From contig OZ245365.1 of NCBI GenBank assembly GCA_965226495.1, positions 1,472,001-1,536,000 on the forward strand: a DNA stretch of 64,000 nt, in the 5' to 3' direction. The position numbers and the translations under genes are program-made. This stretch comes from Candidatus Marinacidobacterales bacterium (lineage in GTDB: Bacteria > Acidobacteriota > Vicinamibacteria > Marinacidobacterales > DATDRI01). Shown piece by piece: positions 1-64,000 of the stretch (its first letter is position 1; the number at the start of each line of letters is the position of its first letter). The notes under the pieces were generated by a model that was not told where the DNA came from, ran no database searches, and worked only from the letters and a program-made list of their open reading frames with translations.

Positions 1-105
1 ACGCCATTGACGCGGCGTTTCGGCGGAATGCCATCCAAATACCGTTTCCTCAGCGCGATGTACACGTGAAGCCGGATACGGTTATCGCCGCTCCCAGGAA
101 GTGAG

Positions 106-384
106 ATGGCTTTGATCGAAGTCAAGAATCTGAGTTTCACCTACACCGAGGGCCGGAAACCCGCGGCCCGAAATCTCGATTTCGAAATTGAGGCCGGTGA
201 AGTGTTTGGCCTCTTGGGGCCGCGCGGCGTCACGAGGTTTCTCACTACCCACGACATGATGGTCGCGGATGAGCTCTACCCGAGTGTCGAGGTCGGGAGC
301 ATCACGAGAAACGTATTCTTCGTACGGGCTGGTTTGCATTGGTTTGCATCGATCGGCTCCGCTTGCCCCACCAGCCACCGTTGA
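106..384 (+). pseudogene. ABC transporter ATP-binding protein remnant with large internal deletion
   Basis: ABC N-terminus (LIEVKNLSFTY...EAGEVFGLLGP) breaks off inside Walker A and runs directly into the H-loop segment (FLTTHDMMVADEL); Walker A lysine, signature and Walker B absent. Confidence 0.7.
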
Positions 385-406
385 GAGTCATCGATGGCTC
401 AGTTGA

Positions 407-1220
407 TCAGATTTTCTTGCCCTCTACGATGCTCGTGCCGAAGTTGTCGTGGAGCGGTGTGGTCGACGTTATCTCGAAGCCTGCCGACTTGTACAAAACC
501 TCCCACTGTTCCAGCGTTCGCTCCTTACCCGGAATAAAGACCAGCATGTCAATGTCTAGGAGCTTGGCGGGAGCGCCGCCCACATCCCCCATCGGTGTCG
601 GGACCGCATCTACACAGATCACTGAGCCATCGCCGTCCATTTTCTTGTGGCAGTTCTTGAGGAGCTGGATACACCGGGCGTCGTCCCAGTCGCGGATGAT
701 GTGCTTCATCACATACACGTTGGCGGCCGGGACGTCGTCGAACATGTTGCCACCGACGAACTCGAGTCTAGAGACGACGGTTTGACCCTTTGGCCAAGAC
801 GCTCTTTCGCTATGGGAACCAGCTCGGGCACGTCAACCACCAGAGCGCTCAAGCCTTCGTATTTTCTGAGCAGCCCGACCGCGAGGTGACCAAAACCTCC
901 CCCAATATCGGCGATCTTATCAACGCCCGAAAGATTGCAGTGCTTCAACACACCCTGCATGGAGTCCCCTCAGCGTCCTCCGTCACGATCTCGAGGCTGG
1001 CACAGGCTCGGAGTGCCCGTTCCAGAAACTCCGGTACCGCATCGACGCCGTGCTCTTGGGTCAGCTGGCCGGCCGTACGCGGGCCATGCTGCTTGAGCAG
1101 ATCGGGGACATCGAGACGGGTGATTGCGGAGATGGTCTGTGAAACCCACGCGCCCATGACCATCTGCATGACCACGGCTTGCGGTGGAGCGGTGCCTCCT
1201 TGGTTTGTCGCATCTGCCAC
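407..1220 (-). pseudogene. COMT-type O-methyltransferase, split into three frames
   Basis: 945-1220 dimerisation domain (GAWVSQTISAITRLDVPDLL), 709-960 SAM motif (ADIGGGFGHL), 407-745 C-terminus (MKHIIRDWDD, GKERT); two frame changes, middle segment appears missing. Confidence 0.8.
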
Positions 1221-1390
1221 GTTCTTTCGCTCCTTTCCTTTCGACGCCGTTAGGGCGCGACGTTGCTCGTCGGGGATGAAGGGGCGGGGCTATTCCCGCT
1301 CACAAGTGAGTGTACAGAGAGGCACGGGAGCGAGTCCAGCACGGTCCGTCTCGCGGCCGGCTGCTGTTCAGGAGCTAGAGGTCGGTGACC

Positions 1391-2890
1391 TTACTGACTG
1401 AATTCAAGACTGTTTTGGGCGAGGTATTCCTTGAAGTGATAAAACTCGGCCGGCTCCACGTGAAGGAGCTTGATACCGGCGTGACAATGTGGCGCCTGAC
1501 CCGATGCCCAGGCTACGCTGCCGGTGAAGGTAATGGTCCGTTCATTGGGTGCGAAATCGAGCTCAACCCGGACGACGCTCCCCTCCTCCAAGCTCTCTTC
1601 TGTATTGATGAGGAGTCCGCCGGGACTGACGTTGGAAGTCGTAAAGGGCAGCGTGTTGCCGTCGGGAAGCCGTAGACGTCCCAACAAGGCTGCGTCGCGC
1701 CGGCGGAACGAGCGTCGTTCCTCAAGACTGTTTTGGGCGAGGTATTCCTTGAAGTGATAAAACTCGGCCGGCTCCACGTGAAGGAGCTTGATACCGGCGT
1801 GACAATGTGGCGCCTGACCCGATGCCCAGGCTACGCTGCCGGTGAAGGTAATGGTCCGTTCATTGGGTGCGAAATCGAGCTCAACCCGGACGACGCTCCC
1901 CTCCTCCAAGCTCTCTTCTGTATTGATGAGGAGTCCGCCGGGACTGACGTTGGAAGTCGTAAAGGGCAGCGTGTTGCCGTCGGGAAGCCGTAGACGTCCC
2001 AACAAGGCTGCGTCGCGCCGGCGGAACGAGCGTCGTTCCTCGGAGCAAGCTTCGACACGATTCTTGCCCATGCGTTTGGCTTTGTACAGCGCGGAATCGG
2101 CCTGTCGAATCAAATCGGTCGTGGTGTTGGCATCGGTAGGTACACAGGCGGCACCAATGCTGACGGTTAGATTCTTGCTCGGCAGGTTGGACTCACCCTG
2201 AATCCTGGTTTCTTCCATCTTGAGACGGATCTTCTCGCCCGCGACCAGAGCGCCCTGTTTCAGCGTGGCGGGCAAGATGACGGCGAACTCTTCTCCGCCG
2301 TATCGGGTGATGACGTCCACCTCTCGAACCGCCTCCTTCAGCACGTGAGCCAATTGCTGGAGCGCGATGTTCCCGCGGTCGTGGCCGTTCCGATCGTTGA
2401 ACAGCTTGAAGTCGTCGGCGTCGACCATTAACAGCGAAACGGAGGAATTGTAGCGGACTGCTCTCTTTACCTCCTGATCGATTCGGTCTTTAAAGTAGCG
2501 GTAGTTGTAGAGCTGTGTGAGTTCGTCGAGGATAACCGAGTCCTGGACTTTTTGTAGGAGCCGAATCTCGACGATCGTCGGATTCTCGAGAGTTTTTTGA
2601 ACCTCGAGGAAATAGTGAAGCACCGCTACCCGAAGATCCATCTCCCAGGTCACGGCTCGGCTCAAGGCTTCCCACACATCGAGAATCTTTCCCCAGTGCT
2701 GCTTGGCTTCTTCGGTCTCGAAGGCCTGGTGAGTCAAGAGGAAGAGAAGGCTGGCGTATGTTTCGAGGCCGTACCGCTTCTCCAGCTGTAGAACTCTCTG
2801 CTTCCACTCCGAGATAGGAAGACGAGGATGCCGCAACAAAGAGAACGTCGCGTTCGACAAATCTGCGGAGAACTCGGTGGTCTCAATCAT
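1391..2890 (-). CDS. Diguanylate cyclase (GGEEF) with two identical C-terminal PilZ domains
   Basis: DELTQLYNYRYF, DADDFKLFND, REVD I-site, RYGGEEF; PilZ motifs RRSFRR and NVSPGG each present twice. Confidence 0.9.
   Translation of the reverse strand: MIETTEFSADLSNATFSLLRHPRLPISEWKQRVLQLEKRYGLETYASLLFLLTHQAFETEEAKQHWGKILDVWEALSRAVTWEMDLRVAVLHYFLEVQKTLENPTIVEIRLLQKVQDSVILDELTQLYNYRYFKDRIDQEVKRAVRYNSSVSLLMVDADDFKLFNDRNGHDRGNIALQQLAHVLKEAVREVDVITRYGGEEFAVILPATLKQGALVAGEKIRLKMEETRIQGESNLPSKNLTVSIGAACVPTDANTTTDLIRQADSALYKAKRMGKNRVEACSEERRSFRRRDAALLGRLRLPDGNTLPFTTSNVSPGGLLINTEESLEEGSVVRVELDFAPNERTITFTGSVAWASGQAPHCHAGIKLLHVEPAEFYHFKEYLAQNSLEERRSFRRRDAALLGRLRLPDGNTLPFTTSNVSPGGLLINTEESLEEGSVVRVELDFAPNERTITFTGSVAWASGQAPHCHAGIKLLHVEPAEFYHFKEYLAQNSLEFSQ
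1404..2041. repeat. Exact tandem duplication, period 318 bp (106 codons)
   Basis: 1404-1723 matches 1722-2041; translated PilZ segments identical. Confidence 0.95.
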
Positions 2891-2954
2891 GGCAACGAAT
2901 CATCAATGTCAGGGGGCGGCGCTTGTCGTACCTCTCCTGCCCAAGCCACGTATT

Positions 2955-2970
2955 AGCAAGGGCCGTGCCG
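2955..2970 (-). promoter_or_regulatory. Sigma54-type -24/-12 promoter upstream of the GGDEF-PilZ gene
   Basis: Minus strand CGGCACGGCCCTTGCT, GG-N10-GC spacing, 65 nt upstream of ATG 2890. Confidence 0.6.
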
Positions 2971-3278
2971 CAGTCTCTGTTTCGAGACAGAGGCTCAACC
3001 CTCTTTTATGCGGTTGTTTACGGTGAGGGAGGCTTATTCTTTAGCACCTGCGCTGAGGGGCTCGAGCCGCCCATTGAGGGGAATTTCCCCCCAGTTTGGG
3101 TCGTCTTCTTTAACGTCGAGCCTAACCATTCCGTTGTGGCATGAACACAACGCTTGGCTTCCGATCGGGGGAGTTAAGCATCGACGCCAAGGAGGTGTTC
3201 CCGGGCACCTCTTGTGATCTAGCGCACACGGGCGCCTGTTATACTTCGGGTCGACTCGAGCCCGAAGGATCTCTACTC

Positions 3279-4130
3279 GTGACAGCTCCGCGCGGCAAAA
3301 CATCCGGCGTTGTGGTCAGCGATCTCGACGGCACCCTCCTTGATAGCGAGAATTATTCCTTCGACGATGCGCGACCCGCTCTCGCCGCCTTGCGTGAAGG
3401 TCAGGTCCCGGTCATTCTCGTAAGCAGCAAGACGCGCGCCGAGATCGAGCCCCTTCGTGAAGCTCTGGAGCTGGAAGATCCTTTCGTCGTCGAAAACGGA
3501 GGCGCGGCGTACGTTCCTCGCGGGACTTTTAACGAGGAGATAGGGGCCCTCGACGCTTCGGGTCGATACGACGTCGTGCGATGGGGAACTCCGTACGATG
3601 AAGTCGTTGCGGTGTTAGACGAAGCGAAGGAAGCCACCGGGGCATCACTACGAGGCTTCCACGAGATGGAAGCGGAAGACGTGGCCGCACTTACCGGGCT
3701 TTCCCTCTACGAAGCCCGGCGTGCGAAGGAAAGAGAGTTCGACGAGCCTTTCTTGGTCGATGGTGAGGAAGACCAGCGTAGCAAAAAAGCACTGGAGATA
3801 CTCGAGGCAAAGGGCCTCACCGTGACTCGTGGCGGCCGTTTCTATCACGCGATGGGTGGCTGCGACAAAGGGAAAGCGGTGAGAGAGCTGTTGCGGTTCT
3901 ATCGAGGTTCGGGCAAGTCTTGGGTGTCGGCCGGACTCGGCGACGCCCAAAATGATCTGCCTTTTCTTCGTGAAGTGGATCGACCCTACATCGTCGCCGG
4001 TGTCAAGGGGCATGACCCAACTTTGATCGAAGCGCTTCCCGAAGCGCGCAGGGTAGCACCCGCGCCCCGGGGCTGGGCGGAAGCGGTCGTGGACTTCTTA
4101 TCCTGGCTCGACCGCGGTGCTTCCGCCTAG
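3279..4130 (+). CDS. Mannosyl-3-phosphoglycerate phosphatase family (HAD IIB)
   Basis: SDLDGTLLD, SSKTRAEI, VENGG, REFDEPF, DKGKAV, GLGDAQND; GTG 3279 after AAGGA preferred over ORF start 3141. Confidence 0.85.
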   Translation: MTAPRGKTSGVVVSDLDGTLLDSENYSFDDARPALAALREGQVPVILVSSKTRAEIEPLREALELEDPFVVENGGAAYVPRGTFNEEIGALDASGRYDVVRWGTPYDEVVAVLDEAKEATGASLRGFHEMEAEDVAALTGLSLYEARRAKEREFDEPFLVDGEEDQRSKKALEILEAKGLTVTRGGRFYHAMGGCDKGKAVRELLRFYRGSGKSWVSAGLGDAQNDLPFLREVDRPYIVAGVKGHDPTLIEALPEARRVAPAPRGWAEAVVDFLSWLDRGASA

Positions 4131-5530
4131 GTGCGGCCTTTATTGAAATACTCGAGGGTCAGTTTTCTGACCACGCCCGACAAGGCCAGAAGCGCGAGCA
4201 GATTCGGAAACGCCATAAACCCGTTGAGCAGAGTTCCCAAAGCCCATACCAAAGGTACGCTAGCCACCGAGCCCACCATCACGAGTGCGGTGAAGAGGTA
4301 TCGATAGGGCATGATCACCTTCGTGCCGAACAGGAACTCTATGCACTTTTCGCCGTAGTAGTACCAACCAATGAGGGTCGACAACCCGAACAGGAACGAG
4401 CAAAGAGCGACGATGAGGGTTGCTCCTGGGATCGTAGTGGCGAGCGCTCCCGCGGTGAGATCGCCGCTCGCATTCTGGTACGACGCCTCCGTCCAGAGTC
4501 CAGACGAGAGGATCACGAAAGCGGTGATGGAGCACACCACGATAGTGTCGGTGAAGACTTCGAATATCCCTACAACACCTTGCTCCACCGGATGTTTGAC
4601 CTTGGCGATACCGTGGGCAATAGGAGCACTTCCCATTCCAGCTTCGTTGGACAAAACGCCGCGGCTGATTCCAGCCGCGATGGCGTTGGCAACGCTTACA
4701 CCGACGAAGCCTCCCAATGCGGCCATCGGTGTGAAGGCGCGCTCGAAGATAAGACCAAGCACGGTCGGGACTTGGGAGATGTTGATCGCCATATACGAGA
4801 GACCCGCGACGAGATAAAGGACAATCATCGCGGGAACGAGCTTCTCGGCCACCGAGGCGATGCGCTGAATACCACCGAGAAGCACCAGTCCGACCACCAC
4901 GGTGATGAGCACCCCGGGTACCCAAAGAGGTACGTCAACGCCAAAGACGGAGCTCGCGGCTTTTACGAACGTCCGGGCAATGGTGTTGGACTGCGCCATG
5001 TTGCCGGTACCGACCAGCGCAGTGGCCGCGCCGAAAAAGCAAAACATATAGGCCAGGACCTTGGCGAGACGGGGCCATGGGAGTCCACGCGTGATGTAGT
5101 ACATCGGTCCGCTGGCGTACTCGCCGGTCTCCGTGGTTACCCGGTAGTGAACGCCTAGAACCGCCTCCGAGTACTTGGTCGCCATTCCGACGGCCGCGGT
5201 GACCCACATCCAGAAGATAGCGCCCGGTCCTCCGATCAGGATGGCGGTGGCCACTCCTCCGATGTTGCCATTGCCGACGGTCGAAGCGAGTGCGGTGGAA
5301 AGCGCCTGGAAGGGAGTGATGGTTCCTTCGCCCTCGACGTCATGTTTGAAGGCGCCCTGCCTCACGAATCGTAGAGCTGCTGGGAACCGACGTATCTGTA
5401 CGAAGCCCGTCCGCACCGTCAGCCAGCCGCCAACGACGACCAAGAGGAACGGTATGGCGTACCACTGGTAGATGAGATTGGAGAGAGCGTTGATCTGGTT
5501 GGTCAGGTTAGCGACGAATGAACCATCCAT
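4127..5530 (-). CDS. Alanine/glycine:cation symporter (AGCS family)
   Basis: LASTVGNGNIGGVA, GGPGAIFWMW, SNEAGMGSAP, DTIVVCSIT. Confidence 0.93.
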   Translation of the reverse strand: MDGSFVANLTNQINALSNLIYQWYAIPFLLVVVGGWLTVRTGFVQIRRFPAALRFVRQGAFKHDVEGEGTITPFQALSTALASTVGNGNIGGVATAILIGGPGAIFWMWVTAAVGMATKYSEAVLGVHYRVTTETGEYASGPMYYITRGLPWPRLAKVLAYMFCFFGAATALVGTGNMAQSNTIARTFVKAASSVFGVDVPLWVPGVLITVVVGLVLLGGIQRIASVAEKLVPAMIVLYLVAGLSYMAINISQVPTVLGLIFERAFTPMAALGGFVGVSVANAIAAGISRGVLSNEAGMGSAPIAHGIAKVKHPVEQGVVGIFEVFTDTIVVCSITAFVILSSGLWTEASYQNASGDLTAGALATTIPGATLIVALCSFLFGLSTLIGWYYYGEKCIEFLFGTKVIMPYRYLFTALVMVGSVASVPLVWALGTLLNGFMAFPNLLALLALSGVVRKLTLEYFNKGRT

Positions 5531-5557
5531 GAAATTCTCCCAGGATAGTCGGCGGGC

Positions 5558-6934
5558 CTACCAAGAGAACATGGGCCACACCGTCACGAGAATAATGATC
5601 GCGATGGCTATAGGAGAGACGAACCGTATCAAAACGCTCCAGAGTTTGGGATACGGAAACCATGCTTTGTTGGAAACCAGTTCCTTGATCGCTGCTTCCG
5701 ACGTCCAGACATAGCCGACGAAGATGGCGGTCAGAAAGCCGCCGATGGGGAGCGCATAGTTGTTCCACACCATGTTCATCATGCCTAGGAAGTTGCCTCC
5801 CAACACGCTAGAGAAATTGCTAAGCCCGGCCACCGCTCCGTTGCCGAGCGCGGAGGGTATGGCGAGCAGGAACGTGGCGGCGGTGATGACCAATACTGCT
5901 TTCTTGCGGTTCCATCCGTATTCGTCGATGAAGTGCGAGACCGGTACCTCGAGCAAAGAGATCGTCGAAGTCAGGGCCGCCATAGCTAGTAGGATGAAGA
6001 ACGCGGTACCAAAAAGGGTGCCACCAGGCAGGGTGGAAAACAATTGTGGGAGGACGTTGAAGATGAGGCCGGGGCCGGAAGCGCTGGGGTCGAAGCCTTC
6101 GATAGAAAAGCCTGCGGGAAAGATGATGAACCCGGCGAGAAGTGCGATCGCCGTGTCCAGGCAGACGACGAAGAGTGCGGCGCGCGCAATGCCTTCGGTC
6201 TTCTTTATGTAGCTCCCATAGGTGATCATGCATCCCATGCCCAAGCTCAAAGAAAAGAAGGCCTGGCCGAGTGCACCGCTCAGCACGCCGACGTCCAGGA
6301 TTTTGCTGAAGTCGGGTCGAAGGTAATAGGCGAGCCCCTCGGCCGCTCCCGGTAGAGTAAGAGCCCGAAAACCTAGAAGAATGAGCAGGATGATGAGCGT
6401 CGGCATCAACGCCTTGGTGACGCGCTCGATGCCGGATCGAACGCCGGTGATGATGCATGCCGCCGTCATCGCGAGGAAGAGGAAGGTGAGAAAAACGCAG
6501 AGCGGGCCGTTGGCGGCGAAGGCTGCAAAGGCCGTCTGGATCTCCTCGGCGTTGCCGCTGATGCTGCCGGTGGCGGTGAACCAAATGTAGGCTACCGTCC
6601 AGCCGGCAATGACGGAGTAGAAGGACAGGATGCCCACGCCGGCGATGACGCCGAGCGCGCCCACCATCCACCATTTGGAATTGGGCTGGTAGAATCGGTA
6701 AGCGCCAACCGGGTCTTTCTGCGAACCTCGTCCCAAAACGAGCTCCGCAATTATGATGGGAGCACAAATGAGAAAGACGCACAACAAGTAGACGACGACG
6801 AACGCAGCGCCGCCTGCTTGGCCGACTCGCGTCGGAAAGCTCCAGATGTTGCCGAGTCCCACGGCGGAGCCTGCGGCGGCGAGAATGAATCCGGTGCGAG
6901 AGCCCCAGCTTCCGCGCTCGTTAGGCGATGCCAT
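5558..6934 (-). CDS. Sodium-dependent transporter (NSS/SNF family)
   Basis: RGSWGSRTGFILAAAGSAVGLGNIW, QAFFSLSLGMG, SGPGLIF. Confidence 0.93.
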   Translation of the reverse strand: MASPNERGSWGSRTGFILAAAGSAVGLGNIWSFPTRVGQAGGAAFVVVYLLCVFLICAPIIIAELVLGRGSQKDPVGAYRFYQPNSKWWMVGALGVIAGVGILSFYSVIAGWTVAYIWFTATGSISGNAEEIQTAFAAFAANGPLCVFLTFLFLAMTAACIITGVRSGIERVTKALMPTLIILLILLGFRALTLPGAAEGLAYYLRPDFSKILDVGVLSGALGQAFFSLSLGMGCMITYGSYIKKTEGIARAALFVVCLDTAIALLAGFIIFPAGFSIEGFDPSASGPGLIFNVLPQLFSTLPGGTLFGTAFFILLAMAALTSTISLLEVPVSHFIDEYGWNRKKAVLVITAATFLLAIPSALGNGAVAGLSNFSSVLGGNFLGMMNMVWNNYALPIGGFLTAIFVGYVWTSEAAIKELVSNKAWFPYPKLWSVLIRFVSPIAIAIIILVTVWPMFSW

Positions 6935-7011
6935 CGATCTCCCTCCGGACTATTCGCTCAAACGTTCAAAAAAACTTTCGAAGTGTACCACAGCGAGTGT
7001 GCGAAACCCTC

Positions 7012-7839
7012 TTAGGGCGCCACCAGCGTTTTGACCTCTCCCTTGATGCTCACCTGAAATATGTTTTGGGCGTGCGGATCGGCGACCAGAATGTTTCCCT
7101 TGCCGTCCAGCGCGAGACCTTGAGGACTCTTCAGGGGGTCGCCCTGAACGAGCGCACTCACTTCACCAGCGGGCGTCACTCGCCAGATGGCTCGCGCGTA
7201 ACCGTCGCTGACGTAATAGTTCCCGTTGGGGTGCAGGACGGCGTCGTGGGGGAACTCGAAGGGTGGTGAGTCGAGAAGAGGCTCGGTCTTGCCGTCGCCT
7301 CCGACCTTCTCAAGATTGCGATCGGTGAGTATGACGATGGCGCCCTCCTTATCGAAGAGAATGGTGCGCGGCGCTTGCACCTCGGCAACATCGGTGACTC
7401 CATCCGCCGTGATTCGACGCAGACGTTGAGTCACTCGGTCCACTACCAGGATGTCTCCCGATGGCTCGACCAAAATTCCCCAAGGGGTCACGAAGCGCTC
7501 ATCGTCGGCGACGGGGTCGATGTTTCCTGCCGCGTCGATGCGGTAGAGCTTCATCGTGGCCGGATCGCTCGCCACCCAGACACCCTCGTTCTTATCCGGA
7601 GCGATGTGCCGGATGCCGAAGAGCGGTGTACGGGGAAGTCCCTCCCCTTTGGCGACGACCTTCACGGCGCCACTTTCGAGCTTGAAGAGGGCGTGAGCCT
7701 GGTTATCGGCCACATAAATCCCACCCTTTGAGTCGACGGCCACGTCGACGGGGTAGTCTAGGTTTTGCGCTACTGCGAGGCCAGCTAAGCCTGCTAAAAA
7801 AGAAAAGAAGGAGAAGAGTAGGGCAAGCGTTATTCGCAC
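7012..7839 (-). CDS. Secreted NHL-repeat beta-propeller protein
   Basis: Signal peptide; repeated P-x-[DG]-[VIL]-A-[VL]-D-x-x-G-x-I-[YL]-V-A-D motifs. Confidence 0.8.
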   Translation of the reverse strand: MRITLALLFSFFSFLAGLAGLAVAQNLDYPVDVAVDSKGGIYVADNQAHALFKLESGAVKVVAKGEGLPRTPLFGIRHIAPDKNEGVWVASDPATMKLYRIDAAGNIDPVADDERFVTPWGILVEPSGDILVVDRVTQRLRRITADGVTDVAEVQAPRTILFDKEGAIVILTDRNLEKVGGDGKTEPLLDSPPFEFPHDAVLHPNGNYYVSDGYARAIWRVTPAGEVSALVQGDPLKSPQGLALDGKGNILVADPHAQNIFQVSIKGEVKTLVAP

Positions 7840-8040
7840 GCTTCGTCAACCTCCATGAATGTTGCCTCATTTCCCCACGTCTGCGGCTGGCGCGGGGTTG
7901 CGCCATTCTATGCGCTGGCCTGGTTGAATTCAAAGGGCTTCCGGGCCGAAATAGCGCTTGGGGTACGGGCTTGCTTCCGGTAGAATGCCAGCTTCTGTGT
8001 CGTGAGTCTCACCTTATATAAGTACACGAGGAGGTAGAGG

Positions 8041-10101
8041 GTGAATAGCCTGGTTCAGTGGACGCCCGTGCTCGGCGTAGTGGCGCTCCTTTTCGCTTGG
8101 TACAAGGCCGGCTTCGTTTCCCGTCAGGACCAGGGAACCGATCGCATGAAGGAAATTGCGTCCTTCATCAGCCAAGGCGCGATGGCCTTCCTGCGCCGAG
8201 AGTACTCGGTCCTGGCGGTTTTTGCCCTCTTTGTGGCAGTGGCGCTCTTCCTGGCGAACTACTCGAACGGAACCCAGCTGGTCGGGGTCTCCTACATCGT
8301 GGGGGCTTCATGCTCGGCGCTGGCCGGCTTCTTCGGAATGCGGGTGGCGACAAAAGCGAATGTCCGGACGACCAACGCGGCCCGCGAGTCGATGGCTCGC
8401 GCGCTCAACGTGGCGTTCTCCGGTGGCGTGGTAATGGGCATGTCGGTGGTGGGACTGGGCGTGTTGGGCCTCTCACTTCTCTTCATCCTCTATACGAATC
8501 TCTTCGGCACCGGACTCGATGTCATGCAAAACAAGGTGCTACAGGTTCTGTCCGGGTTCAGTTTAGGCGCGTCTTCCATCGCCCTATTCGCTCGTGTAGG
8601 AGGAGGGATTTACACGAAGTCGGCCGATGTCGGAGCCGATCTGGTTGGGAAGGTCGAAGCGGGAATTCCCGAAGATGATCCACGGAATCCTGCGGTGATT
8701 GCCGACCTTGTCGGTGATAACGTCGGTGACGTGGCCGGGATGGGAGCCGACTTGTTCGAGTCTTATGCGGGAGCGATCATCGGCGGCATGGTGTTGGGAT
8801 TGGTATTCGTCCGTGACATGGAAGCTGCCGGGACGTCGGTGACGAATCCCTTGAACTATGTCGTTCTGCCCCTCGTCCTCGCCGCGGTTGGGATTCTTTG
8901 CTCCATTGCTGGCACTTTCGCGGTGAGAACCGGCGAAGGTAAGAACCCGCAGACCGCTCTCAATGCCGGGACGATCGGGGCAGGGGTGGTCATGCTCATC
9001 GTCGCGATCCCCGTGATCCGCACGCTCTGCCCAGAGGCATGGGCCAATCTCTACGGCGCGATGGTCATCGGACTTGCCCTCGGCATCGCGATTGGTTTCA
9101 TCACGGAGTACTACACTTCAGAAGCGCGGAGTCCGGCGCGAGAGATCGCCGCGGCGTCCCAGACCGGAGCGGCTACCAACATCATCGCTGGCCTGGCCCT
9201 GGGCATGAAGTCGACAGGCTGGCCTCTTTTTCTCATTGCCGCCGCGATCCCGGCGACGTATCACCTGGCAGGAGTTTACGGCATCGCGCTCGCCGGACTC
9301 GGAATGCTCTGCACAGTGGGAATCCAGCTTGCCGTCGACGCTTACGGGCCCATCGCCGACAATGCGGGAGGTATCGCGGAGATGAGCGAGCTTCCGAAAG
9401 AAGTGCGGGCGCGCACCGACAAACTGGATGCGGTCGGGAACACCACCGCCGCCATTGGAAAGGGTTTTGCGATCGGCTCGGCCGCGCTGGCGGCGCTGGC
9501 GTTGATGGCCGCTTTTCAGGAACAGGCACGGCTGAAGCCCGAGGAGCTATCTATTCTGAACCCGACCGTACTCGCCGGTCTATTGCTTGGTGGGATGGTG
9601 CCGTTTCTGTTCTCCTCGATGGCGATGAAGGCAGTGGGGGAAGCCGCTTTCGACATGATCGAGGAGGTGCGCCGGCAATTCAGAGAAATTCCAGGACTAT
9701 TGGAAGGCAAGAAAGGCGTCCGCGCCGACCATGCTCGGTGCGTCGACATCGCCACCGCAGCGGCGCTCAAGCGGATGATCATGCCAGGCTTGATGGCGAT
9801 TGTGATCCCCGTAGTCGCGGGATTCATCGACAAAAACTTGCTCGCCGGCGTTTTGGGCGGCGCGATCGTGTCAGGAGTCTTACTCGCGATCTTCATGGCC
9901 AACGCCGGAGGGGCTTGGGACAATGCCAAGAAACACATCGAGGGTGGTGCCTTCGGAGGCAAGGGCTCCGATTCTCACAAGGCCGCGGTGGTAGGCGATA
10001 CAGTAGGTGACCCCTTCAAGGACACCGCTGGCCCGAGCATCAACATTCTGCTCAAGCTGATGTCGGTAGTGTCTCTCGTGATTGCTCCATTGATCAGGTA
10101 A
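8041..10101 (+). CDS. hppA: Membrane-bound pyrophosphatase, K+-dependent, probably Na+-translocating
   Basis: [62 protein letters not shown]; SD GAGGAGG. Confidence 0.95.
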
Positions 10102-10103
10102 CC

Positions 10104-10192
10104 GGGGTCACGGGGTCAGATCCAGTCTTATCACAGGGGTCTGATCCAAAAGCGTGCATGCGGGCGGCGTGTGCACACTTTTGGATCAGACC
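10104..10192. repeat. REP-like long hairpin between convergent genes (possible bidirectional terminator)
   Basis: GGTCTGATCCAAAAG (10138-10152) pairs with CTTTTGGATCAGACC (10178-10192); extra GGGGTCA copies just upstream. Confidence 0.7.
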
Positions 10193-10244
10193 GGCGCCTG
10201 GCTACGCTGATAAGTAGCACCTTAGTATTTTGGCGCCCCTCCTC

Positions 10245-11210
10245 TTACTCTAGGGACGGGTCGTTGAGGATCGCGGTGAGTTTGTCGCTATCGATGCTTC
10301 CGCCCGAGATCACCGCCACACACTTGCCTCTCTTCTCCTGAGGCATGGCTATCGCCGCCGCGGCAGAAAGCGCGCCGGCGCCTTCGACGATCATCTTGTT
10401 GCCGAGCGCCAGATGGCGAATCATCCGCTTGACGTCGGTCTCGGAGACGAGCACGACATCGTCCACGAGCTCCCGCAGGAGGGGAAACATCTCTTCCGTG
10501 ATGTAGGGGACTGCGACGCCGTCACAAATCGTATCGCAATCAACCGACGTGGGTTTCCCGGCTTCGAAGCTCGCATGAAGTGACGGGCAGCCTTGCGGCT
10601 CCACAGCGATCACCTGCACCGAAGGCTTGAGGGCTTTGAGCGCGCTTGCCACTCCCGCGATCAAACCGCCCCCGCCCACCGAGACGAAAACTGAGTGGAC
10701 GTCGGGGCAATCCGCAAGAATCTCGAGCCCGATACTCGCGTGACCGATCATGACGTTTTGGTTGGTCCATGGATGAACGTAGGCGTATGGTTCCGATTCC
10801 CACCCGTGCTCGCGAAGATAGCGGAAGAGCTCGTCGACCGGCACCAGGACCGGCGTCGCACCGTAGGCGCGGACCGCTTCGATCTTGGAGCGCGGGGCGC
10901 CTTCAGGCATCAGACTCCTCGCGGAAACCCCGAAATAGCGTGCCGCCCACGCGAGTGCCTGTGCGGTGTTGCCGGCACTGACCGTACTCAAGCCTTTTTG
11001 GCGTTCGTCGTCGCTGAGACAAGCGACGGCATTGAACACTCCACGTAGCTTGAACGAAGTCACCGCCTGATGAATCTCGGGCTTTAGGAGAATGTCGCTC
11101 GTCGACTCGAAGGAATGAAGCGGCACCAACGGCGTCTCGACGATGACGTTCCGTATACGATCGGCGGCCTGCCGGATGTCGTCGAGCGAAGGTCTGGTGG
11201 CGAGTCCCAT
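10245..11210 (-). CDS. PLP-dependent threonine/serine dehydratase family protein
   Basis: SFKLRG PLP lysine, SAGNTAQA, VGGGGL, ISGGS; start taken at MGLATRPS. Confidence 0.88.
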   Translation of the reverse strand: MGLATRPSLDDIRQAADRIRNVIVETPLVPLHSFESTSDILLKPEIHQAVTSFKLRGVFNAVACLSDDERQKGLSTVSAGNTAQALAWAARYFGVSARSLMPEGAPRSKIEAVRAYGATPVLVPVDELFRYLREHGWESEPYAYVHPWTNQNVMIGHASIGLEILADCPDVHSVFVSVGGGGLIAGVASALKALKPSVQVIAVEPQGCPSLHASFEAGKPTSVDCDTICDGVAVPYITEEMFPLLRELVDDVVLVSETDVKRMIRHLALGNKMIVEGAGALSAAAAIAMPQEKRGKCVAVISGGSIDSDKLTAILNDPSLE

Positions 11211-11274
11211 GGGCGAGTCAGTATGAAGGAAGCCGCAGTCTCTCGTCCACCCGAAAGCGCTACACTTGATAGCG

Positions 11275-12834
11275 GTGCAACTAAAGGATTTGGTTGAGAC
11301 TTCTAGGCGGGTTTCGGAGACGAGCGGTCGGCTCGCAAAAATCGGGCTGCTCGCGGAGCTTCTGAAGCGCTTTGCAGAGGAAGAGATGGCCATCGGCACG
11401 CTCTATCTCACGGGAGAGCTTCCCCAAGGTCGGATCGGTGTCGGTTGGTCCGCAGTACGGAATGCAACCCCGAAGACCGCAGCCGATACACCAAGCCTGA
11501 AGCTTCTCGACGTGGACCGTTCCTTCGATGCCATCGCCGGTACGACCGGACGTGGCTCCGCGGCGGACCGCGCTCTCATTCTCTATCGTTTGCTCGCGCG
11601 CGGCACGCAGGAAGAGCAGATATTCCTGACGCGGCTCATCATGGGTGAGCTCCGTCAAGGCGCTCTGGAAGGCGTGATGGTAGAGGCAGTGGCCAAGGCC
11701 TCTGAAGTTCCGGCACGAGCGGTGCGAAGGGCGTTCATGTTCGCCGGGGATCTCGGCGCGGTCGCTCAAACCGCTGTCAACGAGGGAGCCGAGGGTCTAG
11801 AGCGCATCGGTATCCAGCTCTTCCGTCCCATCAAACCGATGCTGGCGCAGACCGCCGAGTCTGTCAGCGAAGCGCTCGAGCGTTTGGAAACCGCCGCGTT
11901 CGAGTTCAAATTGGACGGCGCTCGGGTCCAGGCTCATAAGAGGGGAGAGGACGTTCGACTCTTCACCCGTCGTTTGAACGACGTCACGCCCGCGGTGCCC
12001 GAGATCGTCGAGAGGGTGCGTGCCCTGGCGGCGGAGGAGATCATTCTAGATGGGGAGACGCTGGCGCTCCGCTCGGACGGCTCGCCGCAGCCGTTTCAAA
12101 TCACGATGCGACGGTTCGGGCGCCGACTCGATGTCGCGGCGATGCGCGAAGAACTGCCTCTCACGACATTTTTCTTCGACTGTCTGTACCTAGATGGAGC
12201 GAGTTGGGTCGACCGACCGGCCGAAGAGCGTTACGAGGCCCTCTCGAGTGTCGTTTCTTCGGACCAATTGGTCCCGCGCCGAGTGACGGCCCAGCCGGAC
12301 GAGGCTGCCTCCTTCGAACGTCAGGCGCTCGAAGCGGGACACGAAGGGCTCATGGCGAAAGCGTTGGACGCACCCTATGAGGCGGGCGGACGCGGTCGAA
12401 GTTGGCTCAAAGTAAAACGAGCGCACACGCTCGACCTCATCGTCATGGCCGCGGAGTGGGGGAGCGGTCGCCGCCGCGGATGGCTCAGCAACCTGCACCT
12501 CGGAGCACGTGACCCAGCTACCGGCGAACCGGTGATGTTAGGGAAGACCTTCAAAGGAATGACGGACGAGATACTGGAGTGGCAAACGAAACGACTTCAG
12601 GAGTTGGAAACATCGCGCGACCGCTTCACGATCTACGTCCGCCCGGAGCTTGTGGTGGAAATCGCGTTCAACAATATCCAGGCCAGCCCGCAGTATCCGG
12701 CGGGCCTGGCGCTTCGTTTCGCGCGCGTAAAGGGCTACCGCCCCGACAAATCACCGAAAGAAGCCGACACCGTGGACGCGGTGCGGGCGATTCACGAGGC
12801 TAGCCTGGGCGCTTCAAAAGGAAGTACTGATTGA
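11275..12834 (+). CDS. ATP-dependent DNA ligase (LigB type)
   Basis: EFKLDGARVQAH motif I, EGLMAK, WLKVK, ALRFARV. Confidence 0.93.
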   Translation: MQLKDLVETSRRVSETSGRLAKIGLLAELLKRFAEEEMAIGTLYLTGELPQGRIGVGWSAVRNATPKTAADTPSLKLLDVDRSFDAIAGTTGRGSAADRALILYRLLARGTQEEQIFLTRLIMGELRQGALEGVMVEAVAKASEVPARAVRRAFMFAGDLGAVAQTAVNEGAEGLERIGIQLFRPIKPMLAQTAESVSEALERLETAAFEFKLDGARVQAHKRGEDVRLFTRRLNDVTPAVPEIVERVRALAAEEIILDGETLALRSDGSPQPFQITMRRFGRRLDVAAMREELPLTTFFFDCLYLDGASWVDRPAEERYEALSSVVSSDQLVPRRVTAQPDEAASFERQALEAGHEGLMAKALDAPYEAGGRGRSWLKVKRAHTLDLIVMAAEWGSGRRRGWLSNLHLGARDPATGEPVMLGKTFKGMTDEILEWQTKRLQELETSRDRFTIYVRPELVVEIAFNNIQASPQYPAGLALRFARVKGYRPDKSPKEADTVDAVRAIHEASLGASKGSTD

Positions 12835-13543
12835 GATCATTCGTCCGCCCGTCCGCGGTAAAGACCTCGAAGCACTCCAAGGGTTGGGAGGACACCAGCC
12901 GCGCGCTTTCGTCGCTGTCAGTGAAATGACAGTAGCGATACGCCGGCTCCGCATCTCCCCAAGAGAGGATGTGATCGCCCGGCTCGAGCTGGGATGAATC
13001 GATCTCGGCCCCAGTCGAGGCGAGGAACGTGTCCCAAGGGATGAGCTTCTTTCTAAATCTCTCGAAGCGGCCGAATTGCCAGATCGAGAAAGCGAGGATC
13101 CCGTCGGGCTCGAGTAGACGGCCGAGCTCGATGAGCAATGAGCGCCGCGTGTCGAAGCCTGGCACATGATGGAGAAAGCCAAAGAGCGTGATCAGCGAAA
13201 ACGACCCGGCTGGTTCGTCGATTCCCGTCATCACGTCGTGATCTTTCAGCGTGATGGTGGGAAGGTCGGATAGTTTCGCGCGAGCGTGCTCGAGCGCAGT
13301 TGGACTGAATTCGACACCCATGTAGCTGAACGGCGATTCTAGATGCTCGCTGAGAAAGACGGCGAATCGCCCGTTGCCACATCCCACATCGAGAACGGAG
13401 AGGGTTTGTTTCTCCCCAATGAATGGCAGCAGTCGGAGCCAGCCCCGCCACGGCCTCCGACGCGTCGCGCTAAACTCGTCCGCACGTTGGGTGTAGAAGT
13501 CCCGGTTGATCTGGTTGAGTGCTAAAATGGTGGCCCGATCCAT
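12800..13543 (-). CDS. Class I SAM methyltransferase with Trm9/ALKBH8-like motifs
   Basis: FYTQRADEFSATRRRPW, VLDVGCGNG, FLHHVP, FSIW, RYCHF; start taken at MDRATIL. Confidence 0.8.
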   Translation of the reverse strand: MDRATILALNQINRDFYTQRADEFSATRRRPWRGWLRLLPFIGEKQTLSVLDVGCGNGRFAVFLSEHLESPFSYMGVEFSPTALEHARAKLSDLPTITLKDHDVMTGIDEPAGSFSLITLFGFLHHVPGFDTRRSLLIELGRLLEPDGILAFSIWQFGRFERFRKKLIPWDTFLASTGAEIDSSQLEPGDHILSWGDAEPAYRYCHFTDSDESARLVSSQPLECFEVFTADGRTNDLNQYFLLKRPG

Positions 13544-13554
13544 CGGTTGAGTGT

Positions 13555-15333
13555 ATGAAAAAAGCGACATGGTTGGCACCGTATCATTTTTCACCCGAGC
13601 TCCATGAGCGGGAGCTCCGCGCCATCATTCAAGAGGTCGAAGACTGTCCCGATGTTCAAGGGAAGACGCTCGACCGTATTCTCCGAAAATACCCCAAGGG
13701 CGGAAAGGCTTTTTTTTCCAAGAGCGAGATCATCCAGGGGTATCGCCACCTGGCCGAGCGCGACGGATGGTCGGGCGATGCTGATCTTTTCATCGAAAAG
13801 CTCAAGATGAAGCCGGTGCGCACGCTGAGCGGCGTCACCCCAGTAACGGTGCTGACCAAACCGTTTCCTTGTCCTGGCCAATGCATTTTCTGTCCTAACG
13901 ATGTGCGGATGCCCAAGAGCTACCTGTCCTTGGAGCCGGGTGCGCAGCGAGCTGCTCAGCACCAGTTCGATCCCTATGAGCAGACGCACTCCCGGCTCAG
14001 CGCTCTTCGGCGAATGGGGCACCGGTTGGAGAAGATCGAGCTCATCATCCTGGGAGGGACTTGGTCTTTCTATCCCGAAGGCTACCAGCGATGGTTCATT
14101 CGTCGATGTTTCGAAGCGATGAACGACTTCGGTGAGGGTGACTCGTCGAACGGCTCCGTGCGTCATCCTGTCGACTACGAAGAGCTCCGCGAGCAAGTAG
14201 ACGGTCGGTTCGAGACCAATCCCTACAACGACATCGTTTCCGGATTCCTGCGCTCCAAGGAAAACGGCGAGCTGGTGCACGAATCGGAGTTCTCGACTAT
14301 CGAAGCGCTCGAGGAGGCACAACGGGTGAACGAAACGGCCCGCCATAGATGTATTGGGCTTTCCGTCGAGACACGGCCGGACTATGTTTCCGAAGAGGAG
14401 GTCGAGCGGATTCGAACGCTAGGCGCAACGAGGGTGCAGATCGGTATCCAAAGCCTTTCGGACGAAGTCCTCTCGCTCAACAAGCGAGGCCACGACGTAG
14501 CGACCACTCGCAGAGCGGTTCGAATGCTGAGGGAGGCCGGTTTCAAGATCCAGGCTCACTGGATGCCGAACCTCTACGGCTCAACCCCGGAGCTTGATGT
14601 CGAAGATTTCGAACGCCTCTTTAGCGATCCAGACTTTCGACCCGACGAGCTCAAGATCTATCCGTGTAGTTTGATCGAAAGCGCCGAGCTGATGGTTCCC
14701 TACGAAGCAGGGAAGTGGAAGCCCTACACTCATGACGAGCTTCTGCATGTCTTGGTCGAATGCCTCCGGCGAGTACCGAGTTATTGCCGCGTGAGTCGGG
14801 TGATCCGGGACATCCCGGGCGACGACATCTTGGATGGCAACAAAACATCGAACTTCCGAGGTATTGCCGAAGCGGAGTTGGTGGCAAGGGGACTCCAGTG
14901 CGAAGACATTCGGAGTCGCGAGATCCGCGGCGAGCGGGTCCCAGCCGAGGACCTTCAGCTGGACGAGATTCGCTACGAGAGCTCCATTGGAGAAGAAGTC
15001 TTTCTGCAATACATCGACGACCATCGCCGCATCGCCGGGTTCCTGCGGCTCGCTCTGCCCACACGAGAAGCCTTCATCGATGAGATCCGCGAGAGCGCCA
15101 TGATCCGGGAAGTGCACGTCTATGGTGCGACCGCTCGCCTTGGCGAGAAGGATGAGCTCAAGACGCAGCACATCGGTTTGGGTCGGAGTCTCATCCTTCG
15201 CGCGGAAGAGCTGGCTCGCGAGGCTGGCTTTGCGAGCCTGGCCGTCATCTCGAGCGTTGGCACCAAGGAGTACTACCGGCGCCTCGGTTTCCACGACCGC
15301 CGTCTCTACCAGCACAAAAACCTCGTTTCCTGA
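13555..15333 (+). CDS. elp3: Elp3-family tRNA uridine(34) carboxymethyltransferase (radical SAM + KAT)
   Basis: KPVRTLSGVTPV, CPGQCIFCP, PKSY, GGTW, ETRPD, RVIRDIP, REVHVYG, QHIGLG, VGTKEYYRRLG. Confidence 0.93.
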   Translation: MKKATWLAPYHFSPELHERELRAIIQEVEDCPDVQGKTLDRILRKYPKGGKAFFSKSEIIQGYRHLAERDGWSGDADLFIEKLKMKPVRTLSGVTPVTVLTKPFPCPGQCIFCPNDVRMPKSYLSLEPGAQRAAQHQFDPYEQTHSRLSALRRMGHRLEKIELIILGGTWSFYPEGYQRWFIRRCFEAMNDFGEGDSSNGSVRHPVDYEELREQVDGRFETNPYNDIVSGFLRSKENGELVHESEFSTIEALEEAQRVNETARHRCIGLSVETRPDYVSEEEVERIRTLGATRVQIGIQSLSDEVLSLNKRGHDVATTRRAVRMLREAGFKIQAHWMPNLYGSTPELDVEDFERLFSDPDFRPDELKIYPCSLIESAELMVPYEAGKWKPYTHDELLHVLVECLRRVPSYCRVSRVIRDIPGDDILDGNKTSNFRGIAEAELVARGLQCEDIRSREIRGERVPAEDLQLDEIRYESSIGEEVFLQYIDDHRRIAGFLRLALPTREAFIDEIRESAMIREVHVYGATARLGEKDELKTQHIGLGRSLILRAEELAREAGFASLAVISSVGTKEYYRRLGFHDRRLYQHKNLVS

Positions 15334-15347
15334 ACGGGAGAACGAAG

Positions 15348-16499
15348 ATGAAATCCATGGTTTGTCTTTTTCTAGTATTTTTCTATGCGCCATCGACTTG
15401 GGCCGAGCCAAAACCGCGGGCCCGCGACTTGGGGATCCCGTTCGAAGGCACGCCCGGCGCTTTGAACGCCATCACCGATGTGGCCGGCGTGGAGGTCGGC
15501 CACACGACGCTTATCGAAGGTGAGGACGTGCGCACCGGTGTGACGGTCATTCTTCCGAGAGGGGAGAGTTCCAAGGATCCCGTCTTTGCCGGCTGGTTTT
15601 CACTCAACGGCAATGGTGAGATGACCGGGACGACCTGGGTGGAAGAGTCCGGGTTTCTCGAAGGACCCATCGCGATCACCAACACTCATAGCGTGGGAGT
15701 CGTTCGGGACGCGATCATCCAATGGCAGGCGAAGGAAGACACACTCTTTCAACCATGGTCTCTGCCGGTTGTGGCGGAGACTTACGACGGCTGGCTCAAC
15801 GATATCAACGGGTTCCACGTCAAAGCCGAGCATGTTTTCGAGGCGCTTAGCGTTGCGGCGTCGGGGCCGGTCGCGGAGGGCAACGTCGGCGGCGGCACGG
15901 GCATGATTACCTACGGATTCAAAGGTGGCATCGGGACGTCGTCGCGCAGGCTGAGTGCAGAACAAGGCGGATACACGGTCGGCGTCTTGGTTCAGTCGAA
16001 TTTTGGATCCCGACCCTTACTGCGCGTCGCCGGAGTTCCGGTCGGTCGAGAGCTGGGGTGCGACGAAGTGCCCTGTCCCTCATGGGGACGACCCCGGCCC
16101 CAGCGGGAGGGCTCCATCATTATTGTCGTCGCGACGGATGCTCCCCTGCTTGCGCACCAAGTGAAGCGTCTCGGCCGGCGCGCCGCTCTCGGACTAGCGA
16201 GAACCGGGAGCATCTCCGGTAACGGATCGGGCGACATCTTCATGGCTTTTTCGACAGCCAATCCCGGCGCGGCGGGCGCGAAGGACCTGGCTCAGTTGAA
16301 AATGCTTCCTAACGGACGATTGGGGCCTGTCTTCCAGGCGACCGTCGAAGCCACCGAGGAGGCCATCATTAATGCAATGATGGCCTCGGAGACCATCGTG
16401 GGAAGGGACGACCACAAGGTGGTCGCTCTCCCACATGACGAGGTGCGGGCCGTGATGCGGAAGTACGGTCGGCTCGTCGAGAACGCTTCTCAGGACTGA
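15348..16499 (+). CDS. DmpA/P1-family aminopeptidase with signal peptide
   Basis: RARDLGI, NAITDVAGVEVGH, GNVGGGTGM, GNGSGD autoprocessing site. Confidence 0.9.
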   Translation: MKSMVCLFLVFFYAPSTWAEPKPRARDLGIPFEGTPGALNAITDVAGVEVGHTTLIEGEDVRTGVTVILPRGESSKDPVFAGWFSLNGNGEMTGTTWVEESGFLEGPIAITNTHSVGVVRDAIIQWQAKEDTLFQPWSLPVVAETYDGWLNDINGFHVKAEHVFEALSVAASGPVAEGNVGGGTGMITYGFKGGIGTSSRRLSAEQGGYTVGVLVQSNFGSRPLLRVAGVPVGRELGCDEVPCPSWGRPRPQREGSIIIVVATDAPLLAHQVKRLGRRAALGLARTGSISGNGSGDIFMAFSTANPGAAGAKDLAQLKMLPNGRLGPVFQATVEATEEAIINAMMASETIVGRDDHKVVALPHDEVRAVMRKYGRLVENASQD

Positions 16500-16571
16500 G
16501 GGATCTCCTTGAGATTCCGAGGCCCGGTCTGTTAGCGAGCTGTGCTTATGGCTCGCCGCGGCTATGCTCCC

Positions 16572-16625
16572 TTGCAATACATACTTTGTTTCGAGATAAT
16601 CCCTTACGGGGGGATTTATCCGAAA
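16572..16625 (+). promoter_or_regulatory. Sigma70 promoter overlapped by inverted repeat (probable AbiEi operator)
   Basis: TTGCAA-17 bp-GATAAT; imperfect IR TTTCGAGATAATCCC / GGGATTTATCCGAAA. Confidence 0.55.
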
Positions 16626-16634
16626 TAGAATACA

Positions 16635-17435
16635 ATGGGCAAAACGCTAGGCGCACTAGAGACGCGGTTTTTCGCATATATCCAGCTGCGAAAACTCAAA
16701 TCGGTGGAGATTGGCGACCTGACGAGAGCCCTCGGCCTGTCACCAACCCAGGAACGGAAACTGTTGAGTCGTTTGTCACAGGCGGGCTTGATTGCCCGCG
16801 TTCGTCGCGGGCTCTATTTGGTGCCGCCCCGGCTCCCGTCTGGCGGAAAGTGGAGCCCGGGCGAATTTCTGGCGTTGACCACGCTCATCGGGGACCAAGG
16901 CGGCCGCTATCAGATCTGTGGACCGAATGCGTTCTACCGGTATGGTTGGGACGAGCAAGTACTCAACCGTGTCTATGCCTATAACAATCGGCTCTCTGGA
17001 GAACGTAGCATCGGTCCCGTCGCGCTGACTTTAGTAAGGGTCTCGGACGAACGCCTCGGCGCGACTGAGGTCGCGAGAACGCCCGAAGGGATCGACGTAG
17101 TTTATTCGTCCAAGCCTCGCTCGCTGATAGACGCGGTTTATGACTGGTCCCGATTCAATAGTCTACCGCGAGCATACGAATGGATGCGCGCGGAGCTGGC
17201 CAAGGACAGTAAGATCGCAAGCGAATTGGTAAGCGCAGGCCTTCGCTACGGCAATCAGGGAACGCTGCGGCGTATCGGGAAACTCCTCGAAACGCAGGCT
17301 GCGCCAGAGTCGCTGCTGCGGAAGTTGGAACAACAGCTCCGACCATCGTCCAGTCTCATTCCGTGGGTCCCGACTCTCCCGAAACGGGGAGGGGCAGATC
17401 GCCGTTGGGGCGTCATTTTGAACGACGCGTGGTGA
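16635..17435 (+). CDS. Type IV TA antitoxin, AbiEi family
   Basis: N-terminal wHTH (LSRLSQAGLIARVRRGLYLVP), RSLIDAVYD; directly upstream of AbiEii-like gene. Confidence 0.8.
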   Translation: MGKTLGALETRFFAYIQLRKLKSVEIGDLTRALGLSPTQERKLLSRLSQAGLIARVRRGLYLVPPRLPSGGKWSPGEFLALTTLIGDQGGRYQICGPNAFYRYGWDEQVLNRVYAYNNRLSGERSIGPVALTLVRVSDERLGATEVARTPEGIDVVYSSKPRSLIDAVYDWSRFNSLPRAYEWMRAELAKDSKIASELVSAGLRYGNQGTLRRIGKLLETQAAPESLLRKLEQQLRPSSSLIPWVPTLPKRGGADRRWGVILNDAW

Positions 17436-17442
17436 TAGCCAA

Positions 17443-18334
17443 ATGGCAAATTACCACGAAGACAATGATCTGTTCCGGGAAGCGTTGACCTATACCGAAT
17501 CGGACACCGGCTTTAGCGCGCGGTTGATCGAAAAAGACTACTACTGCTCGATCCTACTCCGCGATCTGGGCAGGGCCTTCGAAAGAGGGCTAGTTTTCAA
17601 AGGTGGCACTTGTCTGAGCAAGGTCCACGCGGGCTTTTATCGCATGAGTGAGGACCTCGATTTCGCCATTCCAGTATCCTCGAACACGTCGCGCGCCAAG
17701 CGACGGGCCAGTGTTGCACCGCTAAAGCGAGAGTTTGACGGATTGCCGACGCGGCTTCCTTGTTTTCGAACTGTCGAGGCGCTGCGTGGATTCAATCTTA
17801 ATAAGCAGTACATCGGGCGGTATTGTTATCGCTCCGGTGTAACCGGGCAAGATGAGTTCATCAAGGTTGAACTTAGCGTCAGAGAGCCAATTCTCGATCC
17901 GGTGGAACGAAAGCCTGCGCGTACTTTGCTCGAGGACCCTCTGAGAAACGAGCCTGCCGTTACGGCGTTTTCCGTCCACGTGTTGTCGTTTCTAGAAGCG
18001 TACGCTGAAAAGTGTCGGGCCGCGTTGACGCGAAGAACGCCCGCAATCCGTGACTTCTACGACATTGATCATGCCGTTCGCACCCAAAAGCTAGGTCCAG
18101 CCGATACCGGCCTACTGAAGCTTGTGCGCAAGAAGCTCGTTGTGCCCGGAAATTCTGCGATCGACTCTTCTCAACAGAAGCTAGACGTTCTGACCAGGCA
18201 ACTAGAGTCAGAGTGCCGGCCCGGCGAGGCGGGGGGAGGGGAGGCTGAAGCCTGTCTTGCGGGCGAAAGATTTCGAAAGGTTTGACCTCGATCGAGCTTT
18301 TGGAATCGTCAGGAGCCTCGCTGAGGCTCTCTAG
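17443..18334 (+). pseudogene. AbiEii nucleotidyltransferase toxin, C-terminus frameshifted by 31-bp insertion
   Basis: IEKDYY, VFKGGTCLSK, RMSEDLDF, AEKCRAA, RDFYDI; ORF ends at 18285, but removing 18214-18244 restores LKPVLRAKDFERFDLDRAFGIVRSLAEAL to TAG at 18334. Confidence 0.75.
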
Positions 18335-18367
18335 TGCCGGCCCGGCGAGGCGGGGGGAGGGGAGGCT
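18212..18367. repeat. 35-bp direct repeat AGTGCCGGCCCGGCGAGGCGGGGGGAGGGGAGGCT
   Basis: Copies at 18212-18246 and 18333-18367. Confidence 0.92.
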
Positions 18368-18418
18368 CGAAATCGTTTACAGGTCGCTTGGAGTCACCTG
18401 CAAACCGATAATACCCTG

Positions 18419-20116
18419 TTGACTACGATGATTACGACTGCTTTCGTTCGTCGGGTATTGCTGTTGCTGCTGGCTGCGGCGCCAGCGTCAACCGTGCTCG
18501 CAGAAGACAAAGGCGGCGCTGTCCGCCTCGTTCTGCAGCTAACGGTGGACGGGCTTCGGGCCGACTTGCTGGCACGCAATGCCGACCGCTTCGGCGAGGG
18601 TGGATTCCGTTTCCTCCTCGAAAAGGGAACGGTATTTGCCAACGCGCATTACCAGCACGCTAACACGGAGACGATCGTTGGGCACGCAACACTGGCGACC
18701 GGTGCGCAGCCATCGGTCCATGGCATGACCGGCAACGTCTGGTATGACGCGGAAGCGGGTGAACTGACCTACAACATCGAGGACGCGGACCATCTTTTGC
18801 TGCCGGTTCGCAAAGAGCAGATGACGGGCGACCAGGTAGACCCGGCGCAGAGGTTGGCTCGGACGCAGGGTCGATCCCCGCGGGCGCTGCTCGCCGAAAC
18901 ACTAGCCGACAAGCTCCTTTCCTACACCGGCGGTCGTGCGAAGGTGTACGGCGTCTCGGGCAAGGATCGGAGCGCCGTCGCCATGGCCGGCCAGGGCGGT
19001 AAGGCCTTTTGGTTCTCGACCGACAGCGGTGACTTCGTCACCTCCACTTGGTATTACGACACGTACCCGGACTGGGTTGCCGGGTGGAATGCGGAACGCA
19101 AGGCGGACCGTAGCGCCGAAGCAACTTGGTCCCTGCTGAACGATCCCACGGCCTATCGACTCGCGCACCAGGACGGTCGTCCGTACGAAGCCGACCTGCG
19201 TGGTTACGGTCGAATCTTTCCGCACCAGTTCGGCGCGGCGGGGAACAAGCTGCTTTATACGCAAGTCATCGCGAGTCCGACGGGCGACAGTCTCTTGGCG
19301 GATTTTGCCGAGGTCTTGATCGTTAACGAAGGGTTGGGAAAGGACACAATCCCGGACTACTTATCGGTCAGCTTCTCCGGCGTGGACGCCGTAAATCACT
19401 TCTTCGGTCCCTCCAGTTTGGAGAACGAGGACATGGTGCTTCAGCTAGATCGCACGCTGGTCGACTTCCTCGGCTTCATCGACCGCCATATCGGCCTGGA
19501 CAAAACCCTAATCGTCTTGTCGGCCGATCACGGCATGGCGGAGATGCCGGAGTACATGGCCGAGCGTGGCTTCGATGCAGGGCGACTGACGCCCGATGTC
19601 ATCCAGGCCGCGGTGGATCGAATCACTGACGGGCTGTTTGGACTCGACGGCCTCGTGAAGTTCTACTACCGGCCGTACCTTTATCTCGATAACGATCGCA
19701 TCGTAGCCGCTGAGCTGGATCCGCAGGCGGTTCGGGAACGAGTGGCCGATGCGCTGACGCTCGAGCCCGGCATCCACCTAGCCGTCACCCGGCGGCGAGG
19801 CCTCAACACGCTGCCGAACTCGAAACTTCTTGGACAGATCCGAAACAACTACCACGAGGTTCGCGCCGGCGATATCTACGTCGTCCAGGACCCCTATTGG
19901 TTCAATTTCGACAAGGGCGCGGTGGTCGCCGCGCATGGCTCACCGTGGAACTACGACACTCATGTGCCAGTGATCTTCGTCGGTGACGGGATCCCGACCC
20001 GGGTGGTTCACCGCCGCGTGCAGCCTGCAGATGTGGCTCCTACTATTGCTGCCTTGCTAGGGATGACCCCTCCCGCGTCATCTCAGGGTACTGTCTTGGT
20101 TGAGGTGCTCCAATAA
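18419..20116 (+). CDS. Alkaline phosphatase / nucleotide pyrophosphatase superfamily protein (PafA-like)
   Basis: Signal peptide, TVDGLR, TETIVGHATL (Thr nucleophile), SGKDRSA, DAVNH, SADHG, AHGSPW. Confidence 0.88.
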   Translation: MTTMITTAFVRRVLLLLLAAAPASTVLAEDKGGAVRLVLQLTVDGLRADLLARNADRFGEGGFRFLLEKGTVFANAHYQHANTETIVGHATLATGAQPSVHGMTGNVWYDAEAGELTYNIEDADHLLLPVRKEQMTGDQVDPAQRLARTQGRSPRALLAETLADKLLSYTGGRAKVYGVSGKDRSAVAMAGQGGKAFWFSTDSGDFVTSTWYYDTYPDWVAGWNAERKADRSAEATWSLLNDPTAYRLAHQDGRPYEADLRGYGRIFPHQFGAAGNKLLYTQVIASPTGDSLLADFAEVLIVNEGLGKDTIPDYLSVSFSGVDAVNHFFGPSSLENEDMVLQLDRTLVDFLGFIDRHIGLDKTLIVLSADHGMAEMPEYMAERGFDAGRLTPDVIQAAVDRITDGLFGLDGLVKFYYRPYLYLDNDRIVAAELDPQAVRERVADALTLEPGIHLAVTRRRGLNTLPNSKLLGQIRNNYHEVRAGDIYVVQDPYWFNFDKGAVVAAHGSPWNYDTHVPVIFVGDGIPTRVVHRRVQPADVAPTIAALLGMTPPASSQGTVLVEVLQ

Positions 20117-20117
20117 C

Positions 20118-21797
20118 ATGCGCGGGCGAACCCTAGCTTCTGCCGGCCTGGCTGTCTTTGTCGGTTGCGTTTCGTCAGAGCAGCCCGTTTCGAAGCGTCC
20201 CAACATCCTGCTGATCGTTGCCGACGACATGGGCTACTCCGACCTTGGCGCCTACGGCGGCGAGATTGCAACGCCGAACATCGACGCTTTGGCGCAATCC
20301 GGCGTTCAGTTCACCGAGTTCCACGTGGCGCCCAACTGCGGCCCCACGCGCGGCGCCATGCTGACCGGGGTCGACTATCACCGGGCTGGTCTCGGCGGTA
20401 ACGTCGAAGTAGCCGCCGAGAATCAGCGTGGGCAACCTGCGTATCAGGGCTACTTGAGGGATGATGTGGTCACCATGGCGGAGCTCCTTCGTCACGGGGG
20501 GTACCACACCTATATGACGGGGAAGTGGCACTTGGGGAGTGACGAACGGAATCGTCCAAGCGGGCGCGGCTTTGAGCAATCGTTCGCTTTGATGAACGGT
20601 GGAGCGAGCCATTGGTCCGACCAGGCAGCTCTCATCCCGGGCAGTGTTACGCGGTACATGCACAATGGCCAGCCGGTCTCGGAGTTGCCAGACGATTTCT
20701 ACTCCACGACGGCCTACACGAATCGGATGATCGAGTTCATCGATGAGAACGCAGGCGACGGGACACCGTTCTTTGGGTACCTGGCGTACACCGCACCGCA
20801 CAACCCACTGCACGTACCGGCCGAGCATATCGAGAAACACCGTGGGCGATACGATGGCGGGTGGGACGTACTAGCCCAGGAGCGGGTCGCGCGCCAGCGG
20901 GAGCTTGGCCTACTGGATGAATCAGACACGCCGCATCCTCGGCCGGAGTGGATCTCGGCCTGGGACGAGTTGACGGCAGAACAGCGAGCAGGGCGAGCCC
21001 GCGACATGGAAGTCTATGCTGCCATGATCGACTACATGGACCAGAGCGTCGGAAGGGTTCTCGATTACCTACGCGAGATCGGTGCTTACGACGATACGCT
21101 CATCGTCTTTATCTCCGACAACGGACCGAGTCGCACAACGATCCTGGATTACTTGGCTTTCGGTGGGGAAACCGCCGAGTTCTTCGCACGGTTCGACAAT
21201 AGTCTCGACAACAAGGGACTGCCGAACTCTTCCACCGACATCGGGCCCGGATGGGCGTACGCCGCGGCGGCTCCGTTTCGTTTGTTCAAAGGCTACGTGG
21301 CGCAGGGTGGTATCCAGGTGCCGGCTGTCGTCAAGTTGCCGGGCTCGATGGAAAAGGCCTCCACGAGGATCGGCGTACCGACCCACGTCATGGATCTCAT
21401 GCCGACGTTTCTCGAGGTCGCCGGGCAGACCCATCCGGAGACATTCATGGGCAATTCGATCGCACCTCTGCTGGGCGTTTCGCTGATACCATTGCTGACA
21501 GGAGATTCGGACGCGGCCTTCACCCAACGGGGATTGGGCTGGGAGGCGTATGGGATGGACGCCTACCGCCGCGGTGACTGGAAAGTACTCAGACTGCCGG
21601 AGCCCTACGGCAACGGCCAATGGCAGCTCTACAACCTAGCGGAAGATCCTGGTGAGGTGAACGACTTGTCGGGAGAGAATCCCCAACTAGTCAACGAGCT
21701 CGCTCGGGCCTGGGAAGGTTATGCCGAGGCCAATGGTATCATCCGACCCAATCAACCAGTCGCCTACGCGCGTCCGATCTCCGGCCGCAAGCACTGA
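20118..21797 (+). CDS. Arylsulfatase (Cys-type), probable lipoprotein
   Basis: PNILLIVADDMGYSD, CGPTRG (CxPxR), GKWHLG, APHNPL, SDNG; FVGC lipobox-like. Confidence 0.92.
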   Translation: MRGRTLASAGLAVFVGCVSSEQPVSKRPNILLIVADDMGYSDLGAYGGEIATPNIDALAQSGVQFTEFHVAPNCGPTRGAMLTGVDYHRAGLGGNVEVAAENQRGQPAYQGYLRDDVVTMAELLRHGGYHTYMTGKWHLGSDERNRPSGRGFEQSFALMNGGASHWSDQAALIPGSVTRYMHNGQPVSELPDDFYSTTAYTNRMIEFIDENAGDGTPFFGYLAYTAPHNPLHVPAEHIEKHRGRYDGGWDVLAQERVARQRELGLLDESDTPHPRPEWISAWDELTAEQRAGRARDMEVYAAMIDYMDQSVGRVLDYLREIGAYDDTLIVFISDNGPSRTTILDYLAFGGETAEFFARFDNSLDNKGLPNSSTDIGPGWAYAAAAPFRLFKGYVAQGGIQVPAVVKLPGSMEKASTRIGVPTHVMDLMPTFLEVAGQTHPETFMGNSIAPLLGVSLIPLLTGDSDAAFTQRGLGWEAYGMDAYRRGDWKVLRLPEPYGNGQWQLYNLAEDPGEVNDLSGENPQLVNELARAWEGYAEANGIIRPNQPVAYARPISGRKH

Positions 21798-21803
21798 GGT
21801 TAC

Positions 21804-22661
21804 ATGGAAAAGGAGGTTCCCTATATGACGAGCCGAACAATCTTCATTTGGAGTGCGGTCCTGGCAGCGATGGTGCTGTTCAACGGCAACGCGCAGCCGT
21901 TTCCCGCCCCGCCCGGCGCTACTTCTCAGGCTGGCGTTGGAGATACCGAGGAGGTGGACGCAGACGCAGATCGCATCCTGCGCGAGATGGGCGACTACTT
22001 GAAGTCGGCCGAAGAGTTCAGCTTCAAGGCTGACGTTGCCTACGACGAGATTGAGGGAGGGCAGAAGATCCTATTTGGTGGCGTCGCGCACATAGCCATC
22101 CGTCGCCCCAACCGATTGAACGTCGAGTTCAAGGGTGACGAACGGCAGAGTCGAGTCGTCTTCGACGGTAAGACGGTGACGCTCCACAACGTTGCCAAGA
22201 ACGTGTACGCGGTGGCGGAAGCCCCACCCGAGATCGACGCCGCGCTCGACCGCTTCTTCGAGGTGTACGGTTCTTCCGTCCCGATAGCGGATCTCGTCTA
22301 TGCGGACCCCTATCGCACGCTCATCGAGAACGTCGAAGACGGATTCGTGGTGGGCCAACACCCGGTGAACGGGATCCTGTGCCATCACCTGGCCTTTTGG
22401 CAGGAGGGGATCGACTGGCAGATCTGGATCGAGGTCGGACCGCGACCAGTGCCAAGGAAGCTGGTCATCACGTACAAGGACGAGCCGGGCTCGCCACAAT
22501 ACATCGCCGAGCTCTCGGGCTGGGACTTCCACCCTCGGCTATCGGATCATTACTTCACGTTTCGTCCACCCGCGGGATCGGACGAGATCGAATTCCTGCC
22601 ATCTCAAGAACGTATTCAGCCAAGTGAGCCTATTGAGCCTAGCGAGGAGGACAAGCCATGA
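21804..22661 (+). CDS. DUF2092-like periplasmic protein
   Basis: Signal peptide; RRPNRL, FDGKTVTL, CHHLAF, DWQIWIE, PRKLVIT pattern. Confidence 0.75.
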   Translation: MEKEVPYMTSRTIFIWSAVLAAMVLFNGNAQPFPAPPGATSQAGVGDTEEVDADADRILREMGDYLKSAEEFSFKADVAYDEIEGGQKILFGGVAHIAIRRPNRLNVEFKGDERQSRVVFDGKTVTLHNVAKNVYAVAEAPPEIDAALDRFFEVYGSSVPIADLVYADPYRTLIENVEDGFVVGQHPVNGILCHHLAFWQEGIDWQIWIEVGPRPVPRKLVITYKDEPGSPQYIAELSGWDFHPRLSDHYFTFRPPAGSDEIEFLPSQERIQPSEPIEPSEEDKP

Positions 22662-23527
22662 AGAAGAGACAAAAGACCACGAGAGTCCGCCGCCCCTTGG
22701 TGTTCGTGTTCGCGGCCCTGATGGTTGGGGGCGCGTTGCTTCCGGAGCTAGCCTCTGCGCAGAGGAGAAACGGGAGCGTTCGTCATTCCAGCAAAACCGG
22801 CCCGAAAGGCAACACGCGGACCAGCACGACCCGAACGACGAGCCGAGGCCGAGGCACAGCTCGGGCGCCTGCAACCCGGTCGTCCGCCCGCGCCGGCTAT
22901 CGCGCCGGCGCTCGTACCGGGTATCGGCACGGGAGCTACCACGGTTGGCACAATGCCAGGAATAACTACTGGCGGTGGCGCACCGTGACCGGTCTGTTCA
23001 AGTTGGGCGTCTATGCGGCGACCCGACCCAAGCAGTCGACGACGGTGGTCGTGACCGGATCGACTTACTACTACTCGGGCGGGGTCTACTACATGTCATC
23101 GGGGAGCGGCTACGTCGTCGTCGCGCCTCCGCCAGGCGCGGTCGTGTACTCGGTGCCGACGTATTCAACCGTGGTCTATGTCGGGACCACCGAGTACGTC
23201 TACGTCAGCGGAGCGTACTACGTCCCGACCACGAAGCCGGCGGAACAGCCTCCCCCGCCCGATCCCAACGCGACCCAGACAGCCGCTTCGCCAGAGGAGG
23301 CGAAGGATCCTTCCGAGATTACGATGAAGGAGGGGGGCGAAGATCAGAACTACGAGGTCATTGCTGCACCGGTGGGTGCTACCGTGCCCTACCTTCCGGA
23401 AGAGGCGAAGGAGAAAACCGTAGGCGGGAAGAAGTACTTCGTCTACAGTGATACGTACTATCGCGCCTTCGCGAGCGATGGCGACACCGTCTACATGGTG
23501 GTTGAGGATCCCAGTAAGCAGGCTTGA
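22658..23527 (+). CDS. DUF6515-like Tyr/Val-rich secreted protein
   Basis: Signal region, Arg-rich linker, repeated YYY..GVYY..GYVVVAPPPGA modules; ATGA overlap with upstream gene. Confidence 0.6.
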   Translation: MKKRQKTTRVRRPLVFVFAALMVGGALLPELASAQRRNGSVRHSSKTGPKGNTRTSTTRTTSRGRGTARAPATRSSARAGYRAGARTGYRHGSYHGWHNARNNYWRWRTVTGLFKLGVYAATRPKQSTTVVVTGSTYYYSGGVYYMSSGSGYVVVAPPPGAVVYSVPTYSTVVYVGTTEYVYVSGAYYVPTTKPAEQPPPPDPNATQTAASPEEAKDPSEITMKEGGEDQNYEVIAAPVGATVPYLPEEAKEKTVGGKKYFVYSDTYYRAFASDGDTVYMVVEDPSKQA

Positions 23528-23653
23528 GCGAGCTCAAGGGAAGTGTGCCGGCTACTGTGACCAGTCGAACGCCAACGTGGAAGGGAACTCATCATTAGCG
23601 CCAACTGGGCCAACTGGGCCAACTGGGAGTGAGCCGGCCAGGGCAGAACGAAG

Positions 23654-24430
23654 ATGTTGTACGATCACATCCTTGACGACGTTCCCATTGGGGCGGTGTA
23701 TGTCGGCGCCGTTCTGCTTTTCCTTTTTTCGGTCGAGGCCGCCTATCAATTAGGGCGGCGGCGGCCGGGCTCCGACGCGTCGCAAAGCGGTATCGCCCTA
23801 GGCGCCATGTTCGCGCTCGTTGGATTCTTACTCGCCTTTACATTTGGAATGGCCGGAACGCAGTACGATGCTCGCAGACGATTGGTGATCGAGGATGCCA
23901 ACGCCATTGGTACCACGTATTTACGCGCGGGGCCGCTGCCGGAACCCCATCGCTCGAAAATCCGTAATTGGTTGCGCGAGTACGTCGCCGACCGGCACGT
24001 TGTCAATATTGAGACCGTGGAGCAACTGGCGGCACGTTCCAAACAACTGCAGCAGCGACTCTGGGCCGAGGCGACGGCGGTGGCCCAAGCGCATCCCACC
24101 CCTATCGTCTCGCTCTTCATCCAGTCGCTAAACGATATGTTCGACCTTCACACCAAACGAATATCCGTGACCCTTTGGACCCGCATCCCGCCCATGATTT
24201 TCGCTACGCTTGCCTTGCTATCCATGCTAGTCATGGCGTTAGTGGGGTACGTGCTGGGCCTGGCTGGTCGCCGTCACGTTTTTTCGACCTCGCTGCTGGT
24301 TGTGACATACGCCACGGTTTTCTTGATGGTCATCGATCTGGATCGTCCCGAGCAAGGAATGTTTCAGGTGAGTCAGCAGCCCATGATCGACGTCCGCGAT
24401 AGCATGGCTGCCTCGACGGAGCCGCGATGA
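23654..24430 (+). CDS. DUF4239 / bestrophin-like membrane protein
   Basis: LVGFLLAFTFGMA..YDARR, DANAIGT, SLNDMFD, IDLDRP. Confidence 0.75.
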   Translation: MLYDHILDDVPIGAVYVGAVLLFLFSVEAAYQLGRRRPGSDASQSGIALGAMFALVGFLLAFTFGMAGTQYDARRRLVIEDANAIGTTYLRAGPLPEPHRSKIRNWLREYVADRHVVNIETVEQLAARSKQLQQRLWAEATAVAQAHPTPIVSLFIQSLNDMFDLHTKRISVTLWTRIPPMIFATLALLSMLVMALVGYVLGLAGRRHVFSTSLLVVTYATVFLMVIDLDRPEQGMFQVSQQPMIDVRDSMAASTEPR

Positions 24431-24568
24431 AGAACGCAAGAACCGGCATCGCTGGAGGCGCCCGACGTTCGGCCGGCGGCTAGGTACAAGTGGAAACTCG
24501 ACCGCAAGTTGGAGAGAGTTTATCGTGACGGGCAGTGGGTCTTGCTAATTTCATGGAAGCAGCAAAAG

Positions 24569-25174
24569 ATGAAGAATTGTAAATCGTTTCGCAGTGCTAT
24601 TCTTATCGGGGCGCTAGCCATAGCGGCAGGGCTACCCTACACGGCCACGGCTCGGGGGGCTCAGAACGAAGAGCTCAAGAAGATGACCGGGGAGGTCGTG
24701 AATACGATCGCCAACTTGCCGGACTATACCGCGTATGACTGGCTCACCTTCTCAATCGCTGACGGCGTCGTTACATTGAGTGGGTTCTCCACCACGACTC
24801 GCCTTCGTAGCAATGCCCCAGATGCAGTTAAAAAAGTGGGAGGCGTCAAGGAAGTCAAGAGCGAGATTGAGTATACTCGGGGACCAAAGTCAGACGAACA
24901 ACTACGGCGCGGGATCTATAAGGCTAACTATGTCACTTACCTCCAGTCCTACGGCAAGGAAGCGATGTATTTCGCCGCGGGTGCGCAGACGGCGCTGCCG
25001 CGAGGTCCTCACCCTATCCACATCCTCGTCTTGAAGGGCGATGTTACCCTCAGGGGTTACGTGCACTCCGAGGAAGACAAAGAGGAAGCGTCCAAGGCCG
25101 TCAACAATTCCGTGGGGGGCATGGTGAAGTCGCTCAAGAATGAGCTCGTTGTGAAGCCCAAGCAGTCCGAGTAG
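24569..25174 (+). CDS. BON-domain periplasmic protein
   Basis: Signal peptide; DGVVTLSG and GDVTLRGYV..VKSLKNELVV. Confidence 0.75.
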   Translation: MKNCKSFRSAILIGALAIAAGLPYTATARGAQNEELKKMTGEVVNTIANLPDYTAYDWLTFSIADGVVTLSGFSTTTRLRSNAPDAVKKVGGVKEVKSEIEYTRGPKSDEQLRRGIYKANYVTYLQSYGKEAMYFAAGAQTALPRGPHPIHILVLKGDVTLRGYVHSEEDKEEASKAVNNSVGGMVKSLKNELVVKPKQSE

Positions 25175-25247
25175 ACGGAAAATCGAAGCGAACGACACAA
25201 ATCGTCCCACCACGACGGAGAACTCCGTCCAATAAAGGAGTCGGACA

Positions 25248-25932
25248 ATGTTTACGGTCACTGGATGTAGAGCGTTAGCGGCCACGTTTTTTCTTCTAAC
25301 GGCTAGCACACTTGCTTTGGCAGACGAGGAGGAGGTTCTGAGCGAAGAGTCTCGTGTCGAGACGAGCGAGGTTGAGAGTGTCGAGTCGAGCCCCGAGGCG
25401 CTCGCCTTCGTTCAGGCGAAGCCCATGCCGGAGGACGATGAGTGGCATTTTGTTGCCGTTCCCTACCTTTGGATCGTTGACACGGCCGGTACTCGGTCTC
25501 AAGCTTCTGTTCTGGGAATCGTGGCCCTACTACCGACTTGGCGGGGGGAAAAACGTCTTCGACGTGATCGGTGGCATTCGTTACTACCGCATCACGAACA
25601 CCCTCGACTTTAGTCAAATTGGCGGTCCGACCCAGGACCTATCGGTCGACTGGGTGGACCCCATCGTGGGTGGGCGTTTTATCGGCCAGGTGCATCCGAA
25701 AGTGCGTGTGACGGCTCGAGCGGACTTCGGTGGCTTCGGGGTCGGTGCAGAACTGACGACGAATCTTCAGGGTGGTGTCGCGATTACATTGAAAGAAAAA
25801 TTCCTTCTTGTCTTTCAGTACCGCTGGATGGACATCGATTACACACAAGGCGAGACCCGTTTCAACCGCAATTTCTTCGAATATGACGCGACATCGCAGG
25901 GGGCCCTCATCGGATTCGGCTTCGAGTTCTGA
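25248..25932 (+). pseudogene. Outer-membrane beta-barrel protein, frameshifted/deleted near 25490-25530
   Basis: N-part (signal peptide, WHFVAVPYLW) and C-part (WVDPIVGGR, RADFGGFG, terminal FGFEF) in different frames. Confidence 0.7.
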
Positions 25933-26106
25933 CTTGCTGTCGGTGGGGCAGCGCGCACGCCGGACGGTCGGGTCTACCGTTCGCGCTCCTGTGACTCTGC
26001 TGACTGTATTACCCTGATATAGTGCCGCACCGATTGGACATTGCGGGAAGAAGAAAACGCGAAGCAAGATGGAGGTCCTCGATGAGTTGCGCATGCCTGT
26101 GCTGGA

Positions 26107-26987
26107 TGGTGCTCACGGTTAACACCTTGATTCCAGTATCCTTGGCCCGCGGGCAAGAGCAAGAACCGGAGCAGAAGACGGAAGAGCCGGAAAAAAAGGA
26201 CCCCGGCTGGTCCAACGTGGCCGACGTGGGGGTCGTGGCGCTAGCAGGGAATACTTCGTCGATTACGTTTCAGATCGATAACAAGCTCCGGTACCGAACG
26301 GAGAAACAGGAGTGGACGCTCTGGGCAGGTGGTCTCAAGATCGAGCCGGCGCAGAGACCCATTGCGGTCGGCACCGTCGATGGTTTCGCTGTCGTCGAGC
26401 CGTCGCGTTTCGTGGCGGCCGCGCGGTACTACATCGCTTCTCGCTTTGAGAGGAAAATAAAGAAGAACTTTTTCGGTGTAGGCGGCGGTGGCTGGAGCCG
26501 CGATCAGAACGCAGGAATCGAGAACCTTCTCAGCCTATATGGAGGAGTGGGCAACGTCTGGCTCGATCGCTCCGAGCACAATCTTCGCACCGATTACGCG
26601 ATCGCATTCACGCATCGAGTAGAAGACATCCCCGATCCGGCAAAGGAAGAGCGCTATCCTGAGGCTCGATTCGCCATGGAATACGTTATCGGATTCGGCA
26701 AACATGCCAAGTTCAATAGCAACTTCATTTTTCACACCCACATCGGGGAAGCCGCCGACTATCGGTTCACCCTTAGCAACTCAGTCACCGCCAGCCTGAC
26801 CAACATCTTCTCGCTAAGGGGAAGTCTGCAGCTCTTCTACTTTAACCAGCCGTCGCTCGAAGAGATATCGCTCTACAGCGTTCCTCCGGATCAAGGAGGC
26901 GTGGCGGACGGCACGGTTCTCATCCAACGCGAAAAGCTCGACATGTCGTTGAAGCTTTCGTTAGTCGTTACCTTCTGGGGTTCTTAG
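26107..26987 (+). CDS. DUF481-like outer-membrane beta-barrel protein
   Basis: GWSNVADVGVVALAGNTSS, alternating beta-strands, aromatic C-terminus; start uncertain (26022-26107). Confidence 0.65.
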
Positions 26988-27109
26988 CCTCAAGAGTAGT
27001 TGTTTTTCCTATATCAAAATATTCACTAAGGCCCCGGAGCAAGCTTGATGAGAGAATTACAAGACAATTTTTGTGAACGGTCCCCATCGGCGGGGGCGCC
27101 GGCAAGCTG

Positions 27110-27325
27110 GTCAAAGTGGGCAGGCGTGGCATCGACCTTCAAGTTTCCGCCTTCTACAACGTCGTCCATCCGGAGGCCCGGCCGCACGCGGACTGGACCT
27201 TGCGAATACAGCTTCAGTTCCTATTCGCGAGTTAATCCCAGTGACGTGCCACCGACTTCGGTCGGCACTGCGCCGGTAGAAGTTCTGACCATGATTGTTC
27301 ATGGCATGACGTCTGGCTCAACGCC
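27110..27325 (-). mobile_element. Probable 5' remnant of a group II intron (domain I)
   Basis: Minus strand CATGCCATGAACAATCATGG..CAGTGCCGACCGAAGTCGGTGGCACGTCACTGGGATTAAC..GAACTGAAGCT; nested hairpin; resemblance recalled from memory; no RT ORF or domain V seen. Confidence 0.4.
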
Positions 27326-27342
27326 GCTGTCCGTCGTTGATT

Positions 27343-27900
27343 AATCCGTGAGTGGATAGTGGAGCTCCGCGCCCACCAGGTGCGCCGGATGGCGCCGGGC
27401 TTCGGACGAAACTTCGTCACGCGGCCGTTGAAGACCGAGGCGGAGTACAAGTTCCCCTCCTCATCAGCTGAAAAGCTGGTGCTCACCATTCAGGTATCCA
27501 AGGCCTCCGCCCGAGGTGCCCCAACCGTAGAGGAGCTTGCCGTTCAGGTCGTAAGTGAGGATCTTCTGGGTCACGCCAATCGATGTCGGTCGGCCGCGAG
27601 AAGTGATTACCATCCCTCCCCGCTACACCCCTCTCGCCGAGCGTCATTACCAGATCGCCGTCATTCGTGAACTTGTGGATGAGGTGCAGGTTGTCGTCGA
27701 TCACCCAGACGTGCTTGTCGGGATCGTAGGGGCTCATCTTGATCTTGTGCGGCCCGCGCCCGCCCGGCACATCGAAGAGCTGGCCGTGCTGGGTCCACGC
27801 CTCGACCATCTTGCCGTTGCGATCCACGACGAAGATGCAATGTTCGTAGCGCAGTCGCGCGGCGTCTTCAATCAAGTTTCGTGGTTGCTTCACCGAACGT
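27343..27900 (-). pseudogene. NHL-repeat (PAL-like) protein fragments
   Basis: RGPHKIKMSPYDPDKHVWVIDD..FSRPTDIDW, then frame changes to DEEGNLYSASVFNGRVTKFRPKPGA; no intact N-terminus. Confidence 0.7.
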
Positions 27901-27973
27901 CCCTGAACACAAGTACTTACACGCATCTTGTCAGTGGGGGAGAGTTGCTCTCGGAAGACATATGGACTATGGC

Positions 27974-28008
27974 TTGATCGACTGTTTTAAAAAGGCTATT
28001 ATAGCTTT
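27974..28008 (+). promoter_or_regulatory. Leaderless sigma70 promoter with overlapping palindrome (TA operator)
   Basis: TTGATC-17 bp-TATTAT, 6 nt before ATG 28009; GCTAT-T-ATAGC palindrome on the -10. Confidence 0.6.
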
Positions 28009-28308
28009 ATGAAAGTAGCTACAATATCCCAAACGAAAAATCAGCTCAGTGCTTTGCTGGACCGGGTTCGTCACGGAGAAACCATCCTCATTGTGGACCG
28101 CGACCGTCCGGTAGCTCGGTTAGAACCTGTCGTAACAGCCGAGGAAGGCGACGAAGACGGACGTCTATCTCGATTGGAACGGGCGGGTTTGATTCGCCGC
28201 GGCCGTGGCTCGGCGGGCCAGGAGGTTTTGAAAAACCGCCCGCCGAAGGCCGTGAAAGATGGCGACATTCTTCAAGCGCTTCTGGCCGATCGCGAGGAGG
28301 GACGGTGA
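28009..28308 (+). CDS. Phd/YefM-family antitoxin
   Basis: ISQTKNQLSALLDRVRHGETILIVDRDRPVARLEP. Confidence 0.9.
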   Translation: MKVATISQTKNQLSALLDRVRHGETILIVDRDRPVARLEPVVTAEEGDEDGRLSRLERAGLIRRGRGSAGQEVLKNRPPKAVKDGDILQALLADREEGR

Positions 28309-28730
28309 AGTTCTGGGACAGCTCTGCGGTGGTTCCGCTATTGGTTCAGCAGAGTGCGTCGCCGGCAGTCGAGGCGTATTTCCGAGAAGACCCCGGTCTC
28401 ATCGTTTGGTGGGCAACAAGGGTCGAATGCGATTCAGCGATCGCTCGCTTGGAGCGGGAGCGCAAGCTGTCACCGAAGAGTACCGATGAGGCCTTCCGTC
28501 GTCTCGACGCGATCTCCTCCCTCTGGCACGAGGTTCAGCCAGTAGATGTTCTTCGGGAGGCCGCTCGTCGAGTGCTCCGGCTACACAGCTTGAGAGCAGG
28601 TGACTCTTTGCAGCTAGCGGCAGCATTCATGGCTGCTGAGAACCGGCCATCGACTCTAGAGTTCGTTTGTTTGGACGACCGACTCGGAGGGGCTGCCCGG
28701 CGCGAGGGTTTCCAGGTGTTGGGAGTCTAG
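28305..28730 (+). CDS. vapC: VapC PIN-domain toxin
   Basis: FWDSSAVV, TRVEC, LRAGDSLQLA, CLDDRL; GTGA overlap with antitoxin. Confidence 0.9.
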   Translation: MKFWDSSAVVPLLVQQSASPAVEAYFREDPGLIVWWATRVECDSAIARLERERKLSPKSTDEAFRRLDAISSLWHEVQPVDVLREAARRVLRLHSLRAGDSLQLAAAFMAAENRPSTLEFVCLDDRLGGAARREGFQVLGV

Positions 28731-28775
28731 AACTCCCATCACTCCTCCTCGAATCGGGCTAGAATAAGCCTACCC

Positions 28776-31700
28776 ATGCCGCTATCCAAGTTCCATCCTC
28801 TGATTTCCGCTTGGTTCAACGAAAGGTTCGAGGCGGCGACGGAACCCCAACTGCAGGGGTGGCCCGAGATCCGCTCCGGCCAGGATGTGCTGATCTCGGC
28901 ACCGACCGGCTCGGGCAAGACACTGGCAGCGTTTCTCCTTTGCTTGGATGGGCTAGTTCGCTCGGCGAAGGATGGGACGTTAGAGGACCGTACTTACGCG
29001 CTCTACGTGTCGCCGCTCAAAGCACTGAGCAACGACATCCACAAGAACCTCGAGCGGCCCCTGGCGGAGATTTCAGCCCTGGCGGCGAGCCGCGGTGAGG
29101 TCATGACACCGATACGCGCAGCTGTCCGGACCGGGGACACACCGGCCTGGGAGCGCCAGAGAATGCTGCGCAAGCCTCCGCATATTCTTGTCACCACGCC
29201 GGAGTCACTCTTCATTCTGCTTACCGCAGAGAAGAGTCGTCAGATTCTTCGTCGGGTAGGGACGATCATTGTTGACGAGATCCACGCCGTCGCCGACGAC
29301 AAACGGGGATCGCATCTGGCTTTGTCTCTGGCACGGCTCGAGGATTTGGTCGTCAAGAACGGTGGCTCTAGACCTCAACGGGTCGGGCTTTCGGCGACGG
29401 TCAAGCCGATCGAAGAAGTCGCTGGATTCTTGAGCGACAAGGTCACCATCGTCGACATCGGATACCGTCGTGAGATGGATCTTGCGGTCGCGGTGCCCGA
29501 GGATGAGCTCGGCGTCGTCGCCACTAACGAGATGTGGGGTGAGATCTACGATCGACTGGCTCAGCTGATCGAGGCCCATCGCACGACGCTCATCTTCGTC
29601 AACACCCGACGTTTGTCGGAGAGAATTTCCCATCACCTGACCGAACGCCTGGGCGGAGAAGCGGTGATGGCGCACCACGGGAGCCTTTCGCGAACCCTAC
29701 GCTTGAAAGCCGAAGAGAAACTGAAGGAAGGCAAGCTCCGCGCGGTTGTAGCGACGGCGTCTCTCGAGCTCGGTATCGACATCGGTTCGGTCGACCTCGT
29801 TTGTCAGATTGGCTCTCCCCGCGCAATCGGAGTTGCGCTGCAGAGGGTTGGACGCTCCGGGCACTGGATGGGGGCGACGCCCAAGGGACGCTTGTTTGCG
29901 ACGACGCGGGACGAGCTCTTAGAGTGTGCGGCCTTGATTCGTGCGATTCGCTCCGGGGAGCTCGACCGTCTCGAGATCCCGGACGCGCCCTTGGACGTCA
30001 TGGCGCAACAGATCGTCGCCGCCGCGGCATGCGAGGACTGGTCGGAAGAAGATTTGTTCCAACTCCTCCGCGGAACCTATTCCTACCGGAATCTCGACCG
30101 TGCCGACTACGACGCGGTACTCGAGATGCTCTCTGAGGGAATCGCAACCAAGCGCGGACGGGGAAGGGCCTATCTCCATCGTGATCGGGTCAACCATCGA
30201 CTTCGGGGTCGACGCGGCGCTCGATTGGCCGCCATCACCTCGGGGGGCGCGATTCCCGACAACGCCAACTATCTCGTCGTTGCGGAGCCGGAGGGCAAGG
30301 TCGTCGGCACACTGGATGAAGATTTCGCGGTCGAGAGTATCTCCGGCGACATCTTCTTGCTCGGCGCGAGTTCCTGGCGCATCCGCCGCGTCGAAACGGG
30401 TCGAGTGCGTGTCGAAGATGCGCACGGCGCCGCCCCGACGATTCCTTTTTGGAGAGGCGAAGCGCCCGGCCGCACAGTCGAGCTCTCTCAGGAGATTTCG
30501 AGCATTCGGGAGGAGATCGCGAGCCGCTCCGATCGCGGACGGGACGAGGCGCTCGCTTTTCTAAAGGACGAATGCGGCTTGGATCGGCGGGGAGCGGAGC
30601 AGGCGATCGATTACGTGAGGGCCGGCCGGACCGCACTCGGTGCGCTGCCGAGCCACGACACAGTAGTGGCGGAGCGATTTTTCGACGAGGCGGGCGGCAT
30701 GCAGCTGGTGCTCCACGCGCCGTTCGGATCCCGCATCAACCGCGCCTGGGGGCTGGCGCTTCGGAAGCGTTTCTGTCGTTCCTTCAATTTCGAGCTCCAG
30801 GCCGCGGCGACCGATAACGGCATCGTGATCTCCCTCGGGGAGCAGCACGCATTTCCTCTCGAGATCATCTTTGGATTTCTGAATACCAACACCGTCGAGC
30901 ACGTTCTCACGCAGGCGCTCTTGCCGACACCGATGTTCACTGCTCGCTGGAGGTGGAACGTTTCGCGGGCCCTGGCGGTGCTTCGTTTTTCTGGCGGCAA
31001 GAAAGTCTTTCCGGCCCTTCAAAGGATGAGGTCGGACGACTTGCTGGCGGCGGTGTTTCCCGATCAAGCGGCCTGCGCCGAGAATCTCGCCGGCGAGATC
31101 GACGTTCCGGACCACCCCTTGGTCAAGGAAACGATCGGCGATTGTCTTCACGAGGCCATGGATCTCACCCGCTTGACGGAGTTGCTTGAAGCGATTTCGG
31201 CAGGTGAGGTTAAGACGGTTGCCATCGATACCGCGGAGCCGTCGCCTTTTTCGCACGAAATCTTGAATGCGAATCCTTACGCGTTTCTCGATGACGCGCC
31301 TCTCGAAGAGCGGCGAGCCCGCGCGGTTCAATTGCGTCGGACGCTTCCGGGTGAGCTCGTGGAGGAGGCGGGTGCCTTGGATCCCGCCGCCATTTCGCAA
31401 GTGCAATCGGAATCGTGGCCGGTGGTGCGTGATGCCGACGAGCTTCACGATGCCATGCTCACGCTCGCGATCGCAGAACCCAACGCCGAGTGGGAGCCTT
31501 TCTTGGGCGAGCTCGAGACTGATCGTCGCGCGACCAAGTTGGAACTGGACCAGACGACATTTTGGGTCGCGGCAGAACGAATGGATCTGGTGAAGGCAGC
31601 TTATCCGCAAGCGGCCTTCTCGCCGGCCATCGACTCGGTACCTCCAGTCGGTGGTGTGCCCGAGAGTCGGGAGGCGGCGGTTGCGGAGGTTCTTAGAGGT

Positions 31701-33044
31701 TGGCTGGAGTCCACCGGCCCGCAGACCGCTACAGGATTAGGCGAACGGCTCGCCATACCGAAGGAGCTCGTCGATGTAGGGCTCTTGCGGCTCGAGGGAG
31801 AGGGACAGGTTCTTCGCGGGAGCTTCACACGTCGTACGACGCCCGATCGAGAGATGGAGTGGTGCAATCGACGGCTCTTGGCTCGCATCCACCGTCTCAC
31901 ATTGGGGCGCCTGCGAAAGGAGATCGAGCCGGTCACGACGCAGGACTTCATGCGTTTCCTTTTGCGGTGGCAGCATGTGAGCTCGCGGAATCGCTTACAC
32001 GGCGTCGACGGAACGTTCGAGATCATCCGCCAGCTACAGGGTTACGAGCTTTCAGCGGCGGCTTGGGAGTCTCGTATTCTTTCCGCTCGGCTGGGCCGAT
32101 ACGAATCGGATCTCTTGGATCGGCTCTGCCTTTCCGGAGAAGTCATGTGGGGAAGATTATCGCGGCATCCCGCTTTCAGCGCATCCGGTGACACTAACGG
32201 CGGCAACGGCCGGCGGGTTCGACCGACTCGCGTCGCTCCGCTCTCGATCTTCCTCCGCGAAGACGCGGAGTGGTTGCTAGGCGTTGCGAAAGCCGCCGGT
32301 CCCGGTGAGCTGGAAACAGCGGCGCTATCGCATCCCGCGCGCGAGGTGTTGGGCGAGTTGGAACGCCGCGGAGCCTCTTTTTTCGAGGAGCTGAGGCGGG
32401 GAACGGGTCGTTTGGCGAGCGAAGTGGAAGATTCGTTATGGGAGCTTCTGGCGGCAGGTTTGGTATCGGCGGACGGTTTCGAGAACCTCCGTTCCCTTGT
32501 CGACGCTAAGCGGCGGCGAGGCGAAGGCCGTGGTCGATTGGGCCGCCCCCGTCACGCCGCCGGACGGTGGGCGCTATTGCGAGCCATCCCCAGAGTAGGG
32601 GACGTCGAGGAAACAGTCGCCGCCGATCCTGTCGAACGTTTCGCTAGGCAATTGTTGCGGCGTTGGGGAGTTGTTTTTCGAGATCTATTGGCCCGCGAGA
32701 CCCTAGCTCCCGCATGGCGAGATTTGCTGGTCGTTTTCCGTCGTCTCGAGGCGAGAGGGGAGATCCGAGGTGGTCGCTTCGTGAGTGGCTTCCTGGGGGA
32801 GCAGTTCGCGCTTCCGGAGTCCCTCGAGCTCCTACGGTCGGTGCGTAAGTCCAGCAAGGACGGCGAAGAGATTCGGCTCGCCGCCGCCGACCCTCTCAAT
32901 CTTCTCGGTATCGTCCTGCCCGGTTCTCGACTGAGTGCGTTATCGGGCGAGGACCTCCGGCTTCGCGACGGTGTACCGTTCGAGCCCTCCGAGGCTACCG
33001 CGCACCCGACTGCTTTTGTGAGCACCAGCCGTGTTTCCATTTGA
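28776..33044 (+). CDS. lhr: Lhr-family ATP-dependent helicase, full length
   Basis: APTGSGKT, TTPESL, DEIH, GLSAT, HHGSLS, QRVGRSGH; extended C-terminus with EIRGGRFVSGFLGEQFALP. Confidence 0.93.
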   Translation: MPLSKFHPLISAWFNERFEAATEPQLQGWPEIRSGQDVLISAPTGSGKTLAAFLLCLDGLVRSAKDGTLEDRTYALYVSPLKALSNDIHKNLERPLAEISALAASRGEVMTPIRAAVRTGDTPAWERQRMLRKPPHILVTTPESLFILLTAEKSRQILRRVGTIIVDEIHAVADDKRGSHLALSLARLEDLVVKNGGSRPQRVGLSATVKPIEEVAGFLSDKVTIVDIGYRREMDLAVAVPEDELGVVATNEMWGEIYDRLAQLIEAHRTTLIFVNTRRLSERISHHLTERLGGEAVMAHHGSLSRTLRLKAEEKLKEGKLRAVVATASLELGIDIGSVDLVCQIGSPRAIGVALQRVGRSGHWMGATPKGRLFATTRDELLECAALIRAIRSGELDRLEIPDAPLDVMAQQIVAAAACEDWSEEDLFQLLRGTYSYRNLDRADYDAVLEMLSEGIATKRGRGRAYLHRDRVNHRLRGRRGARLAAITSGGAIPDNANYLVVAEPEGKVVGTLDEDFAVESISGDIFLLGASSWRIRRVETGRVRVEDAHGAAPTIPFWRGEAPGRTVELSQEISSIREEIASRSDRGRDEALAFLKDECGLDRRGAEQAIDYVRAGRTALGALPSHDTVVAERFFDEAGGMQLVLHAPFGSRINRAWGLALRKRFCRSFNFELQAAATDNGIVISLGEQHAFPLEIIFGFLNTNTVEHVLTQALLPTPMFTARWRWNVSRALAVLRFSGGKKVFPALQRMRSDDLLAAVFPDQAACAENLAGEIDVPDHPLVKETIGDCLHEAMDLTRLTELLEAISAGEVKTVAIDTAEPSPFSHEILNANPYAFLDDAPLEERRARAVQLRRTLPGELVEEAGALDPAAISQVQSESWPVVRDADELHDAMLTLAIAEPNAEWEPFLGELETDRRATKLELDQTTFWVAAERMDLVKAAYPQAAFSPAIDSVPPVGGVPESREAAVAEVLRGWLESTGPQTATGLGERLAIPKELVDVGLLRLEGEGQVLRGSFTRRTTPDREMEWCNRRLLARIHRLTLGRLRKEIEPVTTQDFMRFLLRWQHVSSRNRLHGVDGTFEIIRQLQGYELSAAAWESRILSARLGRYESDLLDRLCLSGEVMWGRLSRHPAFSASGDTNGGNGRRVRPTRVAPLSIFLREDAEWLLGVAKAAGPGELETAALSHPAREVLGELERRGASFFEELRRGTGRLASEVEDSLWELLAAGLVSADGFENLRSLVDAKRRRGEGRGRLGRPRHAAGRWALLRAIPRVGDVEETVAADPVERFARQLLRRWGVVFRDLLARETLAPAWRDLLVVFRRLEARGEIRGGRFVSGFLGEQFALPESLELLRSVRKSSKDGEEIRLAAADPLNLLGIVLPGSRLSALSGEDLRLRDGVPFEPSEATAHPTAFVSTSRVSI

Positions 33045-33205
33045 AATCTGTCGGTAGCGCCACGGCATATTGGTCCGATCTCTTTGCTGTGCTACAATTG
33101 AGCCATCCTTCAACAAAGAATTTTCTCAACGATCGGCTTGGCCACAAATGCCGTTGGCAAAACCTTCGATAGAACATTTCTAGAAACCACGATGGAGGTG
33201 GGTGA

Positions 33206-33715
33206 ATGAAACGAGTCATGAATTGGTCGCTGGCGCTGGCTGCGATCGCAGGGTTGATGGTTGCAGCGAACGCCCATGCGCAGCGGAAAGGGCGCCAGGA
33301 AGACTACCAGAAGAAACTGCAAAGTAAGTTGGACTCCATGCTTGGGGAGAACATGACCGCGTATGCCGCACAGCTAAGCGAGGAGGGCGGGAAGCTCAAG
33401 AAGAAGGATCGGTGGAAGTGCGAAGTGAGAATGACCGACTCCGCCGACTACCCGGACAAGGCGGACGCCGAGATCAGCCTGACCATGCCTGTCGACGAAT
33501 TCAAAGAGTTCGCCCCGATTGCGGTTCTGGAGGCGGTCGCCGTTCCGCACAATTTCCCGGCCGGGAAGATCTACGTTCGGGAGACCGGAAGCCGGCGTGT
33601 CGGCTCCATCGACTTTCGGGCCGCTGACCCCATCGGTAACAAATACGGGACGGGTAAGCCGAACGCAATGGAGAAGGCTATCGCCGAGATGAACACGGCC
33701 CTCAAGTGGCATTAG
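33206..33715 (+). CDS. Secreted hypothetical protein
   Basis: SD GGAGGTG, signal peptide ending AHA. Confidence 0.7.
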   Translation: MKRVMNWSLALAAIAGLMVAANAHAQRKGRQEDYQKKLQSKLDSMLGENMTAYAAQLSEEGGKLKKKDRWKCEVRMTDSADYPDKADAEISLTMPVDEFKEFAPIAVLEAVAVPHNFPAGKIYVRETGSRRVGSIDFRAADPIGNKYGTGKPNAMEKAIAEMNTALKWH

Positions 33716-33751
33716 GTCGATAGCTCGAACGCAAGACCAGGGACCGGCTGG

Positions 33752-34244
33752 CTACCTTCCTCTTCGGAGGTAGCGGCCGGTCCCATTTGTTTTTTTGTGA
33801 CCTACTCCCTCGGCCCTCCACTTTTCCAGGAGCGCAATCCACAAACGACCCGTTTCGTCGGTGTAGATCAACTGTCCGTCGGAGTAGACCTTAGCGAGGT
33901 CCTCCAGGCGGTGAGCAGTCGCCCACTCAATGACGGGTTGTAGCGCTATGTTGACCGATCGCATGAAGTCCGTCGACCGCGACGTCCCAACCGACCATAG
34001 CGCGAAACGCCTCGCGGTCGCCGCTGTAGCTTGCGTGTTGGTCGCGGATGACGAAGTCCTCGGCCAAGTGCGACATGGCTGCCTCAACATCATGGCTTTG
34101 AAGGGCGCGGGCAAAGGAGTCGAAGACGGCGCGGGTGTCCGAGGAAAGCGTGATGCCGGCAGCGAGCACAACTAAGCCGGCGATGGAGTACATGGTCTCG
34201 ACTCCCGAATCCAGCTCGAACATCCAGGTCTCCTTTCGATTCAC
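33752..34244 (-). pseudogene. SnoaL/NTF2-like protein, apparently split
   Basis: FARALQSHDVEAAMSHLAEDFV in one frame; C-terminal segment (VIEWATAHRLEDLAKVY..) in another. Confidence 0.5.
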
Positions 34245-34909
34245 GAAGAAGTATTCTTGAGCTCAACGCCCAAATAGGCTAGGTAGGCTCGGCTGAGCTC
34301 GTCGATGAGTTGTTTGTCTGTTCGCTTCATCGGATTCCAGCCGGTCTGGCCGAGAAGAATCCAGTCGTGCAATGTCGCGAGAACGAGCTGGAAGCCGAAC
34401 TCCGTAGCTAGTACCGGATCGGGATGGGTTATGGCAGCCCGGAAGCATAGAAGTAGGTCCCGAACTTTCTCGAACACATAGGCGTTGAGCTCCGCGGTGC
34501 GCTTCGTCGTCGTTGCTTCGGGATGCGTACAGGCATGAAGTCCCAGGGCACGGAGGCGTTGCCCGTACTTGCGATGTCCACGCACCATGACGCGAACGAC
34601 CTCCCGTACAACGTCCTCCACGTGGGCACCTTCCCATCGGGCGGGGGAGAGTAGCTCGTCCCATTTCTGCCTACCCTCCTTCCAGATGCGCTCATCGAGG
34701 CACTGAAGTAGTGATTCCTTGCTGCGAAAGCGTGCATAGAAGGAGCCGACCGAAACGTCGGCCCGCGAGACGATCTCGGAGATGGAGATGCCATCGAGGC
34801 CTCTCTCGCAGATGAGCGCCTCGGCGGCGCTCACGATCCGGTCCAGAGTGTGTTGACTCCGTTCCTGTAAAGCTGGGTTGACTCCGTATGTCATTGAATC
34901 GGTTGCCAT
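34241..34909 (-). CDS. TetR/AcrR transcriptional regulator
   Basis: QERSQHTLDRIV..ISEIVSRADVSVGSFYARFRSKE. Confidence 0.92.
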   Translation of the reverse strand: MATDSMTYGVNPALQERSQHTLDRIVSAAEALICERGLDGISISEIVSRADVSVGSFYARFRSKESLLQCLDERIWKEGRQKWDELLSPARWEGAHVEDVVREVVRVMVRGHRKYGQRLRALGLHACTHPEATTTKRTAELNAYVFEKVRDLLLCFRAAITHPDPVLATEFGFQLVLATLHDWILLGQTGWNPMKRTDKQLIDELSRAYLAYLGVELKNTSS

Positions 34910-34920
34910 TACTTTCTAAT

Positions 34921-34967
34921 CTAGAATTAGAATATTAATTCTAGTTCTATGGCGGGGGTTGTGTCAA
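34921..34967 (-). promoter_or_regulatory. TetR promoter with palindromic operator
   Basis: CTAGAATTA-6-TAATTCTAG (34921-34944) overlapping -10 TAGAAT; -35 TTGACA 18 bp upstream on minus strand. Confidence 0.75.
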
Positions 34968-35028
34968 GTGTCCTATCGGCGCGCTCAGGTTGGTTGCTTT
35001 GGGCTTCTGAGCCTGTTAGCCTCGATTC

Positions 35029-35385
35029 ATGCGATGGTTATGGCTGCTTTCAGCGATGGTTGTTTTTGCGATCTCCTGTGGGGTTGCCGGCAAGAAGGCG
35101 CCTCCTGAGGAGACGGTGCTATCACTTCTTCGCGATGAGGCCCAGAAGCTGAAGATAGAAGGAGAGAACCTGGACCCATCGTACGGGGTCACGGCCAACT
35201 GGGAGATCGAGGACGTTCAAGTTCGCAAGCTGAACAAGGACGAATCCCAGCCATGGGGTGGCACCGTCCGGTTCAAGATCACGTCGCGGTTCCGGGAGCC
35301 GGACGGAATGACTTCACAAGAGGAATTCGTGAAGAACTTCGAATACGGTTGGGACATGGTGCTCGAGGGCTGGACGGTTCGCTAG
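35029..35385 (+). CDS. Hypothetical lipoprotein
   Basis: Lipobox AISC; promoter TTGCTT-17-TAGCCT 6 nt before ATG. Confidence 0.7.
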   Translation: MRWLWLLSAMVVFAISCGVAGKKAPPEETVLSLLRDEAQKLKIEGENLDPSYGVTANWEIEDVQVRKLNKDESQPWGGTVRFKITSRFREPDGMTSQEEFVKNFEYGWDMVLEGWTVR

Positions 35386-35445
35386 AGGCGCCCGACCGGC
35401 TGGTTGGGCAGCAGGGCGTCCAAAATACGCGGGGAGACGTGGAAG

Positions 35446-35709
35446 ATGACCGATAAAAGGAACTGCGTCTACAACGCGAGCGGGGAGGCTCAAGCGCAGC
35501 AGATCCGTGCCTTCTTGGAGGCCAATGAGATCCCATGCTCGTTTCAGGGTGAAGCGCTGCGGAAGACTCACGGCTTCACCGTGGACGGTCTAGGCATGGT
35601 GGAAATCCACGTGCCCGAGGCGTTCGTGGAGCAGGCACGCGAGCTTCTGGCCGTCGCGGAGTCGGGCGAGCTGAGTCTTGCGGAAGACGAAGACGTCGAC
35701 GAAGCTTGA
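35446..35709 (+). CDS. DUF2007-like small protein
   Basis: AQQIRAFLEANEIPC..GMVEIHVPE..EQARELL. Confidence 0.75.
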   Translation: MTDKRNCVYNASGEAQAQQIRAFLEANEIPCSFQGEALRKTHGFTVDGLGMVEIHVPEAFVEQARELLAVAESGELSLAEDEDVDEA

Positions 35710-35880
35710 AAACCCAGTGTGCAGCGTCCGATGCGTCGCCGACTGCCCCTGTTCGGGAAGAGGGCGCCTGCCGACATCGATAATGGTAACGCGACGTTTC
35801 GGCGTCGGCCAGGTCTAAGGCGCGCCCGCTTGGGTCGAAAGGGGGGCGCTCACCTGAACTCTAAGGGCATTCTGTCTGAC

Positions 35881-36273
35881 CTAGGCGATGCCCCGGCGGG
35901 GGCTAAGGTCAGTTTTGGCTGCCGCTTTGGTCGTAGTTTTGGCTGCCGCTTTGGTCGTAGTTTTGGCTGCCGCTTTGGTCGTAGTTTTGGCTGCCGCTTT
36001 GGTCGTAGTTTTGGCTGCCGCTTTGGTCGTAGTTTTGGCTGCCGCCTTGGTCGTAGTTTTCGATGTCGTGCTTGTCGCAGCCTTCTTGCGACCTCCCCTT
36101 CGGCGTTTCGGAGGGGGCTCGTCGCTAGACGCGAGGCTGACGATGTCGGTAACGAATTTTTTCTTCCCGTGCTCGTCAAACTCGATCGTTGTGTATTGTG
36201 GGTCGACCTCGGTGATGACACCCAGGCCGTATTTCTGGTGGTTCACTCTCGACGTAACTGGCATCGATTTCAT
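35881..36273 (-). CDS. Small basic protein: Tudor/SH3-like N-domain plus histone-H1-like KTTTKAAA tail
   Basis: RVNHQKYGLGVITEV..TIEFDEHGKKKF followed by Lys/Ala/Thr repeats. Confidence 0.75.
   Translation of the reverse strand: MKSMPVTSRVNHQKYGLGVITEVDPQYTTIEFDEHGKKKFVTDIVSLASSDEPPPKRRRGGRKKAATSTTSKTTTKAAAKTTTKAAAKTTTKAAAKTTTKAAAKTTTKAAAKTTTKAAAKTDLSPRRGIA
35911..36060. repeat. 24-bp coding tandem repeat x6 (AGTTTTGGCTGCCGCTTTGGTCGT)
   Basis: Five identical units plus one with a single substitution. Confidence 0.95.
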
Positions 36274-36397
36274 TGGGCTCTTTCTGAATAGGCGGACAGT
36301 AACGCAATATTCTATCCGCTTTGGCGGTCAATAGCAAGTCGTGTATTCGGTGCGTCTTACGGGGAGACTTTGCACCATATCCGCGTTAGGCTTCGGA

Positions 36398-37693
36398 TTA
36401 TCGTGTCGGGAAGTCGGTCGAGACTCCGAAGCCAAAGACGAGCCGATTCTTGGTAAACAGGAAGAAGTTCGACTGGCGATCCAGATAGTCGGCCGACACG
36501 TACGCCCTCCAGAATCCTCCAATACTATGGTTGATGCTCAGGGAGTAGATATCGAACCGATCCTCGATGGCTTGCTCGACCAGCTCTCCTTCGTTGTTGA
36601 TGATCTCCGTGGGCCGCGGATAGTTGTTTCGACCAATGATCACGCCGGGCGTGAAGTAAAAGGAGCGGGTAACCCAAACGTCGACCTCACCTCCGAAGCG
36701 GTGCTCGATGAAGTACCAATTCCCTGCTACCACTGACGGAAAGGTGTCGCGGGAGTAGATCGTCCTGACATCGAACCGCTCACCCATCTGTGTGAGCACA
36801 TCCACGGACCCGACGAGTCCCGAGTACTCGGGTTGTAGCACGAACTTGGGGACCATGTGCTTGTAGCCTATCAGCGCCTGCCCGCTCACGTTGGATTGCG
36901 GCCTGAATTCGAAACCGCCCTCCGCTCGGTAGGCCTGTCCGTCTCGTAGCGATGCGGCCTCATCGAAATCCATGAGCTGATACGACCCCTCGATGACCGC
37001 GGAGGTCTTCGAGCTGAGGTGTCGCGTAAAGCGAAGGGCGTAACTGTGCTCGGTTCGGTTCAGCAGCTCCGTTGAACGGAGCGGACTCGCGAACACGTCT
37101 TGATATTGGAGGCGATTGTGACGGTAGCCCAAAGTCAGTAGATGGCGTGTTCCGAGGGATAGGTCCATCTCTGCCAGGAGCGTGTTTTGTCGACGGTCGG
37201 CAGGAATGTCGAACTCGCTGGAGGGCCTCGTCTTTCCGTTCCGAAACTCGTCGTAAACCCGGAAGAGGATCTTCCTGCCTCCCACTGCGCCTCCCAGGCG
37301 CGTCACGTTGAAAATATCGCGCAAGCCTGCGACCTGGTTGTAGTAGACGAAATTCACTTCCTCATAGACCTCGAGGAGCGCGTGGTTTTTCAATGGAGTC
37401 ACGACGCGGATCCCAGGGGCGATCCTGGCGGCAAAGTCGTCGATCTGTTCGGTTGCGGAGGCCGAGGAGAGGCTGTTCGAGTCGTAGCCGGCCCCGATAC
37501 GGATCTGCGGTCTCATGCGGAAAGGGCCGAGCGTCCAGAGGCTTTCCTCGATCGCCGAGTCGATTTCAGCCTGCGTCAGGTGCTCGCTCTGCGCGAGAAC
37601 CGGCCATGCATTGAGAATGACTAGCAATGCCGCCGCTAGACTGCCAACGAGGATGGGTTTCGTGGTCAATCGTACTTGGCGCACTTGGCGCAT
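36398..37693 (-). CDS. Outer-membrane beta-barrel, BBP2/EpsX-like (polysaccharide export associated)
   Basis: Signal peptide (VLA-Q), IGAGYDSN first strand, many amphipathic strands, G-x-A-x-x-G-Y motif. Confidence 0.7.
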   Translation of the reverse strand: MRQVRQVRLTTKPILVGSLAAALLVILNAWPVLAQSEHLTQAEIDSAIEESLWTLGPFRMRPQIRIGAGYDSNSLSSASATEQIDDFAARIAPGIRVVTPLKNHALLEVYEEVNFVYYNQVAGLRDIFNVTRLGGAVGGRKILFRVYDEFRNGKTRPSSEFDIPADRRQNTLLAEMDLSLGTRHLLTLGYRHNRLQYQDVFASPLRSTELLNRTEHSYALRFTRHLSSKTSAVIEGSYQLMDFDEAASLRDGQAYRAEGGFEFRPQSNVSGQALIGYKHMVPKFVLQPEYSGLVGSVDVLTQMGERFDVRTIYSRDTFPSVVAGNWYFIEHRFGGEVDVWVTRSFYFTPGVIIGRNNYPRPTEIINNEGELVEQAIEDRFDIYSLSINHSIGGFWRAYVSADYLDRQSNFFLFTKNRLVFGFGVSTDFPTR

Positions 37694-37872
37694 TTGGTCA
37701 CCCGCGTGGAAGATAGGAACGTCCGGGTCAAGAGAGATCCCGAGGGCTCCCGCTTCGTTGAGTTTTTGTTCTGACTGGGAAAAGGAACTTCTAAAATTGT
37801 GCCATGGGTGTCGGGAAAAGGCAACACGAGGCAACTGTCACACCGCCCGAGCCATGGGGGCCCGGGTGGACA

Positions 37873-37958
37873 TTGACTTACTCGAACTCATTGAATATAT
37901 TGAGCGATTGCAGGAGCGGCCCAACACCAAAGAATGGGGTGCGGGCCGCTTTCCTGCG
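37873..37958 (+). promoter_or_regulatory. Sigma70 promoter and strong leader hairpin upstream of sat-cysC
   Basis: TTGACT-17-TATATT; GCAGGAGCGGCCC..GGGCCGCTTTCCTGC. Confidence 0.5.
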
Positions 37959-38058
37959 TAGGAAGAGGTGGCGCGGAGCCGCCCGGAGGAGCCCAGGCGG
38001 CGTCTCTAGCCGACTGTCGGCCCATCCCACCAACTATTTCACTATCGAGGAGATTTTC

Positions 38059-39783
38059 GTGTCCACTCACGTTGTCGAGCCCCATGGGGGCTCACTACAG
38101 AATTTAATGGTTTCCGACGGGCGGGGTGCCGAGATCCAAGCCGCGTCCCGCGATTGGCCTTCCTGGGATCTCACGGGTCGGCAGCTCTGTGACCTCGAGT
38201 TGCTGCTCAACGGTGCCTTTTCACCTTTGAAGGGGTTCATGGGGCGGGCCGATTACGAAAAAGTCTGCGAGTCCATGCGACTAGCCAACGGCTTGCTCTG
38301 GCCCATTCCGATCGTGCTCGACGTGACGGAAGATGTGGCGAAAGGCCTCGAGTCCGGCTCCACCTTGGCGCTCCGGGATCCAGAAGGCGTCATGCTGGCG
38401 GCGTTGCACGTAGATGACGTATGGCAACCCGATCGCACTGCCGAAGTGAAGTCCGTATACGGGACGGAAAACCGCGAGCACCCAGGCGTCGCGCACGTAC
38501 TCGAGAGGACGAATCCGTACTATGTGGGTGGAAGACTCGAGGGTCTTCAGCTCCCGATTCATTACGATTTCGGTTCGCTTCGGCTAACGCCCGAAGAGCT
38601 TCGGGCCAATTTCTCCCGGCTCGGCTGGCGACGGGTGGTTGCGTTTCAAACTCGTAACCCGATGCATCGCGCACACTTCGAGCTGACCCTGCGAGCCGCC
38701 AAAGAGGCGGAGACCAACCTCTTGATCCATCCGGTCGTTGGAATGACCAAGCCGGGCGATTTGGATCACTACACCCGCGTTCGCTGTTATCAAGCACTAC
38801 TGCCTCACTACCCGAAGAACACTGTCAAGCTTTCTCTGCTGCCGTTGGCCATGCGTATGGGGGGGCCGAGAGAAGCGGTCTGGCACGCGATCATCCGCAA
38901 GAACTACGGGTGCACCCATCTCATCGTCGGACGAGACCATGCCGGTCCGGGTAGCGACTCGAAGGGGAAGCCCTTCTATGGACCCTACGACGCTCAGGAG
39001 CTTCTGAAGAAGCACGAGTCAGAAATCGGCGTCGAAATGGTTCCTTTCAAGATGGTCGTATACGTCGAGGAGCAAGATACCTATTTTCCGGTCGACGAGG
39101 TTTCGGAAGGAACGCGGACCCTCAATATTTCGGGAACCGAGTTGAGAGAGCGACTCGCCGGAGGTAGAGAGATTCCCGGCTGGTTTACCTTCCCCGACGT
39201 GGCGCAAGAGTTACAGCGTACCCATCCCCCACGACACAAGCAGGGATTCACCGTTTTCTTTACCGGGCTCTCCGGCGCTGGAAAGTCCACTATCGCCAAC
39301 GTGCTCCTGGTCAAGTTTCTGGAGCTGGGTGGCCGTCCGGTAACGCTTCTGGACGGAGACATTGTCCGCAAAAACTTGTCGTCTGAGCTGGGTTTTTCGA
39401 AAGAGCATCGAGACATCAACATCCTCCGTATCGGTTATGTGGCGTCCGAGATATCACAAAACGGCGGCATAGCCATCTGCGCTCCCATCGCTCCGTATGA
39501 GAACGTACGTCGCGAAGTGCGTAGCATGATCGAGAAGGTCGGCGGGTTCTGCCTGGTCCACATCGCGACGCCTCTCGAAGTTTGTGAGCAGCGGGATCGA
39601 AAGGGCATGTACGCCAAGGCTCGAGCGGGCATCATTAAAGAGTTCACAGGAATATCGGATCCCTATGAAGCACCTCCGGCGTCGGAGGTGACCGTCAACA
39701 CCACGGACATGAGCCCGGAGGAAGCGGCCAACCAGATCATGCTGCACCTGGAACGGCAGGGCTATATAGGCGTCACGAGCTAG
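38059..39783 (+). CDS. Bifunctional sulfate adenylyltransferase / adenylyl-sulfate kinase (Sat-CysC)
   Basis: AFQTRNPMHRAH, GPREAVWHA, VGRDHAG, FTGLSGAGKST, LLDGD, FTGISDPYE; SD GAGGAG before GTG 38059. Confidence 0.95.
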   Translation: MSTHVVEPHGGSLQNLMVSDGRGAEIQAASRDWPSWDLTGRQLCDLELLLNGAFSPLKGFMGRADYEKVCESMRLANGLLWPIPIVLDVTEDVAKGLESGSTLALRDPEGVMLAALHVDDVWQPDRTAEVKSVYGTENREHPGVAHVLERTNPYYVGGRLEGLQLPIHYDFGSLRLTPEELRANFSRLGWRRVVAFQTRNPMHRAHFELTLRAAKEAETNLLIHPVVGMTKPGDLDHYTRVRCYQALLPHYPKNTVKLSLLPLAMRMGGPREAVWHAIIRKNYGCTHLIVGRDHAGPGSDSKGKPFYGPYDAQELLKKHESEIGVEMVPFKMVVYVEEQDTYFPVDEVSEGTRTLNISGTELRERLAGGREIPGWFTFPDVAQELQRTHPPRHKQGFTVFFTGLSGAGKSTIANVLLVKFLELGGRPVTLLDGDIVRKNLSSELGFSKEHRDINILRIGYVASEISQNGGIAICAPIAPYENVRREVRSMIEKVGGFCLVHIATPLEVCEQRDRKGMYAKARAGIIKEFTGISDPYEAPPASEVTVNTTDMSPEEAANQIMLHLERQGYIGVTS

Positions 39784-39845
39784 GTCGGTCGTCGAACTTG
39801 CACGCAATGGGTTGCCATTCAGGCGCTTTTCCCGTATCATCGACA

Positions 39846-39949
39846 AGTTCACAAGCAAATAAGTTCTGCGGCCTGTCCGAAGTTATTGGTCGCAAAGAGT
39901 CCGGGCTCCCTTAGCCGGGAGTGCGGTGTGGCTCCTTTCTGAGCCTTTT
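39846..39949 (+). ncRNA. Putative small structured RNA, unassigned family
   Basis: Promoter TTGCCA-17-TATCAT (39812-39840), stems AATAAGTTC/GAAGTTATT and CTCCC/GGGAG, terminator-like GGCTC..GAGCC-TTTT. Confidence 0.45.
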
Positions 39950-39959
39950 CCCAACCAGT

Positions 39960-40063
39960 GCTTGGAGGGGCGGCACGTCGTGCCGTCCCTCCAAGCGTTG
40001 ACCCGCAAGATGGTCTCTTCTTCCGCTAATCCCTCTCCCTTTGGGAGAGGGCCTGGGTGAGGG
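39960..40063. repeat. Two REP-like palindromes
   Basis: GCTTGGAGGGGCGGCACG-T-CGTGCCGTCCCTCCAAGC and CCCTCTCCC-TTT-GGGAGAGGG-CCTGGGTGAGGG. Confidence 0.7.
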
Positions 40064-40311
40064 TGGAACGCTCTTCATCCGTTAATGCCTAACCCCTCAC
40101 GGTAGACTGCGGCCGTCAAGATACGCTGTGCCAAAGAAAAACGTTGCCAGACGGCGGGTGAGGGCAACGGTCGTCTTCGTGGCCGGCGTTCAAAACCATC
40201 CTCACATTCGCAACAGCTTCCGCGGCGGGTGGAACGGCCGGGTAGGTTAGAATGTTCTTCGGCTCTCCCGTGAGCAAATCGAGATTTCATTGAGGAACAG
40301 GTGACTTTGTT

Positions 40312-41094
40312 GTGAGCAACCATGATGTGGAGGCGCGGAGAGAGGATCTCGAGCGCATCAAGAAGGCGCTAGACGAGTCGGCGCGAATCGCTAGTTCTTT
40401 TACGCCGGACAGATTCGAGACCGAGCAGAAGGGGTCTCGTGGTCCCGTCACGGCAGCTGACCGTGCGGTGAACGAGTTTCTACTGGAGACACTTCCTCGC
40501 GACGGGGACGGTTGGCTCTCGGAGGAAACCGTCGATGAGCCCAGCCGTCTGGATCGGCGGAGGGTTTGGGTTGTCGATCCCATCGACGGCACGTTGGAGT
40601 TCGTAGAAGGAATCCCCGAATGGTGTGTCTCGATTGGGCTCGTGGAGGACGGGCGGGCAGTGGCGGGGGGGATTTGCAATCCCGCCGCCGGCGAGGTCTT
40701 CCTTGGCTCGGTGGAGACAGGCATCAGCTTTAACGGCGAGGCGTTGGAGGTTCCCGTGCGACGGGACACCCAGGACCAATTGGTTCTTGCGAGTCGCAGT
40801 GAGATTAAGCGCGGGGAATGGGCCGCCTACGAGAGTCGAGGGTTCACGATTCAACCGATGGGCTCGGTGGCCTATAAGTTGGCTCGAGTGGCGGCAGGAC
40901 TAGCCAATGCGACGTGGACGCTGGTTCCCAAGCATGAGTGGGACGTAGCCGCTGGAGCGGCACTCGTCGTCGCTTCGGGCGGCGTCGTGAAGACGCTCGG
41001 GGGGGAGGTACCGGTTTTCAACCGCTCCAAGCCCAAACTCACAGGCCTCTTGGCCTTTGGTCCCGGCCAAGAGCACCTTTTCGAAACAGCCTAG
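40312..41094 (+). CDS. cysQ: 3'(2'),5'-bisphosphate nucleotidase
   Basis: PVTAAD, WLSEE, WVVDPIDGTLEF, ASRSE, GSVAYKL, EWDVAAG. Confidence 0.85.
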   Translation: MSNHDVEARREDLERIKKALDESARIASSFTPDRFETEQKGSRGPVTAADRAVNEFLLETLPRDGDGWLSEETVDEPSRLDRRRVWVVDPIDGTLEFVEGIPEWCVSIGLVEDGRAVAGGICNPAAGEVFLGSVETGISFNGEALEVPVRRDTQDQLVLASRSEIKRGEWAAYESRGFTIQPMGSVAYKLARVAAGLANATWTLVPKHEWDVAAGAALVVASGGVVKTLGGEVPVFNRSKPKLTGLLAFGPGQEHLFETA

Positions 41095-41103
41095 TCAAGA
41101 AGA

Positions 41104-41212
41104 CCGACGAGAGCCTTCAGCCCGGGCCTTCTCATCAATGCCGCGGGGCCCCACCCCCACGGCTGTCCCTCCGCCGGCAAGCGGCTTCGGGACGGCTGAA
41201 GGCTCTCGCCGG
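41104..41212. repeat. 19-bp inverted repeat enclosing about 70 nt
   Basis: CCGACGAGAGCCTTCAGCC / GGCTGAAGGCTCTCGCCGG, one mismatch. Confidence 0.7.
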
Positions 41213-41304
41213 CCGCTCGCACCTGAACCCGCTTTGACATTCGGCAAACTACTCGATATATTGGGTTAACTGTTTTCACCGAATCCAAAATCTAACGAGG
41301 CGTC

Positions 41305-42822
41305 ATGAAAAAAGGCGGTAGTTTTTCTACGGCCAGCCGTGTGGGCTTCGCGTTCGCGCTTTGGACCTTGCCGTTCCACGGTGTTGGCGCGCTGGCCGGC
41401 CCCGAAAAAGAGATCAAGTTGGGACCGGCGGAGCACCTCCTCGGGTTGAAGCTAGAGCGTAGCGAGGAAGGCATAGTCGCCATCGTCGAGGCCGATGGGG
41501 CGATGGAGCATCGCGTTTATGTTCAGGACGAGCCCCTGAGGTTGGTGCTGGACATCCTGAACGTCACGAATCCGCTCCAGATTGAAGAGCTGCAGGAGTC
41601 CAATCCGTTATTGGAGCGTGTTTCCTCGCAAGAGTTACCCATGAGCGCCTACGTTCGGGGCGAGTACGAGAAGACATTTGGCCGAATTACGTTTGATCTA
41701 AAAGCCGCTGTTGAGTACCGGATCCTCACCGAGGAGCGGCAACTGACTGTCGATCTCATTCGCAAAACGTTTGACGAGGACGAACCCTCGGCGGTGTCCG
41801 ACGCGGCGGAGACCTCGGACGACTCGAACACCGACAGTCTGGCGACGAACGACCAAATCACCAATGGGCCGACTGGCAATGACCTCGACACCGATTTAAC
41901 GACTGTCATCGACGAGGTTGCGGAGGCCGACGATGCCGCCGAGGAAGACGAGGTTGCCGATGTCGCCGAGCCCGCTGAGGAAGACGCGGCAGTCAATCCA
42001 AACATCGAACCCCCGGATATCGACCCGGCGCTGTTTTTCAATCAAGGTGGCGCTTCGTCAGACGGGTACCGTCTCGGTCCCGAGGACGTCATAGAGGTCC
42101 GGGTATTCGAGTTGGATCAACTCAATCGAACCCTGCGCGTATCGGGTGATGGCAATATGGAGCTTCCTTTGATTGGCTCGTTTCAGGTAAATGGATTGAC
42201 TCCGGACGATGTTGCGAGCCGGGTTGCGGATCGACTTCGGAACCGATTTGTTCAGAATCCCCAAGTGAGCGTTTTCGTCAAGGAGTTTCATTCTCAGAAC
42301 GTATCGCTGCTCGGAGCGATCAAGAACCCGGCTACCTATCCCCTGGTGGGTCGTCGAAACATACTGCAGATTCTGGCAGACGCGGGCGGCTTGAGCGGCG
42401 ACGCGGGCAAAGTACTGTTCGTGTTTCGCCAAGCGGACGACGGGCGAAGCGCTCGCCTTTCCGTCCCGTTGCACGATCTTTTGATCCTTGGCGACCCGCA
42501 GTGGAACATTTGGCTGCGGCCGGGAGACATTGTCAGCGTTCCGCCCGAGGCGGCGCTCAGTGTTTCCGTACTCGGTGCGGTACGAAGCCCCGGTGTCTAC
42601 AAGTTGCCGATGGGGGACGGTGCATCCATTCTGAATGCGATCGCACGTGCGGGCGGTCTCGACGATCGAGCCTCGAAAGGAGGCATTCATATCAAACGGC
42701 GGGACCCATCCGGAGAGGAAACGATTTTGAAAGTAGATCTCGGGGATGTTCTTTCCGGCAAGGATCCGGATGTGGTCCTTCAAGAGGGGGATGTCGTCGT
42801 GGTCAAGGAAAGCTTCTTCTAG
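41305..42822 (+). CDS. Polysaccharide export (OPX) protein with N-terminal AMIN-like domain
   Basis: EPLRLVLDI..RITFDL (AMIN-like), acidic linker, YRLGPEDVIEV..LPLIG..NPQVSVFV (Poly_export), SLBB repeats, ends VVVKESFF; promoter TTGACA-17-TATATT at 41234-41262. Confidence 0.85.
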   Translation: MKKGGSFSTASRVGFAFALWTLPFHGVGALAGPEKEIKLGPAEHLLGLKLERSEEGIVAIVEADGAMEHRVYVQDEPLRLVLDILNVTNPLQIEELQESNPLLERVSSQELPMSAYVRGEYEKTFGRITFDLKAAVEYRILTEERQLTVDLIRKTFDEDEPSAVSDAAETSDDSNTDSLATNDQITNGPTGNDLDTDLTTVIDEVAEADDAAEEDEVADVAEPAEEDAAVNPNIEPPDIDPALFFNQGGASSDGYRLGPEDVIEVRVFELDQLNRTLRVSGDGNMELPLIGSFQVNGLTPDDVASRVADRLRNRFVQNPQVSVFVKEFHSQNVSLLGAIKNPATYPLVGRRNILQILADAGGLSGDAGKVLFVFRQADDGRSARLSVPLHDLLILGDPQWNIWLRPGDIVSVPPEAALSVSVLGAVRSPGVYKLPMGDGASILNAIARAGGLDDRASKGGIHIKRRDPSGEETILKVDLGDVLSGKDPDVVLQEGDVVVVKESFF

Positions 42823-42871
42823 CCACTCACCCCGAGGCGGGTCATTGCCTCGACTTCTCCTAGTCTTCCTC

Positions 42872-44152
42872 TTACTCTGGTGGGCTGGCTTCGTCGCCGC
42901 CGGTGGTGGTCACGACCACGGCTCCGCCAGTCGCGACAGCTGCCCCCGACACGACGATGACCAACCCGGTCGTCAGGCCAGCACCCGCTGCCGCGCCACC
43001 CCCTACCGCAGCAGCGGTGACCGCGGTGGTGACACCGGCCGCGCTGATAAAGCTGGTAATGCCGAGTGCTTGAAAGCCGGGTGGAACGGCTCCGGCACCT
43101 GCGGAAGTTGCACCGACCGCAATCTCTGGGGTGCCGTCGTAATAGGCGGCGGGATCGCGCTCGCAGGCGTCGTCGTTGATCGGCGGATCGTGTTCCGCGG
43201 TTTGGGCCGTGTTGTACAACCGGTCGACGGCTTCGACGTAGTAAATGATACGCTCGGTCTCTGGGCTCGGCTTTGGGAGAATCGCTCGGAAATCGTCAGG
43301 CGTCTCCAATCCCAAACCGGCCGCCTCGACGTAATAGAAGTCGGGGTACTTATCGGATCGGAAGTAGACTCGAGAGACTTCCACGTTGGCTCCGGGAATG
43401 ATTTTCGAATCAACCAGCGGGAACTGATCGTGGTTGAGACACTCGAGCTCCGAATGGTGGATGGTGGGTCCGTTCGGGTTGGCCTCCACCATGTCGGGCA
43501 TATGAGGCTCTCCCGCATCCGGCGAAGTCGGACCGAGCGCATCGTTTGTCGTCTGGGGGTCTAGCTCCGGCTGCTGTTCGGTCCCCTCGACTCCTTCTGC
43601 TTCCTCTCCCGTAGACGGAGTGTCCGGTTCGTTCGTTTGAGGTGACTCTGGAAACGGAGAGAGAGGCTTGCCGATCGGTGATTGTTGGGTTAGGAAGCGA
43701 TGCGGCCCGATAGTGACGACCTGGGCTTGTGCGAGCAGCTCGGAGCTACAATTGCCGAGTATCACCGACGCGGTCTTGGCGCTTTTATCGAGACGAAAAC
43801 AACTCTCCAAAAGGAAAGTCATTCCGGCTCGCGCATCCAAACGCTCGGTCACTGGGTACTCTACGCCTTGATGCAGGAGCGTGAAGCCGTAAATGGCGGC
43901 GGGGGCATCCGATACGAAGAAGCTACCATGACCGTCGGTAATCGAGCCGCGCAGCGATTGGTTGTTGGTTATGGCGTGTGCTTGAACTGTGACGTTTGAG
44001 AGAGGTGTCCGGCTATCGGTGTCGAAGACCTTGCCCGTTATGGACCCCATGATCGGTGCGCTCTGTGACAGGGCAGGCACAGGAATTCCGATCGCCAACA
44101 GGGAAGCTGCGCAAATGAGCGCGACAGCGACACGCAATGGGCTCGTGGTCAT
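42872..44152 (-). CDS. Secreted protein with carboxypeptidase-regulatory-like domain and hydrophobic Gly/Ala C-terminal tail
   Basis: Signal peptide, GSITGKVFD..TDGHGSF, RVYFRS..YYVEA beta domain, C-terminal hydrophobic stretch. Confidence 0.7.
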   Translation of the reverse strand: MTTSPLRVAVALICAASLLAIGIPVPALSQSAPIMGSITGKVFDTDSRTPLSNVTVQAHAITNNQSLRGSITDGHGSFFVSDAPAAIYGFTLLHQGVEYPVTERLDARAGMTFLLESCFRLDKSAKTASVILGNCSSELLAQAQVVTIGPHRFLTQQSPIGKPLSPFPESPQTNEPDTPSTGEEAEGVEGTEQQPELDPQTTNDALGPTSPDAGEPHMPDMVEANPNGPTIHHSELECLNHDQFPLVDSKIIPGANVEVSRVYFRSDKYPDFYYVEAAGLGLETPDDFRAILPKPSPETERIIYYVEAVDRLYNTAQTAEHDPPINDDACERDPAAYYDGTPEIAVGATSAGAGAVPPGFQALGITSFISAAGVTTAVTAAAVGGGAAAGAGLTTGLVIVVSGAAVATGGAVVVTTTGGDEASPPE

Positions 44153-44156
44153 CTAA

Positions 44157-44238
44157 CCCTCACCCGGCGTCTGGCGTCGTCGATAGCAGCACGGCATTGC
44201 CTGACGCCCCCTCTCCCACAGGGAGAGGGAATAAAGGA
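44157..44238. repeat. REP-like element CCCTCACCC..CCCTCTCCC-N3-GGGAGAGGG
   Basis: Same core as 40031-40051 and 57268-57288. Confidence 0.7.
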
Positions 44239-44439
44239 AGAAAACCAGCATCGTTTCCCCTCCTGAACGACTCGACCACACCCATGGATTCGCGCCTCCA
44301 GCCTTTCGGCCAGTCCTCGCAAGAACGATTAACAGTTGTTAGAGCGGAAGTCTTTAGTTGTACGTATTTTAACTCCCCAACCCGGTCCGAGTCAAAGCCA
44401 GTGTCTAGGGCGAAGAAACCCTCGGAGGTGGCTAAACTG

Positions 44440-44886
44440 TTATGCAAGCGCTGAGCCCGGCGTGGCGTAGGCCACCTCCTCTTCATTCTTACAGGCGGTG
44501 GACTCGCTGTTAGCCATCTGCACTTTCCCTTGGAAGAAAGCGCCATCCGCAATGGACACCACTCTCGCTTGGATATCGCCCCGGACCCGACCCGTTGAGT
44601 AGATCTCGACTTTCTCCGTCGCCGTAACCTCACCCTCGATCTCGCCTTCGACTACGATGTCCCTGGCGGTTATGTTCCCAATGAGTCGGCCCGATTCCCG
44701 GATCGCGAGGACACCGTCTACATCGAGGCTCCCCTCTATCGTTCCTCGAAGCTCGACGTTGGACCTGGCCTTGAACTCACCCTTTATTTGAACCCCGGCG
44801 GCAATCACCGTGTTCTCGTTTCTACGGGTGGGTTCAGAAACCCTTCGTGAGGCTGGGGAGGGCTCAGGACCCTTCTTCTGAAGCAT
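44440..44886 (-). CDS. Bactofilin (polymer-forming cytoskeletal protein)
   Basis: TVIAAGVQIKGE..GTIEGSL..VEGEIEGEV..GRVRGDI..DGAFFQGKV. Confidence 0.9.
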   Translation of the reverse strand: MLQKKGPEPSPASRRVSEPTRRNENTVIAAGVQIKGEFKARSNVELRGTIEGSLDVDGVLAIRESGRLIGNITARDIVVEGEIEGEVTATEKVEIYSTGRVRGDIQARVVSIADGAFFQGKVQMANSESTACKNEEEVAYATPGSALA

Positions 44887-44930
44887 AGTGGTCTCCCTGG
44901 ACCTGGTTACAGGCCACCGCTTCGAGGGGA

Positions 44931-44947
44931 AGCAATCTCTGTACCAA
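44931..44947 (-). promoter_or_regulatory. Sigma54-type promoter upstream of bactofilin
   Basis: Minus strand TTGGTACAGAGATTGCT, GG-N10-GC. Confidence 0.6.
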
Positions 44948-45188
44948 CGGTTGGCGGGTTGACGGCCTCCCGGCGTGGGGGGAAGTGATTGACCGGAAAC
45001 GGAGTTGGCGCCCCAAGGCCCGTACGGCCGAGTCGGCAGTGGCAGGCAGTGTGGCAGTTTACCTACATGGCGGCGGGCAATGTCCCAATAGTTTGTCTGG
45101 GCGCCTTAGCTAACTTTGGCTAACTTTGACAAAGTGGCAACTAGCCATTTTGAAACCCGCGGTTAGCAGTGATTGCTACACGTTCCCG

Positions 45189-46709
45189 TTATCCTGCTCC
45201 TCGTACTTTCTCGTGATAGGAAAGTGCGAGTACCGAGCAGGCAGCGCGATTAATGATGTGCATCCCGGTGTCAGGATTGAAGAAAGATGAACGACGGTGC
45301 GCGCGGCGAAACGCGATCAGCAAGTCTCCCTCGCCCGCCAACGCGGTGATCTCGGTCACCGGGTTTCCTTCCCGGTGAATCTGCTCGATTTTCATATGGT
45401 ACAGGGACGCCATGTCCATGACCGTCTTGAGAGCCCGTTTCTGTTCCTCAACCGCTTCGTGTCCGGTGATGAAGCTCGGTGGGGTGACGAGCACCGCGGT
45501 AATTTGAAGATCGAGCTGACGAGAGAGATCGATGGCTAGCTCTGCGGCCAAAAGCGAGCCCTCCGAATCACTGACTGGGAGGAGAATTCGTCTATAGGGG
45601 TGAGTCCCGGCCGCAAGGAGGGTCGGGCAGGGCATCAATTCCATCAGTTTGGTGAACGACGGTCGCAGGAATCCGTGTCGACTCAACCAACCGGCTTTCT
45701 TCTTGCGGATGACCAAGCATCCGCAATCGAGTGATGGAAGGTCACGTCGGATCGCCGCTTCGGCACCTTCGATCTCTGAGAAGGTCGCGACCTCGACTCG
45801 GATCCGATCCATGCTCATATCCGGGCCAGGCGCACTCTGGGGAAGCAGAAGGCGCAGAGCTCGAGTGCGAGTACGAGTGACAAAGTACTCCAGTTCGCTT
45901 CGGTACCTCTCTGGCAGTCGATCTCCGCCCACCGCCACCACTCGAATACCATATTGCGACGGGAATCGCGCGACGCCGGCCCGAAGATAGTCGCCGATAT
46001 GGGGGAGGATGTCTGGATCCCCGGTCAGTAACAAGCGGTCCCCGTTTCGGATCACGACATTGCCGTGAGGAACCATGAACTTGTCACCTCGGTAGATCGC
46101 GGCCACTAACCACCGGCCCGCTCGTAGGTCGGCGACCCGCACATCGACCGCAGGGGACGTGGGTAAGATCGGAATCTCCATGATTTCCCCGCGCCCGAGC
46201 CCCACGTTGATCGCTACTTGTTGTCCTCGTTCGATTTGGTTGAACACCAGGCCTGCTATTGCGGCCGGCCGCGTAAGAGCGACTGCTCCCACCGCCTTCA
46301 GCTTTTCTATCGCCTTGGGTTGACGCAGGATCCCGATGGCGGTTGGCGGTGTCTCGACTGAGAGAGCGACACGACACGCCTCGATGTTCACTTCGTCTAC
46401 ATCCGTAAGGGCGGCCACGAACTCCGCTCCTTCCACGCCGGCTTCGCGCAGGTTAATGAGGCTGGTCCCGTCTTTGTTGTAGATTTTTAGCGGGCGATCT
46501 GGAACCTCTTTGCTGAGCGTATCCAGTTTCTCTTGATCCGTGTCCAGGACCGCGATCTCCCAGGCGGCAGACAAGAGACGGACTAGAGCCCTGCCGGTTT
46601 GCCCAGCGCCCACGATAACGATGCGTCGACGGGGGACGGATTCCCGGTCATCCGCGAGCTGCTGGGACTCGACGTCCTGGGCGGTTGTCTTGATTCGCTT
46701 TTCTACCAT
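45189..46709 (-). CDS. TrkA-N/TrkA-C (RCK) protein fused to universal stress protein domain(s)
   Basis: IVIVGAGQTG, DGTS..DEVNIEAC, AIYRG..PHG..GDRLLL, RILLPVSDSEGS..EGNPV..CSVL. Confidence 0.8.
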   Translation of the reverse strand: MVEKRIKTTAQDVESQQLADDRESVPRRRIVIVGAGQTGRALVRLLSAAWEIAVLDTDQEKLDTLSKEVPDRPLKIYNKDGTSLINLREAGVEGAEFVAALTDVDEVNIEACRVALSVETPPTAIGILRQPKAIEKLKAVGAVALTRPAAIAGLVFNQIERGQQVAINVGLGRGEIMEIPILPTSPAVDVRVADLRAGRWLVAAIYRGDKFMVPHGNVVIRNGDRLLLTGDPDILPHIGDYLRAGVARFPSQYGIRVVAVGGDRLPERYRSELEYFVTRTRTRALRLLLPQSAPGPDMSMDRIRVEVATFSEIEGAEAAIRRDLPSLDCGCLVIRKKKAGWLSRHGFLRPSFTKLMELMPCPTLLAAGTHPYRRILLPVSDSEGSLLAAELAIDLSRQLDLQITAVLVTPPSFITGHEAVEEQKRALKTVMDMASLYHMKIEQIHREGNPVTEITALAGEGDLLIAFRRAHRRSSFFNPDTGMHIINRAACSVLALSYHEKVRGAG

Positions 46710-46711
46710 TC

Positions 46712-47647
46712 CTATCGGCGCGTCGGTCGCTTCTTCCGGGAACCTGAACTTTGACTCTTCCTGGCTCGTGGACGCTCGGCCCACCGCAGCTTGTTGCGGA
46801 GCACCTTGAAGTAATCCTGCTCCGGAAGATTCACCAGTTTTACGGAATTACGACTCTTGCGAACCCTTACCGTATCACCGATCTCCATCGGTTCGGCGGC
46901 CTGGCCGTCGAAGGTGGCGTAAACCTCATCGGATTCGCCCCTTAGAGTTAACTCCGCGATCGAGCGATCGGAAATGACGACCGGCCGATACGTCAGAGTA
47001 TGGGGACAAATTGGAGTGAGGAGCATCGAGCCGAGGCCCGGATGGAGAATGGGGCCTCCGGCGGCAAGCGAGTAGGCTGTGGAACCGGTTGGGGTGGAGA
47101 CGATGATTCCGTCGGCTCGAACCAGAGCAACCGAGTGGTCGTCGATTTGAACGCTCACTTCGATGATTCGAGCGATAGCGCCCTTGGTGATCACGACGTC
47201 GTTCAGAACCGTCTGGCGAGTAATCTCCTTCCCGTTTCGGCTGAGTACCGCATCCAGCATCATCCGCGATTGGATTGAGTAATTGCCCGCTAGGATCGAC
47301 TCCAATGCCGGGTAGAGCTGGGGCAAGGCGACATCGGTGAGGAATCCGAGGCTTCCTAAGTTGACGCCCAGGATCGGAATCTGTCGGGCTCCCATCGCTC
47401 GGACTGCCGACAGGAGAGTCCCATCGCCACCCAAAACGATCATGAGCTCGACATCGCGCGGCGGTTTGGTTAGCGCGAAGCTAGGACACTGTCCGTCGAA
47501 GAGTTCGCCGATCCTCGTCTCCACACACGGTTCCACCCGATGGCTCCTGAGCCAATCGACTAGACCGCGAACGACTGAAGAGGCTTCGTCGATATGAGGT
47601 TTGGCAATGATCGCCGCCTTGCGTACTTTCGCTCGTGTTGTTGTCAC
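46712..47647 (-). CDS. nadK: NAD kinase
   Basis: LGGDGTLL, GSLGFL, LNDVVI, DGIIVSTPTGSTAYSLAAGGP. Confidence 0.95.
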   Translation of the reverse strand: MTTTRAKVRKAAIIAKPHIDEASSVVRGLVDWLRSHRVEPCVETRIGELFDGQCPSFALTKPPRDVELMIVLGGDGTLLSAVRAMGARQIPILGVNLGSLGFLTDVALPQLYPALESILAGNYSIQSRMMLDAVLSRNGKEITRQTVLNDVVITKGAIARIIEVSVQIDDHSVALVRADGIIVSTPTGSTAYSLAAGGPILHPGLGSMLLTPICPHTLTYRPVVISDRSIAELTLRGESDEVYATFDGQAAEPMEIGDTVRVRKSRNSVKLVNLPEQDYFKVLRNKLRWAERPRARKSQSSGSRKKRPTRR

Positions 47648-47653
47648 GTTGGT

Positions 47654-48451
47654 CTACTCCGGCTCGCAGGCTTTTTTCGCCCGATGTTGTAGCTCTTCGA
47701 AACTCGCATCGCTTGTCGGTCCGAGTCGCAGCGAGAGAAAAAACTCGCGATTACCTTCAACACCCCGAAGGCGAGAGGCGGCCAAGTCCTCGACTGCCAG
47801 CCCACAGCGTCGCGCCGCCTCGATGACCTGGGTGATGGCGCGAAGATGTTTGTCTGGGTCTCGCACGACACCGCCAGACTCCACGTCTTCCCTCGTGAGC
47901 TCGAACTGCGGCTTGACCAAAGCAAGTATCCGCTTGTTCTCATGTACCAGCTTTCTCACGGCGGGAAGGATCTTGGCGAGTGATATGAACGCGACATCGA
48001 CGGTTATGAGATCGAAACGGTCGGGAAAATCCCTTGGTTCGATGTTACGGGCGTTGACGCCTTCCATCAGCCTGACTCGGGAATCGGTACGTAGCTTCCA
48101 GTCGAGCTGGGCCTTGCCGACGTCCAACGCGGTGACGTGGGCGGCACCTTGTTGAAGGAGACAGTCGGTGAAACCCCCGGTGGAGGCGCCAACGTCGAGA
48201 GCGCGCAGGCCGGATACGTCCAACCTCAGGTCGGTGAGGGCTCCCGCCAGTTTTTCACCTCCTCGGCCCACGTAGGGCGAGGGCGGGTGGCGGAGTCGCA
48301 TGGTCGCGTCTCGCTCGACTAGCGTCCCGGGTTTGGCCACCGGAGAGTCGTTTACCAAGACCTCTCCAGCCAGAACTAGCCTCCTTGCCTTTTCCCGTGT
48401 GGGAGCTAGTCCCTGTTCGACGACTAGCCTGTCGATTCGTAGTTTTGGCAT
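47654..48451 (-). CDS. tlyA: TlyA rRNA 2'-O-methyltransferase
   Basis: S4 domain RIDRL, GRGGEKL, DVGASTGGFTD, LVKPQFE, GNREF. Confidence 0.93.
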   Translation of the reverse strand: MPKLRIDRLVVEQGLAPTREKARRLVLAGEVLVNDSPVAKPGTLVERDATMRLRHPPSPYVGRGGEKLAGALTDLRLDVSGLRALDVGASTGGFTDCLLQQGAAHVTALDVGKAQLDWKLRTDSRVRLMEGVNARNIEPRDFPDRFDLITVDVAFISLAKILPAVRKLVHENKRILALVKPQFELTREDVESGGVVRDPDKHLRAITQVIEAARRCGLAVEDLAASRLRGVEGNREFFLSLRLGPTSDASFEELQHRAKKACEPE

Positions 48452-48479
48452 AAATTAGTGCGCGAGATGTTGCAACATG

Positions 48480-49385
48480 CTACGAGCTGCGATCGACGAT
48501 GCGCCGGGCCAAGCAGACGAGGGGTTCACCCGCCGGACCGAATGGAGCTACCAGGTCGCTCGCTTGCTGCGCCAACGCCCTCGCGCGGGAACGAGCATTT
48601 TCGATCCCGTGCACGCCCGGATAGGTTGCCTTGCCGGCCTTCAGATCCTTTCCTGCCGACTTGCCCAGTGTCGCCGCGTCCCCTTCGACGTCCAAAAGGT
48701 CATCCACGATTTGAAAGGCGAGCCCGACTTCTCGACCGAAGCGGCCCAGCGTCTCGATCTGGTCGTCCTCTCCGCCGCCCATGACCGCACCGAGCCGAGC
48801 CGCAACCTCCATGAGAGCGCCCGTCTTTTTTTGGTGGATCTGGTCGAGGGTCTCTTCATCGACTCCTTGGCCTTCAGATTCTAGGTCTATCACCTGCCCG
48901 CCGATCATTCCATTCATTCCGGCAGCCTCGGCAAGAAGCGAGACGGCCTGCAACCGCCTCTCTCCTTCAGACGTTCCCGGAGTACCGTTGGTGCTGGCAG
49001 CCGTAGCCAATACGTGAAAGGCGTGGGTTAGCAACGCATCGCCAGCGAGGATGGCGATCGCTTCTCCGAAAACGACGTGTGATGTCGGCTTCCCACGTCG
49101 AAGGTCGTCATTGTCCATCGCGGGCAGGTCATCATGGATGAGTGAGTATGTGTGGATCATCTCGAGCGCCGCCGCGGCGGGAAGCGCATCCTCTCCGCGA
49201 CCACCGACCGCTTCGGCGGAGGCCAGTGCCAAGACCGGGCGCAGGCGTTTCCCGCCCGCGAACAGGCTGTAGCGGATAGCGCGGTGGATACTGGGTGGAA
49301 AGGCGTCCTCGGTCGGTAAGTTACGATCGAGAAACGATTCGACCTCTCTCGCCCGCTCCGCCAGATACCGATCGAAGTCGAGCAC
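48480..49385 (-). CDS. ispA: Polyprenyl (farnesyl) diphosphate synthase
   Basis: GGKRLRP, HDDLPAMDNDDLRRGKP, FQIVDDLLD. Confidence 0.93.
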   Translation of the reverse strand: MLDFDRYLAERAREVESFLDRNLPTEDAFPPSIHRAIRYSLFAGGKRLRPVLALASAEAVGGRGEDALPAAAALEMIHTYSLIHDDLPAMDNDDLRRGKPTSHVVFGEAIAILAGDALLTHAFHVLATAASTNGTPGTSEGERRLQAVSLLAEAAGMNGMIGGQVIDLESEGQGVDEETLDQIHQKKTGALMEVAARLGAVMGGGEDDQIETLGRFGREVGLAFQIVDDLLDVEGDAATLGKSAGKDLKAGKATYPGVHGIENARSRARALAQQASDLVAPFGPAGEPLVCLARRIVDRSS

Positions 49386-49390
49386 GTTGG

Positions 49391-49654
49391 CTACTCTTTG
49401 TCGTCGAATTCGAGCGGCGTTTGTCGAATGTTTCCTTCCGCGTCTTGGACGGGCTCGCCGCTTTCGTTTTTCTGCAGCATCTCTATCCGTGCTTCGGCTT
49501 CGTTCAGCTTCGCGTTGCAGAAGCGTGCCAAACGCACGCCCTGCTCGTATCGCTCCAAGGACTTCTCGAGGCTGAGCTCGCCTTCCTCCAGGTCCTTGAC
49601 GATCTCTTCGAGCTTCTTGAGGGCGGTCTCGAAATCTTTAGGTTTCACTGTCAT
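49391..49654 (-). CDS. xseB: Exodeoxyribonuclease VII small subunit
   Basis: FETALKKLEEIVKDLEEGELSLEKSLERYEQG. Confidence 0.93.
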   Translation of the reverse strand: MTVKPKDFETALKKLEEIVKDLEEGELSLEKSLERYEQGVRLARFCNAKLNEAEARIEMLQKNESGEPVQDAEGNIRQTPLEFDDKE

Positions 49655-51021
49655 TGAAGAAGACTCTCCGGGGTCGGACGGCTTCTCTCGACCCGACAAT
49701 CGAGCTCACCTTGTTCGAGGGTGACGCGCACCGCGTCACCCGGCTCCACTCCGCTCGCCTCCCGGAGCAAATTTCCGGCTTCGTCCCAAGTCAGGCTGTA
49801 GCCCCGCCCCAAAACTGCCAAAGGTGACAAGGCTTCGAGTTGGGCGGTCGAACGAGCGAGCAGTTGCCCGGCCCGGCTCAGCCGTTCGCGTTGGGCCGAG
49901 AGCAGCAACGAGCTTAAGTGAGCGAGTTTGGTTCGGGATTGACTCACTTGACGATCCAACTTGAAAGCCTCGAGTTGGCGGGTCAAGCTGTCGAGCTGCG
50001 CTTTTCGATTCTGGACGAAGCGATCGATACAAGCTTGAGTGCGGAAGGTGATCTCGTCAAGACGTTGAGAACCGGACTGGACGGCGTGCCGGACCGCTAA
50101 GAAGGCCTGGTGCGCCGCGAGTCGCTCGACACTGCTGCGAAGCCGGCTCATTCGATGCAAGAGGCTCTGGTCGGCACGTTGTGCGAGTCGTCCGACCTGC
50201 TCTAGAAAGTCTTCTTTTCGAGAAACGACGATTTCGGCCGCTGCGGAAGGCGTCGCGGCTCTCACATCGGCGACGAAGTCCGCTATGGTGAAGTCCACTT
50301 CGTGCCCCACGGCGCTGATCACGGGAATCGCCGACGCAGCGATTGCCCGGGCCACCGGTTCCTCGTTGAACGGCCAAAGGTCCTCGATCGAGCCGCCGCC
50401 GCGACCGATGATGAGGGCGTCGAATCCGCCGATGCGGTTGAGCACTTGTATGCCCTTCGTGATCTCGGCCGCCGCAAGATCTCCCTGCACCTGTGCAGGG
50501 TAGAGCAGGACCTCGATATTGGGGTAACGGCGATGAAGGATGCGACAGATGTCCCGAATAGCAGCGCCAGTGGGGGATGTGACGACACCGATCTTTTGTG
50601 GAAGAAGAGGAAGTGTCCGTTTTCGTTCCGGGGCGAAGAGACCCTCTTTGGCCAACTTTTCCTTGAGCTGCTCGAAGGCGAGCTGCAGGGCCCCTTTCCC
50701 TCGAGGTTCCATCCAGTCGACTTGGAGTTGATAGGACCCGCGAGGTTCGTAGAGCGTGATGTGCCCCCGCGCGAGGACTGCCATGCCGTCGGCCGGTCGA
50801 AACTTGAGAAACCGCTGGGCACTACGAAACATGACGCCGGAGAGTTGGGTGCGAGCGTCCCTGAGAGTGAAGTACAGGTGGCCCGAGGAGGGCTGCTTGA
50901 AGTTGCTGAGCTCTCCTACCACCCAAATGTCGTAGAACTCTCCCTCCAAATGAAGCTTGATTTCTCGCGTCAGTTGGCTGACCGAGTAGATCCTGCTTTG
51001 TTCGGTGGGCTGCGGCTTCAT
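49651..51021 (-). CDS. xseA: Exodeoxyribonuclease VII large subunit
   Basis: SGHLYFTL, TSPTGAA, RGGGSIEDLW, SAVGHEVD, TPSAAA. Confidence 0.95.
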   Translation of the reverse strand: MKPQPTEQSRIYSVSQLTREIKLHLEGEFYDIWVVGELSNFKQPSSGHLYFTLRDARTQLSGVMFRSAQRFLKFRPADGMAVLARGHITLYEPRGSYQLQVDWMEPRGKGALQLAFEQLKEKLAKEGLFAPERKRTLPLLPQKIGVVTSPTGAAIRDICRILHRRYPNIEVLLYPAQVQGDLAAAEITKGIQVLNRIGGFDALIIGRGGGSIEDLWPFNEEPVARAIAASAIPVISAVGHEVDFTIADFVADVRAATPSAAAEIVVSRKEDFLEQVGRLAQRADQSLLHRMSRLRSSVERLAAHQAFLAVRHAVQSGSQRLDEITFRTQACIDRFVQNRKAQLDSLTRQLEAFKLDRQVSQSRTKLAHLSSLLLSAQRERLSRAGQLLARSTAQLEALSPLAVLGRGYSLTWDEAGNLLREASGVEPGDAVRVTLEQGELDCRVERSRPTPESLLQ

Positions 51022-51215
51022 CGTACCTAAGACTATACATTAGACGGGATTAACGCGACATCCAGGATATGGACTGTGGGCACTTTCCGATGCCGCGACC
51101 GAATGGGTGGTCGCCACGCATCGAGGTGGATTTGGGGCGTCAAAATGCCTCGTTGCTAATACTCCAGGTGGAAAGCAGGCATCAAAAGGGCGAGATGCCC
51201 GTCAGACGGCGGTCT

Positions 51216-52007
51216 CTATGCGAGGTCTTGTTCGGTTACACGGGTGCGGGCGATGGAGCGGGCCTTGCCGGTCGATTCGTCGATGTCAACCACCACCGCA
51301 TTCAGCCACGGGTTTTTCGTGGCGGTCTCGAACTTGGACGGTATGCCTTTGAGAAAGCGAGCTAGAGAGGGTTCGCGTTCGATCCCGATGACCGAGTCGA
51401 AGGGGCCACACATCCCGACGTCGGTGATGTACGCAGTTCCTCCGGGAAGCACTCGCTCATCCGCAGTAGGGATGTGAGTGTGCGTTCCGACCACCGCCGA
51501 AACCTTGCCATCCAGAAACCAACCCATGGCCATTTTTTCCGACGTGGCTTCGCCGTGCATGTCCACGAAGATGACACGGGACTCCTTTGCTAAACGAGCC
51601 ACTTCCTGCTCGGCGGCCCGAAACGGGCAGTCGGTAACCGGCATGAAGACTCTACCCTGGACGTTGAGTACGGCCACCGGTGTGCCGGATGCGGTGTGGG
51701 CAACGTAGCGGCCCGTTCCTGGGGAATTCGGCGGGTAGTTGATGGGACGAATGAGTCGAGGCTCCCGGCCCAAGTAACTGATGATCTCTTTCTTGTCCCA
51801 GATGTGGTTTCCCGAAGTGAGCACGTCGATCCCGCTCGCAAAAAATTGGTCAGCGATATCAGGTGTGACCCCGAACCCGGCTGCTGCGTTTTCGACATTG
51901 GCAATGACCAGATCGAATTCCTGATCCTCGCGTAGCTTCTCTAGGCCCCGCTTGAGGATCTGTCTACCAGCCTTACCAACGACGTCTCCGGCGAAAAGGA
52001 TCTTCAC
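51216..52007 (-). CDS. ymdB: YmdB-family metallophosphoesterase
   Basis: GDVVG, NVENAAAG, TSGNH, DMHGEATSEK, GTHTH. Confidence 0.92.
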   Translation of the reverse strand: MKILFAGDVVGKAGRQILKRGLEKLREDQEFDLVIANVENAAAGFGVTPDIADQFFASGIDVLTSGNHIWDKKEIISYLGREPRLIRPINYPPNSPGTGRYVAHTASGTPVAVLNVQGRVFMPVTDCPFRAAEQEVARLAKESRVIFVDMHGEATSEKMAMGWFLDGKVSAVVGTHTHIPTADERVLPGGTAYITDVGMCGPFDSVIGIEREPSLARFLKGIPSKFETATKNPWLNAVVVDIDESTGKARSIARTRVTEQDLA

Positions 52008-54499
52008 GTCGCTACCGGCCGACGGGTGCGAACGGAAGGAGCGAGCTTGGGGCGAGCCGTTCGTGAGGAGCGAGAGCGTTGGCTGCCGCTGCGCTGCCCT
52101 ACCAACACGAGTTTGAGCACTTCTTCGACTTGATCAACGAGCTCGAGCTTCATATCCTTCTTGACATAGTCGGGAATGTCTTCGACCTCTTTGCGGTTGA
52201 GTCGCGGCAAGACGACCGTGTCTAGCTTGGCGCGTCGAGCCGCCAGGACCTTCTCCTTGATGCCTCCGATGGGGAGCAGGTTGCCCCGGAGGGTGATCTC
52301 TCCGGTAAGTGCCATGTTCCTGCGGACCGGCGTGTTGGTCAGAACCGACACCATCGCCACCGCGATCGTGATGCCAGCGGAGGGACCGTCCTTGGGGATC
52401 GCGCCCTCGGGTACGTGGATATGCAGATCGTGCGTGGAGAAAATTTCTTCGTCGATTTGGAACTGGCGCGCTCGCGAACGGGCGTAGGAGAGAGCCGCCT
52501 GTGCCGACTCTTTCATCACCTCTCCGAGCTTGCCGGTGAGTATCAGATTTCCTTTTCCTTTCATTGCCGTCGCCTCGACGAACAAGACGTCTCCACCAGT
52601 CGGGGTCCACGCCAGCCCGGTTGCGATACCGATCCGGTCCTTCTTGAGCATTTCGTCGGGCAGTACCTTCGGTGAGCCGAGAAAGTTGGACAGGTTCTTG
52701 GCCGTTACTTTAGTCAGCTCCTGCCTGCCTTCCGCGACCTGCTTGGCTACCTTACGGCAAACTCGGGCGACCTCGCGTTCCAAGTTTCTCAGACCCGCCT
52801 CGCGTGTGTATAGAGCGATGATCTGCCGAATGGCGGGATCGGCGATGGTCAACTCTTTTGTGGTGAGCCCGTTTTCGTCGAGCTGTTTGGGTATGAGGTG
52901 CCGTTTCGTGATTTGAAGTTTTTCCTCCTCGGTATAGCCCGACAGCTCGAGGAGCTCCATTCGGTCGAGAAACGCCGGCTGGATGGGATCGAGCTGATTC
53001 GCCGTTGTGATGAACATGACGTTGGAAAGATCGAACGTCGTGCCGAGGTAGTTGTCCCGGAAGGCGTTGTTCTGCTCAGGATCGAGAACTTCCAGCAAGG
53101 CGGAGCTGGGGTCGCCACGGTAGTCGGCGCCCACTTTGTCCACCTCGTCCAGCATGAAGACCGGGTTATTGGAGCCAGCCTGCTGAATGCCCTGAATGAT
53201 TCTACCGGGCATGGAGCCGACGTAGGTGCGGCGGTGACCGCGGATTTCCGCCTCATCGCGCACGCCCCCGAGCGACACCCGATGGAACTTCCGGCCTATC
53301 GCCCGGGCGATGGAACGCCCGAGAGACGTCTTGCCCACTCCCGGGGGGCCGACGAAGCAGAGGATCGGTCCCTTCATTTTCTTCTTGAGCTTGCGGACCG
53401 CCAAATACTCCAAGATCCGCTCCTTGACCTTTTCTAGCCCGTAGTGGTCCTCGTCGAGAATCGCCTTCACCTGTTTCATGTCCAGGTTGTCTTTGGTTTC
53501 GCGACTCCAGGGAAGGGTGACCATGACCTCGAGATGGTTTCGCAACGTGGCGGTCTCGGCGGAGTCGGGGTGCATGCGCTCGAGTTTTCCGATTTGCCGG
53601 TTCACTTCGGTATAGATGTCTTTCGGCATCTTCGCCCGCCGCGCCTTGTCTCGCAGCTGGCGGACCTCCTCGGACAGTTCGTTTCCTTCGCCAAGCTCGG
53701 TTTGAATAGCCTTCAGCTGCTGCCGCAAAAAGAACTCGCGCTGCGTGCGGTCCATCTCGCCTTTGGCCTGCGAGCTGATCTGCTGCTGCATCGTTAGGAC
53801 CTCGAGCTCCTTGGTGACGAGCTCGTAGACTTTGCGCAGTCTTTCCGCGGGGTCGATCGTATCCAGCACTTCCTGGGCACCGTCGACCTTGAGGTCTAGA
53901 TTCGATACGGCTAGATCGGCCAACCGTCCGGGGTCCTCTAAGTTGGCCGCAATAACCATGACCTCGGGCGAGATGGCCTTACCGAGATTGGCGGATTTCT
54001 CGAGCGCGCCCTTGACGTTTCGCATGAGCGCCTCGAGCTCGAGGGATTCGGACTCCCACTCGGATTCTTTTACCGTAGAGAGCCGAGCTTGAAAGAAAGG
54101 GTCGGCGTGCGAGAACTCTTCGACGACCGCTCGGTGCATGCCCTGCACGAGGACGCGGATGCGCCCGTCGGGCAGCTTGAGCATGCGCATGATGACCGCC
54201 ACCGTACCCATTCGGTACAAGTCGTCGGGCTCGGGGTCTTCTTTTTCCTGATCTCTCTGGGCGAGGAGCAGGATCATGCGGTTTTCGGCTAAGGCGGAGT
54301 CGACGGCCTTGATCGATTTGTCACGGCTCACGTAGAGCGGGACGATCATGAAAGGGAAGATCACGATGTCACGCAGGGGTAACACCGGGAGCAAATCGGG
54401 GATTTGAACGAGATCCAGCTCTTGCTCTTGGAGCGGTTCCTGCTCTTCTTGGTTGTCGGGTTTCTCGGAACTGTCAGGTCGGTCTGGGTCTTCAGTCAT
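52004..54499 (-). CDS. lon: ATP-dependent Lon protease
   Basis: [27 protein letters not shown]. Confidence 0.97.
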
Positions 54500-54563
54500 A
54501 GTCAGATCTGCCGAGCTTCTTCACTGACATCACGGCTAGGCCAGTGAGACAGTTGGCGTTGCG

Positions 54564-55019
54564 TTAGCCTTGTTCCTTGATTTTCAGCCGAATCTTGCTG
54601 CCGCGTCGATCTTTGAGCTTGGGTATGGTTATCGTGAGCACTCCCTGGCCTAGCTCCGCGTCGGCTTTGGCAAGGTCCACCGCTTGATCGATGTAGATGG
54701 AGCGTGTGAACTTGCCAAAGCTTCTTTCCATGCACAGGTAGCCGTTGTTCCGTTGCTCGGTCTTCGGTTCTTTCTTTTCCCCGGAGACAATCAACTTGTG
54801 CCCTTGAAAAGCGGCCGTGAGGTCTCTCTTGGTCATGCCGGGAGCTTCCACCTTGATGACCAACGAGTCTTTGGTCTCGAATACGTCGAAGCTGGGAAGC
54901 CACTCGCCCAGACCTACTCCGGCTTCGCTGCGCTCGAAGTGCGTGAGCTGCTCGAAGAGCCTGCTAATCTCCTTCTGGAGCGCCGTCATCTCCGGGAAGG
55001 CGTCCCGTCTTTCAACCAT
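54564..55019 (-). CDS. Hsp20/alpha-crystallin small heat-shock protein
   Basis: DVFET, EAPGM, ERSFGKFTRSI, GVLTITIPK; promoter TTGACC-17-TAAGGT at 55056-55084. Confidence 0.92.
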   Translation of the reverse strand: MVERRDAFPEMTALQKEISRLFEQLTHFERSEAGVGLGEWLPSFDVFETKDSLVIKVEAPGMTKRDLTAAFQGHKLIVSGEKKEPKTEQRNNGYLCMERSFGKFTRSIYIDQAVDLAKADAELGQGVLTITIPKLKDRRGSKIRLKIKEQG

Positions 55020-55147
55020 GGATCCCTCTGAAAAATAATAACTTTCGAATGAACGACCTTAACACATCGGCTACAACCGGTCAAGAAACGGGAGTTTACC
55101 GCGATCGAGCGTACTTTCGATGAAGATAAAGAGGGGGCGAACCGGAA

Positions 55148-56929
55148 TCAGACGCGTCGCACGACGATCAGCGTTCGGTCGTCGGTGGGACGACCCGTTG
55201 CATAGGCATCGACTTCTTGCTGGATGGTTACCATCATCTCCGGCGCTGAGAGCTTGGCGTGGTTTTTCAACACCTCCGCTAAGCGGTCCTCACCGTATTC
55301 CTCGCCGTCTTCTCCCCAGCTTTCACTGATGCCGTCGGTGAAAACCACTAGTATGTCGCCGGGTTCGAGCGTGGTCTCGCCTTGCTCGTACGGTACGCTC
55401 TCGAACATCTCGACAACGGTGCCGCCTACTTCCAGCCGGTCGGCCTCGCCAGACTTCGCCCGATAGACAATGGGCGGTATGTGGCCTGCATTGACGTAAA
55501 GTAGTTCGCCGGTCTTGGGGTCGAGATCGCCGAGGAAGAACGTCACATATGCATGTTCTGGCGTGTTGTGGAACATCACTTGGTTGGTGTGAGACATGAT
55601 AGACGCCATGTCGTTCTCTTCCTGCTGGCATGCGGAATGAACGGTGGCCCTCAAAACCATCATCATTAGAGCTGCCCCGGCGCCTTTCCCCGAGACGTCG
55701 CCGAGCGCGAAAGCGAGGCGGCCAGAGGGCTTCGGGATGTAATCGAAGTAGTCGCCGCCGATCGTATAGCAGGGCGTATTCGTTCCCGCGATATCCCAAC
55801 CTTCGATTAGTGGAGCTTTGCTGGGAAGGAGGTTTTGCTGGATGTCGCCAGCGAGAGCGAGCTCATGCTCCATCCGCTTCTTCTCGATCATTTGCTCGAC
55901 CAGCTGGGCGTTCTCCAACTTGATTGCCGCGACGTTGGCCAAGGAAGTAAGAAGCGAGAGGTCGTCTTGAGTGAAAATGCTTTCTTGAATCAAGCGGTCG
56001 ACATAGATGAGGCCGGTGACCGCCTTGTTGTTCCAAAGTGGTACGCACATCGCGGAGCGGATACCGACGGAGACGATCGAATCTTGCGATTTGAATCTGG
56101 GGTCGCTCAGCGCGCTGCTGGTTAGGATGGAGACCTTTTCTCCAATTACTTTGTCGGCGATGGTGCGGCTGAAAGTGATCTCCTCCCTGGTTTCTTCGGG
56201 CTTGTCGGAGTTCGTGCGGACCGACTTGACTTCTAGACCGCCGCCGTCGTCCTTGGTTAACATCAACGCTCCGCGTTCCGGTTTCACGACCTTGAAGGCA
56301 AGCTCCAAGATGAAATCTAGCAGCTCGTTGACCGGTCGGTCGCTGATGAGGGCCATACTGGCTTCGCTGAGGGCGGCCAAGATCTGGTTCTGTTTGATGA
56401 TTGCGGACGAATCGGTGGAGCCCGTTTTGGGCCCCGACCGCTTGGTGGGTCCGGCGACGTTATCCCAGGTGTCCTCTTGCCCGCGGGCCTGAGCCAACAG
56501 GTGTTCGGTCGGAACCACTACGGTGCCATCGAGGTCGAGGTCACTGCTCGGGCTTTCTTCGAGCCGGACGCTGCCCGAAGGCTCCTGCATAAAGGTCAAT
56601 TGGTGATCGCCTAGGGTGATGGTGTCTTCGTCGTCGAGCCGCGCCTTGTCGGCGATACGACTACCGTTGACCAGCGTGCCATTCCGGCTCTCCAGGTCGT
56701 GGATGGAGTACGCGTCGCTTTCTTCGCGAATCTCGGCGTGGTGGCGCGACAGCCACTGGTCGGGCAAGACGAGGTCGTTACGCTTTGAGCGGCCTATTGT
56801 GAGGACCGGCTTGTTAAGGGGCACGGTAAACGGCTCCCCGTGCAGGGGACGAACCCGCAACTCGGGGAATTTTTTTGTCACCAATAAGGCTACTCTCTCG
56901 AAGGTCGGGCTATTGAGCCACGCAGTCAT
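55148..56929 (-). CDS. FHA-GAF-PP2C (SpoIIE/RsbU-like) phosphatase
   Basis: IGRS..SRHHA..SRNGT (FHA), SAMCVPL..IYVD (GAF), GGDYFD, GDVSGKG, NAGH, FTDG, DDRT. Confidence 0.92.
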   Translation of the reverse strand: MTAWLNSPTFERVALLVTKKFPELRVRPLHGEPFTVPLNKPVLTIGRSKRNDLVLPDQWLSRHHAEIREESDAYSIHDLESRNGTLVNGSRIADKARLDDEDTITLGDHQLTFMQEPSGSVRLEESPSSDLDLDGTVVVPTEHLLAQARGQEDTWDNVAGPTKRSGPKTGSTDSSAIIKQNQILAALSEASMALISDRPVNELLDFILELAFKVVKPERGALMLTKDDGGGLEVKSVRTNSDKPEETREEITFSRTIADKVIGEKVSILTSSALSDPRFKSQDSIVSVGIRSAMCVPLWNNKAVTGLIYVDRLIQESIFTQDDLSLLTSLANVAAIKLENAQLVEQMIEKKRMEHELALAGDIQQNLLPSKAPLIEGWDIAGTNTPCYTIGGDYFDYIPKPSGRLAFALGDVSGKGAGAALMMMVLRATVHSACQQEENDMASIMSHTNQVMFHNTPEHAYVTFFLGDLDPKTGELLYVNAGHIPPIVYRAKSGEADRLEVGGTVVEMFESVPYEQGETTLEPGDILVVFTDGISESWGEDGEEYGEDRLAEVLKNHAKLSAPEMMVTIQQEVDAYATGRPTDDRTLIVVRRV

Positions 56930-57267
56930 TGATTCATTGAGTCAATGAATGGCCAGAAACAATTATAAGTAACACTGGCCTTCGGTTGCTGTCAAGACGC
57001 TGCAATTCCAGATGGTTAACCCGAGTGCTCGATGGGCGTGGTGAGCCGGCGCTCGGAAGGGAGCGGCCGTCGATCAGTACAGGTGGTGCAGACCGTGGAG
57101 CAGGTGGGGGCTTACTCTCTTCCTGGCTTTAGGTTGCGGTGGGATTTTAGGGTGCGTGGATGATGAAGCGGGATAGGGAGAATGCCGAAACCTTGGCGTC
57201 CCCTATTGATGGCCATGTGTTTCCCTTAAGAATAAACCCCCGTCCTGCACGAATCTCCGCCTAGTGA

Positions 57268-57297
57268 CCCTCTCCCGGAGGGAGAGGGATTAAAGGA
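57268..57297. repeat. REP-like element CCCTCTCCC-GGA-GGGAGAGGG-ATTAAAGGA
   Basis: Third copy of the core palindrome; tail matches AATAAAGGA at 44230. Confidence 0.7.
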
Positions 57298-57732
57298 ACA
57301 AGAGTCCACTATTATCGTGCCGTGAAAAGGAGCCCAAGAGAGACCTGGCTTGGCCATCGCAGCCTCTCAGTGGAGGGCCAGCGGATGCCTCTGAGAGGGC
57401 TCAGCGTCCCACGATCGGGAGCGGCCAGTTTCTATCCGGAGGTAGGACCCCAGGTCTCCCCCGAGCTTGCCGACTTTCCACCGGCATCGCTGCCGGCAGT
57501 CGCTCAGCTTCCCTTCGCCTCACATGAGAGGCAAAGGCTGTTCCAGGAAGATCCGTCAAGTGACCCGTCACGTTTTATTGATAACAAAGGGTTTTCGCCC
57601 GCAACTTAGAGAAGGGGAGATCTGGCTCCTTTGGCATTTGGGCGTAGCCGCGCACTCCGCTGAGCCTAATGCCGCAGAATCGGGCGGGAGAGTGAAGGGG
57701 TGTTGTGGGCCGACCGCTTGGAGGGAACGACT

Positions 57733-58923
57733 TCAGGAAGACTTGGGTGACGTCGGCTCACTTTCAGTTGAGTCGCCGCTCAGCTCGGGGGTCAATTCCG
57801 GGGTTGGCTCTGGTGTTATGTTTTCCGTCGGTTCTTTCTCTGCAGGCTCTGCAGGCTCTGCAGGCGGTCCGGGCGATTCGTCACTTGTTGGTTCACCAAC
57901 TGGTGGCGTCGATAGGTCCGTCGCGGAAGGCTCTGGAGAATTGGGAGCCGTCTCGACTTCGGGGGTCTGCGGCGCGTCCTCACCATCTTCAGTGACGTCA
58001 AGAGTAGGCGTATCGGGAGTAGCGGGCCCCGCAATTTCATCTGCGGCTTGATGTGCCGCAGGCTGTTCTTCTTCTGGTTTTGGCTCTGGTACTGGCTCCG
58101 TCGCCACATCTCCCACTGCATCTTGATTTGTTTGTTCGACTGGGAGTGTTAAAACAGGCGTCTCAATAATAACGGGGGCAACGGGGGTGCCGGGAGTAAT
58201 GGCAGCGTTCTCGATCGGCGCCGGCATTACCGGAGTTCCGCCTTCGTCCTCGCTCACTCCTGCCGCGGCGGTCGAGGAAGCTTCCTCCTCTTCTTCCTTC
58301 GCGTTCAAAGCCGCGTCTTCGGCTGCCTTTTGCGCCTTGACCTGGCGCCTTCTCTCCTTCGCCTCTTCCCGTTCCTTGCGGCGATGGGTGTTCATCGCCT
58401 CTTGTAGGATTCGGGTGATAAGAGCCTGTGCCTCGGCCCGCGTGCAGTCCTTGGAAAGCGCAACCTCCGCGGCCAGCCAGCTACGGATCTTTCGGCGACT
58501 CTGCTCGTCTTCTCGACTCAGCCCAGTTGTTTGCCTAAGGAGATGAAGTCGTTTCAATCCTTTCGCCAAGGCGCGTGGGGACCCCTCACTCACGAGATTT
58601 TCGATCAGGCCCTCCAGCTCTTTTTCCTCCTCCAGAGGCTGCTCGAACTCGGCAGCGAGCTCGGCTTCAATCTCTTCGAGTTTCCTGCCGGCGGGCCGGA
58701 GTCCAAGCTTAGGTACACGCTCCGTAGGGATAAGAATCCGGCTGCCCTCCTCGAGGTCCTCCAGTTCGACGAGCCTCTTCCCAGGGGCGGCCCGGTCCTC
58801 GGTGAGTCCCCGATAGACGCAATGTCCGACTTTTGGATAAAAAACAGGCTCGCCCGGTTCAGGAAGCCCGGCAAGGGTGGGATCACCTTGATCCACGAGC
58901 ACCTCCTTTTCGCCCATAAACAT
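57733..58923 (-). CDS. CarD/CdnL-like protein with long acidic Pro/Glu-rich tail
   Basis: GEPVFYPKVGHC..RILIP..LGLRP (CarD/TRCF RID), RSWLAAEVALS helix, then about 190 aa low complexity. Confidence 0.75.
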   Translation of the reverse strand: MFMGEKEVLVDQGDPTLAGLPEPGEPVFYPKVGHCVYRGLTEDRAAPGKRLVELEDLEEGSRILIPTERVPKLGLRPAGRKLEEIEAELAAEFEQPLEEEKELEGLIENLVSEGSPRALAKGLKRLHLLRQTTGLSREDEQSRRKIRSWLAAEVALSKDCTRAEAQALITRILQEAMNTHRRKEREEAKERRRQVKAQKAAEDAALNAKEEEEEASSTAAAGVSEDEGGTPVMPAPIENAAITPGTPVAPVIIETPVLTLPVEQTNQDAVGDVATEPVPEPKPEEEQPAAHQAADEIAGPATPDTPTLDVTEDGEDAPQTPEVETAPNSPEPSATDLSTPPVGEPTSDESPGPPAEPAEPAEKEPTENITPEPTPELTPELSGDSTESEPTSPKSS

Positions 58924-58957
58924 ATCACGTCTACTCCGTTCTGGAACTAAAAGGGCG

Positions 58958-59320
58958 CTAAAAGCGGCAGTAGCGTCCTGGGACGGACTCGAGTTCGTGG
59001 CAAGAAGCGGTGCCGATTTCGGGTAGCGAGGACGCTTCTCCGAGATGTTGGCAGGACGGAGGTACTTCCAAATCGACAGCTCCGAGAGTTCGCCGGACTA
59101 GACAGCGTAGGGAGTTGCTCGGGTAGTCCTCCGTCCAAACCGCGGGTCTAAGCGAGGGGCCCGACTTGGTGCTTCCAAGGTAGTGCGGCCGAATGGCCGG
59201 GTGGTGCGGGGCCTCGAGGTTCGCCGAGGGTGAGACGGAGGCTAGGGAAGGGAAGAGCCGGTGGGTGAAATGGACGACGGCCCCGATTCCCAGGGCGAGA
59301 ACGAAGATGGTGTTTCGCAT
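58958..59320 (-). CDS. Hypothetical protein with hydrophobic N-terminus
   Basis: SD GAGGAGG, long leader with upstream TTGACA; no recognised domain. Confidence 0.4.
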   Translation of the reverse strand: MRNTIFVLALGIGAVVHFTHRLFPSLASVSPSANLEAPHHPAIRPHYLGSTKSGPSLRPAVWTEDYPSNSLRCLVRRTLGAVDLEVPPSCQHLGEASSLPEIGTASCHELESVPGRYCRF

Positions 59321-59699
59321 GACTGCCTCCTCATAAAAGTGATGGCCAGGCCATCGAAGGCACCGCCGGCAGGGGGACCGGCAGGAACCCCCGAAAGCAG
59401 GGAGACAGACAAGCTCCAGGAAAGGAGTTCCGAGGCCAAGGGTTGGGGAGCGGGCCCCGAAAACGGCAATTAAAGCCCCGCCACCTTCCTGCTGAGCTTA
59501 TCGAGCTTGGCGGAGGGCGGTGGAGACCATGAAAACTAAAATGCCGACGCGACTTCCCTCAGACTTTTCTCCCTGCTGAAAGGCGCCGTCCTGTTTGGGG
59601 GGAGGATTGAGCGCTGGGCCACTCTATTTCCTCCGGCTTGGGCGTGTCAAGCCTGGCATCCGGTAAAGGGTCGAGGCGGACCGAGTCGATTCTCGGCGC

Positions 59700-60527
59700 T
59701 TAATTGGCCATCCCGATCTGCAGTCGCAACCGATCGATGATCCCTTCTACCCGTTCCCGATCCGGGGCATCCGGTTTTAGCTTCAGGTATCTGGCAAGCT
59801 CCCCAACCCCTTCGAGAGGACGGCCGACGCCGGAAAGGAGAATGCCTCTATCACGGACTTCGGACGGCGAGTCGGGGACGAGCAACAGCATTCGTTCGAC
59901 GGCCGCCAGGGCTCTAGCATGTTCGCGGCGATTCACATAGATCCCCTTCAGGTTATTGAGTATTCGGAATAGCATCAGACGGGGTGTGGTGCTCTGCAGC
60001 TGCCTGGGGTGGAACTCCAATTTGTCTTTGAAGTTCTGCTTCAGCCGTTCCCGACAATCGTCGTGAGTCAGGATCTTGCCACGATAAAAAACGTCGATCA
60101 GGATCTCTCCTTCTTCCGTCACGTGTTTCAACAAAAAGTGGCCGGGAAATCCGATCCCTTGTAGCTCGAAGCCGACTCGTCTCGCCACCTCTCCGTAGAC
60201 CGCGGACAAGGTAATAGGAATCCCGATTCGTCGGTCGATCACCTCATTGAGATAACTGTTGCGCGGGTCGTAGTACTCCTTGTCATCGCCGCGGAACCCC
60301 TCTTCGTCGAACAATACTTGGTTGAGCCTGGCCACGGTTTCATGCGGTCCGGCGTCTGCATAGAGACGCTGGCGAACCTGCTCCGCCATGTCATCGAGCT
60401 TCCCAAGGTAGTCGTCCACCATCAGATCCGGGTACTCCTCGGCGGCGATGAGCAAGGCAGTCCGATCGATCTCGATCGCCTTGTCACCGCCCGAAACGAT
60501 GCGTGCGAAGGCGCCCCGAGCACTCAT
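59700..60527 (-). CDS. SirB1 / transglutaminase-like protein with TPR
   Basis: YYDPRNSYLNEV..RRIGIPITL, GFPGHFL, RILNNLK, RDRG. Confidence 0.9.
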   Translation of the reverse strand: MSARGAFARIVSGGDKAIEIDRTALLIAAEEYPDLMVDDYLGKLDDMAEQVRQRLYADAGPHETVARLNQVLFDEEGFRGDDKEYYDPRNSYLNEVIDRRIGIPITLSAVYGEVARRVGFELQGIGFPGHFLLKHVTEEGEILIDVFYRGKILTHDDCRERLKQNFKDKLEFHPRQLQSTTPRLMLFRILNNLKGIYVNRREHARALAAVERMLLLVPDSPSEVRDRGILLSGVGRPLEGVGELARYLKLKPDAPDRERVEGIIDRLRLQIGMAN

Positions 60528-60580
60528 CGCCGACGAATCTCCGCGGCCGGAGCGCCGGTTTTTGACATAATGAGACTACG

Positions 60581-61399
60581 ATGAAGACGGCCGCGGGGAA
60601 GCGCGCGCTGCTGATGGCGGTTCTCGCGATCCTCGGCCTGCAGGTGGCTCCATTGATCTTCGAAGAAAAGCTCATTTACTTTCCGTATCGCGCGCACGAG
60701 ATGACGCCCGCCGACCTCGGGCTCGCGTTCGAAGAGGTTACGCTTCAAACCGGGGACGGTGTGCGACTGCACGGTTGGTTCTTGCCGGTTCGGGATGCGC
60801 GCCGCACGGTGCTGGTCTGTCATGGGAACGCCGGCAACATTTCGCATCGGCTCGATCGAGTGCTTCTCTTGCAGGCCAAACTTGGACTGAGCGTCTTTCT
60901 TTTCGACTATCGCGGATACGGGAAGAGTGAGGGCAGCCCCAACGAAGAAGGTACCTACTCGGACGGCCGGGCCGCGTACCAATACCTGGCCGACCGTGGG
61001 CTGGCTCCCGACCAGATCGTTCTTTTTGGTGAGTCGCTGGGTGCGGCGATCGCGGTCCAGTTGGCCCTCGAAAGACCGGCCGCGGCCCTGGTCTTGGAGG
61101 CCCCTTTTTCTTCGATCCGCGACATGGCCGCGGCAGCCTATCCTTTTCTTCCCCTCGGCCGGCTCGTACGCACGCGATACGACAATCTGGCCAAGATCCC
61201 GTCCATCGAGGTTCCGCTCCTTATCTTGCATGGGACGCGCGATCGCATAGTACCCTTCGCCCAGGGAGAGAGCCTCTTTAGGGCGGCCCCAGAACCCAAG
61301 CGCTTCTGGGCGATTGCCGGCGCCGATCACAACGACACTTTTCTGGCTGGTGGCGAAGACTATTGGCTGGCCTGGGAAGATTTCTTGAGCTCCTTGTAG
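60581..61399 (+). CDS. Alpha/beta hydrolase (ABHD17/Bem46-like)
   Basis: HGNAGN, DYRGYG, GESLG, HGTRD, ADHND. Confidence 0.9.
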   Translation: MKTAAGKRALLMAVLAILGLQVAPLIFEEKLIYFPYRAHEMTPADLGLAFEEVTLQTGDGVRLHGWFLPVRDARRTVLVCHGNAGNISHRLDRVLLLQAKLGLSVFLFDYRGYGKSEGSPNEEGTYSDGRAAYQYLADRGLAPDQIVLFGESLGAAIAVQLALERPAAALVLEAPFSSIRDMAAAAYPFLPLGRLVRTRYDNLAKIPSIEVPLLILHGTRDRIVPFAQGESLFRAAPEPKRFWAIAGADHNDTFLAGGEDYWLAWEDFLSSL

Positions 61400-61435
61400 C
61401 ATCACTCGCGGCATCGCCTGATTCGGGGGACCTCA

Positions 61436-62620
61436 TCACGACGCTTGCAGCGCTTGAGCGGCAGTGGGGAAACTGAAGCGGGTCTCCTCGGCCTCTCGCA
61501 CCGCGGTTTGGACCAGTTCCTCTGCGTCCAACTTTTGCTCGGCTGCAATCACCTCATCCAGTCGACTCCGTGTCGCAGGATGAGCAGGAATGAAGAGCTG
61601 GCAACAATCCTGCTCCGGAAGGATGGAGATCTCGTAGGTGCCGACCCCTCTCGCCTGGGTCGTGATCTCGGCCTTGTCCATTCCGATTAGGGGGCGTAGT
61701 ATCGGCAGACCCGCGGCCTCTTCGATGACGGCCAAGTTCTCCAGGGTTTGCGACGCGACCTGGCCGAGGCTTTCGCCTGTGACCAGGGAGCGAGCACGTC
61801 GATGTTTCGCTAGCGTGGTCGCGATCCTCATCATAAACCGGCGGTAGAGCACGACTCGCAACGGAGCGGGGGCAGCGAGCATGATCTGGCGCTGCAGGTT
61901 CCCGAAGGCGACGAGGTAAAGTCGCGACCGGTACTGATAGCGTGTCAGAACATCGAGAATCTCATTCACTTTTTGCTGCGAGGCTCTCGAAAGGAAAGGC
62001 ACGCTGTGGAAGTGAATGAAATCCACCTCGCAGCCTCTTTTCATCATTCGGTAGGCCGCCACCGGCGAGTCGATGCCGCCGGACAGGAGTGCGGAAACCC
62101 GACCTGCCGTTCCAACTGGAACGCCTTGCAGCCCCACGATTTTTTCGACATGGAACAGCGCTTCGCGGGAAAGGATCTCGATGTAGACCGTCAGCTCGGG
62201 TGACTTCAAGTCGACCCGCGCCCCGCTAGCCTCCTTGACCCGAGCGCCGACTACCCGATCGATTTCCATAGAGTTGAGGCTGAAGCCCTTGTACGCCCGG
62301 CGAGCCGTAATGCGGAACGACTCGAAACTCTTGTTGGCAAGCGCCTCTACTACTTGGTTGGCGAGGGTCTCTATGTCGAGCTCCACTCGATGGGTGGGCG
62401 AGAAGTTGGCGATCCCTACCACTTGGGCAAGCCGTTCTTTGAGGCGGGGCCAAGCCGTCTCGTCGGTGAGCTCGACCATCAACCGGCCTGGAAGGGCCAC
62501 CACTCGCTTCAAAGGCAAGTCCGCGCCCGCTTTTTCGATGTTGCGCACGAGCCGGTTGATGAAGAACGGTCGATTCCTACCTTTCAACGCAATCTCGTGG
62601 TAGTGGACGACCGCGAACAT
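61436..62620 (-). CDS. thiI: tRNA 4-thiouridine synthase (no rhodanese domain)
   Basis: EIALKGRNR, THUMP domain, LSGGIDSPVA, GESLGQVASQT, DCC. Confidence 0.93.
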   Translation of the reverse strand: MFAVVHYHEIALKGRNRPFFINRLVRNIEKAGADLPLKRVVALPGRLMVELTDETAWPRLKERLAQVVGIANFSPTHRVELDIETLANQVVEALANKSFESFRITARRAYKGFSLNSMEIDRVVGARVKEASGARVDLKSPELTVYIEILSREALFHVEKIVGLQGVPVGTAGRVSALLSGGIDSPVAAYRMMKRGCEVDFIHFHSVPFLSRASQQKVNEILDVLTRYQYRSRLYLVAFGNLQRQIMLAAPAPLRVVLYRRFMMRIATTLAKHRRARSLVTGESLGQVASQTLENLAVIEEAAGLPILRPLIGMDKAEITTQARGVGTYEISILPEQDCCQLFIPAHPATRSRLDEVIAAEQKLDAEELVQTAVREAEETRFSFPTAAQALQAS

Positions 62621-62634
62621 CGAGTTACCGCTTT

Positions 62635-63174
62635 CTACCACGGCTTCTCCTCCATGCCGCGATCTTGGTTCTCGAAACGAGCCAAGACGAACAGGAGATC
62701 GGAGAGCCGGTTGAGATAGGGAATCACCGACTCTGCGACGGGCTCCGAGGACGCCAACGACACGACTTTACGCTCGGCGCGCCGGCAAACGGAACGTGCC
62801 TGGTGGAGGAGCGATCCACCCGGGCTGCCTCCGGGAAGGATGAACTGCGTGAGGTCCGGAAGTCGAGAATCGAATCTATCGATAGCGTCTTCCATTCGCC
62901 GCACGTCCTCGGAACCAAGGGAAATCTTGTCGTTCCTCTTTCCGGCTCCGGTCGGATTCGCGAGCAACGCTCCGACCGAGAAGAGATCCCGTTGGATTTG
63001 TTCCAACACCGGGCCGATCTCCGTATTGGATACGTTCGCCGCTACGGTTCCCAGGGAAGCGTTCAACTCGTCCACCTCCCCGTAGGCGTCGACTCGTAGA
63101 TTGCTCTTGGAGACTCGCACGCCTCCGAGCAAACCCGTGTCTCCGGCGTCCCCAGTCCTCGTGTAGATCTTCAT
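62635..63174 (-). CDS. PduO-type cob(I)alamin adenosyltransferase
   Basis: KIYTRTGDAGDT, YGEVDELN, FILPGG, RRAER, LNRLSD. Confidence 0.93.
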   Translation of the reverse strand: MKIYTRTGDAGDTGLLGGVRVSKSNLRVDAYGEVDELNASLGTVAANVSNTEIGPVLEQIQRDLFSVGALLANPTGAGKRNDKISLGSEDVRRMEDAIDRFDSRLPDLTQFILPGGSPGGSLLHQARSVCRRAERKVVSLASSEPVAESVIPYLNRLSDLLFVLARFENQDRGMEEKPW

Positions 63175-64000
63175 GGCGAGGCGATAAAAGGAAGCTCGGT
63201 CACTTGAGCGTTGAAGACTTGATCTGCGCGATGGATGCGGACCGGTGTTCCGGGAGCGAAACTATCGCGATGGACGTAGCCGAGGGCGATTGGATGCCCC
63301 AAACTGGCGGAAAATGCCGCGCTCGTCACCTGTCCGATTTGTCTATTTTGCCCAACGTTGTCTTCTGATCCAGAGATTCCGTCACCCGGCCGAGGGACGC
63401 GTGAATCGGTCACCTGGAAGCCGACGAGCTTCCGATTCAAGTGGCCGCGATGGGCGAGCCGCACCACGTACTCCTGGCCGAGGTAACAACCCTTGGTGAA
63501 ACTGATAGCCTCGTCCAAGCCGGCCTCGATAGGGAAGTGCGACGGGTCCATGTCCACGCCGAACAGTGGAATTCCGGATTCGATTCGACGGATCTCCATC
63601 GTTTGCCACCCTGCGGGTCGAAGACCGAGCGGCTCGCCAGCGGCAAGCAGCTTCTCTAGCAGCCCAGCGGCATCCTTTGGTGGTAGTGCGATGTCGAAAC
63701 TCTGGCCCGGACCGTGCGGTGTTGCGCTGACCCGGGCCTTCCGTCCCGCGAGGGTCGTCTGAATGAAGTGGAACGCTGCCAACTCGCTCCACCCATCGTC
63801 GGATACGCGTGAGAGTAGCTCTGACGAGCGAGGCCCTTGGACCGAAAAGAGAGCCTCCTCGTCGCTGCTATCCTTCAAGTCGACGTCCTCGGAGATGATG
63901 TAGTGGGAGAGGGCTTCGGTTACCGGAGTGAGAGCCTGGGGCTCCATTTCCAGCAAGGTGGCATCGTCGAGTTGGTAAACGAACAAGTCCGACACTATTT
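63171..64000 (-). CDS. ygfZ: YgfZ/GcvT-family folate-binding protein (5' end outside window)
   Basis: RIESGIP, KGCYLGQE signature. Confidence 0.85.
   Translation of the reverse strand, partial: IVSDLFVYQLDDATLLEMEPQALTPVTEALSHYIISEDVDLKDSSDEEALFSVQGPRSSELLSRVSDDGWSELAAFHFIQTTLAGRKARVSATPHGPGQSFDIALPPKDAAGLLEKLLAAGEPLGLRPAGWQTMEIRRIESGIPLFGVDMDPSHFPIEAGLDEAISFTKGCYLGQEYVVRLAHRGHLNRKLVGFQVTDSRVPRPGDGISGSEDNVGQNRQIGQVTSAAFSASLGHPIALGYVHRDSFAPGTPVRIHRADQVFNAQVTELPFIASP

Follow-up and report, generated by a model that had tools for sequence, protein, structure and literature searches.

A head-to-head elp3 and Trm9/ALKBH8-like methyltransferase gene pair as a probable wobble-uridine pathway in a bacterium of the Acidobacteriota

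Most bacteria modify wobble uridines with MnmE/MnmG, whereas in eukaryotes and archaea Elp3 forms cm5U34 and Trm9, together with Trm112, then produces mcm5U. Reviews draw the same line, assigning MnmE/MnmG to bacteria and Elp3/Trm9 to eukaryotes and some archaea. One treats bacterial Elp3 as a trait of one clade with a product for which direct evidence is lacking (PMC7663514), and another, from 2017, reports no bacterial gene that resembles the Trm112-partner methyltransferases (PMC5372719). A 2026 paper considers Elp3 possible in numerous bacteria and, in its passages on the subject, names no bacterial partner (PMC13315578). Our literature search found neither a bacterial Elp3-Trm9 pathway, of which the initial annotation of this locus had likewise known no description, nor, in work on bacterial Elp3, a named downstream methyltransferase.

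The minimal archaeal pathway, for which mcm5U has been measured, consists of a stand-alone Elp3 and Trm9-Trm112 (Haloferax volcanii HVO_1032); elp3 and trm9 are clustered in Sulfolobus solfataricus (PMC6144793). The locus described here resembles it in combining a single-subunit Elp3 with a Trm9-type enzyme, sometimes encoded side by side, but it is bacterial and divergently arranged and is accompanied by MnmA in place of Ncs6/NcsA. With fungal Trm9-Trm112 (S. cerevisiae; Y. lipolytica, 5CM2) and the ALKBH8 domain, the methyltransferase shares the class I fold, the Elp3 partner and a series of motifs (N-terminal Y-x6-F-x3-R-x3-W, HH, W, D-x4-W, RY-x-H and a terminal Asn). It differs from them, at ~20% identity by profile, in a Cys in place of Tyr243, an extra segment after W155, a six-residue insert before N238 and the linkage of its gene to elp3, and from ALKBH8 also in having no AlkB or RRM domain. 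The Elp3 proteins of Dehalococcoides mccartyi (5L7J) and Methanocaldococcus infernus (6IA8/6IAZ) have the same two domains as the protein encoded here, with Fe-S cysteines and acetyl-CoA pocket residues that align to its own; it differs in its N-terminal extension and a ~60-aa insert (192-249) within 592 aa. MnmE-MnmG, which yields cmnm5U/nm5U34, has the target (C5 of U34), a presumed decoding role and the partner MnmA in common with the putative Elp3 pathway, whereas enzymes and chemistry are unrelated.

Layout of the locus

The window, a stretch of 64,000 nucleotides, comes from a genome near Candidatus Marinacidobacterales (Acidobacteriota). It contains the following features:

12800..13543, minus strand: methyltransferase gene, ATG 13543 to TAG 12800, 247 aa; Trm9/ALKBH8-like class I SAM enzyme, predicted to convert cm5U34 to mcm5U34
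13544..13554: 11-bp gap separating the divergent start codons, read from the sequence
13555..15333, plus strand: elp3, ATG 13555 to TGA 15333, 592 aa; radical SAM and KAT domains, predicted tRNA U34 carboxymethylase
13520..13528, plus strand: extended -10-like TGCTAAAAT, a candidate for elp3 from the initial annotation
13550..13555, minus strand: -10-like TACACT, ending 6 nt upstream of the start codon of the methyltransferase gene; a lead towards a possible leaderless start

Both reading frames are intact in the window sequence. Longer ORF versions begin upstream at GTG 13594 and GTG 13519, but close homologues start at a Met matching ATG 13543 or ATG 13555, and an identical 11-bp gap was found in two relatives (loci L022 and L023). 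The ORFs and homologue starts thus bear out the closely spaced starts initially proposed, and all motifs quoted at the time were found again (FYTQRADEFSATRRRPW, DVGCGNG, LHH and RYCHF in the methyltransferase, CPGQCIFC in Elp3). In the public runs X2 and X5, one contig each matches the region 12300-15716 letter for letter; either run could derive from the source sample. GC and GC3 of the pair agree with those of the neighbouring genes, giving no sign of recent arrival.

Given the 11-bp gap, either each promoter overlaps the 5' end of the opposite gene or the mRNA is leaderless; the two genes are presumably co-regulated. Of the promoter first suggested for elp3, the extended -10-like stretch is present, but a sigma-70 scan of 12600-15600 yielded no full promoter (0 sites versus 0.6 expected). 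The -10-like TACACT also precedes the methyltransferase ATG in both L022 and L023, and TAnnnT occurs 5-8 nt before the ATG in 17/77 loci, a raw count without chance control. The elp3 transcript trace amounts to one 156-nt contig from one metatranscriptome, too little to count.

Identity of the two enzymes

By sequence, the product of 13555-15333 is a complete Elp3, predicted to form cm5U34 on tRNA. It scored 504.6 bits against TIGR01211 (family cut-off 350), and its PDB matches included 6iaz (4e-110, the alignment covering residues 77-588) and 5l7j (3e-102). Domain searches detected PF04055, PF16199 and a weak GNAT match, and the radical SAM three-Cys motif is C106/C110/C113 within CPGQCIFC (106-113), in agreement with the Fe-S motif and KAT domain attributed to it at the outset. 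The reference residues of M. infernus Elp3 include the acetyl-CoA pocket K150, K266, Q461 and Y517 (PMC6367351). Mapped through the 6iaz alignment, for which a numbering offset of 42 was inferred, K160, K331, E519, H521 and Y573 align with K150, K266, Q461, H463 and Y517, so that the pocket here is formed by K160, K331, E519 and Y573. The position of E519 appears likewise to be Glu in DmcElp3 (E386).

The divergent gene encodes a class I SAM-dependent enzyme with a Rossmann fold, according to Pfam, a model with a pLDDT of 96.8 and fold matches. When a profile of its family (A1, 132 sequences) was compared with the PDB, Trm9 (5CM2, 5cm2_Z) was the top of 152 matches (58.1 bits, E 6.7e-15; runner-up 46.5), and among longer proteins the first named matches were three ALKBH8. 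Alignment of the family with a Trm9/ALKBH8 set by hhalign gave a probability of 99.85 over 216 columns, and 56 eukaryote-type proteins scored a median of 77.6 bits with A1, where no other methyltransferase of the genome exceeded 55.0. In the reciprocal test with single ALKBH8 domains, the methyltransferase ranked first in the genome for 3/3. With an HMM of 56 eukaryote-type Trm9/ALKBH8 sequences it ranked fourth (38.8 bits), with three unrelated methyltransferases scoring higher (44-46 bits), and with the single protein as query 5CM2 was absent among the best 30 PDB matches listed. Foldseek placed 5CM2, a truncated structure, fourth among near-ties, though with the highest target TM-score listed (0.76), and VIA-align did not return it in its top 50; fold searches gave equally good matches to numerous unrelated class I methyltransferases and do not discriminate the family. 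A quick tree of bacterial and eukaryotic sequences, without archaeal Trm9 rows, joined the two groups at SH-aLRT 82%, with 2/15 other methyltransferases inside on long branches. ESM Atlas matches were exclusively bacterial methyltransferase clusters without names. A supposed archaeal Trm9 on a Natrinema replicon was rejected, as the best match did not carry the Trm9 motifs. Clustering with unrelated families, which would have refuted the initial reading, is not borne out by the profile comparison: the family's top PDB profile match is Trm9, its nearest characterised family by sequence profile. Profile and active-site residues speak for this kinship, while fold, tree and reciprocal HMM leave strict orthology unproven.

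In yeast Trm9, loss of any of eight residues abolishes function in vivo (PMC4678810). Mapping via the 5CM2 and ALKBH8 alignments showed that seven of the eight are kept, with Asp72 as Glu: R29, D72, H116, W145, W168, R241 and N271 correspond to R28, E78, H126, W155, W195, R203 and N238, and are present in 115-132 of the 132 family members. The eighth, Tyr243, is C205 here and Cys in 125/132 members; the yeast Tyr243 mutant has ~10% activity (PMC4678810). The yeast residues that, in a model, hold the cm5 carboxylate and uracil ring (Y18, R29, H115, H116, W145, R241 and N271; PMC4678810) are all retained. In the methyltransferase, Y17, R28, H125, H126, R133, W155, W195, R203, D231 and N238 are conserved, and conservation coincides with the tRNA-binding residues of Trm9. 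A four-motif Trm9 signature, picked after the alignments had been seen, occurs in 114/132 family members, 45/56 eukaryote-type Trm9/ALKBH8 proteins and 0/35 other methyltransferase matches of the genome; its N- and C-terminal motifs together occur in this ORF alone among 93,983 ORFs. One member of the family forms a fusion with a SpoU RNA methyltransferase.

Genome setting and co-occurrence

The check for mnmE and mnmG suggested initially found neither in the source genome (G000), which is 94.8% complete. They have been cleanly deleted from between jag and rsmG, which are spaced by 53 bp in G000, while the same-class genome G196 carries mnmE-mnmG at this place. MnmA is encoded in G000; Ncs6/TtuA was not found there, nor was CmoB (best 35 bits versus the TIGR00452 cut-off of 275, at the same completeness), so that a cmo5U ester of the CmoM type would have no precursor. 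The tRNA-Arg(UCG) of G000 was discarded as a sign of eukaryote-like decoding, its pattern matching 138/251 genomes of the phylum and 0/8 other Elp3 carriers. The only Trm112 (PF03966) match over cut-off in G000, a 63-aa Trm112/YcaR, lies at C1:392614-392802, outside the window in an LPS-type cluster. Within the window, where no Trm112-like gene had been noticed, no listed ORF of at least 250 aa was identified as Trm112. Unlike the situation in fungal Trm9/ALKBH8, PF03966 was not found in 5/5 Patescibacteria and 2/5 Chloroflexota carriers.

Even samples of two phyla comprised 251 Acidobacteriota and 201 second-phylum genomes (452 in total). The methyltransferase was detected in 9 of the former, the same 9 as Elp3, with MnmG in 212 others, and in 27 of the latter, all within the 30 carrying Elp3, with MnmG in 113 others; the overlap was zero in both, and 3/30 second-phylum Elp3 genomes gave no match to A1. 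Thus the co-distribution with elp3 on which the first reading depended is found in 36/36 methyltransferase carriers, and MnmG occurs in 0/39 Elp3 carriers and in 325 other genomes, counts that are not independent events because carriers cluster by lineage. Both MnmG and Elp3 are missing from 88/452 genomes (30 + 58) and from 16/16 genomes of one family of the source order (f3), implying that mnmG can go missing without replacement. Among 50 hand-picked carrier genomes, Elp3 was present in 46 and MnmG in none.

The neighbourhood comparison called for at the start showed the pairing conserved in 46/80 loci, 45 of them divergent and 32 within an estimated 300 bp; where the two genes lie apart, Elp3 is still encoded in 21/25 genomes. 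Records titled Acidobacteriota, Myxococcota, Chloroflexota and Patescibacteria keep the head-to-head pair, whereas every other neighbour varies. No third gene recurs beside it across phyla in the 80 loci, the recurrent neighbours scanned (SDR, DUF427, RecQ) each being restricted to a lineage. Records titled 'Pseudomonadales' were not counted as Proteobacteria because their genomes are small (0.8-1.5 Mb) and the two gene trees place them with Patescibacteria. The argument makes no use of the individual records titled Spirochaetaceae, Phycisphaera, Verrucomicrobia and Pleurocapsa. Plasmids gave no full-length methyltransferase match (four weak partial matches), and 25 viral loci contained no family member (best E 1e-10). 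The plasmid search also turned up one haloarchaeal Elp3.

Proposed pathway and alternative readings

Profile match, kept residues and co-distribution support the Elp3-Trm9 pathway first proposed for this locus. We consider it likely that Elp3 makes cm5U34, that mcm5U arises from it by esterification through the methyltransferase and that MnmA adds s2, together replacing MnmE-MnmG. Elp3 would use an Fe-S/SAM radical and acetyl-CoA to attach a carboxymethyl group to C5 of U34, and the methyltransferase would transfer a methyl group from SAM onto the cm5U carboxylate. In tRNA Lys(UUU), Glu(UUC) and Gln(UUG), the bacterial thiolase MnmA would probably add the 2-thio group. The resulting mcm5s2U would come from a hybrid route that joins a eukaryote/archaea-type C5 chain to bacterial-type sulfur. 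The two genes would thus form a stand-alone wobble-uridine pathway in place of MnmE-MnmG in the source lineage.

A Trm9-like enzyme could also have another substrate, as is suspected for TRMT9B: a carboxylate on a protein or small molecule, or a different position in RNA, with a merely regulatory or supporting link to elp3. The undiscriminating fold and the fourth rank in the broad reciprocal HMM test would fit this, but the association with Elp3 and without MnmG in all carriers of the even samples, the conservation of tRNA-binding positions and, for a cmo5U ester, the missing precursor make it very improbable. That adjacency reflects inherited synteny without function, the loss of mnmEG being a separate event, deserves hardly any credence: genomes without both MnmG and Elp3 agree with it, but it is largely refuted by a pair that holds across four phylum titles while other neighbours change, and by the persistence of Elp3 where the genes are separated. 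We see somewhat more, though still little, in the idea that the methyltransferase acts in the Elp3 pathway with an end product other than mcm5U, through a transient ester to ncm5U or another base, or at another position or intermediate of U34. The Tyr243 to Cys change and the insertion before the U34-reading Asn alter its pocket, cm5U is rerouted to other products on Trm9 loss in Haloferax and yeast (PMC6144793), and the SpoU fusion hints at extra 2'-O-methylation in some family members. Against this stand the full retention of the residues modelled around the cm5 carboxylate and uracil ring and the lack of a third gene that accompanies the pair across phyla in the 80 loci.

Formation of mcm5U is therefore the reading we prefer. 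The loss of mnmE-mnmG together with head-to-head relatives of Elp3 and Trm9 suggests that the source bacterium probably produces a tRNA base so far unmeasured in bacteria. More tentatively, and with doubt slightly outweighing belief, the pair may be a portable, Trm112-independent cassette that passed from Chloroflexota/Patescibacteria to scattered Acidobacteriota/Myxococcota, repeatedly displaced MnmE-MnmG and created a hybrid Elp3/Trm9/MnmA route to mcm5s2U, its methyltransferase perhaps being a deep sister of eukaryotic Trm9/ALKBH8. If the mcm5U reading is true, several bacterial phyla would decode with mcm5(s2)U, and the question of what bacterial Elp3 makes would have a specific, testable answer. 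The MnmE/MnmG and Elp3/Trm9 wobble systems would be interchangeable, and a small, possibly Trm112-free Trm9 would provide a simple model for human ALKBH8.

The divergent elp3-methyltransferase locus

The initial annotation had described a complete Elp3 gene head-to-head with one for a Trm9/ALKBH8-like methyltransferase. Both frames are present, with start codons 11 bp apart, and the genes flanking the pair are unrelated to it:

Window 11266-12834: ATP-dependent DNA ligase (PRK03180 over cut-off), 35-bp overlap with the methyltransferase 3' end
Window 13543-12800, - strand: methyltransferase (METHYLTRANSFERASE), ORF of 247 aa
Window 13555-15333, + strand: elp3, ORF of 592 aa
After elp3: S58 peptidase

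Two public runs each contain one contig identical to the window over 12300-15716, and the genome, G000, is a single 6.34-Mb contig, 94.8% complete. The methyltransferase is 91% identical in the nearest titled relative, Ca. Marinacidobacterales, and FastTree trees place that record in Acidobacteriota. The window also holds an H+-pyrophosphatase (8041-10101) and, 1.3 kb after elp3, an AbiEi-type antitoxin with an AbiEii nucleotidyltransferase (type IV toxin-antitoxin, 16635-18285).

Completeness of Elp3 was borne out by TIGR01211 (504.6 bits versus a cut-off of 350) and by matches to Elp3 structures in the PDB (E 4e-110 to 3e-82) from M. infernus, D. mccartyi, human and yeast. Its Fe-S cysteines are 106, 110 and 113. 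In the PDB alignment, with an inferred numbering offset of 42, K160, K331, E519, H521 and Y573 align to M. infernus K150, K266, Q461, H463 and Y517, the residues named in the available text of PMC6367351.

A search of genome contigs yielded at least 538 confirmed methyltransferase loci. Among the best 80, elp3 was present in 46, divergently in 45 and within an estimated 300 bp in 32; 8 of the 34 loci lacking elp3 had less than 2.5 kb of upstream sequence. Record titles of linked loci include Acidobacteriota, Myxococcota, Chloroflexota and Patescibacteria, and no third gene recurred across phyla in the 80 loci. Of 50 carrier genomes hand-picked from these 80, 25 of them without adjacent elp3, 46 yielded a match to Elp3 and none a match to MnmG. 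The Elp3-methyltransferase pair is a real, conserved feature. Short second methyltransferase fragments near elp3, separate from the intact copy, occur in two genomes (G018:C1:7174827 and G028:C6:536508), which suggests local rearrangement.

Co-distribution with Elp3 and the rest of the pathway

MnmE and MnmG, the usual bacterial C5 wobble-U34 enzymes, were looked for in G000 and neither was found. The gene order there is yidC-jag-rsmG-parA with 53 bp from jag to rsmG, and hence their absence is no assembly gap but a deletion there; the jag-rsmG interval of the same-class genome G196 holds both, and mnmG immediately precedes rsmG or parA in five further genomes. Between rsmG and parA of G000, overlapping the rsmG end, lies a free-standing LAGLIDADG endonuclease ORF (G000:C1:5695049-5695456; locus L175:2027-2434, -).

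Among 40 relatives from the same order, families f1 and f2 carry the methyltransferase orthologue in 23 of 24 genomes and Elp3 in 22 (all three failures fall in assemblies broken into 340-960 contigs), while family f3 has neither (0/16 each); MnmG was found in 0/41 genomes of the own-order set. In an even sample of Acidobacteriota (n=251) the same 9 genomes, from five families, carry methyltransferase and Elp3, and 212, including G113, flagged unpublished, carry MnmG, with zero overlap and 30 genomes having neither. The phylum of G070 (record titled Myxococcota; n=201), sampled in the same even way, gave 27 methyltransferase genomes, all among 30 with Elp3, and 113 with MnmG, again with zero overlap and with neither in 58; related genomes in these counts are not independent of one another. 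The three Elp3-only genomes (G380:C3, G402:C1, G422:C3; L169-L171) have no match to the methyltransferase profile, nor any such gene within ~4 kb of elp3; two of them carry a 650-aa gene directly after it. Searches for MnmG and Elp3 drew a blank for both in 88 of the 452 genomes sampled and in f3 (G009-G039, odd numbers), whose genomes are 89-95% complete, several single-contig; such lineages may have no C5 wobble modification at all or a third, unknown route.

G000 encodes the 2-thio enzyme MnmA (352 versus a cut-off of 237 bits), and its tRNAs with U34 include those for Lys, Glu, Gln, Arg and Gly. No Ncs6/TtuA or CmoB was detected in it. A Trm112/YcaR of 63 aa is encoded in another cluster. 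PF03966 exceeded the cut-off in 10/10 Acidobacteriota or Myxococcota carriers tried (several weakly and within longer frames), 3/5 Chloroflexota and 0/5 Patescibacteria carriers, an unevenness which argues that Trm112 is no fixed part of the module. Two tRNA-Sec(UCA) genes predicted by ARAGORN lie 2.3 kb apart (G000:C1:173953-174050 and 176351-176447); the ALKBH8 product is important for mammalian tRNA-Sec. G000 combines tRNA-Arg ACG, UCG and CCG, and a tRNA-Arg(UCG)-type pattern occurs in 138/251 genomes of the Acidobacteriota sample.

Likeness of the methyltransferase to Trm9

Taken alone, the methyltransferase sequence looks generic: no NCBIfam family exceeded its cut-off, and Y. lipolytica Trm9 (5CM2) was absent among the 30 PDB matches listed. 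The family is large and without a name (728 clusters with an E value of 1e-30 or better), TRM9 being the JGI automatic name for 4 of 120 close homologues among the matches listed. A profile from 132 members (A1) placed 5CM2 top of 152 PDB matches, and hhalign against 40 Trm9/ALKBH8-type proteins alone gave a probability of 99.85 over 216 columns. Matches of A1 among longer proteins began with one fusion to SpoU and two to PF03808, followed by three ALKBH8. In P0270 (527 aa) a family member is joined to an RNA methyltransferase domain of the SpoU (TrmH/TrmL) type; the PF03808 fusions, P0271 and P0272, are more remote from the family.

The accessible text of Letoquart et al. (PMC4678810) describes eight yeast Trm9 mutants inactive in vivo (R29, D72, H116, W145, W168, R241, Y243, N271), which we mapped via the 5CM2 and ALKBH8 alignments.

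Counterparts of yeast Trm9 residues and their conservation over 132 family members
R29: R28, 132/132
D72: E78, Asp in 127/132
H116: H126, 127/132
W145: W155, 131/132
W168: W195, 115/132, Phe in 16
R241: R203, 132/132
Y243: differs, C205, Cys in 125/132
N271: N238, 131/132

Y18 and H115 (yeast numbering), modelled near the substrate, are invariant in the family, and H24, K31, E148 and Q149, dispensable in yeast, are variable. A four-motif signature, picked after the alignments had been seen, occurs in 114/132 family members, 45/56 eukaryote-type proteins and 0/35 other G000 methyltransferase matches.

Profile rank and key residues favour the proposed likeness to Trm9, but other tests are divided. 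Single ALKBH8 domains (3/3) rank the ORF first in G000, whereas an HMM from 56 eukaryote-type proteins puts it fourth. The AlphaFold model (pLDDT 96.8) fits many class I enzymes equally, with 5CM2 fourth in Foldseek and absent from the top 50 of VIA, where METTL6 and NTMT come first. A quick tree of 65 rows (25 of the 132 family members, 23 eukaryote-type proteins, 2 fusions, 15 other G000 methyltransferases) joins the Trm9-like rows (SH-aLRT 82), and two unrelated long branches fall within that group. On HMM rank, fold matches and tree, the methyltransferase is a distinct bacterial subfamily, Trm9-like in looks and probably in function, and no more than a candidate for strict orthology. A viral-contig protein (L120:3968-4612, IMGVR_UViG_3300005613_002150) scores 118.6 bits with the eukaryote-type HMM and is possibly a virus-borne Trm9.

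Predicted pathway and its possible history

We consider it highly probable, judging from gene content and conserved residues, that Elp3 makes cm5U34, which the methyltransferase would convert to mcm5U34, with MnmA supplying s2 on Lys, Glu and Gln tRNAs. That the same pathway leads to another end product is unlikely; the Cys at the Y243 position stands beside the otherwise retained key residues. Action of the methyltransferase on a different substrate is less likely still. Chance synteny is very improbable.

FastTree trees of 41 paired genes agree in setting Chloroflexota apart from a group that mixes Acidobacteriota with Myxococcota (support 90 in the Elp3 tree and 98 in the methyltransferase tree); Patescibacteria-type rows belong to neither group. 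Along with the scattered occurrence in two phyla that mostly carry MnmG, these groupings would fit a history in which the pair was transferred and mnmEG was lost afterwards. Searches of plasmid and viral sequences turned up no copy. The title 'uncultured Pseudomonadales' of seven loci (L054, L064, L085-L087, L091, L101) is probably mistaken: their genomes measure 0.8-1.5 Mb, and the loci included in the trees cluster with Patescibacteria.

In the accessible parts of a mostly open-access literature we likewise found no described bacterial Elp3-Trm9 pathway and no measurement of mcm5U in a bacterium; supplementary Elp3 distribution tables may contain such a mention. As far as the available text of each source goes, bacteria have no detected genes similar to Trm112-partner methyltransferases (PMC5372719), Elp3 occurs in one bacterial clade with no direct evidence of xcm5U (PMC7663514) or in numerous bacteria (PMC13315578), Haloferax mcm5U depends on Trm9 and Trm112, and Sulfolobus has an elp3-trm9 cluster (both PMC6144793). 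The portions available of a compendium from 2026 on RNA modifications in bacteria (PMC13602947) do not mention Elp, mcm5 or cm5U, and those of PMC6313347, PMC6356722, PMC8879553 and bioRxiv 10.64898/2026.05.18.725915 hold nothing on bacterial Elp3-Trm9. The predicted pathway would be known chemistry in a new domain, with the standard bacterial system replaced.
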